IMG/VR virus record: IMGVR_UViG_3300034104_004920
Location: 33,278 to 97,277 of that record
Source: a virus
Direction: 5' to 3' (one strand)
DNA length: 64,000 nucleotides
Below the pieces are notes generated by a model. The model was not told where the DNA came from and ran no database searches. It saw nothing but the letters and a program-made list of their open reading frames with translations. Positions 1 through 64,000 of this stretch are shown in pieces. The translations under genes were made by a program, and so were the position numbers. Positions within the stretch are counted from its first letter, which is position 1; every line of letters begins with the position of its first letter.

Positions 1-61
1 TTCTACACTGCTTAATAGTTCATTTAGCGGACGCAGTTATAATTTTTTCCCAAATACTGGG

Positions 62-619
62 ATGACTACTTACACAGTTTATACTGATTTTGTTAATAGT
101 AATAAAATAGAATCTAGGTCTCAAGTAAGTGTTAATATAAATTATTATTTTCAAATTGGGGCAGCAACAACTAACGCCAATTTTTGTTATTTAATAATAG
201 AACCTGAGTGGTACTTTCAAACGATCGAAATCTCAACACTTAATTCATATAGTTCTCCAACGTATGGTTCAAACAGCGTTTTAGCTATACCAAAAGGAGA
301 ACGTTTTATGTCTAGTTGGACATATACTAATCCAGTTGGACAGATAAGAAATTTTTATGAAAGTAATAGTTTTAATTTTGTTCTATCCCCCGCTCTCATA
401 TCTGGAACTACGTTAGTAACTGGTCAAAACAATGAGCAGTACTACACGTGGCCTATACCTGAAGGGCATTTCGGAAGAGTATGGATTAGATTAAAAAGAG
501 TTATAAGATTTTATCCTACAGCCGCTACACTTACCCCTGTAGCTGGAGATACCTCCTCGGTAAGTGCTGGAGACTATCTTGGCAATATTGTATATAACAT
601 AAGAAACACGAGGATTTGA
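62..619 (+). CDS. putative tail fibre-associated protein
   Basis: T/S/N/Y-rich beta-type composition; directly upstream of a tail assembly chaperone. Confidence 0.4.
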   Translation: MTTYTVYTDFVNSNKIESRSQVSVNINYYFQIGAATTNANFCYLIIEPEWYFQTIEISTLNSYSSPTYGSNSVLAIPKGERFMSSWTYTNPVGQIRNFYESNSFNFVLSPALISGTTLVTGQNNEQYYTWPIPEGHFGRVWIRLKRVIRFYPTAATLTPVAGDTSSVSAGDYLGNIVYNIRNTRI

Positions 620-981
620 TGAATAAACTCTATGGTATAATTCAAAATAATTATGTTATTACATTTTTGACTTCTGATTCTGTACAAGAGGCTCCGTGGG
701 TAGAATTAAATACCGAGATCTTGGAAACCAAACCGTCGCCAACAGCTAAGTTTAATTACGACCAACAGGTTTGGGAAACATTAAATGTAGACCTTTTAGT
801 ACCTCAATGGTATGTTGTGCGAGAACAAAGAAATCAGCTTTTACAAGAATCTGATTGGACCCAGCTTCCTGATGTGCCGCTAAGTACGAAGGAAAGCTGG
901 GCAACTTATCGCCAACAATTACGCGATGTAACGACCCAACCAGATCCATTCAACATAACTTGGCCGACCGCACCGGCCTAA
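616..981 (+). CDS. tail fibre assembly chaperone
   Basis: C-terminal VREQRNQLLQESDWTQLPDVPL...WATYRQQLRDVT...WPTAP is the phage tail assembly chaperone signature. Confidence 0.85.
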   Translation: MMNKLYGIIQNNYVITFLTSDSVQEAPWVELNTEILETKPSPTAKFNYDQQVWETLNVDLLVPQWYVVREQRNQLLQESDWTQLPDVPLSTKESWATYRQQLRDVTTQPDPFNITWPTAPA

Positions 982-983
982 CA

Positions 984-1014
984 ATAATACCCAGCTTTTG
1001 GCTGGGTATTATTT
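984..1014 (+). terminator. intrinsic terminator
   Basis: aataatacccagc / gctgggtattatt inverted repeat followed by T-run. Confidence 0.7.
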
Positions 1015-1018
1015 TGAC

Positions 1019-1047
1019 TTGATTATACTTATCCTTTGTGATATAAT
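1019..1047 (+). promoter_or_regulatory. sigma70-type promoter
   Basis: TTGATT-17 nt-TATAAT upstream of AGGAG and ATG 1092. Confidence 0.75.
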
Positions 1048-1091
1048 TGTTACTATAAAAAAGCGCACCTATTTTTAATTAGGAGTTTAAT

Positions 1092-1676
1092 ATGACAGCA
1101 CCGACCCGATTAAATTTAAAGATTTATCAGGGCAGTACCTTTAGGCAAATCTTACGTTGGGAAAGTGCTACAAAGGTATATGCGCCTGTAACCTCTATTA
1201 CCAACGCAGCACCAATGGTAATCACAGCCAATGCTCATGGAGCTCCTCAAGGCTGGAGAGTAAAAGTCAGCAATGTTGGTGGAATGAAAGAAGCCAATAA
1301 TTTAGACTACGTAATAGCCACTGGAACGACTACAAATACTGTTACTATAAATAGTGTAAACAGTATTGGTTTCGCTACTTATACTAGCGGAGGCGTATTG
1401 GAGTACAATCAGCCCGTTGATTTAAGTGGTGTAACAGCAAGAATGCAGATCAGACCAAAAGTAGACAGTGACCAAATATTAGACAGTTTGACAACAGAAA
1501 ATAATAAGATTGTTTTAGATAACGTTTTAAAAACTATTACAGTTCAAATAGATGAATCTGTAACTGCGTCGTACTCTTTTAAGAGTGCAGTCTATGATCT
1601 AGAAATAGTTAAGAATAACGATGTTATACCATTTTTAACAGGAACAGTCTTGCTTACTAAAGAGGTAACTAGATGA
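1092..1676 (+). CDS. putative virion structural protein (fibre base/adaptor)
   Basis: NLKIYQGSTF...VDLSGVTARMQIR...AVYDLEI...GTV pattern common before collagen-like fibre genes; internal ITNAAPMVITANAHG module. Confidence 0.55.
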   Translation: MTAPTRLNLKIYQGSTFRQILRWESATKVYAPVTSITNAAPMVITANAHGAPQGWRVKVSNVGGMKEANNLDYVIATGTTTNTVTINSVNSIGFATYTSGGVLEYNQPVDLSGVTARMQIRPKVDSDQILDSLTTENNKIVLDNVLKTITVQIDESVTASYSFKSAVYDLEIVKNNDVIPFLTGTVLLTKEVTR

Positions 1677-3277
1677 CTACGTACACTACTGTAGAAAATG
1701 AAAATGCTCCTAGCTTAGTAGTTGTCGACGATACCAGAGATATTATTGTTGTTACAACTGGTATTGGGCCTCGCGGAGAAACGGGCCCACAAGGTGAGGC
1801 CGGACCTCAAGGTATCCAAGGTATTCAGGGTGAAACAGGACCTCAAGGCGAGACCGGACCTCAAGGCGAGACCGGACCTCAAGGCGAGACCGGATCTCAA
1901 GGTATCCAAGGTCCTCAAGGTATTCAGGGTCCTCAAGGCGAGACCGGATCTCAAGGTATCCAAGGTCCTCAAGGTATCCAAGGTATTCAGGGTGAAACAG
2001 GACCTCAAGGTATCCAAGGTATCCAAGGTGAGACCGGTATGGGATTCACCATAGCCAAAACATATAGCAGTGTGGCATTACTTTTAGCAGACACTAGTCC
2101 TGCTAATATTTTAAGTGGGCAATTTGCTATTATTGATACAGGGGATCCAAACAATACAGATAATAATAGACTGTATTTATGGAACGGGTTATCGTACTCG
2201 TATATAACAGATATCAGTGGTTCTCAAGGTATTCAAGGCGAAACAGGTCCACAAGGTAGTCAAGGTATCCAGGGTATCCAAGGCGAAACAGGTCCACAAG
2301 GTATCCAAGGTATCCAAGGTATCCAAGGTATCCAAGGTGAGACCGGGCCTCAAGGTACGCAAGGTATCCAAGGCGAAACAGGTCCACAAGGTATTCAGGG
2401 CGAAACAGGTCCACAAGGTATTCAAGGCGAAACAGGTCCAATGCCTTGGAACCTGCCGGCTGCACCATACAACAATGGCATATCATATAATATTGGAGCT
2501 GCTGTAACATACAATGGGGGATATTATTATAGATCTGGTAATCCATTAAATCCAGGATATCCACCAACACCTGGTTCAATTAATGAATCTTGGACCCCTG
2601 TTGCCGATCGCGGTGAAACAGGACCTCAGGGTATTCAGGGCATTCAGGGAGAAACAGGTCCTCAAGGTATTCAGGGTCCTCAAGGTGAAACAGGACCTCA
2701 GGGTATTCAGGGCATTCAGGGAGAAACAGGTCCTCAAGGTATTCAGGGTCCTCAAGGCGAAACAGGGCCTCAGGGTCCTCAAGGTATTCAGGGTCCTCAA
2801 GGCGAAACAGGCGACATAGACCTTTTAGAAGTATACAGCGACATACTACCAGGAATAGCATCAATATACGATATAGGAAATCAAGATTTTCCGTGGTATA
2901 GTGCATATTTTCATGATAGTATAAATATTGGTACAAATAAGCTATATGACTTACCTGATGATGCTTTAGCCATATACAGCAGTTCTATAGTAACGAATGC
3001 CGACGTAATTGCAAATTCATTGCTTTTAGACGAGCTTTTTATAAATCAAAATATAATTACGCCATTAAAAACGCCACTATACGGCGAGCCTACTTTAATT
3101 ATACAAGGCAGCTTGGATGTGGTAGGAGATTGGTTAAAAATACCAAACAGCAGCAAAAAAATAGAACAACCGCAGAGCGGGCAGCTAAGAAGCAACACAC
3201 AAAGTTATTCGTATAAAAAAATGAGTACGGGTACTTTTTTTACTTTATCAAATTCAGAACAATACTATTTGCAATAA
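1673..3277 (+). CDS. collagen-like fibre protein
   Basis: three Gly-X-Y blocks (GET/GPQ/GIQ) separated by two globular inserts, one resembling a small carbohydrate-binding module (YNNGISYNIGAAVTYNGGYY...W). Confidence 0.9.
   Translation: MTTYTTVENENAPSLVVVDDTRDIIVVTTGIGPRGETGPQGEAGPQGIQGIQGETGPQGETGPQGETGPQGETGSQGIQGPQGIQGPQGETGSQGIQGPQGIQGIQGETGPQGIQGIQGETGMGFTIAKTYSSVALLLADTSPANILSGQFAIIDTGDPNNTDNNRLYLWNGLSYSYITDISGSQGIQGETGPQGSQGIQGIQGETGPQGIQGIQGIQGIQGETGPQGTQGIQGETGPQGIQGETGPQGIQGETGPMPWNLPAAPYNNGISYNIGAAVTYNGGYYYRSGNPLNPGYPPTPGSINESWTPVADRGETGPQGIQGIQGETGPQGIQGPQGETGPQGIQGIQGETGPQGIQGPQGETGPQGPQGIQGPQGETGDIDLLEVYSDILPGIASIYDIGNQDFPWYSAYFHDSINIGTNKLYDLPDDALAIYSSSIVTNADVIANSLLLDELFINQNIITPLKTPLYGEPTLIIQGSLDVVGDWLKIPNSSKKIEQPQSGQLRSNTQSYSYKKMSTGTFFTLSNSEQYYLQ
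1770..2815 (+). repeat. 9/18/27-bp tandem repeats encoding collagen triplets
   Basis: caaggtatc, ggcgaaacaggtccacaa and related units repeated in three blocks. Confidence 0.9.
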
Positions 3278-3289
3278 GGACATGTCACA

Positions 3290-4834
3290 ATGCCATACGT
3301 CAATTTTTTAAGTACAGACAATGATTGTGGAAATCCGGCTAGTAGTATAATGTATACCGAAGGATTTGGTGCAACACATATTACAGCCGGTTCTTTGTCA
3401 TTTCAGGGGACCACAGGAACATCTTCTGCGGGAAACTTTACAGTTTCCAGAGCCTATAAAAATATTTATAGATGGAGAGCTAGCTATTTATTAGTTGAAC
3501 TAGATTACTACTTTAAGTTTGGAGCAAGAGAATATAATAACTTTTTATTGTTAGGAAATGGTTACGTATTGTTTGGCGGTATTGAATTACTTACAAGTTT
3601 TGCCGATTATTTAGAACAAAATGCAGGCCAAAGTGACTACAGTGCTGAATCTTTTTCTAACACTGCTGGAACTGCTTATAACATTAAAAATAATGAGTAC
3701 GCATTATTTGCACCAACTTTGAGTAGTATTACCCTAAGTCAGTACGATAATTATGATTCTCCATATCCTTACTATGTAGAACTAGCTGAATATACAGGAG
3801 TAAAAAGAAAATTAAAATTACGTTGGATTGGACAAAACGGCGGCTATAATACTAATTTTCCAACCCCTTACCAGTATAATAATGCGCCTAACGATGGCGA
3901 ATATTCAAGTGATGCGAATTTAGTTGTAACGTATGAATTTTCCGAAAACGACGCAGTAAAATTAAGCCTAGATCAAAATGAATATGGTACCGCTAACAAT
4001 AGCAGTGTGTATTACCTAACAGGCAGACCGCTTGGATATTTTAACAATGATTTTACAGCTATAGAATCTGGTGAGATTTATAAAAATAAAAATAGTGGTG
4101 TACAAAATACTAGTTTCTTAGACAGTAGTGAATACACATATTCACAAAATTATAGCAGTGTACCCGCTAACAGAGTTTGGACTTTTAGTGGCACACCGAT
4201 TCAAGAATTACTAGAAACTATAGAGCATACAAAAGTAGAAGTTTATGGTTTTGGAAAGAATTCCGCTTGGTCAGAGCTTTCTGTAGGTGGGGCTGCTTAC
4301 AATATATTTCCATATGATAAAACCAACACAAAAAAATTTGCAACGGCACCCTTATCAGACTTAACAGAAAGAGAAGTAACGGGCAATTATATACTAGATA
4401 TAGATATGTCTAGTTATACTAGTAATAAACCTTTAGTTATATCTATTCCTGAATTACCCAACCTAGTTACCGGCCAAGGAAGTTCTAATATTAGATTTAA
4501 TTTTAAAAATCTAGATTTACCAAAGCATTCTGGTATTGTGGTAAAGTGTATTGTAAAATACAATGGCGGTAATTTAAGAGTCTACTTACCCTATATTAAT
4601 GGATATAATCCTTTAATACCCGATTCTTCAACCTATGATGGTATGACGAATCAATATAGTAGCGCTTATGTAAGCATATCTTCTTCGGTACTAAATTACA
4701 CTAGACTATTGGAGTTTTACATTGAAAATGTAGGTGGTATAGAGATAACAGACTACTATAACGTGTCGTATAAGTTTCCAGACGATAATAGTTACAAAGT
4801 AAGTTTTTTTGCTCCTGATTATGTAATTGTATAA
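3290..4834 (+). CDS. putative fibre tip / receptor-binding protein
   Basis: 514 aa, Y/N/S/T-rich; same reading frame as the collagen gene, 12 nt after its TAA. Confidence 0.45.
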   Translation: MPYVNFLSTDNDCGNPASSIMYTEGFGATHITAGSLSFQGTTGTSSAGNFTVSRAYKNIYRWRASYLLVELDYYFKFGAREYNNFLLLGNGYVLFGGIELLTSFADYLEQNAGQSDYSAESFSNTAGTAYNIKNNEYALFAPTLSSITLSQYDNYDSPYPYYVELAEYTGVKRKLKLRWIGQNGGYNTNFPTPYQYNNAPNDGEYSSDANLVVTYEFSENDAVKLSLDQNEYGTANNSSVYYLTGRPLGYFNNDFTAIESGEIYKNKNSGVQNTSFLDSSEYTYSQNYSSVPANRVWTFSGTPIQELLETIEHTKVEVYGFGKNSAWSELSVGGAAYNIFPYDKTNTKKFATAPLSDLTEREVTGNYILDIDMSSYTSNKPLVISIPELPNLVTGQGSSNIRFNFKNLDLPKHSGIVVKCIVKYNGGNLRVYLPYINGYNPLIPDSSTYDGMTNQYSSAYVSISSSVLNYTRLLEFYIENVGGIEITDYYNVSYKFPDDNSYKVSFFAPDYVIV

Positions 4835-4843
4835 GGTTTTATT

Positions 4844-5479
4844 ATGGAATTATACGCAAAACTAAATAATAGGCAAGAAGTTATTCAATTTCCAGTTTTA
4901 TTGCCTTATAAACTGGAAGCCGGACTTGCTAGGTATAATAATCTAGTATTAGTTAGTCAAGATGATAAACCAGAATACGTAGACTGGAAAAAACAATCTG
5001 TCCCAGTAGGTTTAAAAAAATCAATAGACTTTAAAAATCCAAAAAACTTTTTTAAAGCCGTTTATGAAGTAAAATCGGTTGTAGATAATACAACCGATTT
5101 TAAAACAAAACAAAATAAATTTTTAGAAGTTTACAATGAGTATAAAAATACAAACTACAAAGTATTTCAGCAAAAAGTAAAAGATCTAACAGGTGACTAT
5201 AAGCAGGAAGAGTTTGATACTTGGGACCAACAATTGGCTGAGGCAAAAGCCTATATAAGTACTAAAGAAGAAGGATTGCTATTAAAGAATATAAGCAATG
5301 AAAGAGGCATTTCATTACAAAATTTAGTAGATAAAATAATATCTAAATCTAATTCTTATAATTCTACTTATGGAAAATTATTGGGAAAATATAGAAAAAA
5401 CCAAGAAATACTAGACTCAATTGACTTAAAAAATGAAGCTACTTGGGACGGAGTAAACAACTATAATTGGAATTTATGA
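4844..5479 (+). CDS. tail-fibre-associated hypothetical protein
   Basis: Y..EE..TW..Q..EA.AY...LL..I...RG...LV.KI motif typical of proteins following tail fibres. Confidence 0.55.
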   Translation: MELYAKLNNRQEVIQFPVLLPYKLEAGLARYNNLVLVSQDDKPEYVDWKKQSVPVGLKKSIDFKNPKNFFKAVYEVKSVVDNTTDFKTKQNKFLEVYNEYKNTNYKVFQQKVKDLTGDYKQEEFDTWDQQLAEAKAYISTKEEGLLLKNISNERGISLQNLVDKIISKSNSYNSTYGKLLGKYRKNQEILDSIDLKNEATWDGVNNYNWNL

Positions 5480-7029
5480 TACCTAAACAAATTTGGCAAA
5501 CTTGGAAAAGTTTAAAACTACCAGAAGAATTAGAATCTTATGTTAACGGCTGGAAGACTTTAAATAAAGACTACAAACATACTATATCAACAGATATAGT
5601 ATGTAGACAATTAGTTCTGCAGCACTTCGGCCAGAGTGTGGTAGAACTGTACGACAGTCTACCACAATCTATAATGAGAGCTGATTTTTGGAGAATTTTA
5701 GTTTTATATATAAACGGCGGAATTTACTGCGATCTTGACTTAGAAGCTAAAAAACCAATAGAAGATATTATTAATATAAATTGTGATTTAATAGTCGTTA
5801 AAGATTTGGATAATATTGTAAATTTCTTTATAGCAGCTACCCCAAAACATCCGGTATTAAAAATTTGCATAGATTATATGCTAGAAGAAGCTAATAGCAT
5901 ACTAGCGTTAGATACGCAGAGTTTTGGGATGCACAGCTTACACAGAGCTTTCAGAGAATACTATAAAGTAATAGGAACAAACTATCCAAATAATAATGAA
6001 GTACAAACCTTGGATGTAAAACACTTAGAGCAGAAGAATGTACTTATACACCATGCAATAAGTGGTAATCCTAGTACGTATGATTATACCAGTTGGAGAG
6101 ATAGCAATAATTTAATGTTAAAAAATAGAAGTCTCTCTAAAGATATATTATTTTTTACAACATTTAATAAGTCAGGATTTGATCTTTATGGTCAAAGCTG
6201 GATTAAATCTTTTACACAAATATCCAACTATTACCCAAGCATAAAAGCAAAAATATATTACGAAGGCCCAAGTCTGCCTAATATAAGACATCCTAATTTA
6301 GAATGGGTTAATTTTAACACTGCTATACCACACCATAAAACTTGGAAAGCTGATTTTTTAATTAAATCTAAGCATGAAGAATATGTAAAAACAATGACAG
6401 TTAAATTCAGTCATAAAAGTTTTGTAATACAACACGTATTAGATACCTGTAAAAACAATTATCTAATTTGGTTAGATGGTGATTGTATTTTTTTACCTAG
6501 TGATTACACTAATTTTCCTACAAATATTTTGAATAATAAATTTTTAGCTTGTCAAGTGGAGGAAAATTGGGATTTAGATCACATAGAAAGTGGTATTCTT
6601 ATTTTTGATACTACAAATGAAAATACTAAAAAATTTAATGAAATTTTTAAAAATAATTATGTACCACAAACTTTAGTTATAATGGGCCAGCCATATGATG
6701 GATTTGTAATAAGTAAAACACTTATAAATCTAAATGCAGAATATGTTAATTTAAACAGTAATTATGGTTTGGGCGGCATACAGAGTGACCCATCAAGAAC
6801 CTTTCAAAATCCAGAATTAAAGTCAAAATTTATACATAATATAGGATGGACTGGTAAAAATAAGTACGAGTCTTGGGAAAGAGTTTTTAATAATGATCCG
6901 GTGTACACTACTATTAAAAAATTTCTATTTGGAGGCAGTGAGTCAAAGAAAGAAAAACTTACTAATCATGTAGAAAAGTTGAAAAATCTACGGGAAAAAA
7001 GAGATCTGTTCATAAAACAAAATGGATAA
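5476..7029 (+). CDS. two-domain glycosyltransferase (GT32-like + second GT-A domain)
   Basis: IPKQIWQTW, RADFWRILVLYINGGIYCDLD (DXD); second domain VKFSHK...YLIWLDGD. Confidence 0.85.
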   Translation: MIPKQIWQTWKSLKLPEELESYVNGWKTLNKDYKHTISTDIVCRQLVLQHFGQSVVELYDSLPQSIMRADFWRILVLYINGGIYCDLDLEAKKPIEDIININCDLIVVKDLDNIVNFFIAATPKHPVLKICIDYMLEEANSILALDTQSFGMHSLHRAFREYYKVIGTNYPNNNEVQTLDVKHLEQKNVLIHHAISGNPSTYDYTSWRDSNNLMLKNRSLSKDILFFTTFNKSGFDLYGQSWIKSFTQISNYYPSIKAKIYYEGPSLPNIRHPNLEWVNFNTAIPHHKTWKADFLIKSKHEEYVKTMTVKFSHKSFVIQHVLDTCKNNYLIWLDGDCIFLPSDYTNFPTNILNNKFLACQVEENWDLDHIESGILIFDTTNENTKKFNEIFKNNYVPQTLVIMGQPYDGFVISKTLINLNAEYVNLNSNYGLGGIQSDPSRTFQNPELKSKFIHNIGWTGKNKYESWERVFNNDPVYTTIKKFLFGGSESKKEKLTNHVEKLKNLREKRDLFIKQNG

Positions 7030-7717
7030 AAATATTTTTCAAATACTTATATGCGACGAACCAGCCTCTAATGATTTCAAATATTCTTTAAAACAAAAAA
7101 TTACTGATGTTTATAGTAATTATAACTACAACCTCTACGATAATGAGGCTATAAGAAATTTTTTATATTCCTTCGACAAAGATATACTTAATGCATATGA
7201 TAATTTATTACCTTATGCATTTAAGGCTGACTTGGCCAGATATTGTTTACTTTATGAATTTGGTGGTTGGTATTTTGATATATCTGTTTTTCCAATTTTT
7301 AAATATACTACAAATAAAACAGGTCTTGTATTTTTTAACACATTTTTTAAGATATTAGAAAATAGTATCATGTATTTTCAATCAAAACATGTACTGCTGG
7401 AAAAAACAATACGTATTTCCGTTGAAAATATTAATAATAAAAACTATGGCACTAGTCCTATAGATATAACTGGTCCTCTAGTATTGACTTCAGCATTTAA
7501 TTCTTTAGGTGCTGCTTCAAAAAGAAGTATTGAATACGGGTTATTTAATCTAGCTGATAAAAATGACATTTCTTCTAATAGACGGTACGACATAAAGAAA
7601 AAAAGATTTTCTAACTATAAAGATTATAAAAATGTTAGTGATATATCGTACTTAGGACTATCTGGAACAAACAATTATGTAGATATGTGGAAAGAGAAGA
7701 GTGTATACAGACAATAA
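7022..7717 (+). CDS. GT32-like glycosyltransferase
   Basis: PYAFKADLARYCLLYEFGGWYFDI, ITGP. Confidence 0.85.
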   Translation: MDKNIFQILICDEPASNDFKYSLKQKITDVYSNYNYNLYDNEAIRNFLYSFDKDILNAYDNLLPYAFKADLARYCLLYEFGGWYFDISVFPIFKYTTNKTGLVFFNTFFKILENSIMYFQSKHVLLEKTIRISVENINNKNYGTSPIDITGPLVLTSAFNSLGAASKRSIEYGLFNLADKNDISSNRRYDIKKKRFSNYKDYKNVSDISYLGLSGTNNYVDMWKEKSVYRQ

Positions 7718-8564
7718 AATAATACCATCAACCTTAAATCCTAGAGTAGAGGATGAAAAGTTTCAAAAAATACCAAAAATCATATATCAGACGTTTAAAT
7801 CAAATATAGTAAGTGATAAAATATATGAAGGTATTGAATCTTATATAAGTTTAAATCCTGATTATAGATACGAATTCTATGATGACGACAGGATGTGTAG
7901 TTATATAGATTCATATAATTGTAGTGATTTTAATTTTAATTTGGAAGAATTAAAAAAGGCATTTTACAACATAGTTCCACCTGCCGGCAAAGCGGATATT
8001 TGGCGATATTTAATCATATATGAGAATGGTGGCATATACACAGATATTGATAGTAAATGTATAAAACCATTTTCATCATACATTAATCCAGATGATGATA
8101 TAGTTACATGTTTAACAGGAATTGCTCATAATTACGACAATCCTACTGTAGTATGGAGACATTTATTTCCGCAATGGTTTTTGATTTATTCACCAAAATG
8201 TTCTATACTAAAGGAAATAATAGAAGAATGCGTAAAAGCAGTAAATACAAAAATTCCAGTGCCTAACTCAGAAGACTGCAAAAATATGTTGGAAAGATAC
8301 ACTGGTGTTTGTTTATCAAATTATGTGTACAGAAAGCTATTTAATTTTAAAGATAAAGATAAAGAGGCAAGATTGCAGCCAAGAGTATACAGCATAAAAC
8401 ATAGTAAAAACAAATATAATTTAGCTATACACGACAGTTTACCAGATATTTTTAACACAGCACTTATCAGTAAAAATTTCGAAAGATTCGAAGATTATAA
8501 AAAGGAATTATTAACAAATAATTCCAATCATTGGTTGAGCTATGATTCAATATTTAAAAGTTGA
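7701..8564 (+). CDS. GT32-like glycosyltransferase
   Basis: IPKIIYQTF, KADIWRYLIIYENGGIYTDID. Confidence 0.85.
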   Translation: MYTDNKIIPSTLNPRVEDEKFQKIPKIIYQTFKSNIVSDKIYEGIESYISLNPDYRYEFYDDDRMCSYIDSYNCSDFNFNLEELKKAFYNIVPPAGKADIWRYLIIYENGGIYTDIDSKCIKPFSSYINPDDDIVTCLTGIAHNYDNPTVVWRHLFPQWFLIYSPKCSILKEIIEECVKAVNTKIPVPNSEDCKNMLERYTGVCLSNYVYRKLFNFKDKDKEARLQPRVYSIKHSKNKYNLAIHDSLPDIFNTALISKNFERFEDYKKELLTNNSNHWLSYDSIFKS

Positions 8565-8570
8565 CTTTTA

Positions 8571-9077
8571 ATGATTAATCTTGATAAAAAATATACGGAA
8601 TATATTTTAAATAAAACAGATATATTCCAATATATTCATCCAAATGCGGTATCAGTTTTAGGTTTATTTACTGATTTTTTTATTTTGTACTTTATAAGCT
8701 CACATAACATTGTACTAGCAGGCATAGCAATTTTTATAAGATATTCCTGCGATACATTGGATGGTGGCATAGCAAGAAAATATAAGAAGGTAAGCGATCT
8801 AGGTGGGGCCTTAGATACTATTGCAGATAATACGCTTATATTTGTATTATCTTATTCTATATTGAAATTATACGGCAGTAATTACTCGTTATTAGTATCA
8901 GGCATAATAGTGGCTGCAAACCTGCTGTATATGTACAGAAAAAAAGCTTTGTTACATCATGAGCATTTGCATGATTCACGTAGTCTATGTGCTAAGATTT
9001 ATACCTTTGGTATGAATAATACTTGTATACTGTATGCTTTTATATACTTATGGATAGTTGCACTGATATGCTTTTAA
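8571..9077 (+). CDS. CDP-alcohol phosphatidyltransferase family membrane protein
   Basis: HPN, DTLDGGIARKYKKVSDLGGALDTIAD = DxxDGxxAR...GxxxDxxxD; several TM helices. Confidence 0.9.
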   Translation: MINLDKKYTEYILNKTDIFQYIHPNAVSVLGLFTDFFILYFISSHNIVLAGIAIFIRYSCDTLDGGIARKYKKVSDLGGALDTIADNTLIFVLSYSILKLYGSNYSLLVSGIIVAANLLYMYRKKALLHHEHLHDSRSLCAKIYTFGMNNTCILYAFIYLWIVALICF

Positions 9078-9787
9078 ATAAAAAAATAATAATTTGTGCT
9101 GGAGGAGATGGAGGACCAAAGTGGAATAGACATTTAGGCATTTCAAAACACATGATTACAGCATATGGTGAAGCTCTAGTTCACAGAATCCAACGACAGT
9201 TATTAGAATCTGGATTCAACAATATATATGTAGCTTGCTCTTACGAATACAAAGACACCTATCTATTAAAACATATAAAATATATAGAATCGCCAAAATT
9301 ATCTGGTGACTTAGGCGACTACTCATGTGTTTGGCATTATAAAAAATTTTTAGATGTTTATTCTACAACTGTTATATTATTTGCAGATGTTTATTACACA
9401 GATGAATTTATAAACGTTCTAAAGCATGATTCAGGCAATCATTTTAAAATATATGGTAGAAGCGATGCTTCTCATATAACTAAAAATTGGAGGCAAGGAG
9501 AACCATTTGCCATAATTTTAAGTAGTAATGCTGTTAAAAAATACTTTAAATCTTTGAAAGAAGTAATGCTGGTTCTTCCAGATTTTATACAAAAAGGTAA
9601 AGCTATACGAGAAGATATAGGAAAATATACTTATAGAAAATTTGTTGGTATACCATATGAAGCGCCAGGTAATGTAACCGAAGACACACATTGGCACGAA
9701 TGGAACGATTTAACGGATGATTTTGATGATCCAAACGATTGGAAAATAAAATCTGAATTGTTTCCTAATATATTCTACATAAAATGA
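9068..9787 (+). CDS. NTP transferase (LicC/IPCT-like cytidylyltransferase)
   Basis: IIICAGGDG..W......KHMI...GEALVHR N-terminal motif; LFADVY; DDFD. Confidence 0.7.
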   Translation: MLLNKKIIICAGGDGGPKWNRHLGISKHMITAYGEALVHRIQRQLLESGFNNIYVACSYEYKDTYLLKHIKYIESPKLSGDLGDYSCVWHYKKFLDVYSTTVILFADVYYTDEFINVLKHDSGNHFKIYGRSDASHITKNWRQGEPFAIILSSNAVKKYFKSLKEVMLVLPDFIQKGKAIREDIGKYTYRKFVGIPYEAPGNVTEDTHWHEWNDLTDDFDDPNDWKIKSELFPNIFYIK

Positions 9788-10464
9788 CTCTTGGAAATGT
9801 ACTATTTTTAGGCAGATATAACTGTGAAGTCAGCAATAGTGCTATGCGCTATTTACAAAAACACTGTAATAAACTTGATGTAATATGGTCGAAGGATATG
9901 TCAGAGAGGTTGCCTGAATTTGTAAATAATTGGGAAGGCGATTACATTGTATCTTTTATGAGTTTTTTCATCTTGCCAAAGTCTTTGTTGAATAAAGCAA
10001 AAAAAGATGCTATAAATTTTCACCCAGGACCGCCAAAGTATCGTGGCAGAGGGGCGGCTTCTTTTGCTATATACAATGACGACAGTATATTTGGTGTTAC
10101 CGCGCATCTTATAGACGAATTAATAGACAATGGAAAGATAGTTGCTGTACTAGAGTTTTCCATAGAAGAAGGCGATACTGTTGAAACAATAGTTTACAAG
10201 AGTAGAGAGGCTTTGTATGAATTATTTACCCTAGTGATTGATAGTATATTATTAGATGGTAATTATATACAAAAATCAATTAATAGTTGTATATATCAGT
10301 GGAGTGGTAAACTTAGGTCTATTAAAGAAATAGATAGTTTACGAAAAATTAAACTAGATATTACAAAAAATGAATTGGATAAAATAATAAAAGCCACAGC
10401 TATAGGTACTACTGTACCATACATAGAACTATATGGACATAAGTTTGTATTTAGAGAGACGTGA
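9784..10464 (+). CDS. formyltransferase (NDP-sugar N-formyltransferase-like)
   Basis: AINFHPGPPKYRG...GVTAHLIDELIDNGKI. Confidence 0.85.
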   Translation: MTLGNVLFLGRYNCEVSNSAMRYLQKHCNKLDVIWSKDMSERLPEFVNNWEGDYIVSFMSFFILPKSLLNKAKKDAINFHPGPPKYRGRGAASFAIYNDDSIFGVTAHLIDELIDNGKIVAVLEFSIEEGDTVETIVYKSREALYELFTLVIDSILLDGNYIQKSINSCIYQWSGKLRSIKEIDSLRKIKLDITKNELDKIIKATAIGTTVPYIELYGHKFVFRET

Positions 10465-10467
10465 TAT

Positions 10468-11241
10468 ATGGTAAAAGATATCGTTATTGTAACTGGTGGA
10501 TTTGATCCAATACATTCAGGACATATTGCTTATATTCAGGATGCTTCTACCTACGGAAAAGTAGTTGTTGGTGTTAATAGCGACAATTGGCTTGTACGAA
10601 AAAAAGGTAAAGTATTTATGCCGTTTCAAGAGCGTGCAGCTGTAGTACAGAGTATGAGAAATGTTATGTCTGTTATTGACTTCGATGACTCAGACAATTC
10701 AGCCTGTGATGCTATTAACAAAGTACGAAAAATGTACCCACATAACAAAATATTATTTGTGAATGGTGGTGATCGCACAGCAGAAAATATTCCTGAAATG
10801 CGCGTTAATGATACCAATTTAGAATTTATATTTGGAGTTGGTGGTACAAACAAGTTGAATAGTAGCAGCTGGATACTTAAAGAATGGCAAAAGCCTTTAA
10901 AGTTTTCAAAGCCTTGGGGTTACTACACTGTTTTAGACGAAACTAATGCGCATGTAAAAGTAAAAAAATTACATGTTATTCCAAAAGCATCTCTTAGTAT
11001 GCAGAGACATTTTAAAAGAAATGAACTTTGGTTTGTAGCAAACGGAGTAGCGTCGCTAGAACTTTTAGACCAAGATAAAAATAAATATACTCTAACATAC
11101 AATAAGTATGACCGTATAGATATTCCTTTAAACAGTTGGCATAGACTGCATAATGAATCAGAGGATATATTAGAAGTAATAGAAGTACAATACGGCTTGG
11201 AATGTTCCGAGGAGGATATAGAACGAATCTATGCTTTATAA
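10468..11241 (+). CDS. cytidylyltransferase-like (HxGH) domain fused to a mannose-6-phosphate isomerase type II-like cupin
   Basis: TGGFDPIHSGH, VGVNSD, NGGDR; C-terminal KPWGYY...LSMQRHFKRNELW...HRL...IEVQYG...EEDIER. Confidence 0.85.
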   Translation: MVKDIVIVTGGFDPIHSGHIAYIQDASTYGKVVVGVNSDNWLVRKKGKVFMPFQERAAVVQSMRNVMSVIDFDDSDNSACDAINKVRKMYPHNKILFVNGGDRTAENIPEMRVNDTNLEFIFGVGGTNKLNSSSWILKEWQKPLKFSKPWGYYTVLDETNAHVKVKKLHVIPKASLSMQRHFKRNELWFVANGVASLELLDQDKNKYTLTYNKYDRIDIPLNSWHRLHNESEDILEVIEVQYGLECSEEDIERIYAL

Positions 11242-11257
11242 ATAAAGGAGTCCCAAT

Positions 11258-11722
11258 ATGGACCCTATTACTGCAATAGCTATGGCGAGTACTGCATTGG
11301 GTACAATTAAAAGCGCTATTAACACTGGAAAGGAAATTCACGAAGTAACCAGTGAAATAGGCAAATTTTTTGGAGCCGTAACAACCGCAAGGAGTATTCC
11401 AAAAAAGAAAAAGTCTGTTTTTAAAAAGTTATTGGATAGAGGGTCCGTAGAGCAAGAAGCTCTGGAAACAATTGTCAATCAGAAAAAGCTGGAGCAGATG
11501 GAGTCTGAACTACGCGAGTTAATCGTGTATACTTATGGTGTAGAAACCTACAGAGACATGATTATCTTGCGTAGAAAGATAAAACTGGACAGAGAGTTAG
11601 AAGAAAAGAAAGAGCTTTTGAAAAGAAAAGAACTGTTTGAAAACTATATTTATGCAGCCACCATACTTGGATGCGTAGGGGTAATAGCTTGGATAACAAT
11701 CGTAATACTACAAAATATATAA
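11258..11722 (+). CDS. hypothetical membrane-anchored coiled-coil protein
   Basis: AGGAG RBS; C-terminal TM helix. Confidence 0.6.
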   Translation: MDPITAIAMASTALGTIKSAINTGKEIHEVTSEIGKFFGAVTTARSIPKKKKSVFKKLLDRGSVEQEALETIVNQKKLEQMESELRELIVYTYGVETYRDMIILRRKIKLDRELEEKKELLKRKELFENYIYAATILGCVGVIAWITIVILQNI

Positions 11723-11726
11723 AATC

Positions 11727-12194
11727 ATGGAACAAGTATTGTGGATTTTAGGGTTCTTGCCCAAAGCTTTCTGGTTTCTTTTGTTGATAATCTCTTTTTT
11801 AGTGTTGTTATTGAATAGGCTTTTAAATAAAATTCCAGGATTTTATTTGTACAGTGGTTACATAAAAACCGCCTCCGTAATAGCACTGATTGTTTCATCT
11901 TGGTTTATTGGGTACAACTACAATGAAACCAAATGGCAAACAGAAATACAGCAAACAAAACAAAAGATAGAAGTACTGGAACAAAAGAATAAAGACTTGA
12001 GTAACACACTAGAAACCCGTTCTCAAGAAAAGATTGTTGAAATACAAGAAAAAACAAGAAACGTAATAAAGTTTGTAGAAAAGCAAGTGTTCCAAGACAA
12101 AGAAGTAATTAAGTATGTAGAAAGTTGTCCAAAACTGCCAGATGCTGTATTAGAAGCACATAATAGAGCAGCTCACTTGGAGAAGCAAAAATGA
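11727..12194 (+). CDS. putative i-spanin (Rz-like)
   Basis: N-terminal TMs, periplasmic coiled coil, C-terminal Cys; overlaps a lipoprotein gene; next to endolysin. Confidence 0.65.
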   Translation: MEQVLWILGFLPKAFWFLLLIISFLVLLLNRLLNKIPGFYLYSGYIKTASVIALIVSSWFIGYNYNETKWQTEIQQTKQKIEVLEQKNKDLSNTLETRSQEKIVEIQEKTRNVIKFVEKQVFQDKEVIKYVESCPKLPDAVLEAHNRAAHLEKQK

Positions 12195-12448
12195 AAATTT
12201 TTGTAGGTTTAGTACTGAGTTTGTTATTAACCGGCTGTTGGAAAACTATTCCCACTTTTCCAACACCTCCGCCTTCAGCCATGGAAAGTTGCCCCGTTTT
12301 AGAAAAAGCAAATGACGCAGATTTAGAGTCTTTTATTAAAACAGTAATAAAAAACTATGAGTCTTATTATTTGTGTAAAAATAAAACAGATACTTGGATA
12401 AAGTGGTATAGTGATACTTCAAAAAACTATAAGGAATCTATTAAATGA
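12191..12448 (+). CDS. putative o-spanin (Rz1-like lipoprotein)
   Basis: lipobox LLLTGC, Pro-rich linker, two further Cys. Confidence 0.75.
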   Translation: MKIFVGLVLSLLLTGCWKTIPTFPTPPPSAMESCPVLEKANDADLESFIKTVIKNYESYYLCKNKTDTWIKWYSDTSKNYKESIK

Positions 12449-13056
12449 TTTCAGAAGATAAATTAAAGGAATTGATTCCTAAAAACAAATATGTCCCTCA
12501 GTGGTCAAAAGCTTTGAATTTAATACTTCCAGACTATGAGATTAATAGTACACTGAGAATTGCTGCATTTTTAGCACAGTGTATTCATGAAAGTGGTGGT
12601 TTTATTTTCTTAACAGAAAACCTAAACTACAAGGCTGAAAGTTTAATGAGAGTATGGCCACGTCATTTCCCTACTTTAGAAATTGCAAAAAGCTATGAGC
12701 GTAATCCACAAAAGATTGCAAATAAGGCGTACGCAAACAGAATGGGTAATGGGGATGAAAACAGTGGCGACGGTTGGCGATACTGCGGACGCGGGTTAAT
12801 TCAATTAACTGGTAAATCAAACTATCAAGCATTTGCAGACTCAATTGAAACATCACTACAAGATATTCCAGAATACCTTCAGACATTCGAAGGGGCGGTT
12901 CAAAGTGCTTGCTGGTTCTGGGAAACAAATAACTTGAATGTGTTAGCTGACAAAAAAGATATTTTGGGATTAACTAAAAAGATCAATGGCGGAACTATTG
13001 GACTAGATGATAGAATAAAACACTACGAACATGCACTCCATGTTTTAGGAGGCTAA
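12445..13056 (+). CDS. endolysin, glycoside hydrolase family 19
   Basis: AAFLAQCIHESGG, ENLNY, GRGLIQLTG, SACWFW, INGGTIGLDDR. Confidence 0.92.
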   Translation: MISEDKLKELIPKNKYVPQWSKALNLILPDYEINSTLRIAAFLAQCIHESGGFIFLTENLNYKAESLMRVWPRHFPTLEIAKSYERNPQKIANKAYANRMGNGDENSGDGWRYCGRGLIQLTGKSNYQAFADSIETSLQDIPEYLQTFEGAVQSACWFWETNNLNVLADKKDILGLTKKINGGTIGLDDRIKHYEHALHVLGG

Positions 13057-13058
13057 TA

Positions 13059-13358
13059 ATGTTAAATGACAAAAAATTGTTTTTGGGATTATTGGCACTA
13101 TTAATAATTCCTATCACGGCATCCTTTATAATGTTTGGAAAAGATCATTTTAGATATCAATGTCAGGATCCAAAAAATTGGAGCTCAGAACAGTGTAAGC
13201 CGCCTATATGTGATGTTACGCGCTCTTGCCCAGAACACGTATTTAAAGGTCAAAGAGATCCGCGATTAGGGCCACCACCACCAGCCGTATTTACCGCACA
13301 GCCCCCAAGCTGTCCTAGTAGTTGTGTTGCAGGAGCACAAGATGGAAAACAAAAATAA
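13059..13358 (+). CDS. lysis-region membrane protein with Cys-rich periplasmic domain
   Basis: TM helix then FRYQCQDP..W...CKPPIC....CP. Confidence 0.55.
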   Translation: MLNDKKLFLGLLALLIIPITASFIMFGKDHFRYQCQDPKNWSSEQCKPPICDVTRSCPEHVFKGQRDPRLGPPPPAVFTAQPPSCPSSCVAGAQDGKQK

Positions 13359-13758
13359 TTTTATGTACACAGAAGAACAACTCATGGCAAGATTAAAGTT
13401 TTTTATAGGTGTATGTCTTGCACTAACACTGTTCGGAATTGTGTTTGTGGTACTGTACAGCATTATATTTGTTGCTCAACCATTGAATGCAATAAGTCCA
13501 ATAGATCAAAAGTTCTTTGAATTGATTGTTCCTATCGCAACTTTTTTGACTGGTACATTGAGCGGTATTATGTTGGCTGGTAATAAAAAAGAAGATCAAG
13601 AAGCAATGTTGAGTGCTCAAAAACTGGCAAACGACAACTTTGCAGAAACAAAAAAGACTATTGCACGAGTTCATGAAGAAAAAAAGGAACCGGCTTTAGG
13701 TCTTCCACAACCACAAGTGTTAAAAGCCCCAGTTCAACCACCACATCCGGAGATTTAA
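13342..13758 (+). CDS. putative holin (2 TM)
   Basis: two hydrophobic helices, charged C-terminus, lysis cluster. Confidence 0.5.
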   Translation: MENKNNFMYTEEQLMARLKFFIGVCLALTLFGIVFVVLYSIIFVAQPLNAISPIDQKFFELIVPIATFLTGTLSGIMLAGNKKEDQEAMLSAQKLANDNFAETKKTIARVHEEKKEPALGLPQPQVLKAPVQPPHPEI

Positions 13759-13759
13759 A

Positions 13760-13957
13760 ATGAAAAAAGTTTTTGCACTGTTAGTTTCCTTTAGTTTGTT
13801 GATGCCGGTATATGCGGCAGAAACAAAAGAAGTATGCAAGCCCAAGATGACAAAAGATAACAAAGAGGTTTTGGATAAAAATAAGAAACCTGTTATGGAC
13901 TGCAAAAAAATAAAAGTTCATAAAAAGCATGAAGGAACTCCTGTACCTTCAAAATAA
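13760..13957 (+). CDS. small secreted basic protein
   Basis: signal peptide (VYA-A), two Cys, Lys-rich. Confidence 0.55.
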   Translation: MKKVFALLVSFSLLMPVYAAETKEVCKPKMTKDNKEVLDKNKKPVMDCKKIKVHKKHEGTPVPSK

Positions 13958-13980
13958 TCTTTAACTAACCAAGGAATAGC

Positions 13981-14667
13981 ATGGCAGTATCAAGTGGTAA
14001 AAAAGCTAGAAAAGCTCATAACTCGGAAGACTCTTTTTTTGCAACAGAATTTAAAGAAGTCAAACCACTTAATTATATCCAAGAAACATATTTAGATGCT
14101 ATAAAACATAACGATATAGTGTTTGGTGTAGGTAGTGCAGGTACTGGCAAAACCTACATTGCTGCAAATTACGCAGCACATGAACTGTATCACAGAAACA
14201 TAGAAAAAGTAATACTAACACGTCCAAATATTGAAACTGGCAAAGGTCTTGGATTTTTGCCGGGTACATTGGAGGAAAAATATCAGCCGTACTTAGAACC
14301 ATTTGATTCAATATTTTCTAGATCTCTTGGCAAAGGATTTTATGAATACTGCTTGAAGAACAAAAGCATTGAGCCGCGTCCATTAGGCTTTATGAGAGGC
14401 ACTACGTTTGAAAACTGTGTTGTTTTAGTCGACGAGGCTCAAAACTGCACAAAGACCGAACTAAAAATGCTATTGACAAGAGCTGGTAGAAATTGTAAAA
14501 TAATAGTTTCAGGAGACACCGATCAGTGTGATATTGAAAACAGTGGTCTGCAAGACGCAGTAAACCGCCTGAGTCACATAGAAGGAATAGAAGTAGTTCG
14601 CTTCTTAGACTCTGACATTGTTCGTAGCAGACTTTGTAAGAATATAATTATGGCTTATAGGAATTAA
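13981..14667 (+). CDS. phoH: PhoH-like ATPase
   Basis: GSAGTGKT, GLGFLPGTLEEK, MRGTTF, DEAQN, GDTDQCD, DIVRS. Confidence 0.95.
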   Translation: MAVSSGKKARKAHNSEDSFFATEFKEVKPLNYIQETYLDAIKHNDIVFGVGSAGTGKTYIAANYAAHELYHRNIEKVILTRPNIETGKGLGFLPGTLEEKYQPYLEPFDSIFSRSLGKGFYEYCLKNKSIEPRPLGFMRGTTFENCVVLVDEAQNCTKTELKMLLTRAGRNCKIIVSGDTDQCDIENSGLQDAVNRLSHIEGIEVVRFLDSDIVRSRLCKNIIMAYRN

Positions 14668-14668
14668 A

Positions 14669-15439
14669 ATGGAAGAACTAAAAAGTTGCCCTGTTGGTAC
14701 ACTGTACTCAGAGGTAAATCTACAAAATCATATTTTTGCGTTAGAACTTGGTGAGTACGGACCAGCAGACCCTCGTCAGCCCAATACAGAGTTTTGGCAA
14801 AACAAAATGAAAATCTGGGACGTAAATGAGGGCACCGCAATAATGAGAGTTTGCACCAGCTGTCATTTTGCAGATAAAACTGCAGAAATGCAAGACTGCA
14901 TTATTGAAGGACCGGGCGGCGAGTTCAAAGAAAGCGATCTTCCATTGAACCCTGTTTGGGCAGAGATTGATGGATTACCGTACTACTACTGTACCAGATG
15001 GAACATGACAATCAATCCACTGCGTACATGCAACGGTTGGCAACCAGAAGACTGGGAGCCCGACGAAGACGAAGACGAGGAACACTCTAAAAACTACGTC
15101 GAAAAAGCACTTACTTACAAACCTACAACCGGAATGGCAAGTGCAGCGCGCAGAGCATTAAAGTGGAAAGACGAAGGTCAGCGTGGAGGTACACGAGTAG
15201 GATTGGCACGAGCTAATCAGCTTGTGCGCCGTGAAAACCTGAGTGAGAGTACTGTGTTACGTATGTATTCTTTCTTTAGTCGACACGCTGTTGACAAACA
15301 AGCAACAGGATTTAGTAGTGGCGAAGAAGGTTTTCCTAGCCCTGGCCGAGTTGCGTGGGACTTGTGGGGTGGTGACGCTGGCGAGAGTTGGAGCAAAGCC
15401 AAGCGTGATCAAATCATGAGAAGACGAGAAAGCAAGTAA
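14669..15439 (+). CDS. two-domain hypothetical protein
   Basis: Cys-containing N-domain, acidic linker, basic C-domain (GGTRVGLARANQL...RMYSFFSRH...AWDLWGG). Confidence 0.6.
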   Translation: MEELKSCPVGTLYSEVNLQNHIFALELGEYGPADPRQPNTEFWQNKMKIWDVNEGTAIMRVCTSCHFADKTAEMQDCIIEGPGGEFKESDLPLNPVWAEIDGLPYYYCTRWNMTINPLRTCNGWQPEDWEPDEDEDEEHSKNYVEKALTYKPTTGMASAARRALKWKDEGQRGGTRVGLARANQLVRRENLSESTVLRMYSFFSRHAVDKQATGFSSGEEGFPSPGRVAWDLWGGDAGESWSKAKRDQIMRRRESK

Positions 15440-15441
15440 AT

Positions 15442-15482
15442 AAAAAAGCCCGCTTAGTATTATCTAAGCGGGCTTTTTGTTT
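15442..15482. terminator. bidirectional intrinsic terminator
   Basis: aaaaaagcccgcttag / ctaagcgggcttttt between convergent gene blocks. Confidence 0.9.
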
Positions 15483-15691
15483 TAGTCGTCGTGTTCGTGA
15501 ACAAGGTGTTTGTAGTGTTTCATTGTTAACACAGCACCCTTCTTTTCTTCTGTTAAACGCACAATCTTTTCCATCAATTCGTGCAAGTCTTCGTCTGTTG
15601 CATCTGTTGCGTATTCCATAAGCCGTAGCAGCAGTGGAATATTTAGTTTAACAACATCTTCTGTATCCTGACGTACAATAAATAGCATCAT
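15482..15691 (-). CDS. hypothetical protein
   Basis: DVVKLNIPLLLRLMEYA...DLHELME motif; start moved to the ATG after the upstream gene. Confidence 0.55.
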   Translation of the reverse strand: MMLFIVRQDTEDVVKLNIPLLLRLMEYATDATDEDLHELMEKIVRLTEEKKGAVLTMKHYKHLVHEHDD

Positions 15692-15707
15692 GATATTCTG
15701 CTTTCCA

Positions 15708-16112
15708 TTAAACTGCGTTCCAATTTGTTCCATTAAATACTAATGTAACACTACCGTCTGTTGCTGCTAAAATTGTATAGCTTGCTGCATTTTCAATCGT
15801 TTCTGCTCCGTTTGGAACAATGGTGATGTCACTTGTTTGGCCGGCTTCTGATTTGATTACAACTGTTCTGCCGTTAGTGCCTGCAGTTAGGTTGATCGTA
15901 ACACCGCCTCCAGCCCCCTGCACGCCCAAATAATAATTTGGAGTAGTACCAGCACTGTCTAATGTATAGGGACTGGCTGCATCAGTAACTGTGTAAACAT
16001 TAACAGTGTCGTTTCCTACACCAGAAATAACACCGTTGGTTACACTGATATTTGTTCCAACTTTAACTACACCGTAGCCTGTAGTTGAGGCTAATGGACT
16101 ATTGAATGCCAT
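15708..16112 (-). CDS. beta-rich fibre-like protein (GVVKVG repeat + shared C-domain)
   Basis: STTGYGVVKVGTNISVTNGVIS; C-domain paralogous to 16130-16435 and 16994-17497. Confidence 0.6.
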   Translation of the reverse strand: MAFNSPLASTTGYGVVKVGTNISVTNGVISGVGNDTVNVYTVTDAASPYTLDSAGTTPNYYLGVQGAGGGVTINLTAGTNGRTVVIKSEAGQTSDITIVPNGAETIENAASYTILAATDGSVTLVFNGTNWNAV

Positions 16113-16129
16113 GATTTTTTCCTTTAAAG

Positions 16130-16435
16130 TTATCCTGCTATTGTTTTCCAGTTAATGCCGTCATATAATAACAACAATCGGCCGAATTGGGTGTTTATAA
16201 TAGCAAATGCTGCACCATCAATGGTCTTGCCACCAGGTGCTGTGATTGTAATTGGGTTGACTTTGGAATTGCCCGAAAAATCTTTAACGTAATAACTTCT
16301 GCCCTTTTTATCGCCAGAAACTGCTGGTAGTATTATGGACGAACTTGTGGCTACATTACTCAGTATTACCTCGTCATCGGTAGTGATGGTATAAGGAGTT
16401 GTGGTAATTATTTTGGTGTCATAATTTATGGCCAT
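16130..16435 (-). CDS. beta-rich small domain protein
   Basis: TPYTIT...ILPA...VKD.SG....NPITIT...TIDG...LLYDG.NW. Confidence 0.6.
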   Translation of the reverse strand: MAINYDTKIITTTPYTITTDDEVILSNVATSSSIILPAVSGDKKGRSYYVKDFSGNSKVNPITITAPGGKTIDGAAFAIINTQFGRLLLLYDGINWKTIAG

Positions 16436-16436
16436 T

Positions 16437-16997
16437 TTAGTCTATCCTTGTTACCGTGACTTTGGCAGCATAACCAGTTGGTCGTGTTGGATTAACCTGT
16501 GTAGCAATAGGAGAAAAACCGGTTGTTATATCAGGACTACTCCAGCACATTTGAATATTATCACCAGCTGCTAGTGCTAGTGTAAAATTACCACTTAAAA
16601 ATACAATAGATAACACGTTGGTTAGTTGTAGCTCTTGAGTACTACCAACCACATCTACACCGTTTTTTCTTAACCAAATACTAAGCGTTGCAGTTCCACC
16701 GCTGGTTTTTGTAGTGATCAAATCAAATATTTGAGTGTATGTTCCAGCATTGCTGACAACAATACTGTTGCCACCACCACCAATGCTAACACCATTTGAA
16801 GGACCCAAAGTATCAAAGGTCACGATGTTGATTGCATTAGCAACTGGATTGGACTGAGGTGTGCTGCTGTTAATAAAACCGTAATTGTTAGACCCTGCAG
16901 CTCCAGCACTGATTATTCCATTTGTTACACTTATGCCACTTCCTACTTTTACAACTCCATAGTCTGTGGCACTAGCTATATTCTGATTGTAGCTCAT
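16437..16997 (-). CDS. C1q/BclA C-terminal-like domain protein
   Basis: GVVKVG repeat, then V.FD...SNGV......IVV..AGTY...IWLRKNG.DV.GS...L.AGD.I. Confidence 0.55.
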
Positions 16998-17497
16998 ACC
17001 ACGTTCCATTCTATTCCGTTGTAGATTAAACTAATAGATCCCCAGTCTGTATTTAGAGTATAACTTGGTTGAATATCTATTGTTGAGGACGTTGCAGTTA
17101 TTGTAATAGGATTTGTATTTGCAGCTCCAACACTGTCTTTTATAACAAACACTTTGCCTAAAGTACCTGCAGGTAGGTTTATTGTAACTGCACCATCATA
17201 AATAACGCCTAAAAAGTATTCATCAACAGTGGCGTTGTATGTGGGGTCGTCTATTAAAGTAACAGGAACGTTTGCAAGTGTGCCTGGTGGACCCTGTGGA
17301 CCGGCCGGACCTTGCGGGCCAACTGGTCCTTGAGGACCAGGCGGGCCGGGCGGGCCTGGTTGACCAACAATACTACTGTTAATAAAAATATCAGAATCAT
17401 CAATCAGTGGTAGTGGAGGACACGGCAGCGGCATCAATGGAGGCGGGGGCAACATATACCAAGACGGCATAAATCCTTGACGTTGATTTTGTTGCAT
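16994..17497 (-). CDS. short collagen-like protein with Pro-rich N-terminus
   Basis: [28 protein letters not shown] followed by the shared beta domain. Confidence 0.75.
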
Positions 17498-17511
17498 AAT
17501 TATACCTACAA

Positions 17512-17550
17512 TAAAAAATCCCCCACAGATCGTGGCTGAGGGGGATTTTC
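17512..17550 (-). terminator. putative terminator/attenuator
   Basis: aaaatcccc...ggggatttt stem with U-run on - strand. Confidence 0.55.
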
Positions 17551-17558
17551 AACAAATA

Positions 17559-18446
17559 TTAGCGGATGTTAGTATTTGTGTTTGTTGGGTTGGCGGTTAG
17601 TGTGCCGCTTCCAACGTTGATTGCTTCGTTGTTTGAACGAATGTTTTGAGCTAGACCCCACAACACATTGTAGAGCTGACCCCACTGTTGCTGCTGCTGC
17701 TGCTGTTGCTGCATCTGGTTGATGTTGTTTGTTGTTGTAACTTCAACACCACGAGTTGCTGAGCTTGTGTCAAGCTTTGCCTGTAGAGCAATAACTGCTG
17801 CATTAGCATCACTTAGCTGGCGATTTAGCGTGGCCTCATACTGTTGTGTGATTAGAGCACGAGTCTTTTCTCCGTCACTACTAATATCTTTACTCAGCTC
17901 ATAACGGTTTTCCATTACTTGTTGCTGTAGACCATTTAATTGCTGGGCCAGTACCATTGTGCCAGAGCTAACATTGTCCTTTACGCCTTGGATGGCGATT
18001 AGATTAGCGCTCGTGGCCGCATTAACTGCATTAGTTAGTTGACCTGTTTGTGTAGCATTAGAGGTCTCCGTAGTAGCTGTACCAAGAGCAACTGAACGGT
18101 TTATATCGCCAAGTGCTTGCATGATACTCATATTGGCTTGACTCTGTTCAGGCGGGCTTCTTAGAGCTGCACCTTCTGCACCATTTCCGAAAAGATTTCC
18201 GTTGTTGCGTAGAAGGCTTCCGAGGATAAGACCGCCAATTAGTCCGCCTCCGCCAGCGCCGAAAAGACCGTCGCCACCACCGCCACCCATAATCATACTT
18301 GGAGTTAATACTTCTGCCATTTCATTTTCCTTTTCAGTAATTTTATCAGCCAGTTTCTTGTAATAACGCTTAGCTGATTCTTCTAATTTTCTTACATCTG
18401 CTGCTATGCTGTCCATAGTAGCAGGTACAACTGCTTCTTCTGCCAT
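17559..18446 (-). CDS. Gly-rich, Q/N-rich coiled-coil protein of unknown function
   Basis: GGGGGDGLFGAGGGGLIGGLILG segment, DGEKTRALI motif, polyQ; RBS AAGGAAGG before ATG 18446. Confidence 0.7.
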   Translation of the reverse strand: MAEEAVVPATMDSIAADVRKLEESAKRYYKKLADKITEKENEMAEVLTPSMIMGGGGGDGLFGAGGGGLIGGLILGSLLRNNGNLFGNGAEGAALRSPPEQSQANMSIMQALGDINRSVALGTATTETSNATQTGQLTNAVNAATSANLIAIQGVKDNVSSGTMVLAQQLNGLQQQVMENRYELSKDISSDGEKTRALITQQYEATLNRQLSDANAAVIALQAKLDTSSATRGVEVTTTNNINQMQQQQQQQQQWGQLYNVLWGLAQNIRSNNEAINVGSGTLTANPTNTNTNIR

Positions 18447-18525
18447 ATTTTCCTTCCTTTGTAAGTTTTGCAGGAAGTTCGTTTTGTTGATTTTTATATT
18501 TGTTATTTTACCACCAACTTTTAGT

Positions 18526-18554
18526 ATTATACTATTTTTGCTGGTAAAAAACAA
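18526..18554 (-). promoter_or_regulatory. sigma70-type promoter
   Basis: TTGTTT-17 nt-TATAAT. Confidence 0.65.
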
Positions 18555-18575
18555 TATGTAATTTTTTATGACAAT

Positions 18576-18610
18576 AAAAAAAGCCTGCTAAATTTTTAGC
18601 AGGCTTTTTT
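18576..18610 (-). terminator. intrinsic terminator
   Basis: aaaaaagcctgctaaa / tttagcaggctttttt directly after the RNR stop. Confidence 0.85.
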
Positions 18611-18611
18611 G

Positions 18612-20636
18612 TTAACGTATTGGACAAGCGCCAGTACTGCAGTCTTGATCTAGCAATTCATCGAAACTATTGCTGGTTTCGATATCTACTGGTAACAACT
18701 TACGAACATATTCTTCATATGCTTCTTTGGTTGTTACTTCTTGAGGCAGATAAGGATACCCTAAATCTTTAGCAGTCTTGCTTGGATCGTTACGGAATAA
18801 GAAACTTACGGCAACATAACTATCCCAGTTTTGGTATAGCCAGTTTACGATTTCTTCTGTTTCATCCACGCTGTAAGAAATTGTACAGCTCACATTTTGT
18901 TGACAGTAATTGTCCATCAACATCTTGTAAACCTCTAACTGCTGAACAGCTGAGTCTAGGTTTACTTCTTTGTTGTCGACTACATCAAACTCTACTCCGT
19001 CGTTTTTAACTGGAAATGTAATCAGTGTAGCACTGTCGTCGTAGGGATGGTTGAAAACATTATAGTTTGCACTACGTAGCTTTTCCACTAGTGGATCGTA
19101 CTTTGAAAAAGCAACATTGTTGAAAATGTACTTTCCAAGTGGCTTGTGCATTCCTTCCAGTGAATCATAGCACTTTGATTGTGTACCTTCTGGCTTCAAA
19201 GCTGTGATATTCTTTGGATAGGACAAGTCCAGTTCTTTAGCCATTTCGTACGCAGCGGCTGTAACAACACGCTCTAAACGTCGATAGTCATAAGCCTTCA
19301 TGTCATTGCGACCGGCTACACCCATCAAGCTAACACCACACAGCCGCAGGTGTTCGTTGTTTAAGTGCCAGCTTTCTTGTAGGATACCGTCTCTGAAATC
19401 TACAACAGTCTGACGGTAATTGGCGCGAGCAATAATTTTTGCTGCACGCAATAACCCCAAGTTGTCGTTTTTGAACTTCAACACATCAATACTGACCAGG
19501 TTGCAGAAGCCCTTATTTGGCAACAAGATCTCTGCACAAGGATTCATTCCAACTGCCCAAGGTGCACGAGCACGAAGTTGTTGGCCGTTGATTAGTCCAG
19601 GCTCACCATTACCACCCTTGTTGATCTTTTCAAACCAAGCAGTTAGTTCTTCGTAGCTGGGCTTTTTCCAGAAAATAATAGAATTATTACTCTGTGCACG
19701 ATGGTTATTGCCGTTTTCCCAAATGTTGTACTTTGCTTCTGCAAAGTCGTAGATCACTGGACTGTGATCATCCAACACAGCAATCTGTGCGCTCCGACGA
19801 GTGCTCAACACAGTACCCAACAGATTTACAATGTCTAAGATGTCGATTTCTGATAGTAATGAATCTGCCTTTGCATTTAAGATTTCATAGACCTTTGTGT
19901 AGGCTTTTGTCAAACCAACATCGCCCTGACTCAACCAGCCGTAGTTCTTTAAACGAACGCCAGGCTTGCGAATCTGTGAAAAGTCCAACACCAGCTTTTG
20001 GGCTGCAAACTTGCCGGCCAACAGTTTGCCAATACTCTTGGCCCATGCCTCAGCTGAGTCTCCGATTCTAATGGTCCAGGTCTTGGTAGTATTGTCCCAA
20101 GTCTCTGTATTGGTTTCGATTCCTTTATCGGTAGAATTATTACTGCGTACAATCTCCAGTTCTGGAATGTACTTTCGGAATCCGGTTAAGGAACCGCTAA
20201 CAGGACGGAAGCCTACTCCACAGCCCTGCAGTAGCAGCCAGAACACATCTACTACGTCGTATACAGTTTCCACATTTGTAAAGCTGCAATTAAACATACT
20301 GGCTTCACGACGACGAGCAATGTCTGTTCCACCCAACCACAGGGTACGACCCGCAACCGCTACCTTGCGATCGTGCAGTAGTGCCTTCAACTCTTGTAGT
20401 TCCGATTCTTCTTTTTCACTTAAAGCCACCCAGTCTTTTGACTCGCGTACAATGTTGTGAAGTGCAACGTCTGGAATTAGGTTGTGTGTTTTTGCTCGTT
20501 CCCACAAAAACCGTTGATGATTTACAACTCGTTCAACAGTTTGAGCCCAAGTCTCAAAAACTGTTCCCTCGTCGTTCAATGGACGGTTGTAGGTTCGTCG
20601 TGTAATTACTTGTGCTCTTGTACTAGGATTATTCAT
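18612..20636 (-). CDS. nrdJ: class II (adenosylcobalamin-dependent) ribonucleotide reductase
   Basis: RRTYNR, AGRTLWLGG, FNCSF, GCGVGF, NPCAEI, KPEGT, C-terminal CSTGACPIR; no beta-subunit gene nearby. Confidence 0.88.
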   Translation of the reverse strand: MNNPSTRAQVITRRTYNRPLNDEGTVFETWAQTVERVVNHQRFLWERAKTHNLIPDVALHNIVRESKDWVALSEKEESELQELKALLHDRKVAVAGRTLWLGGTDIARRREASMFNCSFTNVETVYDVVDVFWLLLQGCGVGFRPVSGSLTGFRKYIPELEIVRSNNSTDKGIETNTETWDNTTKTWTIRIGDSAEAWAKSIGKLLAGKFAAQKLVLDFSQIRKPGVRLKNYGWLSQGDVGLTKAYTKVYEILNAKADSLLSEIDILDIVNLLGTVLSTRRSAQIAVLDDHSPVIYDFAEAKYNIWENGNNHRAQSNNSIIFWKKPSYEELTAWFEKINKGGNGEPGLINGQQLRARAPWAVGMNPCAEILLPNKGFCNLVSIDVLKFKNDNLGLLRAAKIIARANYRQTVVDFRDGILQESWHLNNEHLRLCGVSLMGVAGRNDMKAYDYRRLERVVTAAAYEMAKELDLSYPKNITALKPEGTQSKCYDSLEGMHKPLGKYIFNNVAFSKYDPLVEKLRSANYNVFNHPYDDSATLITFPVKNDGVEFDVVDNKEVNLDSAVQQLEVYKMLMDNYCQQNVSCTISYSVDETEEIVNWLYQNWDSYVAVSFLFRNDPSKTAKDLGYPYLPQEVTTKEAYEEYVRKLLPVDIETSNSFDELLDQDCSTGACPIR

Positions 20637-20946
20637 TTCTTGGTTTCCACAATTTGCTAAATTTTAATACATTTGGTACGTCTTGTCTTGGACACACCAC
20701 AATACAGCTTTTGACACCATCTAGTGTTTTGCTTTCATGTGCTAAATACACCAGTTCTAAAGCTGCGATCTTCTCAAATTCTTTTTTGTTTACTCTTACA
20801 ACACACTTTTTAAAGGAATTGTTTAGCCACAGATTGTAGTCTAGTATGTCCTTAAAAAGTAAATGCGCACCCAATACTGAGTGCGCAACAAGAGTCGGTG
20901 TTATAAAGTCTGGTACATCTTCTAACACCGCTATGTACAGTTTCAT
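20629..20946 (-). CDS. peptidyl-tRNA hydrolase PTH2-like protein
   Basis: LYIAV......(A)HSVL...W....KKCVVRV...E......CIVVCPR layout resembles the PTH2 fold. Confidence 0.5.
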   Translation of the reverse strand: MKLYIAVLEDVPDFITPTLVAHSVLGAHLLFKDILDYNLWLNNSFKKCVVRVNKKEFEKIAALELVYLAHESKTLDGVKSCIVVCPRQDVPNVLKFSKLWKPRNE

Positions 20947-21506
20947 TGCTTTCCAGTACTGCCAAATCCGCCAGCACCACGAGCTGTGTTATTCCACTGT
21001 TCTTCTGTGGAATAGTGATCTACTTTTATCATTGTATAGGGAACAGGCATTACAACCAATTGTACTACGCGTTCATTTTTTGGAATTATTACGCCATTTT
21101 CAAATTCGCCCACGTACATCAAGCTGGCCAAAATCTCTCCGCGATAATCAGAGTCGATTACGCCAACAGAATTGGTCATCACAATACTGTTTTTGCTGAG
21201 CGAACTGCGAGGAAATAACAGTCCTACATGGTCTTCTGGAATAATCGCTCTGACCCCAGTACCTACCAGTGTGCGCTTGTTTGGCTTTAAAACAACGTCT
21301 TCTTTAGACCTTAAATCAAATCCAGCACTTCCGTTTGTGCCTTTTTGAGGAATCAAGTCTCCGTGTTCTACTTTTACCACTAGTGGCATATAGGGCTTTG
21401 TAAATCTCATACCAGTACCGCTATCTGCATAACCGCTGTAGTAGTAGGTGTCTTTGTTTGTGTATTTAAACATGCCTTCATTTACACCGTCAAATTTAAT
21501 AGCCAT
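20943..21506 (-). CDS. dut: dUTPase (trimeric)
   Basis: SAGFDL, PRSS, GVIDSDYRGE, RVVQL, RGAGGFGSTG. Confidence 0.95.
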   Translation of the reverse strand: MAIKFDGVNEGMFKYTNKDTYYYSGYADSGTGMRFTKPYMPLVVKVEHGDLIPQKGTNGSAGFDLRSKEDVVLKPNKRTLVGTGVRAIIPEDHVGLLFPRSSLSKNSIVMTNSVGVIDSDYRGEILASLMYVGEFENGVIIPKNERVVQLVVMPVPYTMIKVDHYSTEEQWNNTARGAGGFGSTGKQ

Positions 21507-22347
21507 TGCTTTTTAATACCTCTTTAATAATGCTGCAGTTTGTTTCGCCCAATGCTTCGTCGCAAAATTCTAACAAATCCATCAGTTTATAGTTGTTTAG
21601 TAGTTGCGCGGCCCCAAAATCGTTAAGATTACTGATATACTTATAACGACTGCTAATGGGCATATTAGCAATAATATCGTAACAAGTTCCGTACTCTTTA
21701 ACAAGAGCTTGCGCTTTCTTAGGACCAATGCCAACAACACCAGGAATGTTGTCACCAGCATCACCCATAAGACACTTGATAGAGATATGGTCATCTGGAT
21801 CGTAGTCATAGTGAGTACTCCAGTTATCCCAAGTGACCTCTTTACGCGTTACGTAAGAGAACCTCATTACATCAGGTCTAATCAACAAATCCCAGTCTTT
21901 ATCGCTAGAGATCAGAACAATATTTTTGAAACCAAACTGCTTTTTGTGCTTTACCACATACGCAGCAATATCGTCGGCTTCACACTTGTCAAACCTAAAA
22001 ACAGGATATTTGTTTTTGTTTTGATAGTCTTCTATTGTTCTGTTGAACTCGTTAAAGAACATTTCAAATGCTTTACGTTCTTCTTCGGTTTGAGTTTCAA
22101 ACTTGTCTTTGCGATTTTGCTTGTAGGTTGGTAGCAGATTCTTTCTGTAGCTGCTGCTACCACTATCACAAGCCAAGATTACTTTGGATGCTTTGTAAGA
22201 CCTTTTTAGACTTTCTACTGTTTTTTGATATTCGTCTAGAAACTCAGCTGCTCCGCTGTGCTTCCAACGAAATCCCAAATTTAAGCAGTCTACAATCATT
22301 ACCGTAGATTCTGCTTCTTGTGTTAAATTGTTAAATGTTTTGCTCAT
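21496..22347 (-). CDS. flap endonuclease / 5'-3' exonuclease (T5 D15-like)
   Basis: MIVD.LNLGFRW, YKQNR, EADD, SSDKDWDLL, GDAGDNIPGVVGIGPKKA. Confidence 0.92.
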   Translation of the reverse strand: MSKTFNNLTQEAESTVMIVDCLNLGFRWKHSGAAEFLDEYQKTVESLKRSYKASKVILACDSGSSSYRKNLLPTYKQNRKDKFETQTEEERKAFEMFFNEFNRTIEDYQNKNKYPVFRFDKCEADDIAAYVVKHKKQFGFKNIVLISSDKDWDLLIRPDVMRFSYVTRKEVTWDNWSTHYDYDPDDHISIKCLMGDAGDNIPGVVGIGPKKAQALVKEYGTCYDIIANMPISSRYKYISNLNDFGAAQLLNNYKLMDLLEFCDEALGETNCSIIKEVLKSNGY

Positions 22348-22353
22348 TTATAA

Positions 22354-22382
22354 ATTATATAGTATTGTGGTATTTTTATCAA
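22354..22382 (-). promoter_or_regulatory. sigma70-type promoter
   Basis: TTGATA-17 nt-TATAAT. Confidence 0.7.
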
Positions 22383-22831
22383 GTCACAAATTTGGGATTT
22401 GTGTGGGTTATCCAGTCTTCTAGTATCGACACAAAAAACTGATGCGGATCTCTGGAAATATAAACAAAGTTATAGTCTACATCAGGAAAGTCTTCAAACC
22501 CAACAAAGATCTTGCTGCGATCGTGTTTGAATAACAACAGTGGCTTTTTATTTACTTGAACGGCCTGTCTAACAGCTTGAGACCACCAATCGATTATAGT
22601 AGGATTTTTACTTGTTAGTATTTCCGACGTCAAATGATCTTCTTTGTAGTGTTTGCATTCTACACAGAATAAGTTGGTAACTCCAGGCACGTATAGATCC
22701 CCCTTTAATAGATGTTTAGGGTCTAGTGCCCCGCTGCCTGGAGTTCTTTGCCAGCCCAAGCCCGTTAGGGCTTTGAGCTTGTCTTTTATTAGTGTTTCTG
22801 CTCTTGAACCTTTGTCTCTGCTGTCAACCAT
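22379..22831 (-). CDS. Holliday-junction resolvase-like nuclease (T5 D14-like)
   Basis: SRDKGSRAE, RTPGSGA, KGDLY, VECK, WWSQ. Confidence 0.85.
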   Translation of the reverse strand: MVDSRDKGSRAETLIKDKLKALTGLGWQRTPGSGALDPKHLLKGDLYVPGVTNLFCVECKHYKEDHLTSEILTSKNPTIIDWWSQAVRQAVQVNKKPLLLFKHDRSKIFVGFEDFPDVDYNFVYISRDPHQFFVSILEDWITHTNPKFVT

Positions 22832-24623
22832 TCTCTATCCTTGATATATTCTTTGTTTTTACAACATGAATCTTTTCTAACAAAGGATGAGAAAATCCGT
22901 GAGAGATAATAAAAGTGTTCAAGTAAGGTTCTTGTAACAACACTTCTATTAGCTTTTCTTTGCCTTCTAGGTCTAGATTCTCAATTGTTTCGTCTAAAAT
23001 CAACACATTGATTCGTGTATTGCTAATGCCCTGCATCAATTTGCGAATTCCCAACAGTGCAGCTGCATTTACTCGTGCACGCTCACCACTGCTTAACGCA
23101 GTCATTTCTATGTCTTTGCCGTTGTCTGTTACTACAACGTTCAATTTGTCACTGTCGTTGATTTTAAAGCTGAGCTGAAACCTTCCATCACTCAATGTAC
23201 TCAAGTAACGGTTGATTAAGTCTTCTAAGTCTTTTACCAAACACTCTATCTTGTACGCAATCAATCCAGTACTGCTAAAAGTTTTTGTTAAAACGCCGAT
23301 TTTGGAGATTTTATCTTCTAACAGCTTTTTGGACTCAAACAGTTCCAACAACTCTTTGTTGTGTTCTACTAGCTGTTCTTTTATTAACACCACTCTTGCA
23401 TTGTGAGCCAATACTTCGTTGTTTGTTTTTGTGGCTACTGCAATAGAGGCTTCAATATCTTTTATTTTGGCACTATTGACAGCTATTTCTTTTTCTAGTT
23501 CTTTTTGATCTGTTGTTGTCTTTTCCATTGTTGGATCGTACAGATTGTAGTATTCTTCATACTGCTTTTTAGAACGCTCTTTACGTTCCCACTCTGAAAC
23601 GTCCTTGTAAAAACTAGAAATAACTTCTTCAAGAATTTTGGACTTGTTTAGTCCGGTCTCACAGATTTCATTGTGTTCTTGTACCAGTTCGTTGATCTTG
23701 GTCTGATCAATCTTCTGCAAACAGGTCGGACAAGAAGACCCTAACTTGTTCATTTTTAGTATAAAAGCAGAACTGTCTTTTACTGCTTTATCGTGTTCTG
23801 CTTTTTCAGTAATCAGTGTGTTGACTAGTAGCTTCGGCTTTTCACCCGGTAGTTCAACAATTATGGAATCTAATAACTCTTTGTATTTGTTGTTTTGAAC
23901 TACACGCTTGTTGAGCTTTTCTAAGTTTCTCAGCCTGTCCAACAATACAGCATTCTTTTCTTCCAAGTCTTTTGGGTAATTCAACACCTCTACTAACGCT
24001 TTTTGTTCTTGTGGCTCTTTGGAGTACTTTTTGATCAAACTATCTGTTGTGTTTATTTTGGTGTTTATAACAGCCAGGTTCTTGTCTAGACTCTTTAATT
24101 CTTCTTTAAAGTACTCGCCAATCTCAACGTACTTGTTCAAATTCAACAAATCAATCAAGAACTTTTTGCGATTTGTGTCAGTTGCTGTTAAAAACTCTAA
24201 ACTTGCAGCACTGCTTTGGTATACAATCTGACAAAACGTTTTGTGATCGTATCCTATCAAACCCTCTATTGCTTTAAATGTGGCCGTTGCAGTGTGGCTA
24301 GAAATGTCTGCGTTATCTTTTAACAACACAACTGTTTGAGTAGCGCCTCTAACAGTTTTTATGTTGTAAACACTGTTGTCTTTTTCAAACTCCAGTTCAA
24401 TAGAGTACGTCTTTGCTTTGGAGTTGCGGTTTAAGATATCGGCTTTTTTAATGTTTTTGCTGTTTTTGTTGTACAACACTTCTTCTAGTATAAGTGCTAT
24501 ACTACTCTTTCCGTGGCCGTTAAATCCTACAATCTGCGTTAAGGGGCTGTTATCAAAATTAATAGAGTTATTTTCTCCATAAGAAAAAACATTGCTCCAA
24601 CTCATCTTTTTTAGTTTAATCAT
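22824..24623 (-). CDS. SbcC/Rad50-like ATPase (T5 D13-like)
   Basis: GFNGHGKSS, CPTC hook, LSSGERAR, LILDE. Confidence 0.92.
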   Translation of the reverse strand: MIKLKKMSWSNVFSYGENNSINFDNSPLTQIVGFNGHGKSSIALILEEVLYNKNSKNIKKADILNRNSKAKTYSIELEFEKDNSVYNIKTVRGATQTVVLLKDNADISSHTATATFKAIEGLIGYDHKTFCQIVYQSSAASLEFLTATDTNRKKFLIDLLNLNKYVEIGEYFKEELKSLDKNLAVINTKINTTDSLIKKYSKEPQEQKALVEVLNYPKDLEEKNAVLLDRLRNLEKLNKRVVQNNKYKELLDSIIVELPGEKPKLLVNTLITEKAEHDKAVKDSSAFILKMNKLGSSCPTCLQKIDQTKINELVQEHNEICETGLNKSKILEEVISSFYKDVSEWERKERSKKQYEEYYNLYDPTMEKTTTDQKELEKEIAVNSAKIKDIEASIAVATKTNNEVLAHNARVVLIKEQLVEHNKELLELFESKKLLEDKISKIGVLTKTFSSTGLIAYKIECLVKDLEDLINRYLSTLSDGRFQLSFKINDSDKLNVVVTDNGKDIEMTALSSGERARVNAAALLGIRKLMQGISNTRINVLILDETIENLDLEGKEKLIEVLLQEPYLNTFIISHGFSHPLLEKIHVVKTKNISRIENG

Positions 24624-24868
24624 TTCTTAGTCATAAAGTAAAGTTCTAGCCCTCCAAGACCACCAACGTGTTCGCCTTCAATAAAAATCTGAGGCACACT
24701 TCGTGCATTTGGTAGTACCTCAAACAAATCTTTTTTAGTCCAAGTGCTTTCGCCGATCAGTCTGTAGTCTACCACATAGTTCATGCTTTCTAATATTGCT
24801 TTTGCTTTTTTGCATGCAACACAGTTTGTTTGACCCCAAACTACAGCGGTTTTACCATTTTGATTCAT
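24620..24868 (-). CDS. glutaredoxin
   Basis: CVAC, SVPQIFI.GEHVGG. Confidence 0.9.
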   Translation of the reverse strand: MNQNGKTAVVWGQTNCVACKKAKAILESMNYVVDYRLIGESTWTKKDLFEVLPNARSVPQIFIEGEHVGGLGGLELYFMTKK

Positions 24869-25817
24869 GATTTTTAAACTCCTCTATTACAGAACCCACA
24901 ACTTCTTCGTTTAATCCAAGTGCGTATGTTAAGTACTCCTCCACTTCTTGTTGCAGTGTCATATTGGAGTCTAAAATAAGTGTTAGGTCATTTACTGTTT
25001 TTACTAACTTTTTGTCTACGAGTTCGCTGTCTTCTATGTTTATCAACTCAGAAAGATTGCCTTCTACTTCATAAACAACATGATCAAAAGTACCTGGCGT
25101 CATTTCTTCACCGGCTCTAACCGTTTTACGAATTAATTGAGGTAAATTCAATTTGTGCCAAGTATGTGTTAAGTCCTCTGTGTCTAACACTACTACACCA
25201 GTTTCTATGGTATTACGGTGAAAGCTTGTAGAAAGTGGACTACCGGGATAGACAATATTACGCTGACTATTACTATAACTGTGTAGATCGCCGGCAAGAA
25301 CCACCTGCCATCTGGAGAAAATATCGAGATCAACTTCTGCTTTAACATGGGGCGGAATATCTCCTCGGACATGAGTACACAATATACGATTGTGTAGGCT
25401 GTGAAAAGCGTTGTCTTGCTCTTTTTCGTATTCCTTTAACTTGTTGTAAGGAATAATATCGATTGGTAGAACTGGATGTGACCAGTAGTCGTCTACGACT
25501 GTCACTAATTTATTGACTTTGTTTGTGACCGCTTTTAGGCTGGTCAAGAATGTTGTGTTCTTTTTAACAGCTTCGTGATTTCCGCTGTAGATAAAAGTAG
25601 GAACCTTGCAACTGGCAACAAAATTAAAGTAGATTTCTAACTCGTCCATGTTGGGCAGTTTGTCGAATACATCACCACCAACAATAAACAAGTCACAACC
25701 TTCTTGCAAGTCCCATAGCTGATCCAACAACATTTCGTAGCGGTTTAGGGTCCAGGTAACTGGAACATTCTTTTGACCGATCTTTATGTGTATGTCTGCT
25801 GTGAATAGTAATTTCAT
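24852..25817 (-). CDS. SbcD/Mre11-like nuclease (T5 D12-like)
   Basis: ADIH, GGDVFD, GNHE, GDLH, YPGSP. Confidence 0.92.
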   Translation of the reverse strand: MKLLFTADIHIKIGQKNVPVTWTLNRYEMLLDQLWDLQEGCDLFIVGGDVFDKLPNMDELEIYFNFVASCKVPTFIYSGNHEAVKKNTTFLTSLKAVTNKVNKLVTVVDDYWSHPVLPIDIIPYNKLKEYEKEQDNAFHSLHNRILCTHVRGDIPPHVKAEVDLDIFSRWQVVLAGDLHSYSNSQRNIVYPGSPLSTSFHRNTIETGVVVLDTEDLTHTWHKLNLPQLIRKTVRAGEEMTPGTFDHVVYEVEGNLSELINIEDSELVDKKLVKTVNDLTLILDSNMTLQQEVEEYLTYALGLNEEVVGSVIEEFKNHESKW

Positions 25818-25829
25818 AGTTTTTATAGT

Positions 25830-25868
25830 AAAAGAAGCCCCTAGGCTTTAGGCTTAGGGGCTTCTTTG
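25830..25868 (-). terminator. intrinsic terminator
   Basis: aaagaagcccctag / ttaggggcttcttt. Confidence 0.75.
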
Positions 25869-25869
25869 T

Positions 25870-26505
25870 TTATAGATCTTTGACTGATTCTTTGTCTACT
25901 GTTGCAGGAACTTCTTCGTCCGCACCACTAGCAAACTTTTCTAGAAGTGCTAGTACGTCGTCGGGTGTTGGACGTGGATACTTTGCGTCAATGTTTTCCG
26001 CTGCGTCCGCAAGAGCTTGTTCGTCCTTTGACAGAGCCCTGCGCTTGCACTTCAAAACTGCAAGAGTGTATTCTACATTGAAAGGTAGAGGGCCAGTCTT
26101 GGCTCGCTTGAATACTACGTCCCAACCAGTATCGTAATCAGTAGGATCGCCCAGGTCTTCTGCAGCAGTTAGAATCTGCTCGAACAGCTTCTTTTTAAGA
26201 TTCAATACCTTGACCTTGCCGTCCTTTGGATCAATACAGTTGATGCTGTAAGACCAAGAGCACTTGGCTTCTGGATAAAACGTTGGTACGTGATCTGTTT
26301 CTTTGTTTGTGAACTTTTCCTTGTCACGATCAAAAGCCAAGCACTCTACGGGAATATCCTTGTTGTTGCTTCCCTTTAGCCAGTAAACATACCGTGGCAG
26401 TACTCCGCCAATTAGTCGTACTACGTTCTCGCCGTCTTTGTACTCGTATGCTTCTACTGACTTCTTTACTGCCTTGCCTTTTGTTTCGTTAAACTTTAGT
26501 GCCAT
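25870..26505 (-). CDS. ssDNA-binding protein (T5 D11-like)
   Basis: VRLIGGVLPRYVYW, CLAFDR, LKKKLFEQI; acidic C-terminus; T5 gene order. Confidence 0.8.
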   Translation of the reverse strand: MALKFNETKGKAVKKSVEAYEYKDGENVVRLIGGVLPRYVYWLKGSNNKDIPVECLAFDRDKEKFTNKETDHVPTFYPEAKCSWSYSINCIDPKDGKVKVLNLKKKLFEQILTAAEDLGDPTDYDTGWDVVFKRAKTGPLPFNVEYTLAVLKCKRRALSKDEQALADAAENIDAKYPRPTPDDVLALLEKFASGADEEVPATVDKESVKDL

Positions 26506-26887
26506 GATCTTCCTCGTGTTTAAACTTTATTTGTTTGTTGGTGATTGTTAGTAACGGATTGTTTTTTATGTTTTGTATATTTAAATCCGGAAAAAAACTT
26601 AAATCTAAGTATTTTATCTTGTAGGTTCTATACAGTAACAGATCGCGACGTCCTGCTAGTTTAATGTATTGTACTATGTCTGAGAGTTTGCGATCTGTAC
26701 TATATAAAACCGGATTCGGATTTAAAATAAAACTATTTCCTGCAAGTGACTTTGTTAGTGGCTTGTATTTTTCTTTCTTGGGTACTACTATTGTTTTTTC
26801 GTGATGATACTTTAACAGTTTTAAAAACTTTTCATCATTGTTTTCAGCTTCTTGCTCTAGAAGACTCAAATTAAAAAATAAAGCCAT
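26489..26887 (-). CDS. hypothetical protein (T5-like replication block)
   Basis: ORF behind a promoter, between the D10- and D11-like genes. Confidence 0.6.
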   Translation of the reverse strand: MALFFNLSLLEQEAENNDEKFLKLLKYHHEKTIVVPKKEKYKPLTKSLAGNSFILNPNPVLYSTDRKLSDIVQYIKLAGRRDLLLYRTYKIKYLDLSFFPDLNIQNIKNNPLLTITNKQIKFKHEEDHGTKV

Positions 26888-26906
26888 ATTCGCCTCAAGA
26901 ACAACT

Positions 26907-26935
26907 ATTATAGCACTTTGGCTATGTTGTTGCAA
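26907..26935 (-). promoter_or_regulatory. sigma70-type promoter
   Basis: AAAATTTAGAC-TTGCAA-17 nt-TATAAT. Confidence 0.75.
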
Positions 26936-26944
26936 GTCTAAATT

Positions 26945-27247
26945 TTAGTTAGGTTTGTTATTATTGCTAACAACTGGTTTACTGTAATAATAGGTTAGTT
27001 TTTCCCATAGTTTTACTAAACCAGGAGTATAGAGATCTACTATTAATGCGAAAATATTTATTACGGGCATAAAAGAAGCAACAAGCCTCAATACTACGTC
27101 ACCCCACGTGAGTTTGACAACGTAGTAGTCTAAGTTTTCTCTGCCTTTATCTCGCTTATAATCTTGGTAGGTTTTGTAAGTATAACCAATCAAACACAGT
27201 ATTGTTGGTAACACATACACTAGTAGTATTATATTAGAGTTGGTCAA
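26945..27247 (-). CDS. hypothetical membrane protein
   Basis: two hydrophobic segments. Confidence 0.6.
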   Translation of the reverse strand: MTNSNIILLVYVLPTILCLIGYTYKTYQDYKRDKGRENLDYYVVKLTWGDVVLRLVASFMPVINIFALIVDLYTPGLVKLWEKLTYYYSKPVVSNNNKPN

Positions 27248-28550
27248 TTTTCCATCCTTTGCTCAAGTAAAATCCCATCTTTATAGCCTGTTGTTTCTTT
27301 TCTGCAGGACTATTGAAGTGTAAATCAATAACTACGGGATCTTGTTTGTCTTCGTGCATTCTCATTACTCGTCCAATGATCTGCTCTAAGTTTACTAGGT
27401 TAGAGCTTGGTACAGGTAGAATAACGCAACTCAAACGGTTAATTGAAATCCCTTCTGAGAATATCTGACGCGATCCAGCAATACACAACACTTCGCCGTT
27501 GTTGACTTTTTCTGCGATTTGCTGTCGTTCTTCAAAAGAGGTTTTGCCTGTAACAAGCGCGCAATCTTCACCAAGTTTTTCCTTTAAGTTTTCTAGAAAT
27601 TCTACTCTATCAGCAATAACTAAAACACTGTGTTTTTGAAGGATTTGTGCTCTAGCTACACCGGCTACAAAGTTTTGATAGTCCTCATCGTACAATAATT
27701 CGTTTATTTTTTCAACCCAAGTTTTTGAACTACTCAACCGTAATCCTGTGTTCAATATTTTAACTGTGGGGTTCAACGTATTGCTTTGTGGTGGACGAAT
27801 TACTTTTGTTCCAAAAAAGTCTTTGAACAAAACGTGCTTTTTGTCTTTTCGTTCCATTGTTCCACTCAATGCAATTCTATAACGAGAATACATAGAGTCT
27901 AAAAACTCGTGAAACGTTTCAGCTGGAACGTGGTGTGCTTCGTCTAAAATAATGGTTCCAAACTCTTTTTGAATTTGTGGAACCATTTTAATAGCAGTTT
28001 GAATGTTTGCTATAACAATAAAATGATCTTCAATATCAAACACACCGCTGCCAATGATGCCAGGCTTCATTCCAAATAGCTTTTCTACTTCTGTAGCCCA
28101 CTGATCTCGTAGGAAAGTATTGTGAGTTAAGACCAGTGTTTTTTGTTCTAGCTTTTTAGCAATGTGCAGTGCAGTAAAGGTCTTGCCCCAGCCTACTAGG
28201 GCATTAATAAAGCAAGTGTCGTTTACTTCTTCATACACAGGAGTTTGTGTGTCACGCAGTTCCAGCAGTGTTTTAGGAAACGGAACTTCGTTTTTTACTC
28301 GCTTGTCTACTATTAAGTAGTCTTGTGGAATCAAGTCTGTTCGACCTTGTGGAATGCTGATTACGTCACCTGGTAGTAGCTTGTAGTTTTTAATAATTTC
28401 TAGTCTTTTTGTTTTGCTAGTTTTTGCACTTCCGCCAATGTTGTGTTCTATTACATAAGTGAGTTCACTCATTATGAAATTTTTGTACTCGCGGTCTTTG
28501 CACTTAAAGTATATTCGATTGCTTATGATTGCTTTGTTTTGTTCTGTCAT
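27234..28550 (-). CDS. SF2 helicase (T5 D10-like)
   Basis: GWGKT, DEAHH, LSGT, SEGIS, QIIGRVMR. Confidence 0.92.
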   Translation of the reverse strand: MTEQNKAIISNRIYFKCKDREYKNFIMSELTYVIEHNIGGSAKTSKTKRLEIIKNYKLLPGDVISIPQGRTDLIPQDYLIVDKRVKNEVPFPKTLLELRDTQTPVYEEVNDTCFINALVGWGKTFTALHIAKKLEQKTLVLTHNTFLRDQWATEVEKLFGMKPGIIGSGVFDIEDHFIVIANIQTAIKMVPQIQKEFGTIILDEAHHVPAETFHEFLDSMYSRYRIALSGTMERKDKKHVLFKDFFGTKVIRPPQSNTLNPTVKILNTGLRLSSSKTWVEKINELLYDEDYQNFVAGVARAQILQKHSVLVIADRVEFLENLKEKLGEDCALVTGKTSFEERQQIAEKVNNGEVLCIAGSRQIFSEGISINRLSCVILPVPSSNLVNLEQIIGRVMRMHEDKQDPVVIDLHFNSPAEKKQQAIKMGFYLSKGWKIDQL

Positions 28551-29068
28551 ACTGCTCTTACTGTGTCGTCGTACTTTTTATCGAACATTCCGTACAACAC
28601 TGTGCCTTCTGGAAGAAGTAAAATTCCTGCCCATTTTTGGTCTTCGGTTGGCGCGTACAAAGTTTTAAATCTTGTTACCATGCCTTCCACTTCAATCAAC
28701 ACACCTGCACTGTGTTGTATTACTTTTTTTATCTTTTTGAACACCAGTGGCACACGTCTTGTCTTTTTATAGTTAAAGACCTTGCCATTGCTGTCTATAA
28801 ACCAAGTGTTGCCTTTGCTTATCTTGATGAGATCGCCTACAAAATATACCCCATATTTTATATTGTACAACATATCGCCAGACTTAAAAACTTGTAGCCT
28901 TCTTTCTGCAAGAGTGTTTCCTGGTTTGTTTTTATCGTCAATGATCTTTATTATGTTGACGTCGTCTTCCAGGTTCTTTTTTCTGTACAAAAAGAAGGTT
29001 ACATTGTTTTCAGTAATGGGTTCTTTACCTAACAGATATGCCGGAAAAGCTATATCTGCTAGATTCAT
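28547..29068 (-). CDS. conserved T5-like hypothetical protein
   Basis: FP.Y.L, IIDD....G.TLA.RRL, FIDSNG; lies between pol and D10 as in T5. Confidence 0.7.
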   Translation of the reverse strand: MNLADIAFPAYLLGKEPITENNVTFFLYRKKNLEDDVNIIKIIDDKNKPGNTLAERRLQVFKSGDMLYNIKYGVYFVGDLIKISKGNTWFIDSNGKVFNYKKTRRVPLVFKKIKKVIQHSAGVLIEVEGMVTRFKTLYAPTEDQKWAGILLLPEGTVLYGMFDKKYDDTVRAV

Positions 29069-31353
29069 TTTTTAGTCAACAATTCACCATTTTTTACTTC
29101 GTAGTATTCGTCGTACTTTCCAAAGCTGTAATCGGTTCCCACATCTTGATCTACACCAATTGGAGTGTTTGGAATACTGCAGCCTCGATCGCGCTGAGTA
29201 GAAGCCTTTAAAACTTCACAGTAACGCTCAACGTGTTCGTCTTTTACTAGTGCAACAATGGAGTCGTGTACTAGCATAAAGATTTTAGCATCCAGCTTCA
29301 AACGATTGATTTCGTCTTGAGCGTCCATTGCACCCAATAAGTTGATATCACTACAAACACTCTGAACTTCGGCATTGATTCCGCTTCTTACTTCGTGCGA
29401 AGCAATGCCCTTGTCTGCTGAAAACACATTTTCCAATCGTCGTTTACGACCAAAGAAACTGTATGTATAGCCGTTGGTTTCAATAAACTCTTTGCGAGCT
29501 TTCAACCAGCTTTTTAGCTTATTGAATCGTGTAAAGTAGCTGTCAATATCGTCTTGAGCCTGCGATATTGGATAGTTTTCGCCTGTGGCTTTTGTAACGC
29601 TCTCTGATACCTTTTTGGCACCTGAACCGTATAAAATCCCGAAACTAATAGCTTTTGCACTCTGCCGCATGTTGCTATACAGTTTCTTGACGTCTTCTAC
29701 ACTGCACGGTAAATTGAATACCATTTTTGCAATACTAGAGTGAAAGTCTCCTTTGGAAACAAACACACTCTGCAAGTTCTTATCTCCACTCAATACAGCT
29801 GCATAATACATTTCACCTGTTTGAAGGTCTTGTGAAACTATTTTGTAGCCGTCTGGGGCAACGATGCATCCTTTGATAATGGGATCATCACGAGGAATCT
29901 GTTGCGCATTAAACTTACCACTTGAAGATAAGCGCCCACTTGTGGTAAAAATAAGATTGAAATTTGTACGAATTCGCCCATCGCGGTCTAGTTCTGGTAG
30001 GATTTTAGAAACATAGCTAGATTGAATCTTGGCCAGTTGACGAACCTGCAGGATTTGGGCAGGCAGTGGATGTTGTTCACTAAGTTCTTCGAGTACTTCG
30101 GCATCTGTTGATAGGGCTCCGGTTTTTGTGAGCTTGCCCGTTGGTGAAAGTCCCACATAGTCGAATAAAACAGTTCGTAGTTGTTGAACTGAGTTGGGAT
30201 TGAAGATTTTGTTACTGTCTTGTTCAAAACGTTTTACCTCATCAAACTCGTAGATTTTGTTTTTTGCAGCTTGGATCTTTTCGTCCAAGTAAGTCATTGC
30301 AGACTCTAAACGAGACTTGCTCATTGGAATACCCACTTCTTCCATTTCCATTAAAAAGTGAGTTCCGCGAACTAGTAGGTTTTTGTATACCCAAGACAGT
30401 TTTGTGTTCTTTTCAATGAGTGGAAGAAACTTTTGATGTAATTCCCAAGTTACGCCAGTATCTTTTGCAGCATAAATTTTGATAATGTCAAACGGGATCA
30501 AGTCGTAAGTAAAGTCTTCTTCTTTGATTCCGTGCTTTCTGCAATAGTCCTTTTTAAAGGTCTCCAACGGAGAATCATAGTCTCCGTAGTCTGTGTACTT
30601 CAACGCCAAGTCTTTTAGACTGTGAGAACTGTTTTCGTCCAACACATAATGCTGAAGCATTGTGTCGTGTGTTCTAGACTTGTTGAAGTTTAAGGAAATA
30701 TGGTAGCGCAACATTTTGAAGTCAAACTTCATGTTGTGCATTACTGCTTCATACTTGTCTGAGATTTGTTGCAGTACTTCTAAATGGCGTTCGTCTAGAA
30801 TATCTGTGAGGATGTATCTGCCCTGCTTTGGCTTGTATGTCATGCTAATACCCAACACATAGCCGTCTCGAGGGTATAACGCAGTGGTTTCTGTGTCCCA
30901 CGCCACATGAGTGGTATTGCTGTTCAATACTTCATAAAAGTATTCCAATGCCTGCTCTGCATTGTCGATGCCATCAAAGTCTCCGATCGATACTGGTTTA
31001 ACATCACCAGACACATACTCATGAATCTTTTTTAGTGCTCTTTCAAAGTCTGGCTTGCCTTCTGGCTTGAATACCAGCATGCTGGGGTTTGTTAAACAAA
31101 CGTACTTGTCGTTTGTTAATGTACCCTGATAGTTTGTAACACTTGTAATCTTTGCGTACTCTTTTGCAGGCTCTGAGCCTACCAGTATAATCAAGTCGTA
31201 CGGTTCCAACAGTTTAGGGTCTAGGTCTACGTCTTTCTTTAGTAGCTTTTGAATGGGAACGCTACTCATGTGAAAAACATCAAACTCAAACTCAAAGTAC
31301 TTTTTGTAGTCTGCTCGTGACGGTGCTTTATCAATTACTGCTATCTTTTTCAT
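29065..31353 (-). CDS. family A DNA polymerase with 3'-5' exonuclease
   Basis: DTET, HNMKFD, YAAKD; TTSGRLSS, RQSAKAISFGILYG, VHDS. Confidence 0.95.
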   Translation of the reverse strand: MKKIAVIDKAPSRADYKKYFEFEFDVFHMSSVPIQKLLKKDVDLDPKLLEPYDLIILVGSEPAKEYAKITSVTNYQGTLTNDKYVCLTNPSMLVFKPEGKPDFERALKKIHEYVSGDVKPVSIGDFDGIDNAEQALEYFYEVLNSNTTHVAWDTETTALYPRDGYVLGISMTYKPKQGRYILTDILDERHLEVLQQISDKYEAVMHNMKFDFKMLRYHISLNFNKSRTHDTMLQHYVLDENSSHSLKDLALKYTDYGDYDSPLETFKKDYCRKHGIKEEDFTYDLIPFDIIKIYAAKDTGVTWELHQKFLPLIEKNTKLSWVYKNLLVRGTHFLMEMEEVGIPMSKSRLESAMTYLDEKIQAAKNKIYEFDEVKRFEQDSNKIFNPNSVQQLRTVLFDYVGLSPTGKLTKTGALSTDAEVLEELSEQHPLPAQILQVRQLAKIQSSYVSKILPELDRDGRIRTNFNLIFTTSGRLSSSGKFNAQQIPRDDPIIKGCIVAPDGYKIVSQDLQTGEMYYAAVLSGDKNLQSVFVSKGDFHSSIAKMVFNLPCSVEDVKKLYSNMRQSAKAISFGILYGSGAKKVSESVTKATGENYPISQAQDDIDSYFTRFNKLKSWLKARKEFIETNGYTYSFFGRKRRLENVFSADKGIASHEVRSGINAEVQSVCSDINLLGAMDAQDEINRLKLDAKIFMLVHDSIVALVKDEHVERYCEVLKASTQRDRGCSIPNTPIGVDQDVGTDYSFGKYDEYYEVKNGELLTKK

Positions 31354-32200
31354 TAATCCATTCCTTTATGCTGTTAACGTATTCTTGCGACAAATCGCCA
31401 GGGTCTTGAGTTTCTTCCAACACTATTTTTTCAACCAAATAGTTGCATTCTTGAAGAATGGGCTCTAGCTTTTCCATTGCTTTTTGACCAGGCTCATCGC
31501 CGTCGTACATTAAGTAGATTTTGTTTATTCCTTGTGTTTTTAGACTTAATAGCTTTAATTGTGCGTCTTCAAAAAGTGTGTTTGTGCCAAAAGTACAAGC
31601 AACATTCTTTAAGCCTTTGTCGTACAAGTTCAGCATATCAAATATGCCTTCTACTAACACAACACTCTTTGCGTCTTCAAATACTTCTGGATAGATGGGC
31701 AGTCTTACACCAGATGGATAGTTTAAGTATCTAGGATTTCCACTACTCAACATGTGTCTGCCAACAAACACCTGTGTCTTATTTCTCAAGTCTTTTATTG
31801 GGAACCAAATTCTGTCCTGAAGTTTTTCATCACCGGTTGTAGTGCAAAACGCATCAAAGTGCTTTAGTGTTGCTGTACTTATTCCTCTAAAGGGCTTTGT
31901 TATTGGAACTTGTCGCTCTGGAAACTCAACACCGTTCATGCTAATATTTAGGCTTTCTAGCTTCTTTTTTAGTTTTGCTATTTTAACACTGTATGGTGTT
32001 GTTGTTATTCCAAAATACTTGAATATGTTTGTTTTAAACCCACAACTAAAGCAGTGTGCTATTCCACTGCTTTTGTCGATTCTAAAGCTGGGGTTTCTGT
32101 CGTCATGATCTGGGTTTAAACAATGCGTAACCCAGTCTTGACCACTGCTTGTGGCTGGTATGTTGTTCTTTTGTAAAAGCTGTAGTACTGGGTCTGACAT
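31331..32200 (-). CDS. DNA primase
   Basis: CLNPDH.D..PS, CFSCG zinc finger; TOPRIM VEGIFD, YDGD, DPGD. Confidence 0.92.
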   Translation of the reverse strand: MSDPVLQLLQKNNIPATSSGQDWVTHCLNPDHDDRNPSFRIDKSSGIAHCFSCGFKTNIFKYFGITTTPYSVKIAKLKKKLESLNISMNGVEFPERQVPITKPFRGISTATLKHFDAFCTTTGDEKLQDRIWFPIKDLRNKTQVFVGRHMLSSGNPRYLNYPSGVRLPIYPEVFEDAKSVVLVEGIFDMLNLYDKGLKNVACTFGTNTLFEDAQLKLLSLKTQGINKIYLMYDGDEPGQKAMEKLEPILQECNYLVEKIVLEETQDPGDLSQEYVNSIKEWINEKDSSN

Positions 32201-32201
32201 T

Positions 32202-33578
32202 TTATAAATTCCAAGGTATGTCGCTGCTGCTATCGTCTACTTCTTTTGTCTTTTTTGCTTTTTTGATCGTTTCTTTCTTCTCTGGAGCATCAATAGAATT
32301 AGGACTAATTCTCAAAGTTTCCCAATTTATAGGAGAAGTTATTGTAAGCTCGCTCGCACCTCTGATTTTTGTAGTGCTAAAAGTAAGTGCGGCTTTTTCT
32401 TTGTCATGGGCTTCCATTACCAGTGCAATGTCTGCTGCATCCAAGATGCCTTTGGCAAATCTTGCTTCGCCACTTGCATCTATTTGATAAGGAGAAACCA
32501 TTACTATTTCGTACTTTCGTGCCAAGTTTTTGAGTTTTTTACTGATTTCTATCTGAGGCTGCCAGTCGTATTGACTAGCACCTTCTATTACAATTTGGTT
32601 TAAGTAGTCTACAACACAAACAGTAAACTTGTCTCCAAACTTAGATTTCAGCTTTCCTAAGTGCAAATCTAAGCTGGTAATGGTAAGAGCTCTGTCGTCA
32701 ATAATAATCATTTGATTATCTTGATTCAGTGCTTTTTCTCGTACCAGTCTGTTTTCAAAGCGATAACGATCTCGAGTTCTACGAAACTCGTCGACCAAGT
32801 CATCTGCGTCTTGAAACATGCCTGCTCGTGCTTTTACCAGTTTTAACAAGTCTTCTTCAGTTAGTTTGTTTTGCTTGATGGCCTGATGGTTTACGTCGGC
32901 CAGAATACTCATGTTTCGTTCTAGTACTTCTTTTGCTGTCATTTCAATTGTGAATATAACAGCAGTGTTTCCGTTTTCGTACTGATTTACAAGAATATTA
33001 CTACTACAAATAGATTTGCCACTGCCTCTTTTGCCGCCTATCAAGATCAGTTCTTGTCGTGCAACACCACTCAGTGCTGCATCAAAACTATTATTGAATC
33101 CAAGAAACACTCTGTCTCGTGCAAGGTCTTCTGGATTTGTAAACAGCAGTATGTCTGACATATTGTAGACCCCTTCGGTTGTTAGGGTCTTGTCTTCCAG
33201 GGTCAGTACAATGCTGCTCAAATTGTCTTTTATTTCCTGACTGTCGTATACAGGTAATTTGTCGATAAACTTGTCTAATAGCTTTATGGCCTCATTTTGT
33301 GTATACTGATCAATCAAGGCATTTAGTGCAACTTCTGCACTAATGTCTTCGTTTGTTGCTAGTTTTACGGTTGCCAGCGTTCTAAGTGCTGGGCCTTCTC
33401 GTAGTGTTAGCTCTAATTCGTCGAAACTTGGAATGTTACTGTAGTTATCGTAGTACTTAGAAATAGCACTATATAAACTGCTAAAGGCTGGGTCCAAAAA
33501 GGCGAGTTTTAGCCTAGACCAAATATCCAAGTTTCTTTCTACTAGCAGTTTATTTAGTACAATAGCACTACAATCCAT
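32202..33578 (-). CDS. replicative DnaB-like helicase (T5 D6-like)
   Basis: GKRGSGKS, FTIEM, VVDY, SPYQ. Confidence 0.9.
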   Translation of the reverse strand: MDCSAIVLNKLLVERNLDIWSRLKLAFLDPAFSSLYSAISKYYDNYSNIPSFDELELTLREGPALRTLATVKLATNEDISAEVALNALIDQYTQNEAIKLLDKFIDKLPVYDSQEIKDNLSSIVLTLEDKTLTTEGVYNMSDILLFTNPEDLARDRVFLGFNNSFDAALSGVARQELILIGGKRGSGKSICSSNILVNQYENGNTAVIFTIEMTAKEVLERNMSILADVNHQAIKQNKLTEEDLLKLVKARAGMFQDADDLVDEFRRTRDRYRFENRLVREKALNQDNQMIIIDDRALTITSLDLHLGKLKSKFGDKFTVCVVDYLNQIVIEGASQYDWQPQIEISKKLKNLARKYEIVMVSPYQIDASGEARFAKGILDAADIALVMEAHDKEKAALTFSTTKIRGASELTITSPINWETLRISPNSIDAPEKKETIKKAKKTKEVDDSSSDIPWNL

Positions 33579-33877
33579 TAGGTCACTCTTGATTCATTGT
33601 CTATGATAACTTGATTAAGTATTTCCTCAACTTTTGCTAGTATGTCGTTTCTCAACTCTTTTATTTCATGCTGATAAAACGCTTTTTTATCAAAAATAAT
33701 ACTTAACTGCTTGTGTGTTATTAACTGCTGAATGCCAAAATAAATGGCATCGTACGCTATCCAGCTTTCCGGCGTTATTTCTACTGTTACATTTTTGCCG
33801 TAATTGTGCTGTGCTTGGCGCACGATTTCCTCCACAGTCAGGCTGTCGAGGTCGTGATATGATATGTTTACCTTCAT
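33578..33877 (-). CDS. hypothetical protein
   Basis: ORF coupled to neighbours. Confidence 0.6.
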   Translation of the reverse strand: MKVNISYHDLDSLTVEEIVRQAQHNYGKNVTVEITPESWIAYDAIYFGIQQLITHKQLSIIFDKKAFYQHEIKELRNDILAKVEEILNQVIIDNESRVT

Positions 33878-34137
33878 TTATATTTTTGTTCCAAAGCCTC
33901 AAGCTGGGCCAGTTCTACTAATTCTTTTTTGTGTTTCTCTTTTAAGTCGATCAGCTCTTTTTCTTGATTTACAAACAGCTTTAGTCTCTTGTTGGTGTAC
34001 CCCAGGCTTAGACCACGATGTGCAAGATTGTATTCTGGAGAATACAGCTTCCAGTCTGTTCCCACTACGCCGGCCCGGATTTTGAATTCTGACCAGCTCT
34101 TCTCGTCGTCGTAAATAGCACTGATTGATGAACCCAT
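33874..34137 (-). CDS. hypothetical protein
   Basis: GAGG RBS, coupled to next gene. Confidence 0.55.
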   Translation of the reverse strand: MGSSISAIYDDEKSWSEFKIRAGVVGTDWKLYSPEYNLAHRGLSLGYTNKRLKLFVNQEKELIDLKEKHKKELVELAQLEALEQKYK

Positions 34138-34152
34138 ATTATTTCCTCAGAA

Positions 34153-34192
34153 CAAAAAGGCATAGAGCTTTTTAGTTCTCTATGCCTTTATT
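34153..34192 (-). terminator. intrinsic terminator
   Basis: aaggcatagag / ctctatgcctt, U-run on - strand. Confidence 0.7.
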
Positions 34193-34207
34193 TATACAAT
34201 CTGTATA

Positions 34208-34954
34208 TTACTCAGCAGATTTGGCTTCTGCTTTTGCCTTCTTGGCAGCACCATCATAGTCTGCTACCTTGATACCACGGCGAGTCAGCATTGTCTTGAT
34301 GCCGCGCTCGGTCTTGTCTACAGCCTGTGCGATCTGTGTAACAGTCATGGTATTGATCTTGTCGCCAAGTTGAGCAACTGGATCTGGCTGTGCATTGCTG
34401 TGTGAAGTCTTTTGAGCGGGGATCTTTGAGATCTGGCCGTTGCGAGTAAGGCTGAGTGCCTTTCCGCGAACTGAGGCAATGGTCTTTCCAAGAGCGTCTG
34501 CAATGTCTTCGATAAACTTGCCAGACTCTGCCATCTTTACGAAAACAGCTTCTTCTTGTTCTGAATAAGACTTGGCAGCCTCTACCTTTTCAGCTGGCTT
34601 GACCATGCCGGTAAGTTCCATGCTCAAGATCTTGCCCTGAATTTCCTTGGCAGAGAACTTGCCTTCCAGGAACACTTCTGAGATTTGCTTGTAGGTCATT
34701 GTGCCTGAGTTTTGCTCAACAAAACGTGCAAGGCTTTGTGCTTCTTGGTCTGAGAAGCGTGAGACCTTTACCTTAGCCAGTGAGGCTACTTCACGGTCTA
34801 GCTGACGTAGCTTTGATGCTACTGAACGGGTAGATACACCTAGTTGTTCTGCTGCGGCTTCTACGGTTTCGGGACTGACTGGAGACTCGTTTCCTACTGC
34901 GGCTAGTAGAGTTTGAACTGCTTCGTCTGACCACTTCTTGGTTTTTTCTGTCAT
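34208..34954 (-). CDS. multi-HTH DNA-binding protein (T5 D5-like)
   Basis: repeated HTH units (RSVASKLR, KEIQGKIL, SVRGKALSL, RGIKTMLTRRG), ADYDGAAK; follows ligase B as in T5. Confidence 0.85.
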   Translation of the reverse strand: MTEKTKKWSDEAVQTLLAAVGNESPVSPETVEAAAEQLGVSTRSVASKLRQLDREVASLAKVKVSRFSDQEAQSLARFVEQNSGTMTYKQISEVFLEGKFSAKEIQGKILSMELTGMVKPAEKVEAAKSYSEQEEAVFVKMAESGKFIEDIADALGKTIASVRGKALSLTRNGQISKIPAQKTSHSNAQPDPVAQLGDKINTMTVTQIAQAVDKTERGIKTMLTRRGIKVADYDGAAKKAKAEAKSAE

Positions 34955-34955
34955 T

Positions 34956-35711
34956 TTAGATTTCTTTCTTTAAAAATTTGTCGAGGTTACTGATGATTGT
35001 TATGCCATAACTGTCTGCTTTTTGTCTTTTTGTGCTGTTATCGTTTGCTTCGTCTACCAAATAGTCAAGCGACTTTGTGACAGACTCTACTACTTTATAA
35101 CCGCCTTCTTCTAGAGCTTTTTGTGCTAGTGCTTTTGTTTTGAAGGTTTTTAGCTTGCCAGTGATGCATACTGTGGCCAAATATTCTTTGGCCTGTTGCT
35201 TTGATGCAGAAGTCCAGGAAAATGGCAAAAATTCCTGAAGCTCTGCTAGTTCTGAGTTGATCCAAGCCATAAGGTTTTGTGTAGCCTTATCGCCTAGTCC
35301 AGCTTCTTTACATTTGGTTTCGGTTATCTCACTTACATGATTTACTGCACCTGAAATCTTCTCACTTGCCGTAGACCCGATAAGTGGAATAGAAAAGCTC
35401 TGTAGCACTACGCTGAGCTTTGCAGACTTTGACAATTCTATTTCTTGAAAGAGTTTTTCTGCAAGCCTTGCACTGCCAAGAGCAATTTCTACTTCTTTTT
35501 GATCTAGAAAGTAAATTTCAGTGATATCGTTGAGTGATAGTTTTTCAAGTGTTTTTGGGCCCATGCCCTTAATACCAATTGTTTTACAAAAATGTTCAAT
35601 CTTTTTGAACACTTGAGCATCGCACAGGGGGTTGCGGCAAAACAATTGTTCATTGATTGTTTCAAGGGTATAGTTGCAGCAGGGGCAATTATTTGGTATG
35701 GTAATTTGCAT
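34956..35711 (-). CDS. ligB: NAD-dependent DNA ligase subunit B (Zn finger, HhH, BRCT)
   Basis: CPCC...C.N..C, IKGMGPKT, IPLIG, VCITG...VTKSLDYLV BRCT. Confidence 0.9.
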   Translation of the reverse strand: MQITIPNNCPCCNYTLETINEQLFCRNPLCDAQVFKKIEHFCKTIGIKGMGPKTLEKLSLNDITEIYFLDQKEVEIALGSARLAEKLFQEIELSKSAKLSVVLQSFSIPLIGSTASEKISGAVNHVSEITETKCKEAGLGDKATQNLMAWINSELAELQEFLPFSWTSASKQQAKEYLATVCITGKLKTFKTKALAQKALEEGGYKVVESVTKSLDYLVDEANDNSTKRQKADSYGITIISNLDKFLKKEI

Positions 35712-35736
35712 GGGTCTTTAACTAATCAAGAACACT

Positions 35737-35765
35737 ATTATAGCCTAAAAGATACCGTCGTACAA
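35737..35765 (-). promoter_or_regulatory. sigma70-type promoter
   Basis: TTGTAC-17 nt-TATAAT just upstream of ligB. Confidence 0.7.
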
Positions 35766-36000
35766 CATTAAATTTTTAATGCTCGACGTAGCCAATTCTT
35801 GCTTTTTGGTTGAAAGTGGACAGTTACTGTGTCAATCATACAGCCACTCCCTGGTAATACGTCTCATGGTTTTAAGATAGTCCAGCAATATCTGATTTTC
35901 TTTGTAGATATGCTCCAAAGCGTCTGCAGCTTGTTCAATCAAATCTGGATTTGCTCCGGTCTCGGGTACTGCCCTCAGTTGTTGTACAATGTCTTTTACG

Positions 36001-36609
36001 TTAAACATAGTTCTTTTCCTTTAGCCTGGCCTCAATTGCACGGACAATGTCTGCCCAATCACCGCCCTCAAGACCATCGTCAAAAATCTGTACAATTTCC
36101 TCATTAGTCAGACTCACCCACTCGACTCGAGGTGGAACGGTGTAGACCACATCACCCTTGCGTACAGAAGTGCTTTTAAAGTGGCAAATGTCTCCCAGTT
36201 TGCCAGTGATCTTGTAGGCCGACGGATCTTGTTGTTCTTGAGCCCACGTCCCGCAGTGAATGCATCGGTACTGCCCAGGTTTCATGCCTCCGGTTCGGAA
36301 CCATTCGTGGTTGTGCGAAATTGCCGCCGGTTCCTGCGCCAGCGCGAGCTTGTGCATCGTCCAGTCCCGAATCCACACCCGCAGGAACTCTCGGGCAGAC
36401 TGGCGGGCACCAGGAGCTGCGCCTAGGCCGTCCAGAATCGCGTTCAGTTGGGCAACGCTCGGCTCTGGGCTGTACCCCTGATCTGGTTGCTCCAACACTG
36501 CGTCTAAGGCGATAAGGGCTTCGGACCAGTTGTCACATCTGCCGCGATAGGCAAAGTCTTCCAATGCCTTTATGGCTTTTTCTAATACTGCTTCGTCAAC
36601 CGTCTTCAT
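36001..36609 (-). CDS. mosaic hypothetical protein
   Basis: GC-rich centre; C-terminal EWVSLTNEEI...RAIEARLKEKN motif. Confidence 0.6.
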   Translation of the reverse strand: MKTVDEAVLEKAIKALEDFAYRGRCDNWSEALIALDAVLEQPDQGYSPEPSVAQLNAILDGLGAAPGARQSAREFLRVWIRDWTMHKLALAQEPAAISHNHEWFRTGGMKPGQYRCIHCGTWAQEQQDPSAYKITGKLGDICHFKSTSVRKGDVVYTVPPRVEWVSLTNEEIVQIFDDGLEGGDWADIVRAIEARLKEKNYV

Positions 36610-36949
36610 TTTTGTACTTTTTCCACAGTGCTTCATGCAACTCAGTCCAGTATTCCATGTCCATTGCAGTTGGTTCGTATGTTTCATCGAACACTATGTC
36701 GTTTGCAATTTGCAGTTTAATAGTTTTTCGTGCTTCAATGCGTAGCAGGGTCTGCAGTTGTGGAAGACTCCAGTTGATGTTGTCGTACAGCTCCTGGGCT
36801 TTTTCAGATACCTTTGGATCTAATGCAATTTCTGTCTCCATTTGTATTAGATCGTTTAGTGCCTTGACTGGGTCCTCATCATGTGAAGGGTTGTAGATGT
36901 GCAGACTCACCAAACGATCAATGACAGCATCTTTCCAATTATTGTTCAT
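36596..36949 (-). CDS. hypothetical protein
   Basis: WKDAVID...IALDPKVSE.A motif. Confidence 0.6.
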   Translation of the reverse strand: MNNNWKDAVIDRLVSLHIYNPSHDEDPVKALNDLIQMETEIALDPKVSEKAQELYDNINWSLPQLQTLLRIEARKTIKLQIANDIVFDETYEPTAMDMEYWTELHEALWKKYKNEDG

Positions 36950-37096
36950 GTTTATTTAGTTTGTATTGTAGACGTGCTGCTATAGCTGCCCACATTGCTA
37001 CGCTTAGTTGTGATGTCGCCAAAGCCCAATGTTGGTCGGCAAGCGACATTCCGCACAACACCAAGTTCAAAGCACATATTGCTAGTGATAATACTA

Positions 37097-38044
37097 TCAT
37101 ACTTTGTACACAATCTCAGGAATGATTTCGCCTGCTCGACGAATGCCTACTACATCACCAATACACAACTCCAGTGCTTTGATAAAGCCAGGATTGTTCA
37201 ACGTGGCTCGGCTCACTGTTGCATCGCCTACCATAACGGGTTCCAAGATGGCTACAGGAGTTACTTTGCCTGTCTTGCCAACTTGCCATTCCACGTCCAG
37301 CAACACAGTCTCAACACACTCCTGACGAGTCTTCAACGCATAAGCACCACGAGGATGCTTGCTGGTGTGCCCCAGCTCATCAAAGCGTTCATTGTTGTCT
37401 ACACGAAATACCAAACCATCAGTGGGATAGATCTTTTCCAGGTGGTTATCAAACACAGTAGAAAAGCCCACTGCACTCAGTGTGTTCATGTCTTGAGTGA
37501 AGGTTTCGGTTAGATATGGATACACACCATATGCAAAAAACTCAACACTGCGAGTTTTCCACTCTGACAAGTCACTCAAGTTCAAGCTGCCTGCTGCATA
37601 GTTGCGAGCATTCTCAATGTGACTCGGAGCACACACTTCTCCAGTGATCTGAACTGTGTGACCCCAGAAGTCTGGAATCTTGACAGGAACCAGACGAGCT
37701 ACCTTGTCTGTTACATCACGACCGTTCACACCATCGCCTCGGGTGAGTGCACGAACAAAATTGCCGTTTACGTATAACACACTGATTGCTGCACCATCCA
37801 GCTTTACAGTGACTGCAATGTTCTTTTCGTTGTGCAGTGGGCTGGGCTTGTTTGAGTCTTCGTAGTGCTTTTGAAGACTGTACATTTGATACATATGGGC
37901 TTGTGAGTCACCCCACTCACTGCTACCTACTTTGTTGTAGTTTGAGATAGCCGCCAGTCGATCAAACTGTTCGTCAGAGATGATGGGCACACCGTTGTAA
38001 TATTGACGGCTGCACTCGTCTAGATAGTTGTGTAGTGTTTTCAT
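37097..38044 (-). CDS. ligA: NAD-dependent DNA ligase subunit A (adenylation + OB)
   Basis: YYNG.PIISDEQFD, KLDG, LTRGDG, TDGLV, WQVGKTG, RAGEIIP. Confidence 0.93.
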   Translation of the reverse strand: MKTLHNYLDECSRQYYNGVPIISDEQFDRLAAISNYNKVGSSEWGDSQAHMYQMYSLQKHYEDSNKPSPLHNEKNIAVTVKLDGAAISVLYVNGNFVRALTRGDGVNGRDVTDKVARLVPVKIPDFWGHTVQITGEVCAPSHIENARNYAAGSLNLSDLSEWKTRSVEFFAYGVYPYLTETFTQDMNTLSAVGFSTVFDNHLEKIYPTDGLVFRVDNNERFDELGHTSKHPRGAYALKTRQECVETVLLDVEWQVGKTGKVTPVAILEPVMVGDATVSRATLNNPGFIKALELCIGDVVGIRRAGEIIPEIVYKV

Positions 38045-38077
38045 AGTATCTATTATACAACAATAATTGATTAAATT

Positions 38078-38344
38078 CTAGTCTTTAATTCTAGAACTAA
38101 TATGCTGTTTGATTGAATCCCACCCTTCACTCTTGCTTAACACATCCAACAATCCGTCTAAAATATTATAAGTATTTTGAATAGTTGCTGGAATACTTGC
38201 CCCTTCTTTGCTTGGATGGTAGTCACCGTCATAGGTTAAAAAATATTTTCGAAGGTGTATATACTCCACGTCCCTAAACGTACTGTACGTTAGTCTGTAT
38301 TGATAGCCTTTTTCTTCATTTTCATAAATTGTTTTTTCGTACAT
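38078..38344 (-). CDS. PC4-like ssDNA-binding protein
   Basis: RLT.STFR..EY.HLRKYF...G...PSKEG. Confidence 0.7.
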   Translation of the reverse strand: MYEKTIYENEEKGYQYRLTYSTFRDVEYIHLRKYFLTYDGDYHPSKEGASIPATIQNTYNILDGLLDVLSKSEGWDSIKQHISSRIKD

Positions 38345-38952
38345 TAGGTTATTCCGTATTCTTTTAAGTGTTGTAGGCTTGCTAGCTCAGATGCTGGCTG
38401 CAGTGCATATTGTTGCCAACGATCGCTAACTAGCCAGATTCGGTAAACCTTTTCTAGGCGGTGTGGAACTTCTGCTTCGATTGTGCAAAGGCTGTCGTAT
38501 CGTGCACTGTAAACTTTTTCTCCAATGGAAAATTGTGTTCTTACACAATCTTCTGGAATGAGTTCTGGTTTAAAGTAGTCGTGCTTTCGCTGACGGCGAG
38601 GAATGTTGTAGGTGTTCAATACTTGGGTTACAAAAGTTGAGGGTCTGTGAAGAGACTCGCTTATCTTTTCTACCGACTCTCCGTTGAGATAGTATTTTGC
38701 AATATAACTGATCTCGTCTTTTGTTGCAGGCATACCGCGCTTTTGAGCCCTCAGCCGCTTGTCTCTTTCCTGACTTTCACGATGCTTTTCAATGATCTTG
38801 TCTAAGCGAGTGGTATTGTAGGCAATGTTCAGGATTTCACAAGCTGCTTTTTTGGTGATGGGTGGCACAGCACTCAACAGCTTTAACACCCTTTCAATGT
38901 TATTTGAATCCAGCTTTTCATTTTCACCATTCTTTGTTTTCTTGTTAGCCAT
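38344..38952 (-). CDS. putative DNA-binding protein
   Basis: ITKKAACEILNIAYNTTRL plus a second HTH-like segment. Confidence 0.6.
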   Translation of the reverse strand: MANKKTKNGENEKLDSNNIERVLKLLSAVPPITKKAACEILNIAYNTTRLDKIIEKHRESQERDKRLRAQKRGMPATKDEISYIAKYYLNGESVEKISESLHRPSTFVTQVLNTYNIPRRQRKHDYFKPELIPEDCVRTQFSIGEKVYSARYDSLCTIEAEVPHRLEKVYRIWLVSDRWQQYALQPASELASLQHLKEYGIT

Positions 38953-38973
38953 ATATGATCTCCTGAAAAAATT

Positions 38974-38997
38974 AAAGCGGCACGAGGCCGCTTTTTA
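38974..38997 (-). terminator. putative terminator
   Basis: aaagcggc / gccgcttt hairpin. Confidence 0.55.
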
Positions 38998-39360
38998 TTA
39001 GCTGATTACTTCTGCTAGATACAGTGCAGCTTTGCCGGTGAGCTTGTCAAGAATGTCGTCATCGACTTCCTTGCCACGACCACGAATAGCTTCCTTCAGT
39101 GCGGCAATGGCTGCTTCCTTTGACACACGCTTAGTGCCCTCTGAGCCAGTTCCGGACTTTTTGGTAGTTGTAGTACCAGCTGTGGCTGCTTCCTTTTTTA
39201 CATATACTCCTGCTTGAACAAGAATCATACGTACACCGTTTGCACTCTGCTCATACTCTTGAGCAAGTTCTTGTACAATTTCCAGTGAGTTTTCTGCTGT
39301 GGGATTTGCTGCTTGATATGCTTCGATTACGGTTTGCTTTAGTTCTTCAGTCCATGCCAT
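38998..39360 (-). CDS. T5 D3-like DNA-binding protein
   Basis: WT.EL, EIV.ELA, NGVRM.L..AGVY.KK, RVSK..A...L, I.DKLTGKAA. Confidence 0.8.
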   Translation of the reverse strand: MAWTEELKQTVIEAYQAANPTAENSLEIVQELAQEYEQSANGVRMILVQAGVYVKKEAATAGTTTTKKSGTGSEGTKRVSKEAAIAALKEAIRGRGKEVDDDILDKLTGKAALYLAEVIS

Positions 39361-39372
39361 GATTGTTTTCCT

Positions 39373-39639
39373 TTAGTGATGTGTTGTGGTTGATTTGGGA
39401 TAGCCGTGAGTAATAAGTTCTTCTTCTAACAACTTGTCGTACATTGCTTCGTAACACAACAGCATTTCATAGAATGTTGCTGTTGGTACGATACTTTGTG
39501 GTAGTTCTTCTATTGATAGATTATTTGTGATTGCTACATTTTCTATTTGATCTTTGAATTGTAATACTCGCTCCAAGTTTTGAAATAACAGCCTGTTATC
39601 CCAAAAACGAAACTTTCTTTGCGATTTCGTTACACTCAT
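39373..39639 (-). CDS. hypothetical protein
   Basis: ORF in co-oriented block. Confidence 0.55.
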   Translation of the reverse strand: MSVTKSQRKFRFWDNRLLFQNLERVLQFKDQIENVAITNNLSIEELPQSIVPTATFYEMLLCYEAMYDKLLEEELITHGYPKSTTTHH

Positions 39640-39680
39640 TATAGATTCTTTTCACAAGTTATTCAACATAAAAATTTCTC

Positions 39681-39768
39681 ACCATATCTATAACCACAAA
39701 GGACTCGAACCTCATTTCTAGAATAGTTCCAAACTACCAGAGCGACTGGCTGTGGTTATAGATATGGT
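39681..39768 (-). ncRNA. stem-closed RNA with T-loop-like hairpin
   Basis: perfect 18-bp inverted repeat accatatctataaccaca / tgtggttatagatatggt; interior contains AGG-UUCGAGU-CCU. Confidence 0.5.
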
Positions 39769-39839
39769 GCCGCATGAGGGATTCGAACTCTCGACCTACC
39801 GCTTACAAGGCGGTTGCTCTACCACTGAGCTAAAACGGC
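39765..39839 (-). tRNA. tRNA-Thr(UGU)
   Basis: cloverleaf, loop CU-UGU-AA, encoded CCA. Confidence 0.92.
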
Positions 39840-39953
39840 GGCGGCACGACAGCCCATCCTGTTTTCGTCGTGCACTGAGGCGGGTTCGCAATTGCGGGGT
39901 GTACAGGCCCGCCCAAGACAGCCACCACGTACATTACTGCAGAGGTGGTGGGC
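39840..39953 (-). ncRNA. GC-rich pseudoknotted RNA of unknown class
   Basis: GCCCA/UGGGC, CCACC/GGUGG, GGGCGGG/CCCGCCU helices and crossing GCACGAC/GUCGUGC. Confidence 0.5.
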
Positions 39954-40037
39954 ATTTTATTAGGGTAGCAAGTGGTACGATAACCGTCGCAAGTGCTTAC
40001 TCGACGTACATCACATGAGCTACCCTAATAAAATGCC
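39951..40037 (-). ncRNA. stem-closed RNA cassette
   Basis: perfect 19-bp inverted repeat ggcattttattagggtagc / gctaccctaataaaatgcc. Confidence 0.45.
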
Positions 40038-40378
40038 ACGTGATTTGATAACAAGGACACGTGGCGAAAACCCTGGCTCAGCTAGTTTTTCAGGCTGCTA
40101 GAGCAAATACCTCATCGTTGGCATTTATTTTTGTTTTGCTGTTTCGGCCAGGAAACTCCCAACCCTACGGCTTTCGCATTGCCGAGCTGTCCATTTCGTT
40201 ACTCATTGCCCCGTCGAAACCAGGTCAGGCCCATCAAAAGCATACTAAGCGCACACGCAAACTCCTACAACTTCCGTCATCTAAGCTTGAGGCCTTAAGG
40301 TGTTAAGTATGCTTTTGGTGGACCTGGGCGGAATCGAACCGCCGTCCGGAACACTTTTCTCTCTACTTCATACAGCCA
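40035..40378 (-). ncRNA. ssrA: two-piece (circularly permuted) tmRNA, tag (A)ANDEVFALAA
   Basis: acceptor piece with T-arm ending CAGGUCCACCA at 40316 precedes coding piece starting GGGCCUGACCUGGUUUCGACGGGG at 40232; G3.U70; tag ORF 40122-40090. Confidence 0.92.
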
Positions 40379-40389
40379 TATTTAATTTT

Positions 40390-40662
40390 TCAGATATACT
40401 CTGAAAAATTAATCTTCATGCGTTCTGGAACGAACTCACGATAGTTATTTACCACGTCATATTCTTGGTAAATCTTCATTAGAGCAGCTTGAAACTCCTC
40501 CAGTGCTTTGTTGTACGCTGCGGCAAACTGTGCTTGTTCATCAGCCTCCAGTTCGCTAACATCAATGCAGGCCATTTTGTCAGTTGGATTGTTGAGCACA
40601 AGAGCTTCACGGTTAGAAACCTTGTTATTACGATCCACATATTCAAAGTCAATGAACTTCAA
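40390..40662 (-). CDS. hypothetical protein
   Basis: ORF behind promoter 40688-40716, TTG start with GGAG. Confidence 0.6.
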   Translation of the reverse strand: MKFIDFEYVDRNNKVSNREALVLNNPTDKMACIDVSELEADEQAQFAAAYNKALEEFQAALMKIYQEYDVVNNYREFVPERMKINFSEYI

Positions 40663-40687
40663 GACACTCTCCGTTGTTTAAAAATCT

Positions 40688-40716
40688 ATTATAGCCCTAT
40701 AAACAAAAACATTCAA
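40688..40716 (-). promoter_or_regulatory. sigma70-type promoter
   Basis: TTGAAT-17 nt-TATAAT. Confidence 0.7.
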
Positions 40717-40717
40717 A

Positions 40718-40984
40718 TCAATATTTTTGTTCTGTGATTAAACTGACATACAAACGATTCTTAAATTTTTCACTCAATTTTGGAACCAACACACTCCAGA
40801 TCAAGATTGGAGCTAACACAAAGCCGCCGATTAGTAACGAAAAAGTGGCCATTCTCCAGTTTCGTGCCACCATTGTTTCTGGTTCTGTGATGCGAACTTC
40901 TTTAATAACTGGCCAAAAAAGCTCGTACATTGCAGACAGTGCTGTTGTGATACAGAACAAACAGTAATATCCAAACAGTTCCAT
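40718..40984 (-). CDS. hypothetical membrane protein
   Basis: two hydrophobic segments. Confidence 0.6.
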   Translation of the reverse strand: MELFGYYCLFCITTALSAMYELFWPVIKEVRITEPETMVARNWRMATFSLLIGGFVLAPILIWSVLVPKLSEKFKNRLYVSLITEQKY

Positions 40985-41367
40985 TACACAAACCTCGCAC
41001 GCAAGCCAATTTGAAACATGGTCTTTGTGTTCAAGTCGGGCTGTGTCTTTGTCTTGCTGTACGGACCAGGCATCAACAATGCAGCAGCACTGATCTTTTC
41101 GTTGCTGTGGAAGATGTCACGATCTACACGACCTCTAAAAGTCTTGAACAGTTCAGCAATACGAATCTGAGTGTGTGACCATTGTGGAGTCTTTGGAATC
41201 TTGCGGCGATAAACAATGTTGTTTACAGCCTTTTCAGCCACTTTATCTTCTGGAAAACGTTTTAGATGGCGTGCAATCTTCTTCAATCGGTTAGATTCCC
41301 ACCGCTTTAGGGTCTTGTAGTTATTTGCTTGTGCTGTCTTGCTGTTACCGCCGCTCTTATTGCTCAA
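40984..41367 (-). CDS. basic hypothetical protein
   Basis: NR.KKIARHLKRFPED motif; coupled to neighbours. Confidence 0.6.
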   Translation of the reverse strand: MSNKSGGNSKTAQANNYKTLKRWESNRLKKIARHLKRFPEDKVAEKAVNNIVYRRKIPKTPQWSHTQIRIAELFKTFRGRVDRDIFHSNEKISAAALLMPGPYSKTKTQPDLNTKTMFQIGLRARFV

Positions 41368-42031
41368 TGTGTTCTCCGATAAAAAATTCTTTTAGTGATG
41401 GAAAGTGTTCAACCAGCTGGTCACGACAGCTAAAAGCAACCTGACGATGCTCTTTTTGTGTTCCGGCTTCACACCGAAGTTCGCAGTAGTGAATCCAGCT
41501 ACGCAGAGTGCCGCTCATGTACAACCGGCTCATTGTTAAACCTTCTGGTAGAACGGCACGAGCTTGTTCTTTTGCAATACCGTTACTAATGGCCCAGTCG
41601 TACGTTTGCTTTGCTTTGCGTACTACGTCTTGTTGCAGTTCTTTCCACAGATCTTGCAGTTCAGTATCGCTGGTTTCAATACTGTTTTGACGGTTTTTAT
41701 TGTCTTGCAGTCGCGCTTCTTTAAACTCAAAACCCAGCTCGTCTACAACAGCATATCGCTGAGAAAACTCCTGAAATGAAAAGCTGCGGTGTCGTAGGAT
41801 CTGACGTGCAATGTCACGAGTTGTATTGATTTCCATTACAACACTCACCATTTCAAATGGCGACCAGTGCTTGTTTTTAGCCAGGTATTTTAACAGCTTT
41901 GAGGCTGTTGAGGTATTGTGTTGGTTACTTGGATTGCTGACTCGTGCTGTGTAGGCAACCAAGTCTTCTGCACTGGACAGGTCTAACTCAAGAGGTTTTG
42001 TGATACCAATAATTTTGGCAATGTGCATCAA
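41357..42031 (-). CDS. thyX: FAD-dependent thymidylate synthase
   Basis: HWSPFE, RQILRHRSFSFQEFSQRY, ARAVLP, TQKEHR. Confidence 0.95.
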   Translation of the reverse strand: MMHIAKIIGITKPLELDLSSAEDLVAYTARVSNPSNQHNTSTASKLLKYLAKNKHWSPFEMVSVVMEINTTRDIARQILRHRSFSFQEFSQRYAVVDELGFEFKEARLQDNKNRQNSIETSDTELQDLWKELQQDVVRKAKQTYDWAISNGIAKEQARAVLPEGLTMSRLYMSGTLRSWIHYCELRCEAGTQKEHRQVAFSCRDQLVEHFPSLKEFFIGEHIEQ

Positions 42032-42312
42032 AACTCCGAAGTTGATGGAGTATCAAAACTGTTCTGTGCTACTTTTTGTGCGTTGTAGACTTGTTCTACA
42101 TCAAACATTAAGTCACCCAGTTCTGTTAAAACCTCAACTGGAAGCGGCATTACGCGACCGCACGTGTCGCGAATAACAAACTCGTCGTTGTCTGTGTATT
42201 GGACCTCAAACCAGTAGTGATTTACACCATCACTAAACACTGGAAAATCGTCGTCTTGTTGTAGGTCGTGAATTTTTGTGTTGATCTTTCCGATATACTT
42301 TGATAGATTCAT
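42028..42312 (-). CDS. hypothetical protein
   Basis: acidic ORF coupled to thyX. Confidence 0.55.
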   Translation of the reverse strand: MNLSKYIGKINTKIHDLQQDDDFPVFSDGVNHYWFEVQYTDNDEFVIRDTCGRVMPLPVEVLTELGDLMFDVEQVYNAQKVAQNSFDTPSTSEF

Positions 42313-42343
42313 TTTGATTTTGATTTTGATTTGTGTTGTTGAT

Positions 42344-42418
42344 TGGCGGTCCTGACGGGAATCGAACCCGTGTCACCGGCGTGACAGGCCGGCATAATAA
42401 CCGTTATACTACAGAACC
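42344..42418 (-). tRNA. tRNA-Asp(GUC)
   Basis: cloverleaf, CU-GUC-AC, G73, CCA. Confidence 0.92.
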
Positions 42419-42745
42419 TTTGATTTCGCCATTATTGTAAGCGTGTAGAAACTCTTTGTTGTATTGCTCAACAGAGCATCCAGTTGAGTTTATAACAAAC
42501 TGCTCCAGTTGAAGGTCTTTAAAGCCGTAGCTCATGCCTTCTAGAATTGCTGCAAAGATAAAGTAATTGTTCATATTTACTTAGCTAATAGTTTTACTTG
42601 GACGCAGGTGGCTTCTTGGTATTTTACTGCTTGCTGCATTCTAACACAGCTGGCTAGGTCTTCTACTGGAGGCCCGAACACAGTTGGTTTACCACCAGAA
42701 CTAATTACCAATACCCACACCAGTACAAAAGTTGTCATATTTATT

Positions 42746-42821
42746 TGGCCCCCACTCTTAGATTCGAACTAAGCACGCCAGGCTCTTCAGGCCTGCGCTC
42801 TACCAACTGAGCTAAATGGGG
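42746..42821 (-). tRNA. tRNA-Phe(GAA)
   Basis: cloverleaf, CU-GAA-GA, CCA. Confidence 0.9.
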
Positions 42822-43093
42822 ATAGAAGATACAAAACCTTCGCCTTCTGCTACAACACACATAATGTTATTGTCTGTTAAAACAAAAGTCCAGGTTTTAG
42901 TTGTTTTGTTCAAAAACAAACCGTATACAATCTCCTTTTTTTGTGACATCCAAACTGGAGATTCTTTGTACTTGGTTTGTAGTGCGTTAACTACTACATC
43001 GTGCTTGTCGCACTGTAGTGTGCTGTTTATTGTGACGGGATCAGCATATGCTAGATTTGCTGATAGTGCAAGCATTAAAAATGCTTTTTTCAT
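42812..43093 (-). CDS. small secreted protein
   Basis: signal peptide (AYA-D), two Cys, TWT..LT...C....GEG. Confidence 0.6.
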   Translation of the reverse strand: MKKAFLMLALSANLAYADPVTINSTLQCDKHDVVVNALQTKYKESPVWMSQKKEIVYGLFLNKTTKTWTFVLTDNNIMCVVAEGEGFVSSIPI

Positions 43094-43102
43094 ATAATCC
43101 TT

Positions 43103-43177
43103 TGGTACATCCTGTAAGAATTGAACTCACGACCCTTTCCGTGTAAAGGAAACGCTCTACCACTGAGCTAAGGATGC
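43103..43177 (-). tRNA. tRNA-Val(UAC)
   Basis: cloverleaf, UU-UAC-AC, CCA. Confidence 0.92.
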
Positions 43178-43178
43178 A

Positions 43179-43257
43179 TGGAGCGGGTAGGGAGAGTCGA
43201 ACTCCGCGTTAATCAGCTTGGAAGGCTGCTCCTGGCCCCTTCAGGTAGTCTACCCGC
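43179..43257 (-). tRNA. tRNA-Gly(UCC), atypical D-arm
   Basis: GCGGGUA/UACCCGC acceptor, U73, CU-UCC-AA, CCA; no U8 and non-canonical D region. Confidence 0.8.
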
Positions 43258-43347
43258 AGTTTTAGTTTGATACTACTACACAACTAACAAAATTGTGTTT
43301 TGAAATACCCCATACAATGAAGCTGGGCTTGTGTGGTGTTAGTACAA

Positions 43348-43587
43348 TCACAGTTGATGTACACCAGCACTGACGTCTTGATCTTCCAAGTAGGCAAGCA
43401 GAGTGTCTACTGCTTCGTCGTATTCCATGTTGGATACATCTGGTACAGTATCCATGTGGAAGTCTTCATCTTCCAAGAAGCCCAGAATTGCATCTACACC
43501 AGAAATGCAGTCGTCGTACACTTCGATTTGAACTTTACCGTCAATGTGATGATAAGCTGCAATTACAAAACTGTAAAGAGGTTCCAT
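43348..43587 (-). CDS. acidic hypothetical protein
   Basis: AGGA RBS, downstream of a TTGAGT/TAAAAT promoter-like site. Confidence 0.55.
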   Translation of the reverse strand: MEPLYSFVIAAYHHIDGKVQIEVYDDCISGVDAILGFLEDEDFHMDTVPDVSNMEYDEAVDTLLAYLEDQDVSAGVHQL

Positions 43588-43661
43588 TTGTTTGTTCCTT
43601 TGTTAGCGTTAAAAGAATATTTTACTTCAAAAACACAACACACTCAAGATTAAAATTTTAT

Positions 43662-43754
43662 TGGAGGAAGCGGTGAGACTCGAACTCACACACCTTTTTC
43701 AAGGCCTTCTGTTTTCAAGACAGTTGCCGCTAGTCCAACTCGGCTAACGCTTCC
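43662..43754 (-). tRNA. tRNA-Ser(UGA)
   Basis: long variable arm, CU-UGA-AA, CCA. Confidence 0.9.
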
Positions 43755-43758
43755 TTTT

Positions 43759-44316
43759 TTATTTATTTGCTAATGGATTGTCGAGTGCTTTCTTTATTTT
43801 TTCATCCATTTCTTTTGACATTTTTCTAAGATCTTGATCAGTTTCACGATCTAGTTTATTCATTTCCATTCTTACAGATTTCATTTCTTGATCTACGTCG
43901 CGTTGACTTTGTTTTGCACTTCTTTCAACGTTATCTACAACGCCTTCTAGTCTGCGAATATCTGTTTTTAGATCGTTTTTAATGTTGTTTGTGTAGTCTG
44001 TGGCTTGGGCTACATTAGTCTCTATGCCATCTAGTTTTTTGTCTAGTACACTTAACTTTTCAGTTATAGCAGTTAGGTCTGGGGTAACATATTCTGCTAT
44101 TTTCTTTTTCATGTTTTGATAGTCTTTGTAGACCTCAAAAGCCCCATATAATCCGCCTAAAATACTACTTGCAAGTGTAAAAGCTACCATTAGTTTAGCT
44201 GGCGTAAACTCATATCCGCCAATACTGATTACAGTATCTTTGCTTGCGTATTTTTTGGCCGTTTTTTCAAGTTGTTCTATTTTTTGATCAAGATCTTTTG
44301 TCTCCGCCATTATCAA
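43759..44316 (-). CDS. single-TM coiled-coil protein
   Basis: TM (AFTLASSILGGLYGAF) then heptads; ends KALDNPLA. Confidence 0.7.
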   Translation of the reverse strand: MIMAETKDLDQKIEQLEKTAKKYASKDTVISIGGYEFTPAKLMVAFTLASSILGGLYGAFEVYKDYQNMKKKIAEYVTPDLTAITEKLSVLDKKLDGIETNVAQATDYTNNIKNDLKTDIRRLEGVVDNVERSAKQSQRDVDQEMKSVRMEMNKLDRETDQDLRKMSKEMDEKIKKALDNPLANK

Positions 44317-45539
44317 TCTCCACGCCTGAACTGTATATCTACTAGTTCCTGCCAGCGGTTTTCTTGTGCGCCACCTAGTGTTCTTTGTGCGCTTCTGTTG
44401 TCGATTGTTCTTTGATTTCTATATACCTCTCGTACTGGATAAAAAGGAATGTCTTTTAAGACCAAAGCACTGTAGTTTGAAAAGCCAGTTGGTATAACCT
44501 GAAAAGCACTAACCTCTGGTCCGCCTACAATTTCTTGCGGTGAATTAACCGCCAGTGGTTGTTGTTTTTCTGTTGTTTGAGTAGGTTTAGGTGCAACATT
44601 CTGTATTAAAACTACTGGATTTTCTTTTTGTTCTTGTACTACTACTTCTTGCTGAACAACCACTCTAGTATTTTCTGTTACCCTGCTTGCTACCACATTT
44701 TGTTGCGTTGCGCGCTGCAGTGCTGTTGGTACAATCTCTGTGGCTTCTACTGCAGTGGTTCTACCACAAATCTGTGGGTTTGTACTACAATTCTTTTCTA
44801 AAAGTGCTCTGGAGTATCCGGGGCACTGTGTGCTGTATAGTGGGTCTAAGTTACATTGTTGAGACAAATAGGCAGCATTGTAGTTTTTACAAGAAACATT
44901 GTATACTGGGTTAAAGTCGCACTGCTGTAGTGGATCGTAGTAGTAACTAAAATCTTTTAGCTCTGTGTTATTTCCATAGCTTCTAAACCAGTTTTTATAT
45001 TCATATTTACTTAAGTCACCGCTGTAACCTATTGTAACTGGCTGGCGAGATAACGACACAGAGTTGTATCTAAACTCAAAACTGTTGTTATTCCACAACT
45101 GTACTTCAAAGCTGTTTTTTCTAACAGGATTACGATATTCCATCATATCGTACCAGCCTATTACTACATTGTCGGTCCCCAGTCTTATATAAGGACTTTT
45201 GTTGTTAGACACTAAGTCTGTCCAAAGTGGAAACAATGTGTAATTGTACTGAGAATCCAGGTTTTTATTTAATACCTGCGGCCAATACCCGGGCCTTATG
45301 TTTTCATTAAAACTAACAATGCCATTGGTATTTACTGCAACAGTATTAAAATTTCTTCCGAAAAACTGAAAGCTAAAAGGCAGTGTTATAGGACCACTGG
45401 TACCCTCGTCACTTAAGTTGAGTGGCGTTCCTGTTTTTCGTATGTCTAATAGTGGATTAGTGCTGTGAAAAGTCTGAGCACTAGAACAGCCAACCCATGA
45501 TCCTAGTAAACAAGCCAGGACTGTTACTTGTTTTTTCAT
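44313..45539 (-). CDS. secreted protein with NIDO-like domain and Cys repeats
   Basis: signal peptide; LSDEG.SGPI.LPFSF.FFG......V.TNGIVSF...FPLWTDL...NSFEV.L; repeats QQC..[ND]P.Y...C..Y. Confidence 0.7.
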   Translation of the reverse strand: MKKQVTVLACLLGSWVGCSSAQTFHSTNPLLDIRKTGTPLNLSDEGTSGPITLPFSFQFFGRNFNTVAVNTNGIVSFNENIRPGYWPQVLNKNLDSQYNYTLFPLWTDLVSNNKSPYIRLGTDNVVIGWYDMMEYRNPVRKNSFEVQLWNNNSFEFRYNSVSLSRQPVTIGYSGDLSKYEYKNWFRSYGNNTELKDFSYYYDPLQQCDFNPVYNVSCKNYNAAYLSQQCNLDPLYSTQCPGYSRALLEKNCSTNPQICGRTTAVEATEIVPTALQRATQQNVVASRVTENTRVVVQQEVVVQEQKENPVVLIQNVAPKPTQTTEKQQPLAVNSPQEIVGGPEVSAFQVIPTGFSNYSALVLKDIPFYPVREVYRNQRTIDNRSAQRTLGGAQENRWQELVDIQFRRGD

Positions 45540-46119
45540 TTTGTGTGTCCTTGTTCAAGACTGGTTTTTGATGTGGATTGTTAGTCCACAAGACCTTGGC
45601 TTGGTCGCCTATTTTTCCATCATACGGACAAGGAGTGCCTGCTTCCCACATGGCATCAAACACTCGTCTGTCTTGACACAACAGTGTAACAGCTGCCACT
45701 TTCATTCCCATGTCGAATAGCGTTTTGCTCAGCTTTAGTCGTTCACAGTTTAGATCTCGCACAGTACTACCACTGCTCAATCCCAACACCTGAGTTTGCA
45801 TTGCACCGCCTGTTCCTGTAGCGCATAAATCTGGGTTACCGCCACTCATCATGCTTGGCGCAACAGCCGTTGGCGGAGGCTGGATTATTTTTTGCACAGT
45901 ATCGTTTTTGTTGGTACTTTCTTGTACAACACTGCTTTGATTTATATTTGTATTTGTGCTGGTAGTATTTCCGTTATTTGTGCTAGTAATAACACTAGTA
46001 GTTGTATTTGTAGTATTTGTATTTGTGTCTAACAGACTCTTATTGTCGTAGACGGTTTGCCCAAACACATAAAAGCTGCTAATGCAAAGCATTGCAGCTA
46101 CAATTTTTGTCTTTAACAT
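45481..46119 (-). CDS. secreted protein with T/N-rich stalk and Cys-rich domain
   Basis: signal peptide; PPPTAVAP...DLC...D.NCERLKLSKTL.DMGMKVAAV.LLCQD.RVF.AM..AGTPCP. Confidence 0.7.
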   Translation of the reverse strand: MLKTKIVAAMLCISSFYVFGQTVYDNKSLLDTNTNTTNTTTSVITSTNNGNTTSTNTNINQSSVVQESTNKNDTVQKIIQPPPTAVAPSMMSGGNPDLCATGTGGAMQTQVLGLSSGSTVRDLNCERLKLSKTLFDMGMKVAAVTLLCQDRRVFDAMWEAGTPCPYDGKIGDQAKVLWTNNPHQKPVLNKDTQNEKTSNSPGLFTRIMGWLF

Positions 46120-46132
46120 TACTGCTCCTAAT

Positions 46133-46207
46133 TGGGTTCCCATTACGGACTCGAACCGCAACTCCAAGGTTTTGGAGACCTGGCGACTACCACTATCTTA
46201 ATGGGAA
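46133..46207 (-). tRNA. tRNA-Trp(CCA)
   Basis: CU-CCA-AA, T-arm, CCA; atypical U1-A72 and C73. Confidence 0.82.
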
Positions 46208-46376
46208 TCAGACAATCAATTCGCTATACTGTGGAAAAAATAAACTGGTCTTGTGTACCCAACTTATAACTCTTGCATTGGTTCTAGGGTCGTGATACAC
46301 TATTTGATAGGTGTCGCTAAATCTGTTTAAGATTTCACACCCAACTGTTAGTCCACTAGGAGTTTTATATATTACT

Positions 46377-46535
46377 TCAGGCATATCTGTTTAGTTCAAT
46401 TTGTACAAACTCTTCTTTTGCTGAACCGCAGTGTGGACAGTTCCAGTACTTGGGTAGTTGTTCCCAGCTCATGCCTGTATCTTCTTCGTCGTATAAATAC
46501 TCACACACTGTACACACCCAATTGTGGTTTTCCAT
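46377..46535 (-). CDS. rubredoxin
   Basis: WVCTVC.YLYD...G..W..LP..W.CPHCG..K..F. Confidence 0.88.
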   Translation of the reverse strand: MENHNWVCTVCEYLYDEEDTGMSWEQLPKYWNCPHCGSAKEEFVQIELNRYA

Positions 46536-46552
46536 TTTAAATTCCTTTTTGT

Positions 46553-46630
46553 TGGAACACAGGGTGAGATTCGAACTCACGAATCAACGGGTTTGCAATC
46601 CGCGCCATTGGACCGCTCTGGTACCTGTGT
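46553..46630 (-). tRNA. tRNA-Cys(GCA)
   Basis: UU-GCA-AA, U73, CCA. Confidence 0.9.
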
Positions 46631-46640
46631 ATTAATTATT

Positions 46641-46729
46641 TGGCGGAAGTAGTAGGACTCGAACCTACGCGCCCCTATTAAGGACGACAGTTTAGCAAAC
46701 TGCTGGTTTAACCACTCACCCATACTTCC
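46641..46729 (-). tRNA. tRNA-Ser(GCU)
   Basis: long variable arm, UU-GCU-AA, G73, CCA. Confidence 0.92.
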
Positions 46730-46875
46730 TTAGTAAAAGACTCTAGAATGTGTTTAAGAGAATGCACTTCTCTCCAAAACTGGAACCACACCAACCACGA
46801 TATGGTATTTTGGATACTGTTTCACCGTTCTAGATCGGCTGCTGGTAAGGCACTTTGTCTCACATCTTTTACTAA
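46730..46875 (-). ncRNA. stem-closed multibranch RNA between tRNA-Asn and tRNA-Ser
   Basis: ttagtaaaaga / tcttttactaa; inner UCUAGAA/UUCUAGA, UCCAAAA/UUUUGGA, AGAGAA/UUCUCU. Confidence 0.5.
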
Positions 46876-46880
46876 AGAAC

Positions 46881-46955
46881 TGGCTCCCCCGGGATGGATC
46901 GAACATCCGACCAATTGATTAACAGTCAACTGCTCTACCGCTGAGCTACAGGGGA
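46881..46955 (-). tRNA. tRNA-Asn(GUU)
   Basis: CU-GUU-AA, G73, CCA. Confidence 0.92.
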
Positions 46956-47142
46956 ATATTTTATGGTCTACTGTGGATTATATAGTCTTTTACAACATCT
47001 GGATCTACATCCCACTGTTGTAGTGGAGTGAGCAATCCAAAAGCTACGTTTGGTGAATTCCACCAGTTGTCGCACAACAGCTTACTGCCTAAAATATAGT
47101 ACACTGCGAGCTGATATACTGAAGGAATTTGTGTTATAGTTG

Positions 47143-47451
47143 TCATGTGTGGTCTACAATTTTGATGCCGGCGGCAGAGATGGCACTGCAACAGATACTA
47201 CACGGCTTTGCTGGGGCCGGAGAACCGTCTTCCAAGAACCGAAAAATCTTCATGCTATGTGCTTTAGATAAGTCTTTACACAAAGTAATAGCATGGACTT
47301 CGGCATGAAGATACATTTTGTACGGTTCTCCGGTTTTAACAGCGTGATGAGCCTGAAGTGGATGTGTTTTGACGTAACTGTTTTTACCAATGCTCAACAC
47401 ACGTCCACGACGGTCATAGATTATTGCAGTGATCTTGTATTGCTTCGACAT
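47143..47451 (-). CDS. zinc-dependent cytidine/dCMP deaminase-fold protein
   Basis: HAE and PCSIC motifs. Confidence 0.75.
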   Translation of the reverse strand: MSKQYKITAIIYDRRGRVLSIGKNSYVKTHPLQAHHAVKTGEPYKMYLHAEVHAITLCKDLSKAHSMKIFRFLEDGSPAPAKPCSICCSAISAAGIKIVDHT

Positions 47452-47458
47452 AGACTAT

Positions 47459-47487
47459 ATTATAGCCTAGTGTGCGTTGTTTTTCAA
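47459..47487 (-). promoter_or_regulatory. sigma70-type promoter
   Basis: TTGAAA-17 nt-TATAAT. Confidence 0.7.
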
Positions 47488-47658
47488 GTCTGAGTTTTTG
47501 ACTTCTTTTGTGCAACTATCACAGGAGTTGTCAAACTCTTTATTTTCTCGTGCGTGAACGGCACGTTCTGCTGCTTTGCAAGCCTCCAGTGTGTCAAACA
47601 CACAACGGCCCTTTTCACCATACTTGTACTTGTTGTTATTGCATTTATAGCACGGCAT
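47467..47658 (-). CDS. small Cys-containing hypothetical protein
   Basis: MPC.KC...KYKYG..G.C.F.T...C..AERA. Confidence 0.5.
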   Translation of the reverse strand: MPCYKCNNNKYKYGEKGRCVFDTLEACKAAERAVHARENKEFDNSCDSCTKEVKNSDLKNNAH

Positions 47659-48169
47659 GTTCTAGTTCTTTCTTTAAAGAGTTCCACTCCACTGGAACGT
47701 AGTCAACACACTCCACACTTACATTGTAGTATTTTGGGTGTGTGTTGCCACTGCTATCCAACACTCGGCGATGATGTAGATGACCGTGAATGTTGTATTT
47801 CCAACGGTAAAGATTGCTTTCATGCACTGGAATGTGTGACAGCAAACAATCTTCTAAGACATGGTAACCACGAATGTCATCAAAGTAGGGCACATAGTCG
47901 TTCAGCTTGAAAATGTCGTGGTTGCCCTTGATTAACACTTTGCGGCCGTTTAAACGACTTAAAATCTTCAATGCTTTGCGGTTGATGACCACATCGCCTA
48001 GATGATAGACACGATCTTTGGGCGACACCACAGAATTCCAATTCTTCACCAAATCCTCGTCCATGGAGTCCGCGTTATTCCAGGGGCGTAGTTTTGTGTT
48101 GTCGTCTCGCAAAAAGTTACACACACCTTGGTGGCCAAAGTGTGTGTCTGAGATCAAAAAGGTTTTCAT
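47645..48169 (-). CDS. metallophosphoesterase
   Basis: SDTHFGH, HLGD, GNHD, SH.P, IHGHLH. Confidence 0.9.
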   Translation of the reverse strand: MKTFLISDTHFGHQGVCNFLRDDNTKLRPWNNADSMDEDLVKNWNSVVSPKDRVYHLGDVVINRKALKILSRLNGRKVLIKGNHDIFKLNDYVPYFDDIRGYHVLEDCLLSHIPVHESNLYRWKYNIHGHLHHRRVLDSSGNTHPKYYNVSVECVDYVPVEWNSLKKELEHAVL

Positions 48170-48531
48170 GACTTATTCAAGTAAAAGTCTGTTGCTGCCG
48201 CAGCCGGATTTTCAACACCACAGTGTGCTGCAAAATGTTCTAACAATTCGCGTTCGTGTGATGCGTCGTAGATCGAATTGTGGATTGCCAAGTACCCTGC
48301 ATCTTGTGCAGCTGCATAGGCTTCGGGTCCGAAACCAAAGATTTCATACAACACATAACGATATGTTCCGCCGTCCTCAATCTCACCTTTGTAAATTCGG
48401 CGTGAGACTGCACAAAAAGCAGCCAACTGCTGTGAAGGTGTTAACGAATTCCAATAGGCCTCTTGTTCATTTTCGAGTTCTTTCATGGCCTCTGTATAAA
48501 GTCTGGAAAGGTTGTCGAATTCTGCGTTCAT
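48166..48531 (-). CDS. hypothetical protein
   Basis: coupled ORF; start moved to ATG overlapping upstream stop. Confidence 0.6.
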   Translation of the reverse strand: MNAEFDNLSRLYTEAMKELENEQEAYWNSLTPSQQLAAFCAVSRRIYKGEIEDGGTYRYVLYEIFGFGPEAYAAAQDAGYLAIHNSIYDASHERELLEHFAAHCGVENPAAAATDFYLNKS

Positions 48532-48848
48532 ACCAGTGTGCTCCAGTCTGTTGTGTGTGGTAGGACTTCTACTTTTGAACCAGCTGCTACTGCGCCCTTG
48601 ATTAGGAATTCCAGCTGAGAAACACCCCAACTACTTAAACCATAGGATTGAAGATTACACAAGTACTGAGACCCACTGTTACCGTGAAATAACACGCACC
48701 CATCACTCACTTCGAGAGACGCAATACCTGAGTTCAACTGCCAGTTATTGCCTCCCATGTAGCCACCATACCAAACTCCAAAAACTTTGTAGACAGTTTT
48801 GTTTTCTGTTTCAATCTTCAGGACAACCCAGCGATCTGGAATATTCAT
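48528..48848 (-). CDS. hypothetical protein
   Basis: PDRWVVLKI...YKVF..WYGGY..G..W.LNSGI...F.G.SGS.Y.C; GAGG RBS. Confidence 0.65.
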   Translation of the reverse strand: MNIPDRWVVLKIETENKTVYKVFGVWYGGYMGGNNWQLNSGIASLEVSDGCVLFHGNSGSQYLCNLQSYGLSSWGVSQLEFLIKGAVAAGSKVEVLPHTTDWSTLV

Positions 48849-48863
48849 TTTTTCCTCTGTTAG

Positions 48864-48966
48864 TGGTAGGAGAGGTGGGAATCGAACCCACATTACTCCG
48901 CCTTATCTAGACGGTGCTCTACGAGTTTATAAGGCTCGCCCTTAGGCCAATATTAGCAACTCTCCC
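48864..48966 (-). tRNA. 103-nt tRNA-Ile-like RNA with two anticodon-like arms (UAU and GAU)
   Basis: GGGAGAG/CUCUCCU-A-CCA; arm 1 GCGAG-C-CUUAUAA-A-CUCGU; arm 2 CCGUC-UAGAUAA-GGCGG; canonical T-arm. Confidence 0.7.
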
Positions 48967-49055
48967 ATAAGTTAGCATACATTAAAATATCCTTCAGTAA
49001 TTGCAATACTATCTCCCGTTTGCATCGGGCGGAATATTTGTATGCTAACTTATGG
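48965..49055 (-). ncRNA. stem-closed RNA cassette
   Basis: perfect 17-bp inverted repeat ccataagttagcataca / tgtatgctaacttatgg. Confidence 0.45.
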
Positions 49056-49056
49056 A

Positions 49057-49181
49057 AAGAAAGCGGTCTACTATTACACGCTGGTTACACTGTCCAGTCG
49101 TTACCGTTACGCTAGTGAGGCATCCTAGTCGCCAGTAATAGCATTATAGGTTCAGCAGAATTATCCTGCAACCGCTTTCTT
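49057..49181 (-). ncRNA. stem-closed multibranch RNA
   Basis: aagaaagcggt / accgctttctt; inner GCUAUUAC/GUAAUAGU and three short hairpins. Confidence 0.5.
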
Positions 49182-49184
49182 GTC

Positions 49185-49260
49185 TGGTAGGAAAGAGTGG
49201 GATCGAACCACTGACCTATGCTTTATCAAAACATTGCTCTACCAACTGAGCTACTTTCCC
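49185..49260 (-). tRNA. tRNA-Ile(GAU)
   Basis: UU-GAU-AA, A73, CCA. Confidence 0.92.
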
Positions 49261-49269
49261 TTAGTTCTG

Positions 49270-49341
49270 CAGGGGATGATGGACTCGAACCACCGAATGC
49301 TTGAATCAAAATCAAGAGCCTTACCGCTTGGCCAATCCCCT
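49270..49341 (-). tRNA. tRNA-Gln(UUG)
   Basis: UU-UUG-AU, G73; CCA not encoded. Confidence 0.9.
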
Positions 49342-49552
49342 ATAGAATTCGTATTTCGTCGATGCGGTTCCAGGCAATCCAAGCTGTACTGCAGGTGCTT
49401 TCAATGTATTTTAGATCACGAATGCTGCAGTATGGACCGCCAATGATTTTGAAATCTTTTCCAGCCCTCCAGTCTGATAATGCTTCTTCTGCAGAATCGT
49501 AAATCTTTCCGTAACTCGGAAGAAGTACCATTGGTCCCATTGCAAAGTTCAT
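49340..49552 (-). CDS. hypothetical protein
   Basis: P.YG..Y.S.......W..GKDF....GPYCSIRD. Confidence 0.6.
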   Translation of the reverse strand: MNFAMGPMVLLPSYGKIYDSAEEALSDWRAGKDFKIIGGPYCSIRDLKYIESTCSTAWIAWNRIDEIRIL

Positions 49553-49851
49553 AGATCTTCAATCTTTGTTAAGGTCTTTACTTTGTGACCAACAATGGTA
49601 TCTGTTGGTTCGTACTTGTCGCCGGTTTTCTGGTATACCCTGATCAATGCACCGGGATCTTCTGGTGTGCCGGTGATTTTGAAACTAGAGCCTGGAATTT
49701 GTTCTTCTCCGGAGTTAATGATTTTGGTGATCTTGCCGCGAGCAGTACCTCCGCTCGAATTCCAGCTAACGCTGTCTCCTCGTTTAACACTACCGGGTTT
49801 TGCTTTTTCTAGCAGTTCTACTACTGCTTTGTAGAAGGTGGAAGCACTCAT
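49549..49851 (-). CDS. SH3/Tudor-like (DUF2945-like) domain protein
   Basis: GDSVSWNSSGGTARGKI...GT..DP...I......VGHK..TL. Confidence 0.65.
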   Translation of the reverse strand: MSASTFYKAVVELLEKAKPGSVKRGDSVSWNSSGGTARGKITKIINSGEEQIPGSSFKITGTPEDPGALIRVYQKTGDKYEPTDTIVGHKVKTLTKIEDL

Positions 49852-49871
49852 AAGTGTCCTTTATGTGGTTT

Positions 49872-49947
49872 TGGTGGAACGTGCGGGGTTCGAACCCACG
49901 ACCAATAGATTAAAAGTCTACTGCTCTACCAACTGAGCTAACGTTCC
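49872..49947 (-). tRNA. tRNA-Lys(UUU)
   Basis: CU-UUU-AA, CCA. Confidence 0.93.
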
Positions 49948-49959
49948 ATTTAAAACATT

Positions 49960-49988
49960 ATTATAGATGAATAGAGCAAAGATATCAA
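49960..49988 (-). promoter_or_regulatory. sigma70-type promoter
   Basis: TTGATA-17 nt-TATAAT, 12 nt before tRNA-Lys. Confidence 0.7.
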
Positions 49989-49999
49989 ATCTGAAATTT

Positions 50000-50236
50000 T
50001 CAACGATTGAATACGTGACTGAAAATCCAAGTTAGCAAACTAATCAATCCGCTTCCAAGCGCAATAATGCCCCAGCGAAGTGCCGAGTCACGATCACGTT
50101 GTAGTTGTGCTAAAATATTCTTTTCTTCTTGTAGTTCTTTTTCTAGTAATTCTACTTTTTGCTCTAGTCTTGCAAGAGCTACTGCTTTTTCAATTTCATC
50201 AGCCATAGCGGCCTCCCGTCTAATACATATCTCCAA
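50000..50236 (-). CDS. coiled-coil protein with C-terminal TM
   Basis: heptads then WGIIALGSGLISLLTWIF; may start at the internal MADEI (GGGAGG RBS). Confidence 0.6.
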   Translation of the reverse strand: MEICIRREAAMADEIEKAVALARLEQKVELLEKELQEEKNILAQLQRDRDSALRWGIIALGSGLISLLTWIFSHVFNR

Positions 50237-50265
50237 AATTCAAGCTAGTAGCCCTCCTATAAAAA

Positions 50266-50341
50266 TGGTGGAGGATATCGGACTCGAACCGATGACTCCC
50301 TGCTTGCAAAGCAGGTGCTCTCCCAGCTGAGCTAATCCCCC
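50266..50341 (-). tRNA. tRNA-Ala(UGC)
   Basis: G3.U70, UU-UGC-AA, CCA. Confidence 0.93.
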
Positions 50342-50381
50342 ATAATAACTTTGATATGGCTGACGCCATATCAAAACTATT

Positions 50382-50460
50382 TGGTCTGAGTGAGAGGATT
50401 CGAACCTCTGGCCTCCGAGTTCCAAGCTCGGCCGTCTAACCTGGCTGACAATACACTCAG
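50382..50460 (-). tRNA. tRNA-Pro(UGG)
   Basis: C1-G72, A73, CU-UGG-AA, CCA. Confidence 0.9.
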
Positions 50461-50666
50461 ATTGTTTTGTTCTTACAACAGTCCTCAAAAGTTTCGAATA
50501 GTGTTTCAAACTTCAACTGGTATAAGCTGTGAATTCCAGTCAACAGGTTCACAATCTCGTCTTTACTCAAGTCGCGTTCCAAAATGGCTTCGTTGATTAG
50601 CTCTACATCATCAACAACATTCCAGCAGTGAAGAATTTCTTGTTCTAGGTCAAATCGTGTTTTCAT
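50457..50666 (-). CDS. hypothetical protein
   Basis: RFDLEQ.IL.CW.V.DD......N.L.G...LY..KF..LF..FE. Confidence 0.6.
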   Translation of the reverse strand: MKTRFDLEQEILHCWNVVDDVELINEAILERDLSKDEIVNLLTGIHSLYQLKFETLFETFEDCCKNKTI

Positions 50667-50683
50667 AGTGATGTGGTGTGGGT

Positions 50684-50759
50684 TGGTGGAAATAGTTAGA
50701 TTCGAACTAACGACCAATGCCGTATGAAGACACTGCTCTACCTGCTGAGCTATATTTCC
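50684..50759 (-). tRNA. tRNA(CAU): elongator Met or Ile2
   Basis: UU-CAU-AC, paired G1-C72, A73, CCA. Confidence 0.85.
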
Positions 50760-50760
50760 G

Positions 50761-50836
50761 TGGTTGCGGTGCCCTGGAGTCGAACCAGGTTTCTCTGGCT
50801 TATGAGGCCAGCGGATTGCCATCTTCCTCGCCCGCT
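50761..50836 (-). tRNA. initiator-like tRNA-Met(CAU)
   Basis: CU-CAU-AA, unpaired 1:72, 3' end CCGCAACCA. Confidence 0.8.
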
Positions 50837-50845
50837 GTTATAATC

Positions 50846-51040
50846 TCAAACGTAGATGTCAACAGATCCCATGAGGTATTGGTATACTTTTGTAGGATCT
50901 GTATTCCATAATTCTTGCGGTGTGGCTTTTAGAGTTGTGTTGTGTTTGTACCACCAACTATCTCTATATTCTTTTCCTACTAGGGCAGTTACTAACATAA
51001 CACAACGTTTTCTCATTATTTCTTCACTTAAATCGTACAT
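50846..51040 (-). CDS. MbcA/ParS/Xre antitoxin C-terminal-like small protein
   Basis: WW...N..L..TP.EL.......V..YL pattern. Confidence 0.4.
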   Translation of the reverse strand: MYDLSEEIMRKRCVMLVTALVGKEYRDSWWYKHNTTLKATPQELWNTDPTKVYQYLMGSVDIYV

Positions 51041-51132
51041 CAAACAGAACTCCAATAATTATTGCAAAAATAGAAATCATTGCTGTTGATATACTAAACA
51101 GTAGTACTAAAAATATAATACTAACAATAATC

Positions 51133-51468
51133 TTACCAGTAATAGTTATGAGGTTTCTTTTTAAGGTCTGGAATGTCAAATTCTTCCAGATCTGATACTC
51201 TGGCAGCTTCATGTTCTAAGAGATGGTAGTACCGTCGTGTGGGCCGGTTCATTGTTAATCGTGTCCACCATGACGGAGTAGCCATCCAATGGTATTCTAG
51301 ATCCAATTCTTTTCGCTTTTTAGGCTTTAAACCTGGAAGCTCTTTGTACCAGTAGCGCGTCTTTTCATTTTCATTTAAATACGCTACCTTTTCAATATTA
51401 TAATTATAGTCGTATACATCGCGAGGTTTGCGGTGTTTGACTGGAACATCTTTGTGTGTTCTACTCAT
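51133..51468 (-). CDS. basic hypothetical protein
   Basis: GGAGG RBS; MSRT.K...TPSWW.R...RP.RR...PH.YYW. Confidence 0.6.
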   Translation of the reverse strand: MSRTHKDVPVKHRKPRDVYDYNYNIEKVAYLNENEKTRYWYKELPGLKPKKRKELDLEYHWMATPSWWTRLTMNRPTRRYYHLLEHEAARVSDLEEFDIPDLKKKPHNYYW

Positions 51469-51477
51469 AATACCTCC

Positions 51478-51554
51478 TGGTGCCCAAGGCGAGACTCGAA
51501 CTCGCAAAATTTGGCTTCTAAAACCAACACGTATACCAATTCCATCACTTGGGC
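51478..51554 (-). tRNA. tRNA-Leu(UAG), short variable loop
   Basis: UU-UAG-AA, A73, CCA. Confidence 0.88.
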
Positions 51555-51562
51555 TGTTTGAC

Positions 51563-51639
51563 TGGTACCCTCGAAGGGACTCGAACCCTTAAAATTTGGA
51601 TTTTGAATCCAACACGTATACCTATTCCGTCACAAGGGC
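51563..51639 (-). tRNA. tRNA-Leu(CAA), short variable loop
   Basis: UU-CAA-AA, A73, CCA. Confidence 0.88.
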
Positions 51640-51640
51640 T

Positions 51641-51871
51641 TTAAAAGATTGTTACTGCATTAAACTTGTTGTAGTTGTGTTCGTCTTCGTTGTTCCACCA
51701 ACCAAGTGATTCGTGAGCGCCTACCCACGACCGTCCCTTGTTGTAGTTTTCCAACAAAATCAGTTCTGAAATGCCAATAACATTTTTATAGCCGCCTTCG
51801 TAACCACTGACGACTACTTCTAAATCAGGTTCGTAATCTTTCAACAGATTGATGAGTTCGTAGACTTTCAT
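51641..51871 (-). CDS. hypothetical protein
   Basis: MKV.ELI..L....PD.EVVV.GYEGG. Confidence 0.6.
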   Translation of the reverse strand: MKVYELINLLKDYEPDLEVVVSGYEGGYKNVIGISELILLENYNKGRSWVGAHESLGWWNNEDEHNYNKFNAVTIF

Positions 51872-52065
51872 AGGTTTGCTTTGTATTGTTTGATTGCGTC
51901 AGCATCGACAGATGCGTAGACACGGAACTTGTCGCGTCCTACTGTGTCGTAGAACTCGTTATACATTTTTTCTAGGCTTTCGACTTGCTCTGCGGTCAGC
52001 AGACTGCAATGCACAAAGCGGTCAAGAGCCACATCTATCAAAAACTGTTTAGAATAGCCTGCCAT
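51868..52065 (-). CDS. hypothetical protein
   Basis: GAGG RBS behind promoter 52088-52116. Confidence 0.55.
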   Translation of the reverse strand: MAGYSKQFLIDVALDRFVHCSLLTAEQVESLEKMYNEFYDTVGRDKFRVYASVDADAIKQYKANL

Positions 52066-52087
52066 AGTATTCCTCATCAAAGAAACT

Positions 52088-52116
52088 ATTATACAGGCTA
52101 TGATTAAACAATTCAA
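52088..52116 (-). promoter_or_regulatory. sigma70-type promoter
   Basis: TTGAAT-17 nt-TATAAT. Confidence 0.7.
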
Positions 52117-52118
52117 TC

Positions 52119-52925
52119 TTAGATTTCTACAGTCTTCAACCTGAAAGTCTTAGCCAGACTTTCGTATCCAATGTACCCACGAGGATTGCACACTACTCGT
52201 GTGTTTCCAATATTGTAGTCATGCGGATCGTGGGTGTGTCCGTGAAACCACAGTGGCACATTGTTGAAGCCTAGGATATCTTCTTCCAGGTTGTTGTAGT
52301 ATGCCCAGTTAACAGAGTCGTTTGCTGGGTAGCGTGGGTGTTTACTCAGTGAGCTAGGACCATGATGAGTAACAACTACTACGGGCAGGTCTGTGTTTTT
52401 CACAAAACCCATTAGTGCGTTCTTGCTGTGTACATGCCGACTAACACTATCTTTTGCTTTCAGTTTTCTGTACGTGCCACTATCATAGGTGATCTTGGCG
52501 TAGTCGTTCATGGAATATTCAATATCCATCATTGTGAGTGGATCCATGTTGTTCATGTCTGTCCACAGAGTACAACCGTAGAATTCTACGCCATTTACTC
52601 TTAGATGATTGTCTTCCAAAAAGTACACGTTGTTGTAGTTGTCAACAGTCCAGTCACGTAGAACGTCTAGGGTCTTGTTCCACTTGTAATTGTAAAACTC
52701 GTGGTTTCCTGCCACGTAGATCACAGTGTCAAACTCTTTACTGGCTTGATCAAAGAACTTCTTTGTTGCCAAATACGTTTCATGGTATGGGCCTTCAGAG
52801 CTGGCCCTCAGAGCTCGTGCAAGTGTGATGTCTCCTGCACAGACCAGTACGTCTGCATCGTGTGTATTGATCAAGTCCAGTTCACCAAATTCAAGGTGAA
52901 CATCACTGCAAATTGAGATCTTCAT
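52119..52925 (-). CDS. metallophosphoesterase
   Basis: SDVHLE, AGDI, GNHE, THH.P, HGHTH, NPRGY. Confidence 0.9.
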   Translation of the reverse strand: MKISICSDVHLEFGELDLINTHDADVLVCAGDITLARALRASSEGPYHETYLATKKFFDQASKEFDTVIYVAGNHEFYNYKWNKTLDVLRDWTVDNYNNVYFLEDNHLRVNGVEFYGCTLWTDMNNMDPLTMMDIEYSMNDYAKITYDSGTYRKLKAKDSVSRHVHSKNALMGFVKNTDLPVVVVTHHGPSSLSKHPRYPANDSVNWAYYNNLEEDILGFNNVPLWFHGHTHDPHDYNIGNTRVVCNPRGYIGYESLAKTFRLKTVEI

Positions 52926-53109
52926 TTTTTACTTCTTCAGCGGGTGTGTTATTGCTTCTGGTCAATCCTTCGATTACCTGTTGAAGCGTTACAATAGCTC
53001 TTGCTGCTTGTAGCTCCAAACTGGTTGGAGGGGTGTGACCCACCAACACTTCGTCTTTGTAAACAGGTTTTGGATTGTTTAATAGTTGTACTAGAATGTT
53101 ATAGTTCAT
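52903..53109 (-). CDS. hypothetical protein
   Basis: short ORF directly after tRNA-Arg. Confidence 0.5.
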   Translation of the reverse strand: MNYNILVQLLNNPKPVYKDEVLVGHTPPTSLELQAARAIVTLQQVIEGLTRSNNTPAEEVKNEDLNLQ

Positions 53110-53183
53110 GGCCGGGCGTGCAGGAATCGAACCCACATTCAGAGCTTAGAAGACTCCTGTATTCTCCATTATACGAACGCCCG
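53109..53183 (-). tRNA. tRNA-Arg(UCU)
   Basis: CU-UCU-AA, CCA. Confidence 0.9.
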
Positions 53184-53285
53184 GTTTGTGGTTTATTATA
53201 ACTTTTTTCATTGGCTGGTTCAACATCATAATCAATGATGTCATAGTATTCTGGTTTTAAGATAACCAGCTTTTCCCAAGTATCT

Positions 53286-54281
53286 TTATTCATGATTCAT
53301 TTCAACACAGAATTTATTATGGGCCAAGTTTTTGGTCTTAGACTCCAGCATGATATCGTGTGTGTTGGAGAAGCTGTAAGCCCAACGATTACATGAACGA
53401 TTCCAGTAGTAGTCACTGTGCGCGCGCAATTGAGTTTTTGTAAACCCGTTGTTGATCAACAGATCTAGTTCTGGAAGGTCGGACTCGCTCCACACATCAC
53501 TCAACACTTCTTCTCGTGAGACTGAATAGTGGATCACAGGACGTACACCACGCCAACTATCTATCAGTTTCAACACTCGAGTATCGTCTGGTTCGATATA
53601 CTCGCCTGTACGAATCCAGTGATGATGAATGTCTAAGACCAGTGCACAATGATCTATTAATTCCAAGCTGGACTCCAACCCCCACTTGAACTCGTCGTTT
53701 TCGATTGTGATGACGTTTTTAGCCGTACTGCTCAGCTTTTTCAACACACTTTTAATACCGTCTGGGCCCAGCTGACCGCCGATGTGTACGTTGCACTTGA
53801 AGTCTTGAAAACTTTGACCATAACCCATCATTCGGATCATGTCGCAGTGGTATTCAAACTCCATGACGGAGTTTGAGACAACGCCTGGATTGTTGGATGC
53901 CAACACACAAAACTGACCAGGATGGAAACTCAGGCGAACGTCAAGAGAACGGGCTAACTCACCAATCTTTTGAAACTCCCTCACCAAGATCTGTTGGACG
54001 GATGGTTGACAATAAAACCAGAACCAGTCGTCGTGAGTGTAGGCTGGTAGTACATCGCTTGAAATCCGTAGCATTCGGTGACTTGGCGAACGGCCCCCCA
54101 CCCACTTTACCTGCTGAAGTAGTGCGTTTAGATTGTGAGTGATTAGAGCGTGCAACTTTGATTCTGCAGCCTGCTTTGTGGCGTTATTCAACCACGTAAT
54201 AGTGGTAGTCTTGATGTTCGGTACTGGTACATCCTCGAACTTGCAAGCAAAGCCTACTCGATTGATATTTTGATTGAACAT
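53286..54281 (-). CDS. uvsE: UV-damage endonuclease
   Basis: GFACK, RISSD, RLSFHPGQF, IENDE, LDIHHH, HYS, AHSD, MLESK. Confidence 0.92.
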   Translation of the reverse strand: MFNQNINRVGFACKFEDVPVPNIKTTTITWLNNATKQAAESKLHALITHNLNALLQQVKWVGGRSPSHRMLRISSDVLPAYTHDDWFWFYCQPSVQQILVREFQKIGELARSLDVRLSFHPGQFCVLASNNPGVVSNSVMEFEYHCDMIRMMGYGQSFQDFKCNVHIGGQLGPDGIKSVLKKLSSTAKNVITIENDEFKWGLESSLELIDHCALVLDIHHHWIRTGEYIEPDDTRVLKLIDSWRGVRPVIHYSVSREEVLSDVWSESDLPELDLLINNGFTKTQLRAHSDYYWNRSCNRWAYSFSNTHDIMLESKTKNLAHNKFCVEMNHE

Positions 54282-54282
54282 T

Positions 54283-54507
54283 TTAATAAGGCCTCAAATT
54301 CATCCAGTGATCTTCGTTTTCGTCTTCTGGAATACTGTCTACAATCCATCTTTCCAGTTCAGATATACGACCTCCAAGCTGGAGCGTTTGCAGCTCGATA
54401 TTGTGTTCTAGTGGACAAGGTATCAGGTCTCTAGCATTGAATATTTGTGCATTATGTACAATCAGTCTTTTTGGTTTAAAATTTAGTTTATTGAATGGCT
54501 TGCTCAT
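54283..54507 (-). CDS. hypothetical protein
   Basis: ORF behind promoter 54514-54542. Confidence 0.5.
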   Translation of the reverse strand: MSKPFNKLNFKPKRLIVHNAQIFNARDLIPCPLEHNIELQTLQLGGRISELERWIVDSIPEDENEDHWMNLRPY

Positions 54508-54513
54508 GTGTCT

Positions 54514-54542
54514 ATTATAATAGACTAAAAAACTAAAATCAA
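54514..54542 (-). promoter_or_regulatory. sigma70-type promoter
   Basis: TTGATT-17 nt-TATAAT. Confidence 0.7.
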
Positions 54543-54543
54543 G

Positions 54544-55140
54544 TCAGGGATTGTGTAAGTAAAATGCTTTGCTAAAACCGAGTGGAGTAATACTGCGTAG
54601 TTCTTTTGTTTTTTCTGATTTGCCGCCCAGCTTCATGATGGGTGAGTTACCTAAAAGAGGGTATACTGGTTTTTTGACAGGAACATTGAAAACCCCCCAC
54701 AATCCAGTACGCTTGTTATATGCCTCCGATGTTGGGTCGTCTAAGTACCCAGCATAATCACAAGGATTAAAGTAGTACGGCTTTTTTAGGCCTGGAAATA
54801 ATGTATTCAATCGTCCAACTGGATTTTCTAAACACCACCAGACCGGCTTGTAATAGTCTACAAACTCAAACACTTTGTTGACCAATGACACGCTGTAGTC
54901 TGTGCGCCCGTCCAAATCCTTCGCCTTCCAATACTGAGCACCACTGCTTGCAAAGTCTGTGCAGGGAGGAGCTGCCAATATTCCGTGTACACTTTCCAGT
55001 CCCAACTCGCTTGGTACTAGGTCTAATACGTCTATGCCCAATTTTAAGTCAAACCTGTAAACATCATAGCCGGAATTTTTGTAATAACTACTCCAGTTTC
55101 CGCTGTGGTCAAAAAGAGATATTATTGTTTTACAATCCAT
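54544..55140 (-). CDS. small DNA cytosine-C5 methyltransferase-like protein
   Basis: ISLFD.SG (motif I variant), LAAPPCTDF (IV), LENP (VI), K.T.LWG, RS.TP.GF. Confidence 0.75.
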   Translation of the reverse strand: MDCKTIISLFDHSGNWSSYYKNSGYDVYRFDLKLGIDVLDLVPSELGLESVHGILAAPPCTDFASSGAQYWKAKDLDGRTDYSVSLVNKVFEFVDYYKPVWWCLENPVGRLNTLFPGLKKPYYFNPCDYAGYLDDPTSEAYNKRTGLWGVFNVPVKKPVYPLLGNSPIMKLGGKSEKTKELRSITPLGFSKAFYLHNP

Positions 55141-55336
55141 AAAATCGCTTACACACTTTGCAGATTGGATTGGAGTCTAAATCTAATACCAATTCACTAC
55201 TCTTATACCAGATACTACAGCTGCTGCATGTTTCCAAGGTGTTCAGTGGAGCGTCTTCGACTGGTATGTTGAATTCTTTGCAGGCCTCTAAAAGGCTTAT
55301 TTTTCTGCGATAGATACTGTTTTCAAAACTGTTCAT
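55130..55336 (-). CDS. zinc-ribbon small protein
   Basis: CSSC and CKVC. Confidence 0.55.
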   Translation of the reverse strand: MNSFENSIYRRKISLLEACKEFNIPVEDAPLNTLETCSSCSIWYKSSELVLDLDSNPICKVCKRFYGL

Positions 55337-55674
55337 CTTATTTTTCTGTCGTCATTGGTATAAATATCCTTGTGTTGGATGTAATACAAAAGAAAGATTA
55401 GGTTACACACAGCGTGTGCTAAGTGGCTTTCGCCTGTTTCAGGATCCAGATCACGTCCTCGAGTCCACTCAAAGATGTGGCGCAGAGTGGCTGAAATTAC
55501 TCGTGTGTACTTAAAACCTGATCCCTCACTCCAGTTCCAGGCTGAGTACTTCTGACTACCGAAGTGTAACACTCGTACCACAGGCTCCAGGGCTTCCATT
55601 GGGATCAAACTCCAGTCCAGTTTGGAGCTGTCGTGTTTGACTGGAGATATTTGTTTTGTTAGGTTATCATTCAT
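55333..55674 (-). CDS. dATP/dGTP diphosphohydrolase-domain protein (DUF5664-like)
   Basis: K.D..K..WSL.P......V..VL.FG..KY..WNW..G.......A..RH...W..G...DPE.G.SHLAHA.CN..FL. Confidence 0.82.
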   Translation of the reverse strand: MNDNLTKQISPVKHDSSKLDWSLIPMEALEPVVRVLHFGSQKYSAWNWSEGSGFKYTRVISATLRHIFEWTRGRDLDPETGESHLAHAVCNLIFLLYYIQHKDIYTNDDRKIR

Positions 55675-55909
55675 TTATAGTAAAAATTAGAGGGCCCGGT
55701 ACTTCCCCGGGCAAAAAGAACGGTACCTTTCTTTTAAGCACGATTACCCTGTGCTTCTAGTATAAAACGCAGATATAACACAATTTCTGCAAATAACTGC
55801 CGTGCGGGTTTTGTAGAGGTTTGTGTAGTATTTCTACGCTTGCGAACGGCTTAGGGACTATTTTTTTGCTTCTTGGCTACTCGCCTGTTAGAGGTAAATG
55901 CCAAAACCT

Positions 55910-56092
55910 CTAGTGGTATTCTTTTTTGGGCTGCAGTAGTGCGGCCGTTTTGGGCTTTAAAACTTTAAACAACTCTAGTGTTAGTGCTGGAGGGTCCAGG
56001 TTCTTTTCTTGGAAGTAACGATTGTAGACTGGTAATAGTTCGTTTACAATGCATTCTTCTAAAATGACAACATAGGGTTCTTTAAAATTCAT
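55910..56092 (-). CDS. hypothetical protein
   Basis: GGAG RBS before ATG 56092. Confidence 0.45.
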   Translation of the reverse strand: MNFKEPYVVILEECIVNELLPVYNRYFQEKNLDPPALTLELFKVLKPKTAALLQPKKEYH

Positions 56093-56164
56093 GTGGAGTC
56101 TCCAACAAAACAACATTATAACATAGGGATATTGTTGTTTCAAACGCAAATTTTAAAGTGGTAT

Positions 56165-56197
56165 AAAAACAAAAAGCCCACGAAAGTGGGCTTTGTT
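56165..56197 (-). terminator. intrinsic terminator
   Basis: AAAGCCCAC-UUUC-GUGGGCUUU followed by UUGUUUUU on - strand. Confidence 0.85.
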
Positions 56198-57048
56198 GCT
56201 GGATTTCTTTCTCCAGCGAGAATCCTAGTAACAGCTAGGGTCCAGTTTAAGGTTTTTTGTTCTGATAGGTTAGACTTCCTAACAACACAGTTATCATCAC
56301 ACTGTATTGTGGTAGCAGTTTAAGCACTCTGCACAAACTCCAAGGAGTGTTCTGTTAAATCTCCCTGATATGCGCCTGTGGGATTATGCGGACCCACATT
56401 CCAGCATTATCTGTTGGTCTTAGTTAGAAGAAGGCGACTGTATTTCAAACGGTTCTTTCCGTACAGTGTTATAGCACACTGTTTCGCTCTGATGCAATAG
56501 AGACTATTGCTACTCCCAAGAAGAGGTACCGATGAAGCTGGTACGGACTAACAATACTAAAAATTGTTGCTGCTATCTTGACTAGTAGTCGTACCACTTC
56601 TTGAATGATCACGGCGTATTTTTGTGTGCCTACAAAAATACCTAGCCTGAATCAAACTCAGTGGGCTCTGAGGTTTCATCGTAACAGACAACGCCAACAG
56701 GCATTGCTGGTTTTAGTATTATTGGTTGTATTGTCTTGTTATGGACAACAATAACCCTATTGTCGTTTGCTTTTAACGATGTCTACTTATACAAGGGCAG
56801 TGGCCACTGCTGATCTTGCTTTCGTTACAGTGATAGTGACCAAGGACTTAACCCTGACCACTGGACATCAACTCGTGTAGGACGTTGATCACCGGAGCCT
56901 ACATTGATAGTGCATTAGCCTGGTGAACACAGGCTTTTTCCAAAACAATACAACTAATAATACTACTAGAGGGCTGTGGCTCGGAGTATACTTTTCCCAC
57001 AATTAAGACGTATGGCAGATTACCGCCACCGCTGTCGCCCCATATTAG
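56171..57048 (-). ncRNA. large (~880 nt) structured non-coding RNA of unknown class
   Basis: no ORF of 60 aa or more on the transcribed strand; own promoter and terminator; long-range helices and pseudoknots (see findings). Confidence 0.7.
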
Positions 57049-57054
57049 ACAACT

Positions 57055-57083
57055 ATTATAGTACTTTTAATAGTATCAAACAA
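57055..57083 (-). promoter_or_regulatory. sigma70-type promoter of the large RNA
   Basis: AAAAATTTAGAC-TTGTTT-17 nt-TATAAT. Confidence 0.75.
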
Positions 57084-57097
57084 GTCTAAATTTTTAT

Positions 57098-57196
57098 ACC
57101 ATAGTTCAACACACTAGCGGCGTGATAAGATCAGAGCCATCTCGTTTAAAGGTTGCTATTACTGAGCAAACCTCCACTAATGTGTTGAACTATGGC
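57098..57196 (-). ncRNA. shared-stem RNA cassette 4
   Basis: GCCAUAGUUCAACACAUUAG ... CUAGUGUGUUGAACUAUGGU. Confidence 0.55.
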
Positions 57197-57265
57197 GGCA
57201 GTGTTGCTGCCTCAGGAATCCCGGCCCTCAGTGCTAAGAGAACACCTACATGCCACCCTACTCTT

Positions 57266-57337
57266 ACCATAGTTCAACACACTTCCCAACCTAACCCGGG
57301 ATGCTGTTTGTACATTAGAAATGTGTTGAACTATGGC
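57266..57337 (-). ncRNA. shared-stem RNA cassette 3
   Basis: GCCAUAGUUCAACACAUUUC ... GAAGUGUGUUGAACUAUGGU. Confidence 0.55.
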
Positions 57338-57520
57338 AACGCCCCCTAAAGCGTAGCATAGTGTCTTGTACCAGGACGACGATCCCGCTGTATCTTAATA
57401 GAGGATAGTACTATTCTACAGCGGCATAGTACTATTTTTCGCCTTGTTGCACTGTACAATCTAGGGAATGATTGTACGTCGTGTGGCACCTCAGCTCGAG
57501 GGTTCATAAGAACCTCGGTG

Positions 57521-57675
57521 TTATGGTAGCAGGGTTCGAACCTGCAGTTGAATAGTCTGTCGCACTAGCTATTCTGGTCAGGTTTTGCCATGAGTGCGAG
57601 TCCTGCATCTTAATGCAGACGACTGTCCGTATAGGCTTTTCCTCGACCGTGTTCTCCGATTTTCACCATACCATA
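57521..57675 (-). ncRNA. 155-nt tRNA-like RNA with expanded anticodon domain
   Basis: UAUGGUA/UACCAUA acceptor, D-arm, T-arm GCAGG-UUCGAAC-CCUGC; no anticodon loop. Confidence 0.7.
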
Positions 57676-57856
57676 GTTGTCCAGACCCGAGTGGAGACGT
57701 CTGAACCTTTCTATCTCATTCCACCATTAGACCCGTTAACTAGAGGTCAGCTAGATCCAAGATAAAGTGGAGTACTTGGACGTTTGTGTTGATCCACTAT
57801 CAGACCATTTGAACCTAGCGGTCGGCTAGGGTTTGAGTACAAGAGTTATGATTTTT

Positions 57857-57967
57857 ACCATATTTCAACACACTGCTGCGGCCGCAGACTACCGAGTACA
57901 TAACGCACGGAGGAGCAACCCTTGCCGATCTGCTGTACTGACTCGTCACAATGTGCTGAAATATAGC
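57857..57967 (-). ncRNA. shared-stem RNA cassette 2
   Basis: GCUAUAUUUCAGCACAUUG ... CAGUGUGUUGAAAUAUGGU. Confidence 0.55.
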
Positions 57968-58062
57968 GACCCTTTGTAGGCAGGATTCGAACCTGCAAGT
58001 GGCTTCTACCACCACCGGCCCCAATGCGGGCCTATGTTTACCAGTTTCCATCACTACGGGTC
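57967..58062 (-). ncRNA. tRNA-like RNA (class II scaffold) lacking a canonical anticodon loop
   Basis: D-arm, variable arm, T-arm GCAGG-UUCGAAU-CCUGC; acceptor GACCC-GUAG / CUAC-AAA-GGGUC. Confidence 0.65.
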
Positions 58063-58108
58063 CTCGGAGTCATGACTTCCGAGTATGGTTGAGGGTAGCT
58101 ACTCCTCT

Positions 58109-58184
58109 ACCATATTTCAACACACTGCTGAACAATCGTCAGTCTTCCTAAACAATCGTTAGGATCAATGTGCTGAAATATGCC
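58109..58184 (-). ncRNA. shared-stem RNA cassette 1 (twin CGAUUGU loops)
   Basis: GGCAUAUUUCAGCACAUUG ... CAGUGUGUUGAAAUAUGGU. Confidence 0.55.
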
Positions 58185-58266
58185 CCCAACTCGTCAATTT
58201 AGGGTAGGGCTTCAACAGCTCATCAAGGAACAAATCCCACTGTTTACAAGCCGTTGCCATGATATT

Positions 58267-58295
58267 ATTATAATATGTTTAGAACATCATTTCAA
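58267..58295 (-). promoter_or_regulatory. sigma70-type promoter of the ncRNA array
   Basis: TTGAAA-17 nt-TATAAT. Confidence 0.75.
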
Positions 58296-58309
58296 ATTCA
58301 ATTTTTTAC

Positions 58310-58396
58310 TGGTGGAAGCGGTAGGAATCGAACCTACGGTGTTTCTCTTGTCACTGATTTACAGTCAGCTGCCTTCGCCGCTCAGCACACACTTCC
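58310..58396 (-). tRNA. tRNA-Tyr(GUA)
   Basis: CU-GUA-AA, long variable arm, CCA. Confidence 0.9.
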
Positions 58397-58399
58397 GTT

Positions 58400-58484
58400 T
58401 GGTACCCTCGGCCGGACTCGAACCGGCATGATGTTACTCGAGAGATTTTAAGTCTCTTGTGTCTACCGTTTCCACCACAAGGGC
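58400..58484 (-). tRNA. tRNA-Leu(UAA)
   Basis: CU-UAA-AA, A73, CCA. Confidence 0.92.
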
Positions 58485-58492
58485 AATGATAC

Positions 58493-58568
58493 TGGTACCT
58501 CTAGGGGGAGTCGAACCCCTCGTTTCCGCCTTGAAAGGGCAGCGTCCTAACCATTAGACGATAGAGGC
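58493..58568 (-). tRNA. tRNA-Glu(UUC)
   Basis: CU-UUC-AA, CCA. Confidence 0.92.
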
Positions 58569-58872
58569 AAAGTTGTTGAGTTTATATTGTTCAACAGAGG
58601 ATCTATTATACAGGGTTAACCATTTCAAAACAACTTCAAAATTGTTAACCCTGTACAACAGGGGCTGAAACTATAACCAAACAGAGCAACGACTTCTGCT
58701 GGAGTATAGCTTGTCGAAGCTCTACAGTACGCTAATGACTTTATGACTATAACCCAAGTTGTTATCTTGTAGTCAGTCATAATGGGCCTTCGTCGAACAG
58801 CAGTTACTTCTATCAACAGAACACATATTATGACACAAAAAAGCACTCAAAACAAGTTCAAAATTGTTCGTT

Positions 58873-59115
58873 TTATGCTCTGCGATTCCACTTGTCAATG
58901 CATTCTTCACGAGTGTCGGCATTGACTTGTGCGTCACATCCGCCACTTGTTTCTACGCAAAACATGCTATAACAACGCTGTTCTGGAGGAACAACTAGAG
59001 CACTGCAATACGACTTGAGTCCGCTCTTTCTAAGCACCCAGCCGATGCCGTTAGGATAAATGGTGTCTGGATCGCTCATGTCTACTTCATGGCCGCAAAA
59101 AGGACAGGGTTTCAT
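58873..59115 (-). CDS. Lar-like (restriction alleviation family) zinc-finger protein
   Basis: KPCPFCG ... C.....GC ... I.KWNRRA. Confidence 0.65.
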   Translation of the reverse strand: MKPCPFCGHEVDMSDPDTIYPNGIGWVLRKSGLKSYCSALVVPPEQRCYSMFCVETSGGCDAQVNADTREECIDKWNRRA

Positions 59116-59342
59116 TGTGTTAGTCCAAAATGTTTTTTGATTGCCACTTGAGTTACTGATGCTGGAACATCATCGCCCATATAAGTATTATTACGAATTG
59201 CGTTATGGGATTCTAGCTGAATGATATCTACGCACTCCCGAACAATCAACTTAGTTAACCTTTCAGAATCCTCAATATTCCAACGCATATTTTCGCTTTC
59301 AGATACGACCTTATTGTGAAGTTCTTTAATCCTTTCGTTCAT
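59112..59342 (-). CDS. 'MNERIKEL' paralog family protein
   Basis: MNERIKEL...LIVREC...IKKHFG. Confidence 0.7.
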   Translation of the reverse strand: MNERIKELHNKVVSESENMRWNIEDSERLTKLIVRECVDIIQLESHNAIRNNTYMGDDVPASVTQVAIKKHFGLTQ

Positions 59343-59566
59343 TCTTCAACTCCGAAATGTTTTCTAATCAAGTCTGATGATTGGTATGGTTCCGCTTTGT
59401 TAGCAATACCCGCACATTCTCCAACAATCAACTCGGCGAACTTTTCTTCAAACTTAACTTCAAGTTCATTATGTTCCATGTAATAGCCGTAATGCTTACA
59501 GTCTGCCACATAGTCACGAGCATATTGCCTAGCCTGATCAGCAAGTTCACGAATTCGTTTATTCAT
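59339..59566 (-). CDS. 'MNERIKEL' paralog family protein
   Basis: MNKRIRELA...EKFAELIVGECA...IRKHFGVEE. Confidence 0.7.
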   Translation of the reverse strand: MNKRIRELADQARQYARDYVADCKHYGYYMEHNELEVKFEEKFAELIVGECAGIANKAEPYQSSDLIRKHFGVEE

Positions 59567-59781
59567 GGGCAGACCTCAAATTTGTTCTTGATGCCGTCAA
59601 TTATAACACGACAACACCAGGAAATGTCTTCATTTTCATAATTTGTTACACCCATTAGAGCAATCTCTGCAACGCAGTCTTGGACGACCATCTCAGTGTA
59701 TCTCTCTAGATACTTGTTATCTGCGGCGACATACTGAGTCATACCAGAATCTTCCGCAAGTTTATGAATTCGTTCGTTCAC
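59563..59781 (-). CDS. 'MNERIKEL' paralog family protein
   Basis: MNERIHKLA...ERYTEMVVQDC...IKNKFEV. Confidence 0.7.
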   Translation of the reverse strand: MNERIHKLAEDSGMTQYVAADNKYLERYTEMVVQDCVAEIALMGVTNYENEDISWCCRVIIDGIKNKFEVCP

Positions 59782-60026
59782 AGGCTTACTCCTTTGGAAA
59801 GATTTGCCAGTCGGCGTTGCTCATTGCTTGCTTGGTGTTCTGCCTTGCGACGTTCCTTCAATGCTCGTTCACGGAAGTCCTTTTCAAACTGTACATCGTT
59901 GAACACAGTTTGTTGCGGCACACCATACACCTCAGCAACAGCCAACACAGCAGGCCATTCATTATACCGCAGCCGATCCTCTGAATTATCAACCAGCCAT
60001 TGAATCATTTCTTCATAGATTTTCAT
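59778..60026 (-). CDS. hypothetical protein
   Basis: coupled ORF. Confidence 0.55.
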   Translation of the reverse strand: MKIYEEMIQWLVDNSEDRLRYNEWPAVLAVAEVYGVPQQTVFNDVQFEKDFRERALKERRKAEHQASNEQRRLANLSKGVSL

Positions 60027-60226
60027 TATTTGACTCCGAAATGTTCTAAAATTTCAGCACCAATGTTTTTATTGCCATTGTATTCACAACGAGTAGCAAT
60101 TACGGCACATTTAGTAACAATCAACTCGGCAAACTTTTCTTTTGAAAAATGATAGCACTCGAAAAGATTTTCATCTTTAAACGGTATCATTGCCTGTTCG
60201 GCAAGCTCTAGTACTCGTGAGTTCAT
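60026..60226 (-). CDS. 'MNERIKEL' paralog family protein
   Basis: MNSRVLELAEQA...EKFAELIVTKCA...ILEHFGVK. Confidence 0.7.
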   Translation of the reverse strand: MNSRVLELAEQAMIPFKDENLFECYHFSKEKFAELIVTKCAVIATRCEYNGNKNIGAEILEHFGVK

Positions 60227-60227
60227 C

Positions 60228-60425
60228 TTAGTACCTTTTTACGAAAATTTCGTGATTACAGGGCGGACACTTGATAAAGTTAACTAACTCACGAGTACCA
60301 TCGTAATCAACTACAGACCGTTCTTGAATATCTGCTGGTACATAATTCAGCGTTGAACCACAGCTAGGACAAATGACTTCTTTAACCACACTTGGATGCG
60401 GTACGGTGCTTACTGCTGTTACCAT
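60228..60425 (-). CDS. zinc-ribbon small protein
   Basis: CPSC and CPPC. Confidence 0.6.
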   Translation of the reverse strand: MVTAVSTVPHPSVVKEVICPSCGSTLNYVPADIQERSVVDYDGTRELVNFIKCPPCNHEIFVKRY

Positions 60426-60461
60426 TATTCAATCCCGGCCCAACTCAAAACAAGTCTAAAT

Positions 60462-60785
60462 TTATTTGTTTTCTACAAGAGTTGCTGCAGCTTCAACCAC
60501 CACGTAGCGAACCACCTCATAGGGGTCGTCGTGAAGACCACGACGAGCAGCCAAGGTTTTTAAACACTGCTTAAAGAAACGATAAAATCCAAAGGAGACC
60601 ATACACACCACTGCCAGCCTGAACGCATCGCCGTCAGACGTGAGTGGGTTCCATAAAAAATAAACATCGTCACCCTCACCGTGAGAGATGCCGGTTCCCC
60701 ACGAAGTGTTCTCAACAAAGCGCGGATTTTTAAGCCCTGCTGCCTTCGCGGCACCCTCCAATAACGACTGGATCTTGCTGTTCAT
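60462..60785 (-). CDS. hypothetical protein
   Basis: LLE.AAKAAG...WNPL..DGDAFRLAV...R..VV.AAA. Confidence 0.65.
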   Translation of the reverse strand: MNSKIQSLLEGAAKAAGLKNPRFVENTSWGTGISHGEGDDVYFLWNPLTSDGDAFRLAVVCMVSFGFYRFFKQCLKTLAARRGLHDDPYEVVRYVVVEAAATLVENK

Positions 60786-61039
60786 TGTTCTACTCCAAAA
60801 CCGCGATCTAGGTTGAACTGGTCTTGAATACTCCACACACAGCTACGAACTCCATCATGCCAAGTGTTGCCAACAATCCACCTATCGCCTGGATCGCTTG
60901 CAGCTTGGATACACTTTTTAATGATGACTTCAGCGAACTGTTCAAAAACTTCTTCGCCTACAACATACAAACCATCGCTTCGTTGATTCATACGGGTCAT
61001 GCCAGCACTGATGGCAAGTTCTTTAATCTTTTGATTCAT
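60782..61039 (-). CDS. 'MNERIKEL' paralog family protein
   Basis: MNQKIKELA...EQFAEVIIKKC...FGVEQ. Confidence 0.7.
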   Translation of the reverse strand: MNQKIKELAISAGMTRMNQRSDGLYVVGEEVFEQFAEVIIKKCIQAASDPGDRWIVGNTWHDGVRSCVWSIQDQFNLDRGFGVEQ

Positions 61040-61090
61040 CTTGGTCTTCTAGTGTTTAAAAGACTATTTTAAGCTAAAAAAGAAGTGCGT

Positions 61091-61381
61091 TCAACATCGA
61101 ATTTTTGTGATTGAAGAGTACAGCAGCATGAGTTGTTCGTGGGTGCAATTTTTTAGTGAGTCTAAGGAATCTGGTGTCAAGTTCAATTCTTCGCAGATTT
61201 TGATGATGACCTCGTCTTTCTTTAATCGCTTGGTTTCTTTTTTATATACACCTTCTTTTCCCAGTTTTACAGCAATGCTGCGAGGGGTACGGCTTAACAA
61301 AAAACCAATATTCTCTATACTCATTCCGGAGTTGTATAATTCTAATAGTTTATTTGTTGTTGTTGAATCCCAATAGTTCAT
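61091..61381 (-). CDS. T5 A2/D3-like DNA-binding protein
   Basis: RSIAVKLGKEGVYKK...KK......I......L.SL..C; paralog of 63472-63768. Confidence 0.6.
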   Translation of the reverse strand: MNYWDSTTTNKLLELYNSGMSIENIGFLLSRTPRSIAVKLGKEGVYKKETKRLKKDEVIIKICEELNLTPDSLDSLKNCTHEQLMLLYSSITKIRC

Positions 61382-61403
61382 ATATACCTCCGAAAATTAA
61401 GAG

Positions 61404-61432
61404 TTGTTTTGTGTGATCTTTTGTACTATAAT
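61404..61432 (+). promoter_or_regulatory. sigma70-type promoter at the strand switch
   Basis: TTGTTT-17 nt-TATAAT. Confidence 0.7.
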
Positions 61433-61457
61433 AATCTTTTAAACAAGGAAAAACTCA

Positions 61458-61652
61458 ATGTTTTGCATCAAGTGCGGCGATGACGTCAATCCAAAGCGTG
61501 TAGCCTTGGGTTACAAGACGTGTTTGAGTTGTGGTGAAACACTTGCCAAACAGTACAAACACTGTATTGTTCCTCTTCATAAGTCCAATTATCAACCCAT
61601 CACAGACCTGAGCCTGTTGAAAGGCATCAATTCAAAAGTATGTCCCGTCTAA
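61458..61652 (+). CDS. DksA/TraR-like C4 zinc-finger small protein
   Basis: CIKCG..V.PKR..LG..TCLSC. Confidence 0.55.
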   Translation: MFCIKCGDDVNPKRVALGYKTCLSCGETLAKQYKHCIVPLHKSNYQPITDLSLLKGINSKVCPV

Positions 61653-61742
61653 AAGACATTTTAACACAACTGGGATTCTATAAACAAGGTGATTTTTATT
61701 GTAGTAGAACGCATGACTGCTACAGTGTGATTCACGAATCCC

Positions 61743-62231
61743 ATGTTGAAGTCATGGAGAAGTACCTTGAAAACAAAATGTTTGTTCAAGGCAGCAGTCT
61801 TGTGTATCATCCTCCTGTGGATCCCTAACGAAACTCACTACACTGATAAAAAAGGGGTGGTATGTCTTGCACAAGCACTGTACCACGAAGCCCGAGGCGA
61901 GAGCTTGAAGGGCAAGTTGTGGGTTGCTAAAGTGGTCTTTAATCGTGGAGACGACCTCTGCCGTGTAATATATCAACCACACCAGTTTCCTTGGACGACT
62001 GGAAAGGTTACATATGATCGCTACCACTACAACCTAGCCCAGGTCATCATCCGCAACCCACACTTGTTACCACATACCCGTGCTACCCACTTTCATAACC
62101 TAACGGTCGATCCAGGCTGGCACGATTTAGAGTACATCACCACAATCAAAAACCATAAATTTTATGCAAAAAAAGCAAGTTCATCCAGAAGTAAGAAACC
62201 AGGCTCTAAAAAAGCTCAAACAAGAAGATGA
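61743..62231 (+). CDS. cell wall hydrolase (SleB-like)
   Basis: CLAQALYHEARGE, VA.VV.NR, VIYQP.QF.W, ATHFH, I.NH.FY; exact start uncertain. Confidence 0.85.
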   Translation: MLKSWRSTLKTKCLFKAAVLCIILLWIPNETHYTDKKGVVCLAQALYHEARGESLKGKLWVAKVVFNRGDDLCRVIYQPHQFPWTTGKVTYDRYHYNLAQVIIRNPHLLPHTRATHFHNLTVDPGWHDLEYITTIKNHKFYAKKASSSRSKKPGSKKAQTRR

Positions 62232-62489
62232 GGTGTTGGAGCCGTTGGTGAGCTTTTTAAAGCCTAGCCGAGTCAAAACTAGAAAGGCCCATAAACACAA
62301 ACACTAGCATGGGCTTTTTTCCTCAACCACCCAATCATAATTTTTACTTTTTATTTGAGTACCAAAAACTACAAGAAGACTTGTTCTATATTGTGGGGAT
62401 TGCACACGAGGTAACCCGAGGTCACAGCGACCCACAAACTGCTCTGAGTTCCATTATGTCTGTCTTAGACGAGTACTTATACTAACCCA

Positions 62490-62517
62490 GACCGGCCCGT
62501 GAGCCGGTCTTTTTGTT
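62490..62517 (+). terminator. intrinsic terminator
   Basis: agaccggc / gccggtct followed by T-run. Confidence 0.8.
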
Positions 62518-62559
62518 GTGTTCAACGCCCTTAAAACACCCCCCTCATAAAAAATACAC

Positions 62560-62588
62560 TTGTTTTTCGGTAAAATTCATGATACAAT
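62560..62588 (+). promoter_or_regulatory. sigma70-type promoter
   Basis: TTGTTT-17 nt-TACAAT. Confidence 0.6.
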
Positions 62589-62612
62589 AGTTGTATCTCA
62601 ACAGAGATAAGA

Positions 62613-62727
62613 CAACAGCGCATCAGCGCGAAGGTTTTGAGTTCAAAACCTCGCCGCGGGAGGGACCCCACAGGGAGGGCACCGCGGGCACGAGCTCTCG
62701 AAACCGTCACGCTGATGCATGCGGTTG
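62613..62727 (+). other. GC-rich multibranch inverted-repeat element
   Basis: gcatcagcg / cgctgatgc closing stem, aggttttga / tcaaaacct, ccgcgg / ccgcgg. Confidence 0.5.
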
Positions 62728-62847
62728 TATAATGATCAAATAGGGGAAGTATTTTTTTATATTTTTTTAAAATTTTGATGGCTAAAAGAACACTGATGAA
62801 ATCCCATATTTAAAACAAAAAAGAAAAGAAGCAAAGTTTTCGCAAAA

Positions 62848-63471
62848 ATGAAGAAAAACATTTTACAAGTTGCGCCGGCCGATCTGGTTTCCTCACAATT
62901 CTGGCAAACCAACCACAGCTGGATCTGGAATCAAGCCACTGCAGTTTTAGCTCAAATACCACCAGTCCGTGGTCATAACCGTTATAACTCGGTAGCAACT
63001 CTGGAACGTATTCAAAGAGACCCTCTAGCCCGTCAAGTCCTCAACGTCTTTACGACCAGCCCTCGCTCACAGTACATAAAAAATCAGACCCTCGTTCCTC
63101 AGTTTAACCAAAGCGTGCCATTAGTCTTGATGGCATATAAACGTTACTACAACGTGTGTTACCACAGCTGGGATGATGACGTCTGTTCATTATTAGAGTT
63201 CGACCATCAACTAGTATTAAAAAATCAACACCACGTACTGCCGTGTGTTAAGACTTTAGACTGGAGTACTTTTCCCACCAGAGACCTCTCAGGTTACTGC
63301 AGTTTAGGGTCATGGAGTAGTGGTGTCATTGGAAGACTAGATCGGTTAAGCAAACACATATACCTACAAACCTGGCTCTGGCACCACACTAAAATTACTC
63401 CATACTCAATCCAAAGCCTAGAAGACTGGGACCACAGACACACAACACTACACACCTCAGACATATTTTAA
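62848..63471 (+). CDS. T5 D2-like protein
   Basis: PQF..SVPLV.MA.K...NV.Y..WD and L.RL.K....QTW resemble T5 D2 as recalled from memory. Confidence 0.55.
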   Translation: MKKNILQVAPADLVSSQFWQTNHSWIWNQATAVLAQIPPVRGHNRYNSVATLERIQRDPLARQVLNVFTTSPRSQYIKNQTLVPQFNQSVPLVLMAYKRYYNVCYHSWDDDVCSLLEFDHQLVLKNQHHVLPCVKTLDWSTFPTRDLSGYCSLGSWSSGVIGRLDRLSKHIYLQTWLWHHTKITPYSIQSLEDWDHRHTTLHTSDIF

Positions 63472-63768
63472 ATGAACTACACACCAGAAATAACAGAAGA
63501 AATTGTTAAGTCTTACAAGGCCGGACAAACTGTTCATGACCTTGCACTTCACTACAAAGTGCCTCCGCGCAGCATTATAGCCAAGCTGTCGCAGCTGGGG
63601 GTCTATAGCAAAAAAATTTACCTTTCCAAAACGGGGGAGGTGCCAATCAAAAAAGAGCAGCTTGTGGAGCAGATTGCAGTGCTCATTGGTGAGGACTTAG
63701 AGAAAATAGAAAGTCTTGAAAAGTGCAATAAAAGAGTGTTACAACTATTAATCACTCACTTAAGTTGA
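63472..63768 (+). CDS. T5 A2/D3-like DNA-binding protein
   Basis: RSIIAKLSQLGVYSKK...KK.QLV..IA......ESLEK. Confidence 0.65.
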   Translation: MNYTPEITEEIVKSYKAGQTVHDLALHYKVPPRSIIAKLSQLGVYSKKIYLSKTGEVPIKKEQLVEQIAVLIGEDLEKIESLEKCNKRVLQLLITHLS

Positions 63769-63810
63769 AAAAAGCCCCAATAAGTCACCTTATTGGGGCT
63801 TTTTGTTTTT
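63768..63810 (+). terminator. intrinsic terminator
   Basis: aaaaagccccaataag / cttattggggcttttt. Confidence 0.9.
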
Positions 63811-63920
63811 CTTGACCCTAAACCGTACCGGGCTTGTGTGGGCTGGGGGTGGTTGGTGTGGGTTTGGTGTGGGTTTGGTACGGTTTGACTCAGCTTAGGG
63901 TCAGTTGTGTAAAACTGATC

Positions 63921-63950
63921 TTGACTCAATAAGGTTTTGCACTGTATAAT
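63921..63950 (+). promoter_or_regulatory. sigma70-type promoter
   Basis: TTGACT-18 nt-TATAAT. Confidence 0.65.
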
Positions 63951-64000
63951 GTGGGCGCAGAACGGGGGGTGTGATTTTTTAGAGATTTTGCACTGGCGCA

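What the first reader, a model, noticed from the sequence alone, without database searches (positions are those of the whole stretch)
57098..58260. 1.2-kb protein-free operon with four cassettes sharing one stem sequence
Seen: downstream of promoter 58267-58295 there is no credible gene. The stem GSYAUAKUUCARCACAUU...AGUGUGUUGAAMUAUGGU occurs four times in two subtypes with compensatory changes (AGUUC/GAACU versus AUUUC/GAAAU) and conserved G.U wobbles, each enclosing a different 35-75-nt payload. Two tRNA-like RNAs and further folded segments (57197-57265, 57340-57520, 57680-57855) lie between them. This repeat-plus-variable-insert layout is not CRISPR, because each repeat pair is inverted around its insert. 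Inference: a common protein-binding or processing handle displaying variable RNA modules.
Basis: partly seen in the sequence, partly recalled or inferred. Interest (0 to 1): 0.8.

Follow-up and report, generated by a model that had tools for sequence, protein, structure and literature searches.

The report
Shared-stem RNA cassettes among phage tRNAs
A freshwater T5-like phage carries, between its tRNA genes, small folded RNAs that are all closed by one near-identical long stem; the stem family is widespread in uncultured phages, is missing from Rfam, most resembles the function-unknown stable RNA III of coliphage T5, and its purpose is still unproven.

Summary
Four hairpins on the minus strand (58183-58110, 57966-57858, 57336-57267, 57195-57099) share the arms CCAUAnnnCARCACA / UGUGUUGnnnUAUGG. 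These arms occur nowhere else in the 97-kb genome.

The stem belongs to a large phage-specific family:
I oriented 261 copies, nearly all inside tRNA arrays and on the tRNA strand.
- Covariation is strong: 16 of 19 pairs show double changes, and 0 of 500 shuffles reach the observed values.
- G.U wobbles sit on the sense strand (117 against 20). There is also a recurrent A.C mismatch and a conserved U.G closing pair.
- Half the copies begin exactly on the CCA of the upstream tRNA. A quarter end on the first two G's of the next tRNA.
- Inserts are never shorter than 33 nt, fall into about 173 unrelated families, are themselves structured (some tRNA-like), and recur behind different tRNAs.

Most tRNA junctions in the same arrays are only 1-10 nt, so the hairpins are cargo rather than required separators.

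Most likely they are small stable RNAs cut out of the tRNA precursor by host RNases, with the stem acting as cutting mark and protective clamp. Function is unknown. The closest known case is T5 RNA III, which has the same architecture but a different sequence. This scan had already noted the family on other DNA.

The parts
58267..58295 (-). sigma-70-type promoter (TTGAAA-17-TATAAT) heading the RNA-only stretch
   Evidence: 11 of 12 consensus positions. No terminator-like site on the minus strand before 56194-56173.
58110..58183 (-). hairpin cassette 1. Arms GCAUAUUUCAGCACA / UGUGUUGAAAUAUGG, 44-nt insert with two small hairpins that share the loop CGAUUGU
   Evidence: z = -6.9; CM R1 scores 45.9 bits on the minus strand against 15.9 on the plus strand. 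The same insert occurs in L079, L038, L053 and L240 with other stem variants.
57967..58109 (-). module between cassettes 1 and 2; it contains a non-canonical tRNA-like RNA (57972-58060)
   Evidence: ARAGORN 'tRNA-???'; Rfam tRNA-Sec model 16.7 bits, below threshold. It is 91-92% identical to L079 6225-6387 and L038 1179-1339, and the similarity stops just inside the next cassette.
57858..57966 (-). hairpin cassette 2. Arms CUAUAUUUCAGCACA / UGUGUUGAAAUAUGG, 79-nt insert, two G.U pairs
   Evidence: z = -3.7; CM 42.8 bits on the minus strand against 14.7 on the plus strand. L079 has the same upstream module and the same arm but an unrelated 47-nt insert.
57676..57857 (-). folded non-coding segment of unknown nature
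   Evidence: No ORF with a family match. Part of it resembles L079 5785-5836. Not studied further.
57521..57675 (-). second tRNA-like RNA (T-arm GCAGGUUCGAACCCUGC, then acceptor-like strand)
   Evidence: Direct repeat D3 of the T-arm; Rfam tRNA model 15.5 bits at 57521-57592; 84% identical to L079 5115-5269.
57337..57520 (-). non-coding module that ends ...GGGGGCGUUG and runs straight into the CCA that starts cassette 3
   Evidence: 79-81% identical to L031 and L079 segments.
57267..57336 (-). hairpin cassette 3. Arms CCAUAGUUCAACACA / UGUGUUGAACUAUGG, 40-nt insert; the stem extends to about 21 bp
   Evidence: z = -6.7; CM 51.1 bits on the minus strand against 35.4 on the plus strand. The same insert occurs in L090 594-525 with a different stem variant.
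57196..57266 (-). conserved small RNA, about 72 nt, that starts GG and ends in a stem-loop + N + CCA
   Evidence: homologues in 6 other viral-contig loci, always between a 3' arm and a 5' arm. The internal helix GGCAG/CUGCC shows compensatory changes.
57099..57195 (-). hairpin cassette 4. Arms CCAUAGUUCAACACA / UGUGUUGAACUAUGG, 67-nt insert with two hairpins
   Evidence: z = -7.0; CM 47.1 bits on the minus strand against 32.3 on the plus strand. The same insert occurs in L079, L038 and L102; in L102 it sits on a stem with two G.U pairs, directly after tRNA-Thr.
48961..49059 (-). further member of the stem family outside the reported range (arms CCAUAAGUUAGCAUACA / UGUAUGCUAACUUAUGG)
   Evidence: CM 33.7 bits; 17-bp perfect inverted repeat; fold z = -7.1. 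By eye its insert resembles the largest insert family.
39678..39771 (-). further member that starts on the CCA of tRNA-Thr; 19-bp stem closing a cloverleaf-like insert with a T-arm
   Evidence: CM 25 bits. tRNA-Thr is at 39765-39839.

Best explanation
The four cassettes are genes for small structured RNAs embedded in a polycistronic tRNA / tRNA-like transcript of a T5-like phage.

Each is closed by a stem of 17-21 base pairs. The stem's first bases are the CCA 3' end of the RNA upstream. In many relatives its last bases are the 5' G's of the RNA downstream.

The stem acts at the RNA level in two ways. It marks and positions the cuts that separate the neighbouring CCA-ended RNAs from the cassette. 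It also clamps the two ends of the released insert, so that the insert survives as a stable small RNA, as T5 RNA III is annotated to do.

The nucleases are inferred to be the host's. RNase P would make the 3' side cut at the next tRNA. RNase III (stem cleavage), or RNase P/E acting at the frayed A-U-rich base of the stem, would free the CCA end.

The arms, repeated in every cassette, also serve as homology for recombination. That shuffles inserts between sites and between phages.

Shown here: RNA-level pairing, strand, junctions with tRNA ends, family breadth, and structured inserts that recur across phages.
Inferred: transcription, cleavage, the enzymes, and stability.
What the released RNAs do is unknown. 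My guess is decoys or mimics of tRNA-like ligands.
For: - Pairing under selection: 93.4% of cells paired, 16 of 19 pairs with double-sided changes, 0 of 500 shuffles reach the observed values, and slid controls collapse.
- Strand: leaving out stem position 8, the single site of the recurrent A.C mismatch, there are 117 G.U against 20 A.C when read on the tRNA strand. In the window, CM scores are higher on the minus strand for all four.
- Setting: 261 of 269 hairpins lie within 3 kb of tRNAs. 133 of 261 start on the CCA of an ARAGORN tRNA, and 59 end 1-2 nt inside the next tRNA.
- Sequence constraint: arms have a median 87% identity, while flanking proteins are 33-82% identical.
- Inserts matter: none is shorter than 33 nt. 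There are 173 families, members of which recur in different phages. Compensatory changes inside inserts can be seen by eye in the listed family members (not formally scored). A T-arm-like motif occurs in 24 of 240 against 4.7 expected, and 39678-39771 has a cloverleaf-like insert.
- Not mere separators: only 108 of 1381 adjacent tRNA pairs carry the hairpin, and most junctions are 1-10 nt.
- Precedent: the T5 record annotates RNA I, III and IV as 'stable RNA with unknown functions' in its tRNA region. RNA III folds as a 20-bp stem that starts on the CCA of RNA I and ends on the G's of tRNA-His, with three inner hairpins. Its annotated ends lie 4 bp inside that stem and leave a 2-nt 3' overhang, the geometry of an RNase III cut (my reading).
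- Established knowledge: bacterial RNase III cleaves perfect duplexes of about 20 bp, and RNase P cleaves 5' of tRNAs.
- Recombination at the arms: L080, 97% identical to the window, lacks 57160-57320, which joins cassettes 4 and 3. Window and L079 share the upstream module and arm but not the insert. In 12 of 24 insert families the insert sits behind different tRNAs.
Against:
- RNase III needs no such strict sequence, so the near-invariant boxes CCAUAU and RCACAUU, the fixed U.G pair and the A.C mismatch are not explained by it.
- The phage encodes no RNase III, dsRBD or Ro protein, so any specific partner is unidentified.
- The T5 RNA III ends come from a GenBank annotation whose experimental basis I could not read.
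- T5 RNA III is not a sequence member of this family (CM 10.3 bits, E = 3.6).
- Compensatory changes inside inserts could merely keep the loop compact.
Confidence: 0.55

Rival explanations
1. The stem is a sequence-specific handle for a dedicated protein, of the phage or of the host. That protein binds, loads or delivers whatever RNA module sits on top. On this reading the conserved boxes, the U.G pair and the A.C mismatch are recognition elements, and cutting is secondary.
For: Sequence-level conservation goes far beyond what pairing requires. The two boxes are nearly invariant while the 3-4 central pairs vary freely. The U.G pair is kept in 75 of 102 copies and the A.C mismatch in 90 of 261. 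About 173 unrelated insert families sit on one stem. The family is essentially confined to phages: of 13 pattern matches in 596 Gb of prokaryote genomes, the only convincing ones (paired stem middle plus a dense tRNA array) are 6 matches on 5 short tRNA-rich MAG contigs.
Against: No candidate protein was found. The phage lacks RNase III, dsRBD, TROVE and HNH domains. No gene cluster is shared by more than 29 of the 130 loci, and the commonest are phosphoesterases, an RNase H-like protein, dCMP deaminase and HNH nucleases. Other cassettes in the same arrays use quite different stems with the same CCA...UGG frame, which argues against one obligatory reader.
Confidence: 0.2
2. The conservation is mainly a DNA-level effect. 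The arms are recombination joints of selfish or exchangeable cassettes (MITE-, attC- or linker-like), and concerted evolution homogenises them. On this reading the RNA hairpin is a by-product.
For: Deletion between two arms in the 97%-identical relative L080. Insert swapping at an otherwise conserved site in window against L079. The same insert sits behind different tRNAs in 12 of 24 families. The hairpin is present or absent at the same tRNA junction in different phages.
Against: The strong strand asymmetry of G.U against A.C, and the orientation always matching the tRNAs, are not expected for double-stranded DNA sites. This genome has no tyrosine integrase, Y1 transposase or HNH nuclease. 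There is no consistent target-site duplication (flanks). The stems lack the attC layout of R/L boxes with extrahelical bases. Covariation within pairs needs a folded single strand.
Confidence: 0.13
3. These are generic processing hairpins whose inserts are waste. The long duplex only gives RNase III a site, and the excised piece is degraded.
For: Perfect duplexes of 17-21 bp are expected RNase III substrates (established knowledge). Inserts at the same junction differ completely between phages. The intervening segment of the phage's own two-piece tmRNA has the same CCA-hairpin-GG layout and would be discarded, going by what is known of two-piece tmRNAs.
Against: Most tRNA junctions manage with spacers of 1-10 nt, so a hairpin is not needed. 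No insert is under 33 nt. Insert families are kept across phages with compensatory changes, and some are tRNA-like. The T5 analogue is annotated as a stable RNA.
Confidence: 0.1

Closest known systems
Coliphage T5 RNA III (and RNA I, RNA IV): 'stable RNA with unknown functions' in the T5 tRNA region (GenBank AY543070, misc_RNA rnaIII)
   Same: It lies in the tRNA cluster of a T5-type phage, on the tRNA strand. A 20-bp closing stem begins on the CCA of the upstream RNA (RNA I) and ends on the first G's of the next tRNA (tRNA-His). Its interior has several hairpins. It is about 100 nt long and has no known function.
   Different: The stem sequence differs (CACAAUUGAAAAUUCG... rather than CCAUAUnnnnRCACAUU). 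The family model scores it only 10.3 bits. T5 has one such unit, not a repeated shared stem carrying many inserts. The family studied here was not found in any cultured phage record, though the single blastn search is weakly sensitive for 15-nt arms.
RNase III processing stems of rRNA operons and of phage T7/T3 early transcripts
   Same: Long duplexes are formed by sequences flanking the RNA to be released. They are repeated along one polycistronic phage or stable-RNA transcript, and the copies share sequence within a phage (from established knowledge, not tested here).
   Different: Here the stem encloses a small variable RNA rather than flanking a large rRNA or separating mRNAs. It is anchored on tRNA CCA and 5' ends. 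The stem is conserved in sequence across phages whose neighbouring proteins are only 33-82% identical. No cleavage has been shown.
Intervening segment of circularly permuted (two-piece) tmRNA genes (Rfam RF04321, RF01850)
   Same: This is a hairpin that fills the gap between a CCA 3' end and the 5' GG of an acceptor stem. The window's own tmRNA has one at 40226-40326, with arms related to those of cassette 48961-49059.
   Different: In tmRNA the CCA and the GG belong to one acceptor stem and the segment is discarded. In the cassettes they belong to two different RNAs, and the insert is conserved and structured.
Phage T4 species 1 and species 2 RNAs (rnaC, rnaD)
   Different: No sequence or model comparison was made here. 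They are not known to share a repeated stem.

Membership tests
Phage tRNA-array 'CCA-clamp' hairpin family (undescribed; defined here by model R1) | Arms CCAUAU-N3-4-RCACA(UU) / (AG)UGUGYU-N3-4-AUAUGG that pair with each other | tested here: met
   All four cassettes score 42.8-51.1 bits, E <= 2e-8. Arms are listed.
Phage tRNA-array 'CCA-clamp' hairpin family (undescribed; defined here by model R1) | Lies in a tRNA array on the tRNA strand, starting on the CCA of the upstream RNA | tested here: met
   Same strand as all 24 tRNAs. Cassettes 3 and 4 start with CCA and cassette 2 with CUA after a tRNA-like RNA. Cassette 1 (GCA) follows a 75-nt leader, not a tRNA.
Phage tRNA-array 'CCA-clamp' hairpin family (undescribed; defined here by model R1) | Structured insert of at least 33 nt | tested here: met
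   Inserts of 44, 79, 40 and 67 nt; folds.
T5 RNA III-type stable RNA | Closing stem from the CCA of the upstream RNA to the 5' G's of the downstream tRNA, with a multi-hairpin interior | tested here: met
   compared side by side.
T5 RNA III-type stable RNA | Sequence or profile homology to T5 RNA III | tested here: not met
   CM R1 on T5 gives 10.3 bits, E = 3.6. blastn of the region against phage records finds only tRNA-Tyr.
T5 RNA III-type stable RNA | Accumulates as a discrete stable RNA in infected cells | not testable with these tools
RNase III substrate | Uninterrupted duplex of about two helical turns | tested here: met
   17-21 bp stems in the predicted folds and inverted repeats.
RNase III substrate | Cleavage by RNase III with 2-nt 3' overhangs | not testable with these tools
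   There is only the indirect hint from the annotated ends of T5 RNA III.
CRISPR array | Direct repeats separated by spacers, with cas genes or a leader | tested here: not met
   Repeats alternate in orientation and pair around each insert. The Rfam E-value search returned no match in this stretch.
Integron attC / IS200-type hairpin sites / MITE | Cognate recombinase or transposase present; R/L boxes with extrahelical bases, or a target-site duplication | tested here: not met
   No Phage_integrase, Y1_Tnp or HNH in the genome. Stems are perfect apart from one A.C, and the flanks show no consistent duplication.
Y RNA / YrlA (Ro-bound tRNA-like RNAs) | Rfam model match and a Ro (TROVE) gene | tested here: not met
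   No Rfam match at E <= 10 and no TROVE domain.
Any Rfam 15 family | Score at or above the family's gathering threshold | tested here: not met
   Only sub-threshold matches to plant miRNA-precursor models (generic long hairpins) and weak tRNA hits.

The most novel reading that the evidence does not exclude
The near-invariant stem is a universal adaptor read by a still unidentified factor. Through it, phages display a large exchangeable library of small structured RNAs: at least 173 insert families in a sample of 261. Many of these are tRNA-like. They could, for example, act as decoys for host tRNA-targeting defences or for tRNA-handling enzymes, which would amount to an RNA 'cassette' system without precedent in phages.
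Probability: 0.15. Interest if true: 0.85.

Novelty: new variant of a known kind. Interest (0 to 1): 0.6.

Why it matters
Phage tRNA arrays are now read mainly as a way to replace host tRNAs destroyed by defence nucleases. This work shows that the arrays of many uncultured phages also carry a second, numerous class of small RNAs. These RNAs are framed by one conserved stem and anchored on tRNA ends.

The T5 record has annotated stable RNAs of this architecture with no known function. A family with hundreds of members, a clear consensus and natural variants makes the question open to experiment:
- which nuclease cuts;
- whether the RNAs accumulate;
- what binds the stem;
- whether removing the cassettes changes host range against tRNA-targeting defences.

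The stem could also be tried as a natural scaffold for expressing small RNAs from tRNA operons.

Tried and rejected
- Rfam at permissive thresholds gave nothing meaningful.
- blastn of the region, and of a typical hairpin, against 50,697 cultured phage records found only tRNA-Tyr and one chance 21-mer. No cultured member was found. The low-complexity filter may hide A/U-rich arms.
- I tested whether the inserts are guides or antisense RNAs. blastn-short of the four inserts against the whole phage genome gave only chance matches of 8-15 nt. Host genomes could not be tested because the host is unknown.
- I looked for a partner protein by clustering 2,097 ORFs from 130 loci. No cluster occurs in more than 29 loci, and none is an obvious RNA-binding protein.
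- Alternative pairing, with the 3' arm of one cassette pairing with the 5' arm of the next around the tRNA-like module, is possible in the window for cassettes 1-2 and 3-4, and RNAalifold even predicts it. I rejected it as the selected fold because in relatives the stem subtypes co-vary only within the short-insert pairs (L031, L079, L038).
- I checked whether everything upstream of a cassette ends like a tRNA. Among copies with no ARAGORN tRNA upstream, 47 of 122 have a perfect 7-bp acceptor-like partner, against 21 in shuffles. This is only modest support.
- Five literature searches found no description of the family. The SegB paper (PMC2330249) held nothing on stable RNAs.
Full report
WHAT IS THERE

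The window is part of a 97-kb IMG/VR virus record. It has T5-like early-region content: NAD-dependent DNA ligase, ThyX, two metallophosphoesterases and a UvdE endonuclease. It carries 24 tRNA genes and a two-piece tmRNA, all on the minus strand.

Downstream of a near-consensus promoter at 58295-58267 lies about 1.2 kb with no ORF longer than 79 aa. None of these ORFs has a significant PHROG match; one 31-aa ORF has only a marginal hit, E 0.096.

Read on the minus strand, this stretch holds four hairpins: 58183-58110, 57966-57858, 57336-57267 and 57195-57099. Their 15-nt arms follow CCAUAnnnCARCACA / UGUGUUGnnnUAUGG. With the flanking U.G/U-A pairs and the A-U/G.U pairs outside, the stems reach 17-21 bp. 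Each folds far better than shuffled sequence, z = -3.7 to -7.0.

The motif occurs 8 times in the whole genome, all of them here, and no shuffle reaches that number.

THE STEM IS AN RNA STRUCTURE UNDER SELECTION AND BELONGS TO A LARGE PHAGE FAMILY

My rough estimate of the chance expectation for the two-arm pattern is about two.
- The same two-arm pattern in 596 Gb of prokaryote genomes gave 13 matches. The only convincing ones, with a paired stem middle inside a dense tRNA array, are 6 matches on 5 short tRNA-rich MAG contigs, that is, binned phage DNA.
- In the fetched loci I found 269 hairpins, 261 of which could be oriented. Of the 269, 261 lie within 3 kb of tRNA genes.
- On an alignment of 102 different copies, 93.4% of cells pair and 16 of 19 pairs show changes on both sides. 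None of 500 column shuffles reaches any of the five measures, and sliding the partner by 1-3 columns destroys the signal.
- Read on the strand of the neighbouring tRNAs, non-Watson-Crick pairs are G.U 117 times and A.C 20 times, if one position is set aside. That position, the eighth pair, carries a recurrent A.C mismatch (90 of 261). The pair that closes the conserved part is U.G in 75 of 102 copies.
- The arms are conserved in sequence, not only in pairing. Their median identity is 87%, while proteins encoded next to them are 33-82% identical. Only the three or four central pairs vary freely.

ANCHORING ON tRNA ENDS

- In 133 of 261 copies the first three bases of the 5' arm are the CCA of an ARAGORN-predicted tRNA. 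In 59 copies the last one or two G's of the 3' arm are the first bases of the next tRNA.
- In the window, cassettes 3 and 4 start with CCA after non-tRNA modules.
- One of these modules, 57196-57266, is a conserved small RNA of about 72 nt. It starts GG and ends in a stem-loop + N + CCA. I found it in six other viral-contig loci, always between a 3' arm and a 5' arm.
- The stretch is therefore an alternation of 'GG...CCA' RNAs (tRNA-like or minihelix-like) and stem-closed cassettes.
- Model R1, built from the family, finds two more members in the window: 48961-49059 and 39678-39771. The latter starts on the CCA of tRNA-Thr and closes a cloverleaf-like insert with a T-arm.

THE INSERTS

- Inserts are 33-199 nt long, with a median of 54, and none is shorter than 33.
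- The 261 inserts fall into 173 BLAST families, of which 126 are singletons.
- Members of a family recur in different phages on different stem variants. All four window inserts have relatives elsewhere.
- The listed family members show, by eye, compensatory changes inside their own small hairpins. I did not score this formally.
- A T-arm-like motif is enriched, 24 of 240 against 4.7 in shuffles. It often sits directly before the 3' arm, as in a tRNA.
- The four window inserts have no significant complementarity to the phage's own genome.

NOT A GENERAL SEPARATOR, AND EXCHANGEABLE

- In the same arrays only 108 of 1,381 adjacent tRNA pairs carry the hairpin, and most junctions are 1-10 nt.
- The same junction (for example tRNA-Lys to tRNA-Met) holds many unrelated inserts or, rarely, none.
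- The same insert family sits behind different tRNAs in 12 of 24 families.
- L080, 97% identical to the window, has lost 57160-57320 by a join between the arms of cassettes 4 and 3.
- Window and L079 share the upstream tRNA-like module and arm at 92% identity but then carry unrelated inserts.
- The arms are thus also recombination joints.

CLOSEST KNOWN

The T5 GenBank record annotates RNA I, III, IV, 2H and X as stable RNAs of unknown function within its tRNA region. RNA III folds as a 20-bp stem, GCCACAAUUGAAAAUUCGUA / UGCGAGUUUUCAAUUGUGGC. It begins on the CCA of RNA I, ends on the G's of tRNA-His and encloses three hairpins. This is the same architecture.

Its annotated ends lie four pairs inside the stem and leave a 2-nt 3' overhang. 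This is the geometry of an RNase III cut, but I could not check the experimental basis of the annotation.

By sequence it is not a member (10.3 bits). No cultured phage record showed the family's arms.

The phage's own two-piece tmRNA has an intervening hairpin with the same CCA-hairpin-GG layout.

MECHANISM

The best-supported reading is that the cassettes are small RNAs matured together with the tRNAs. RNase P would cut at the next tRNA. A second host nuclease would free the CCA end. RNase III, acting on a duplex of this length, is the obvious candidate. RNase P or E acting at the A-U-rich stem base, once the two G-C pairs are gone, is an alternative. The stem would then protect the released RNA.

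None of this is shown. The strict sequence conservation, the U.G pair and the A.C mismatch hint at a more specific reader. No such gene is visible in this phage: it has no RNase III, dsRBD, TROVE, integrase, Y1 transposase or HNH domain. No gene is shared widely among the loci either.

A purely DNA-level explanation is disfavoured by the strand asymmetry and the absence of recombinases. A 'waste spacer' explanation is disfavoured by the minimum insert size, the insert families that recur across phages, and the T5 precedent.

STANDING

This scan's earlier notes describe the same family on other genomes and reach similar conclusions. I arrived at T5 RNA III independently. The family is absent from Rfam and from the papers I could search. 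I rate it a new, widespread variant of a known but unexplained kind, the stable RNAs of phage tRNA clusters.

Noticed in passing
window 58165-58260 (-): A 31-aa ORF (MATACKQWDLFLDELL...) starts with ATG at about the predicted transcription start, 7 nt after the -10 box, and runs into the 5' arm of cassette 1. It could be a leaderless mini-ORF or mere chance. Its only PHROG match is marginal (E 0.096).
   Followed up: partly
L080 650-724, against window 57099-57336: A 97%-identical relative has a hybrid cassette made by deleting 57160-57320, with the junction between the arms of cassettes 4 and 3. This is direct evidence that the repeated arms recombine.
   Followed up: partly
window 39951-40037, 46726-46879 and 50344-50381 (-): Other perfect long stems (15-19 bp) between tRNAs or after the tmRNA, with different arm sequences. 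One of them (50344-50381) has only a 4-nt loop and exactly fills the gap between tRNA-Pro and tRNA-Ala.
   Followed up: no
window 40226-40326 (-): The intervening segment of the two-piece tmRNA is a hairpin of about 11 bp between the CCA of the acceptor piece and the GGG of the coding piece. Its arms (AAAGCAUACU/AGUAUGCUUUU) resemble those of cassette 48961-49059.
   Followed up: partly
window 50765-50835 and 48867-48966 (-): Rfam's tRNA model finds two tRNAs (39.5 and 35.9 bits) that ARAGORN did not list.
   Followed up: no
L153, L201, L214, L220, L191 (tRNA-Glu to tRNA-Lys junction): A second stem family with the same frame but another sequence (CCAUUUGUUUUGCUGACG ... CGUCAGCAAAACAAAUGG) encloses an insert of about 90 nt. 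This shows that the CCA...UGG clamp layout is more general than any one stem sequence.
   Followed up: no
L255 (T5) 15849-16567: T5 annotates a 719-nt 'RNAX, stable RNA with unknown functions' directly upstream of tRNA-Arg. The window has an RNA-only unit of about 880 nt (56171-57048) right after the cassettes, and the two may be counterparts.
   Followed up: no
loci L190, L153 and 26 others: An RNaseH_like (PF04308) protein of about 158 aa is encoded near the tRNA arrays in 28 of 130 hairpin-bearing loci. HNH endonucleases occur in about 34 loci. No match to this RNaseH_like cluster was seen in window 36000-64000, and no HNH domain in the whole genome.
   Followed up: partly
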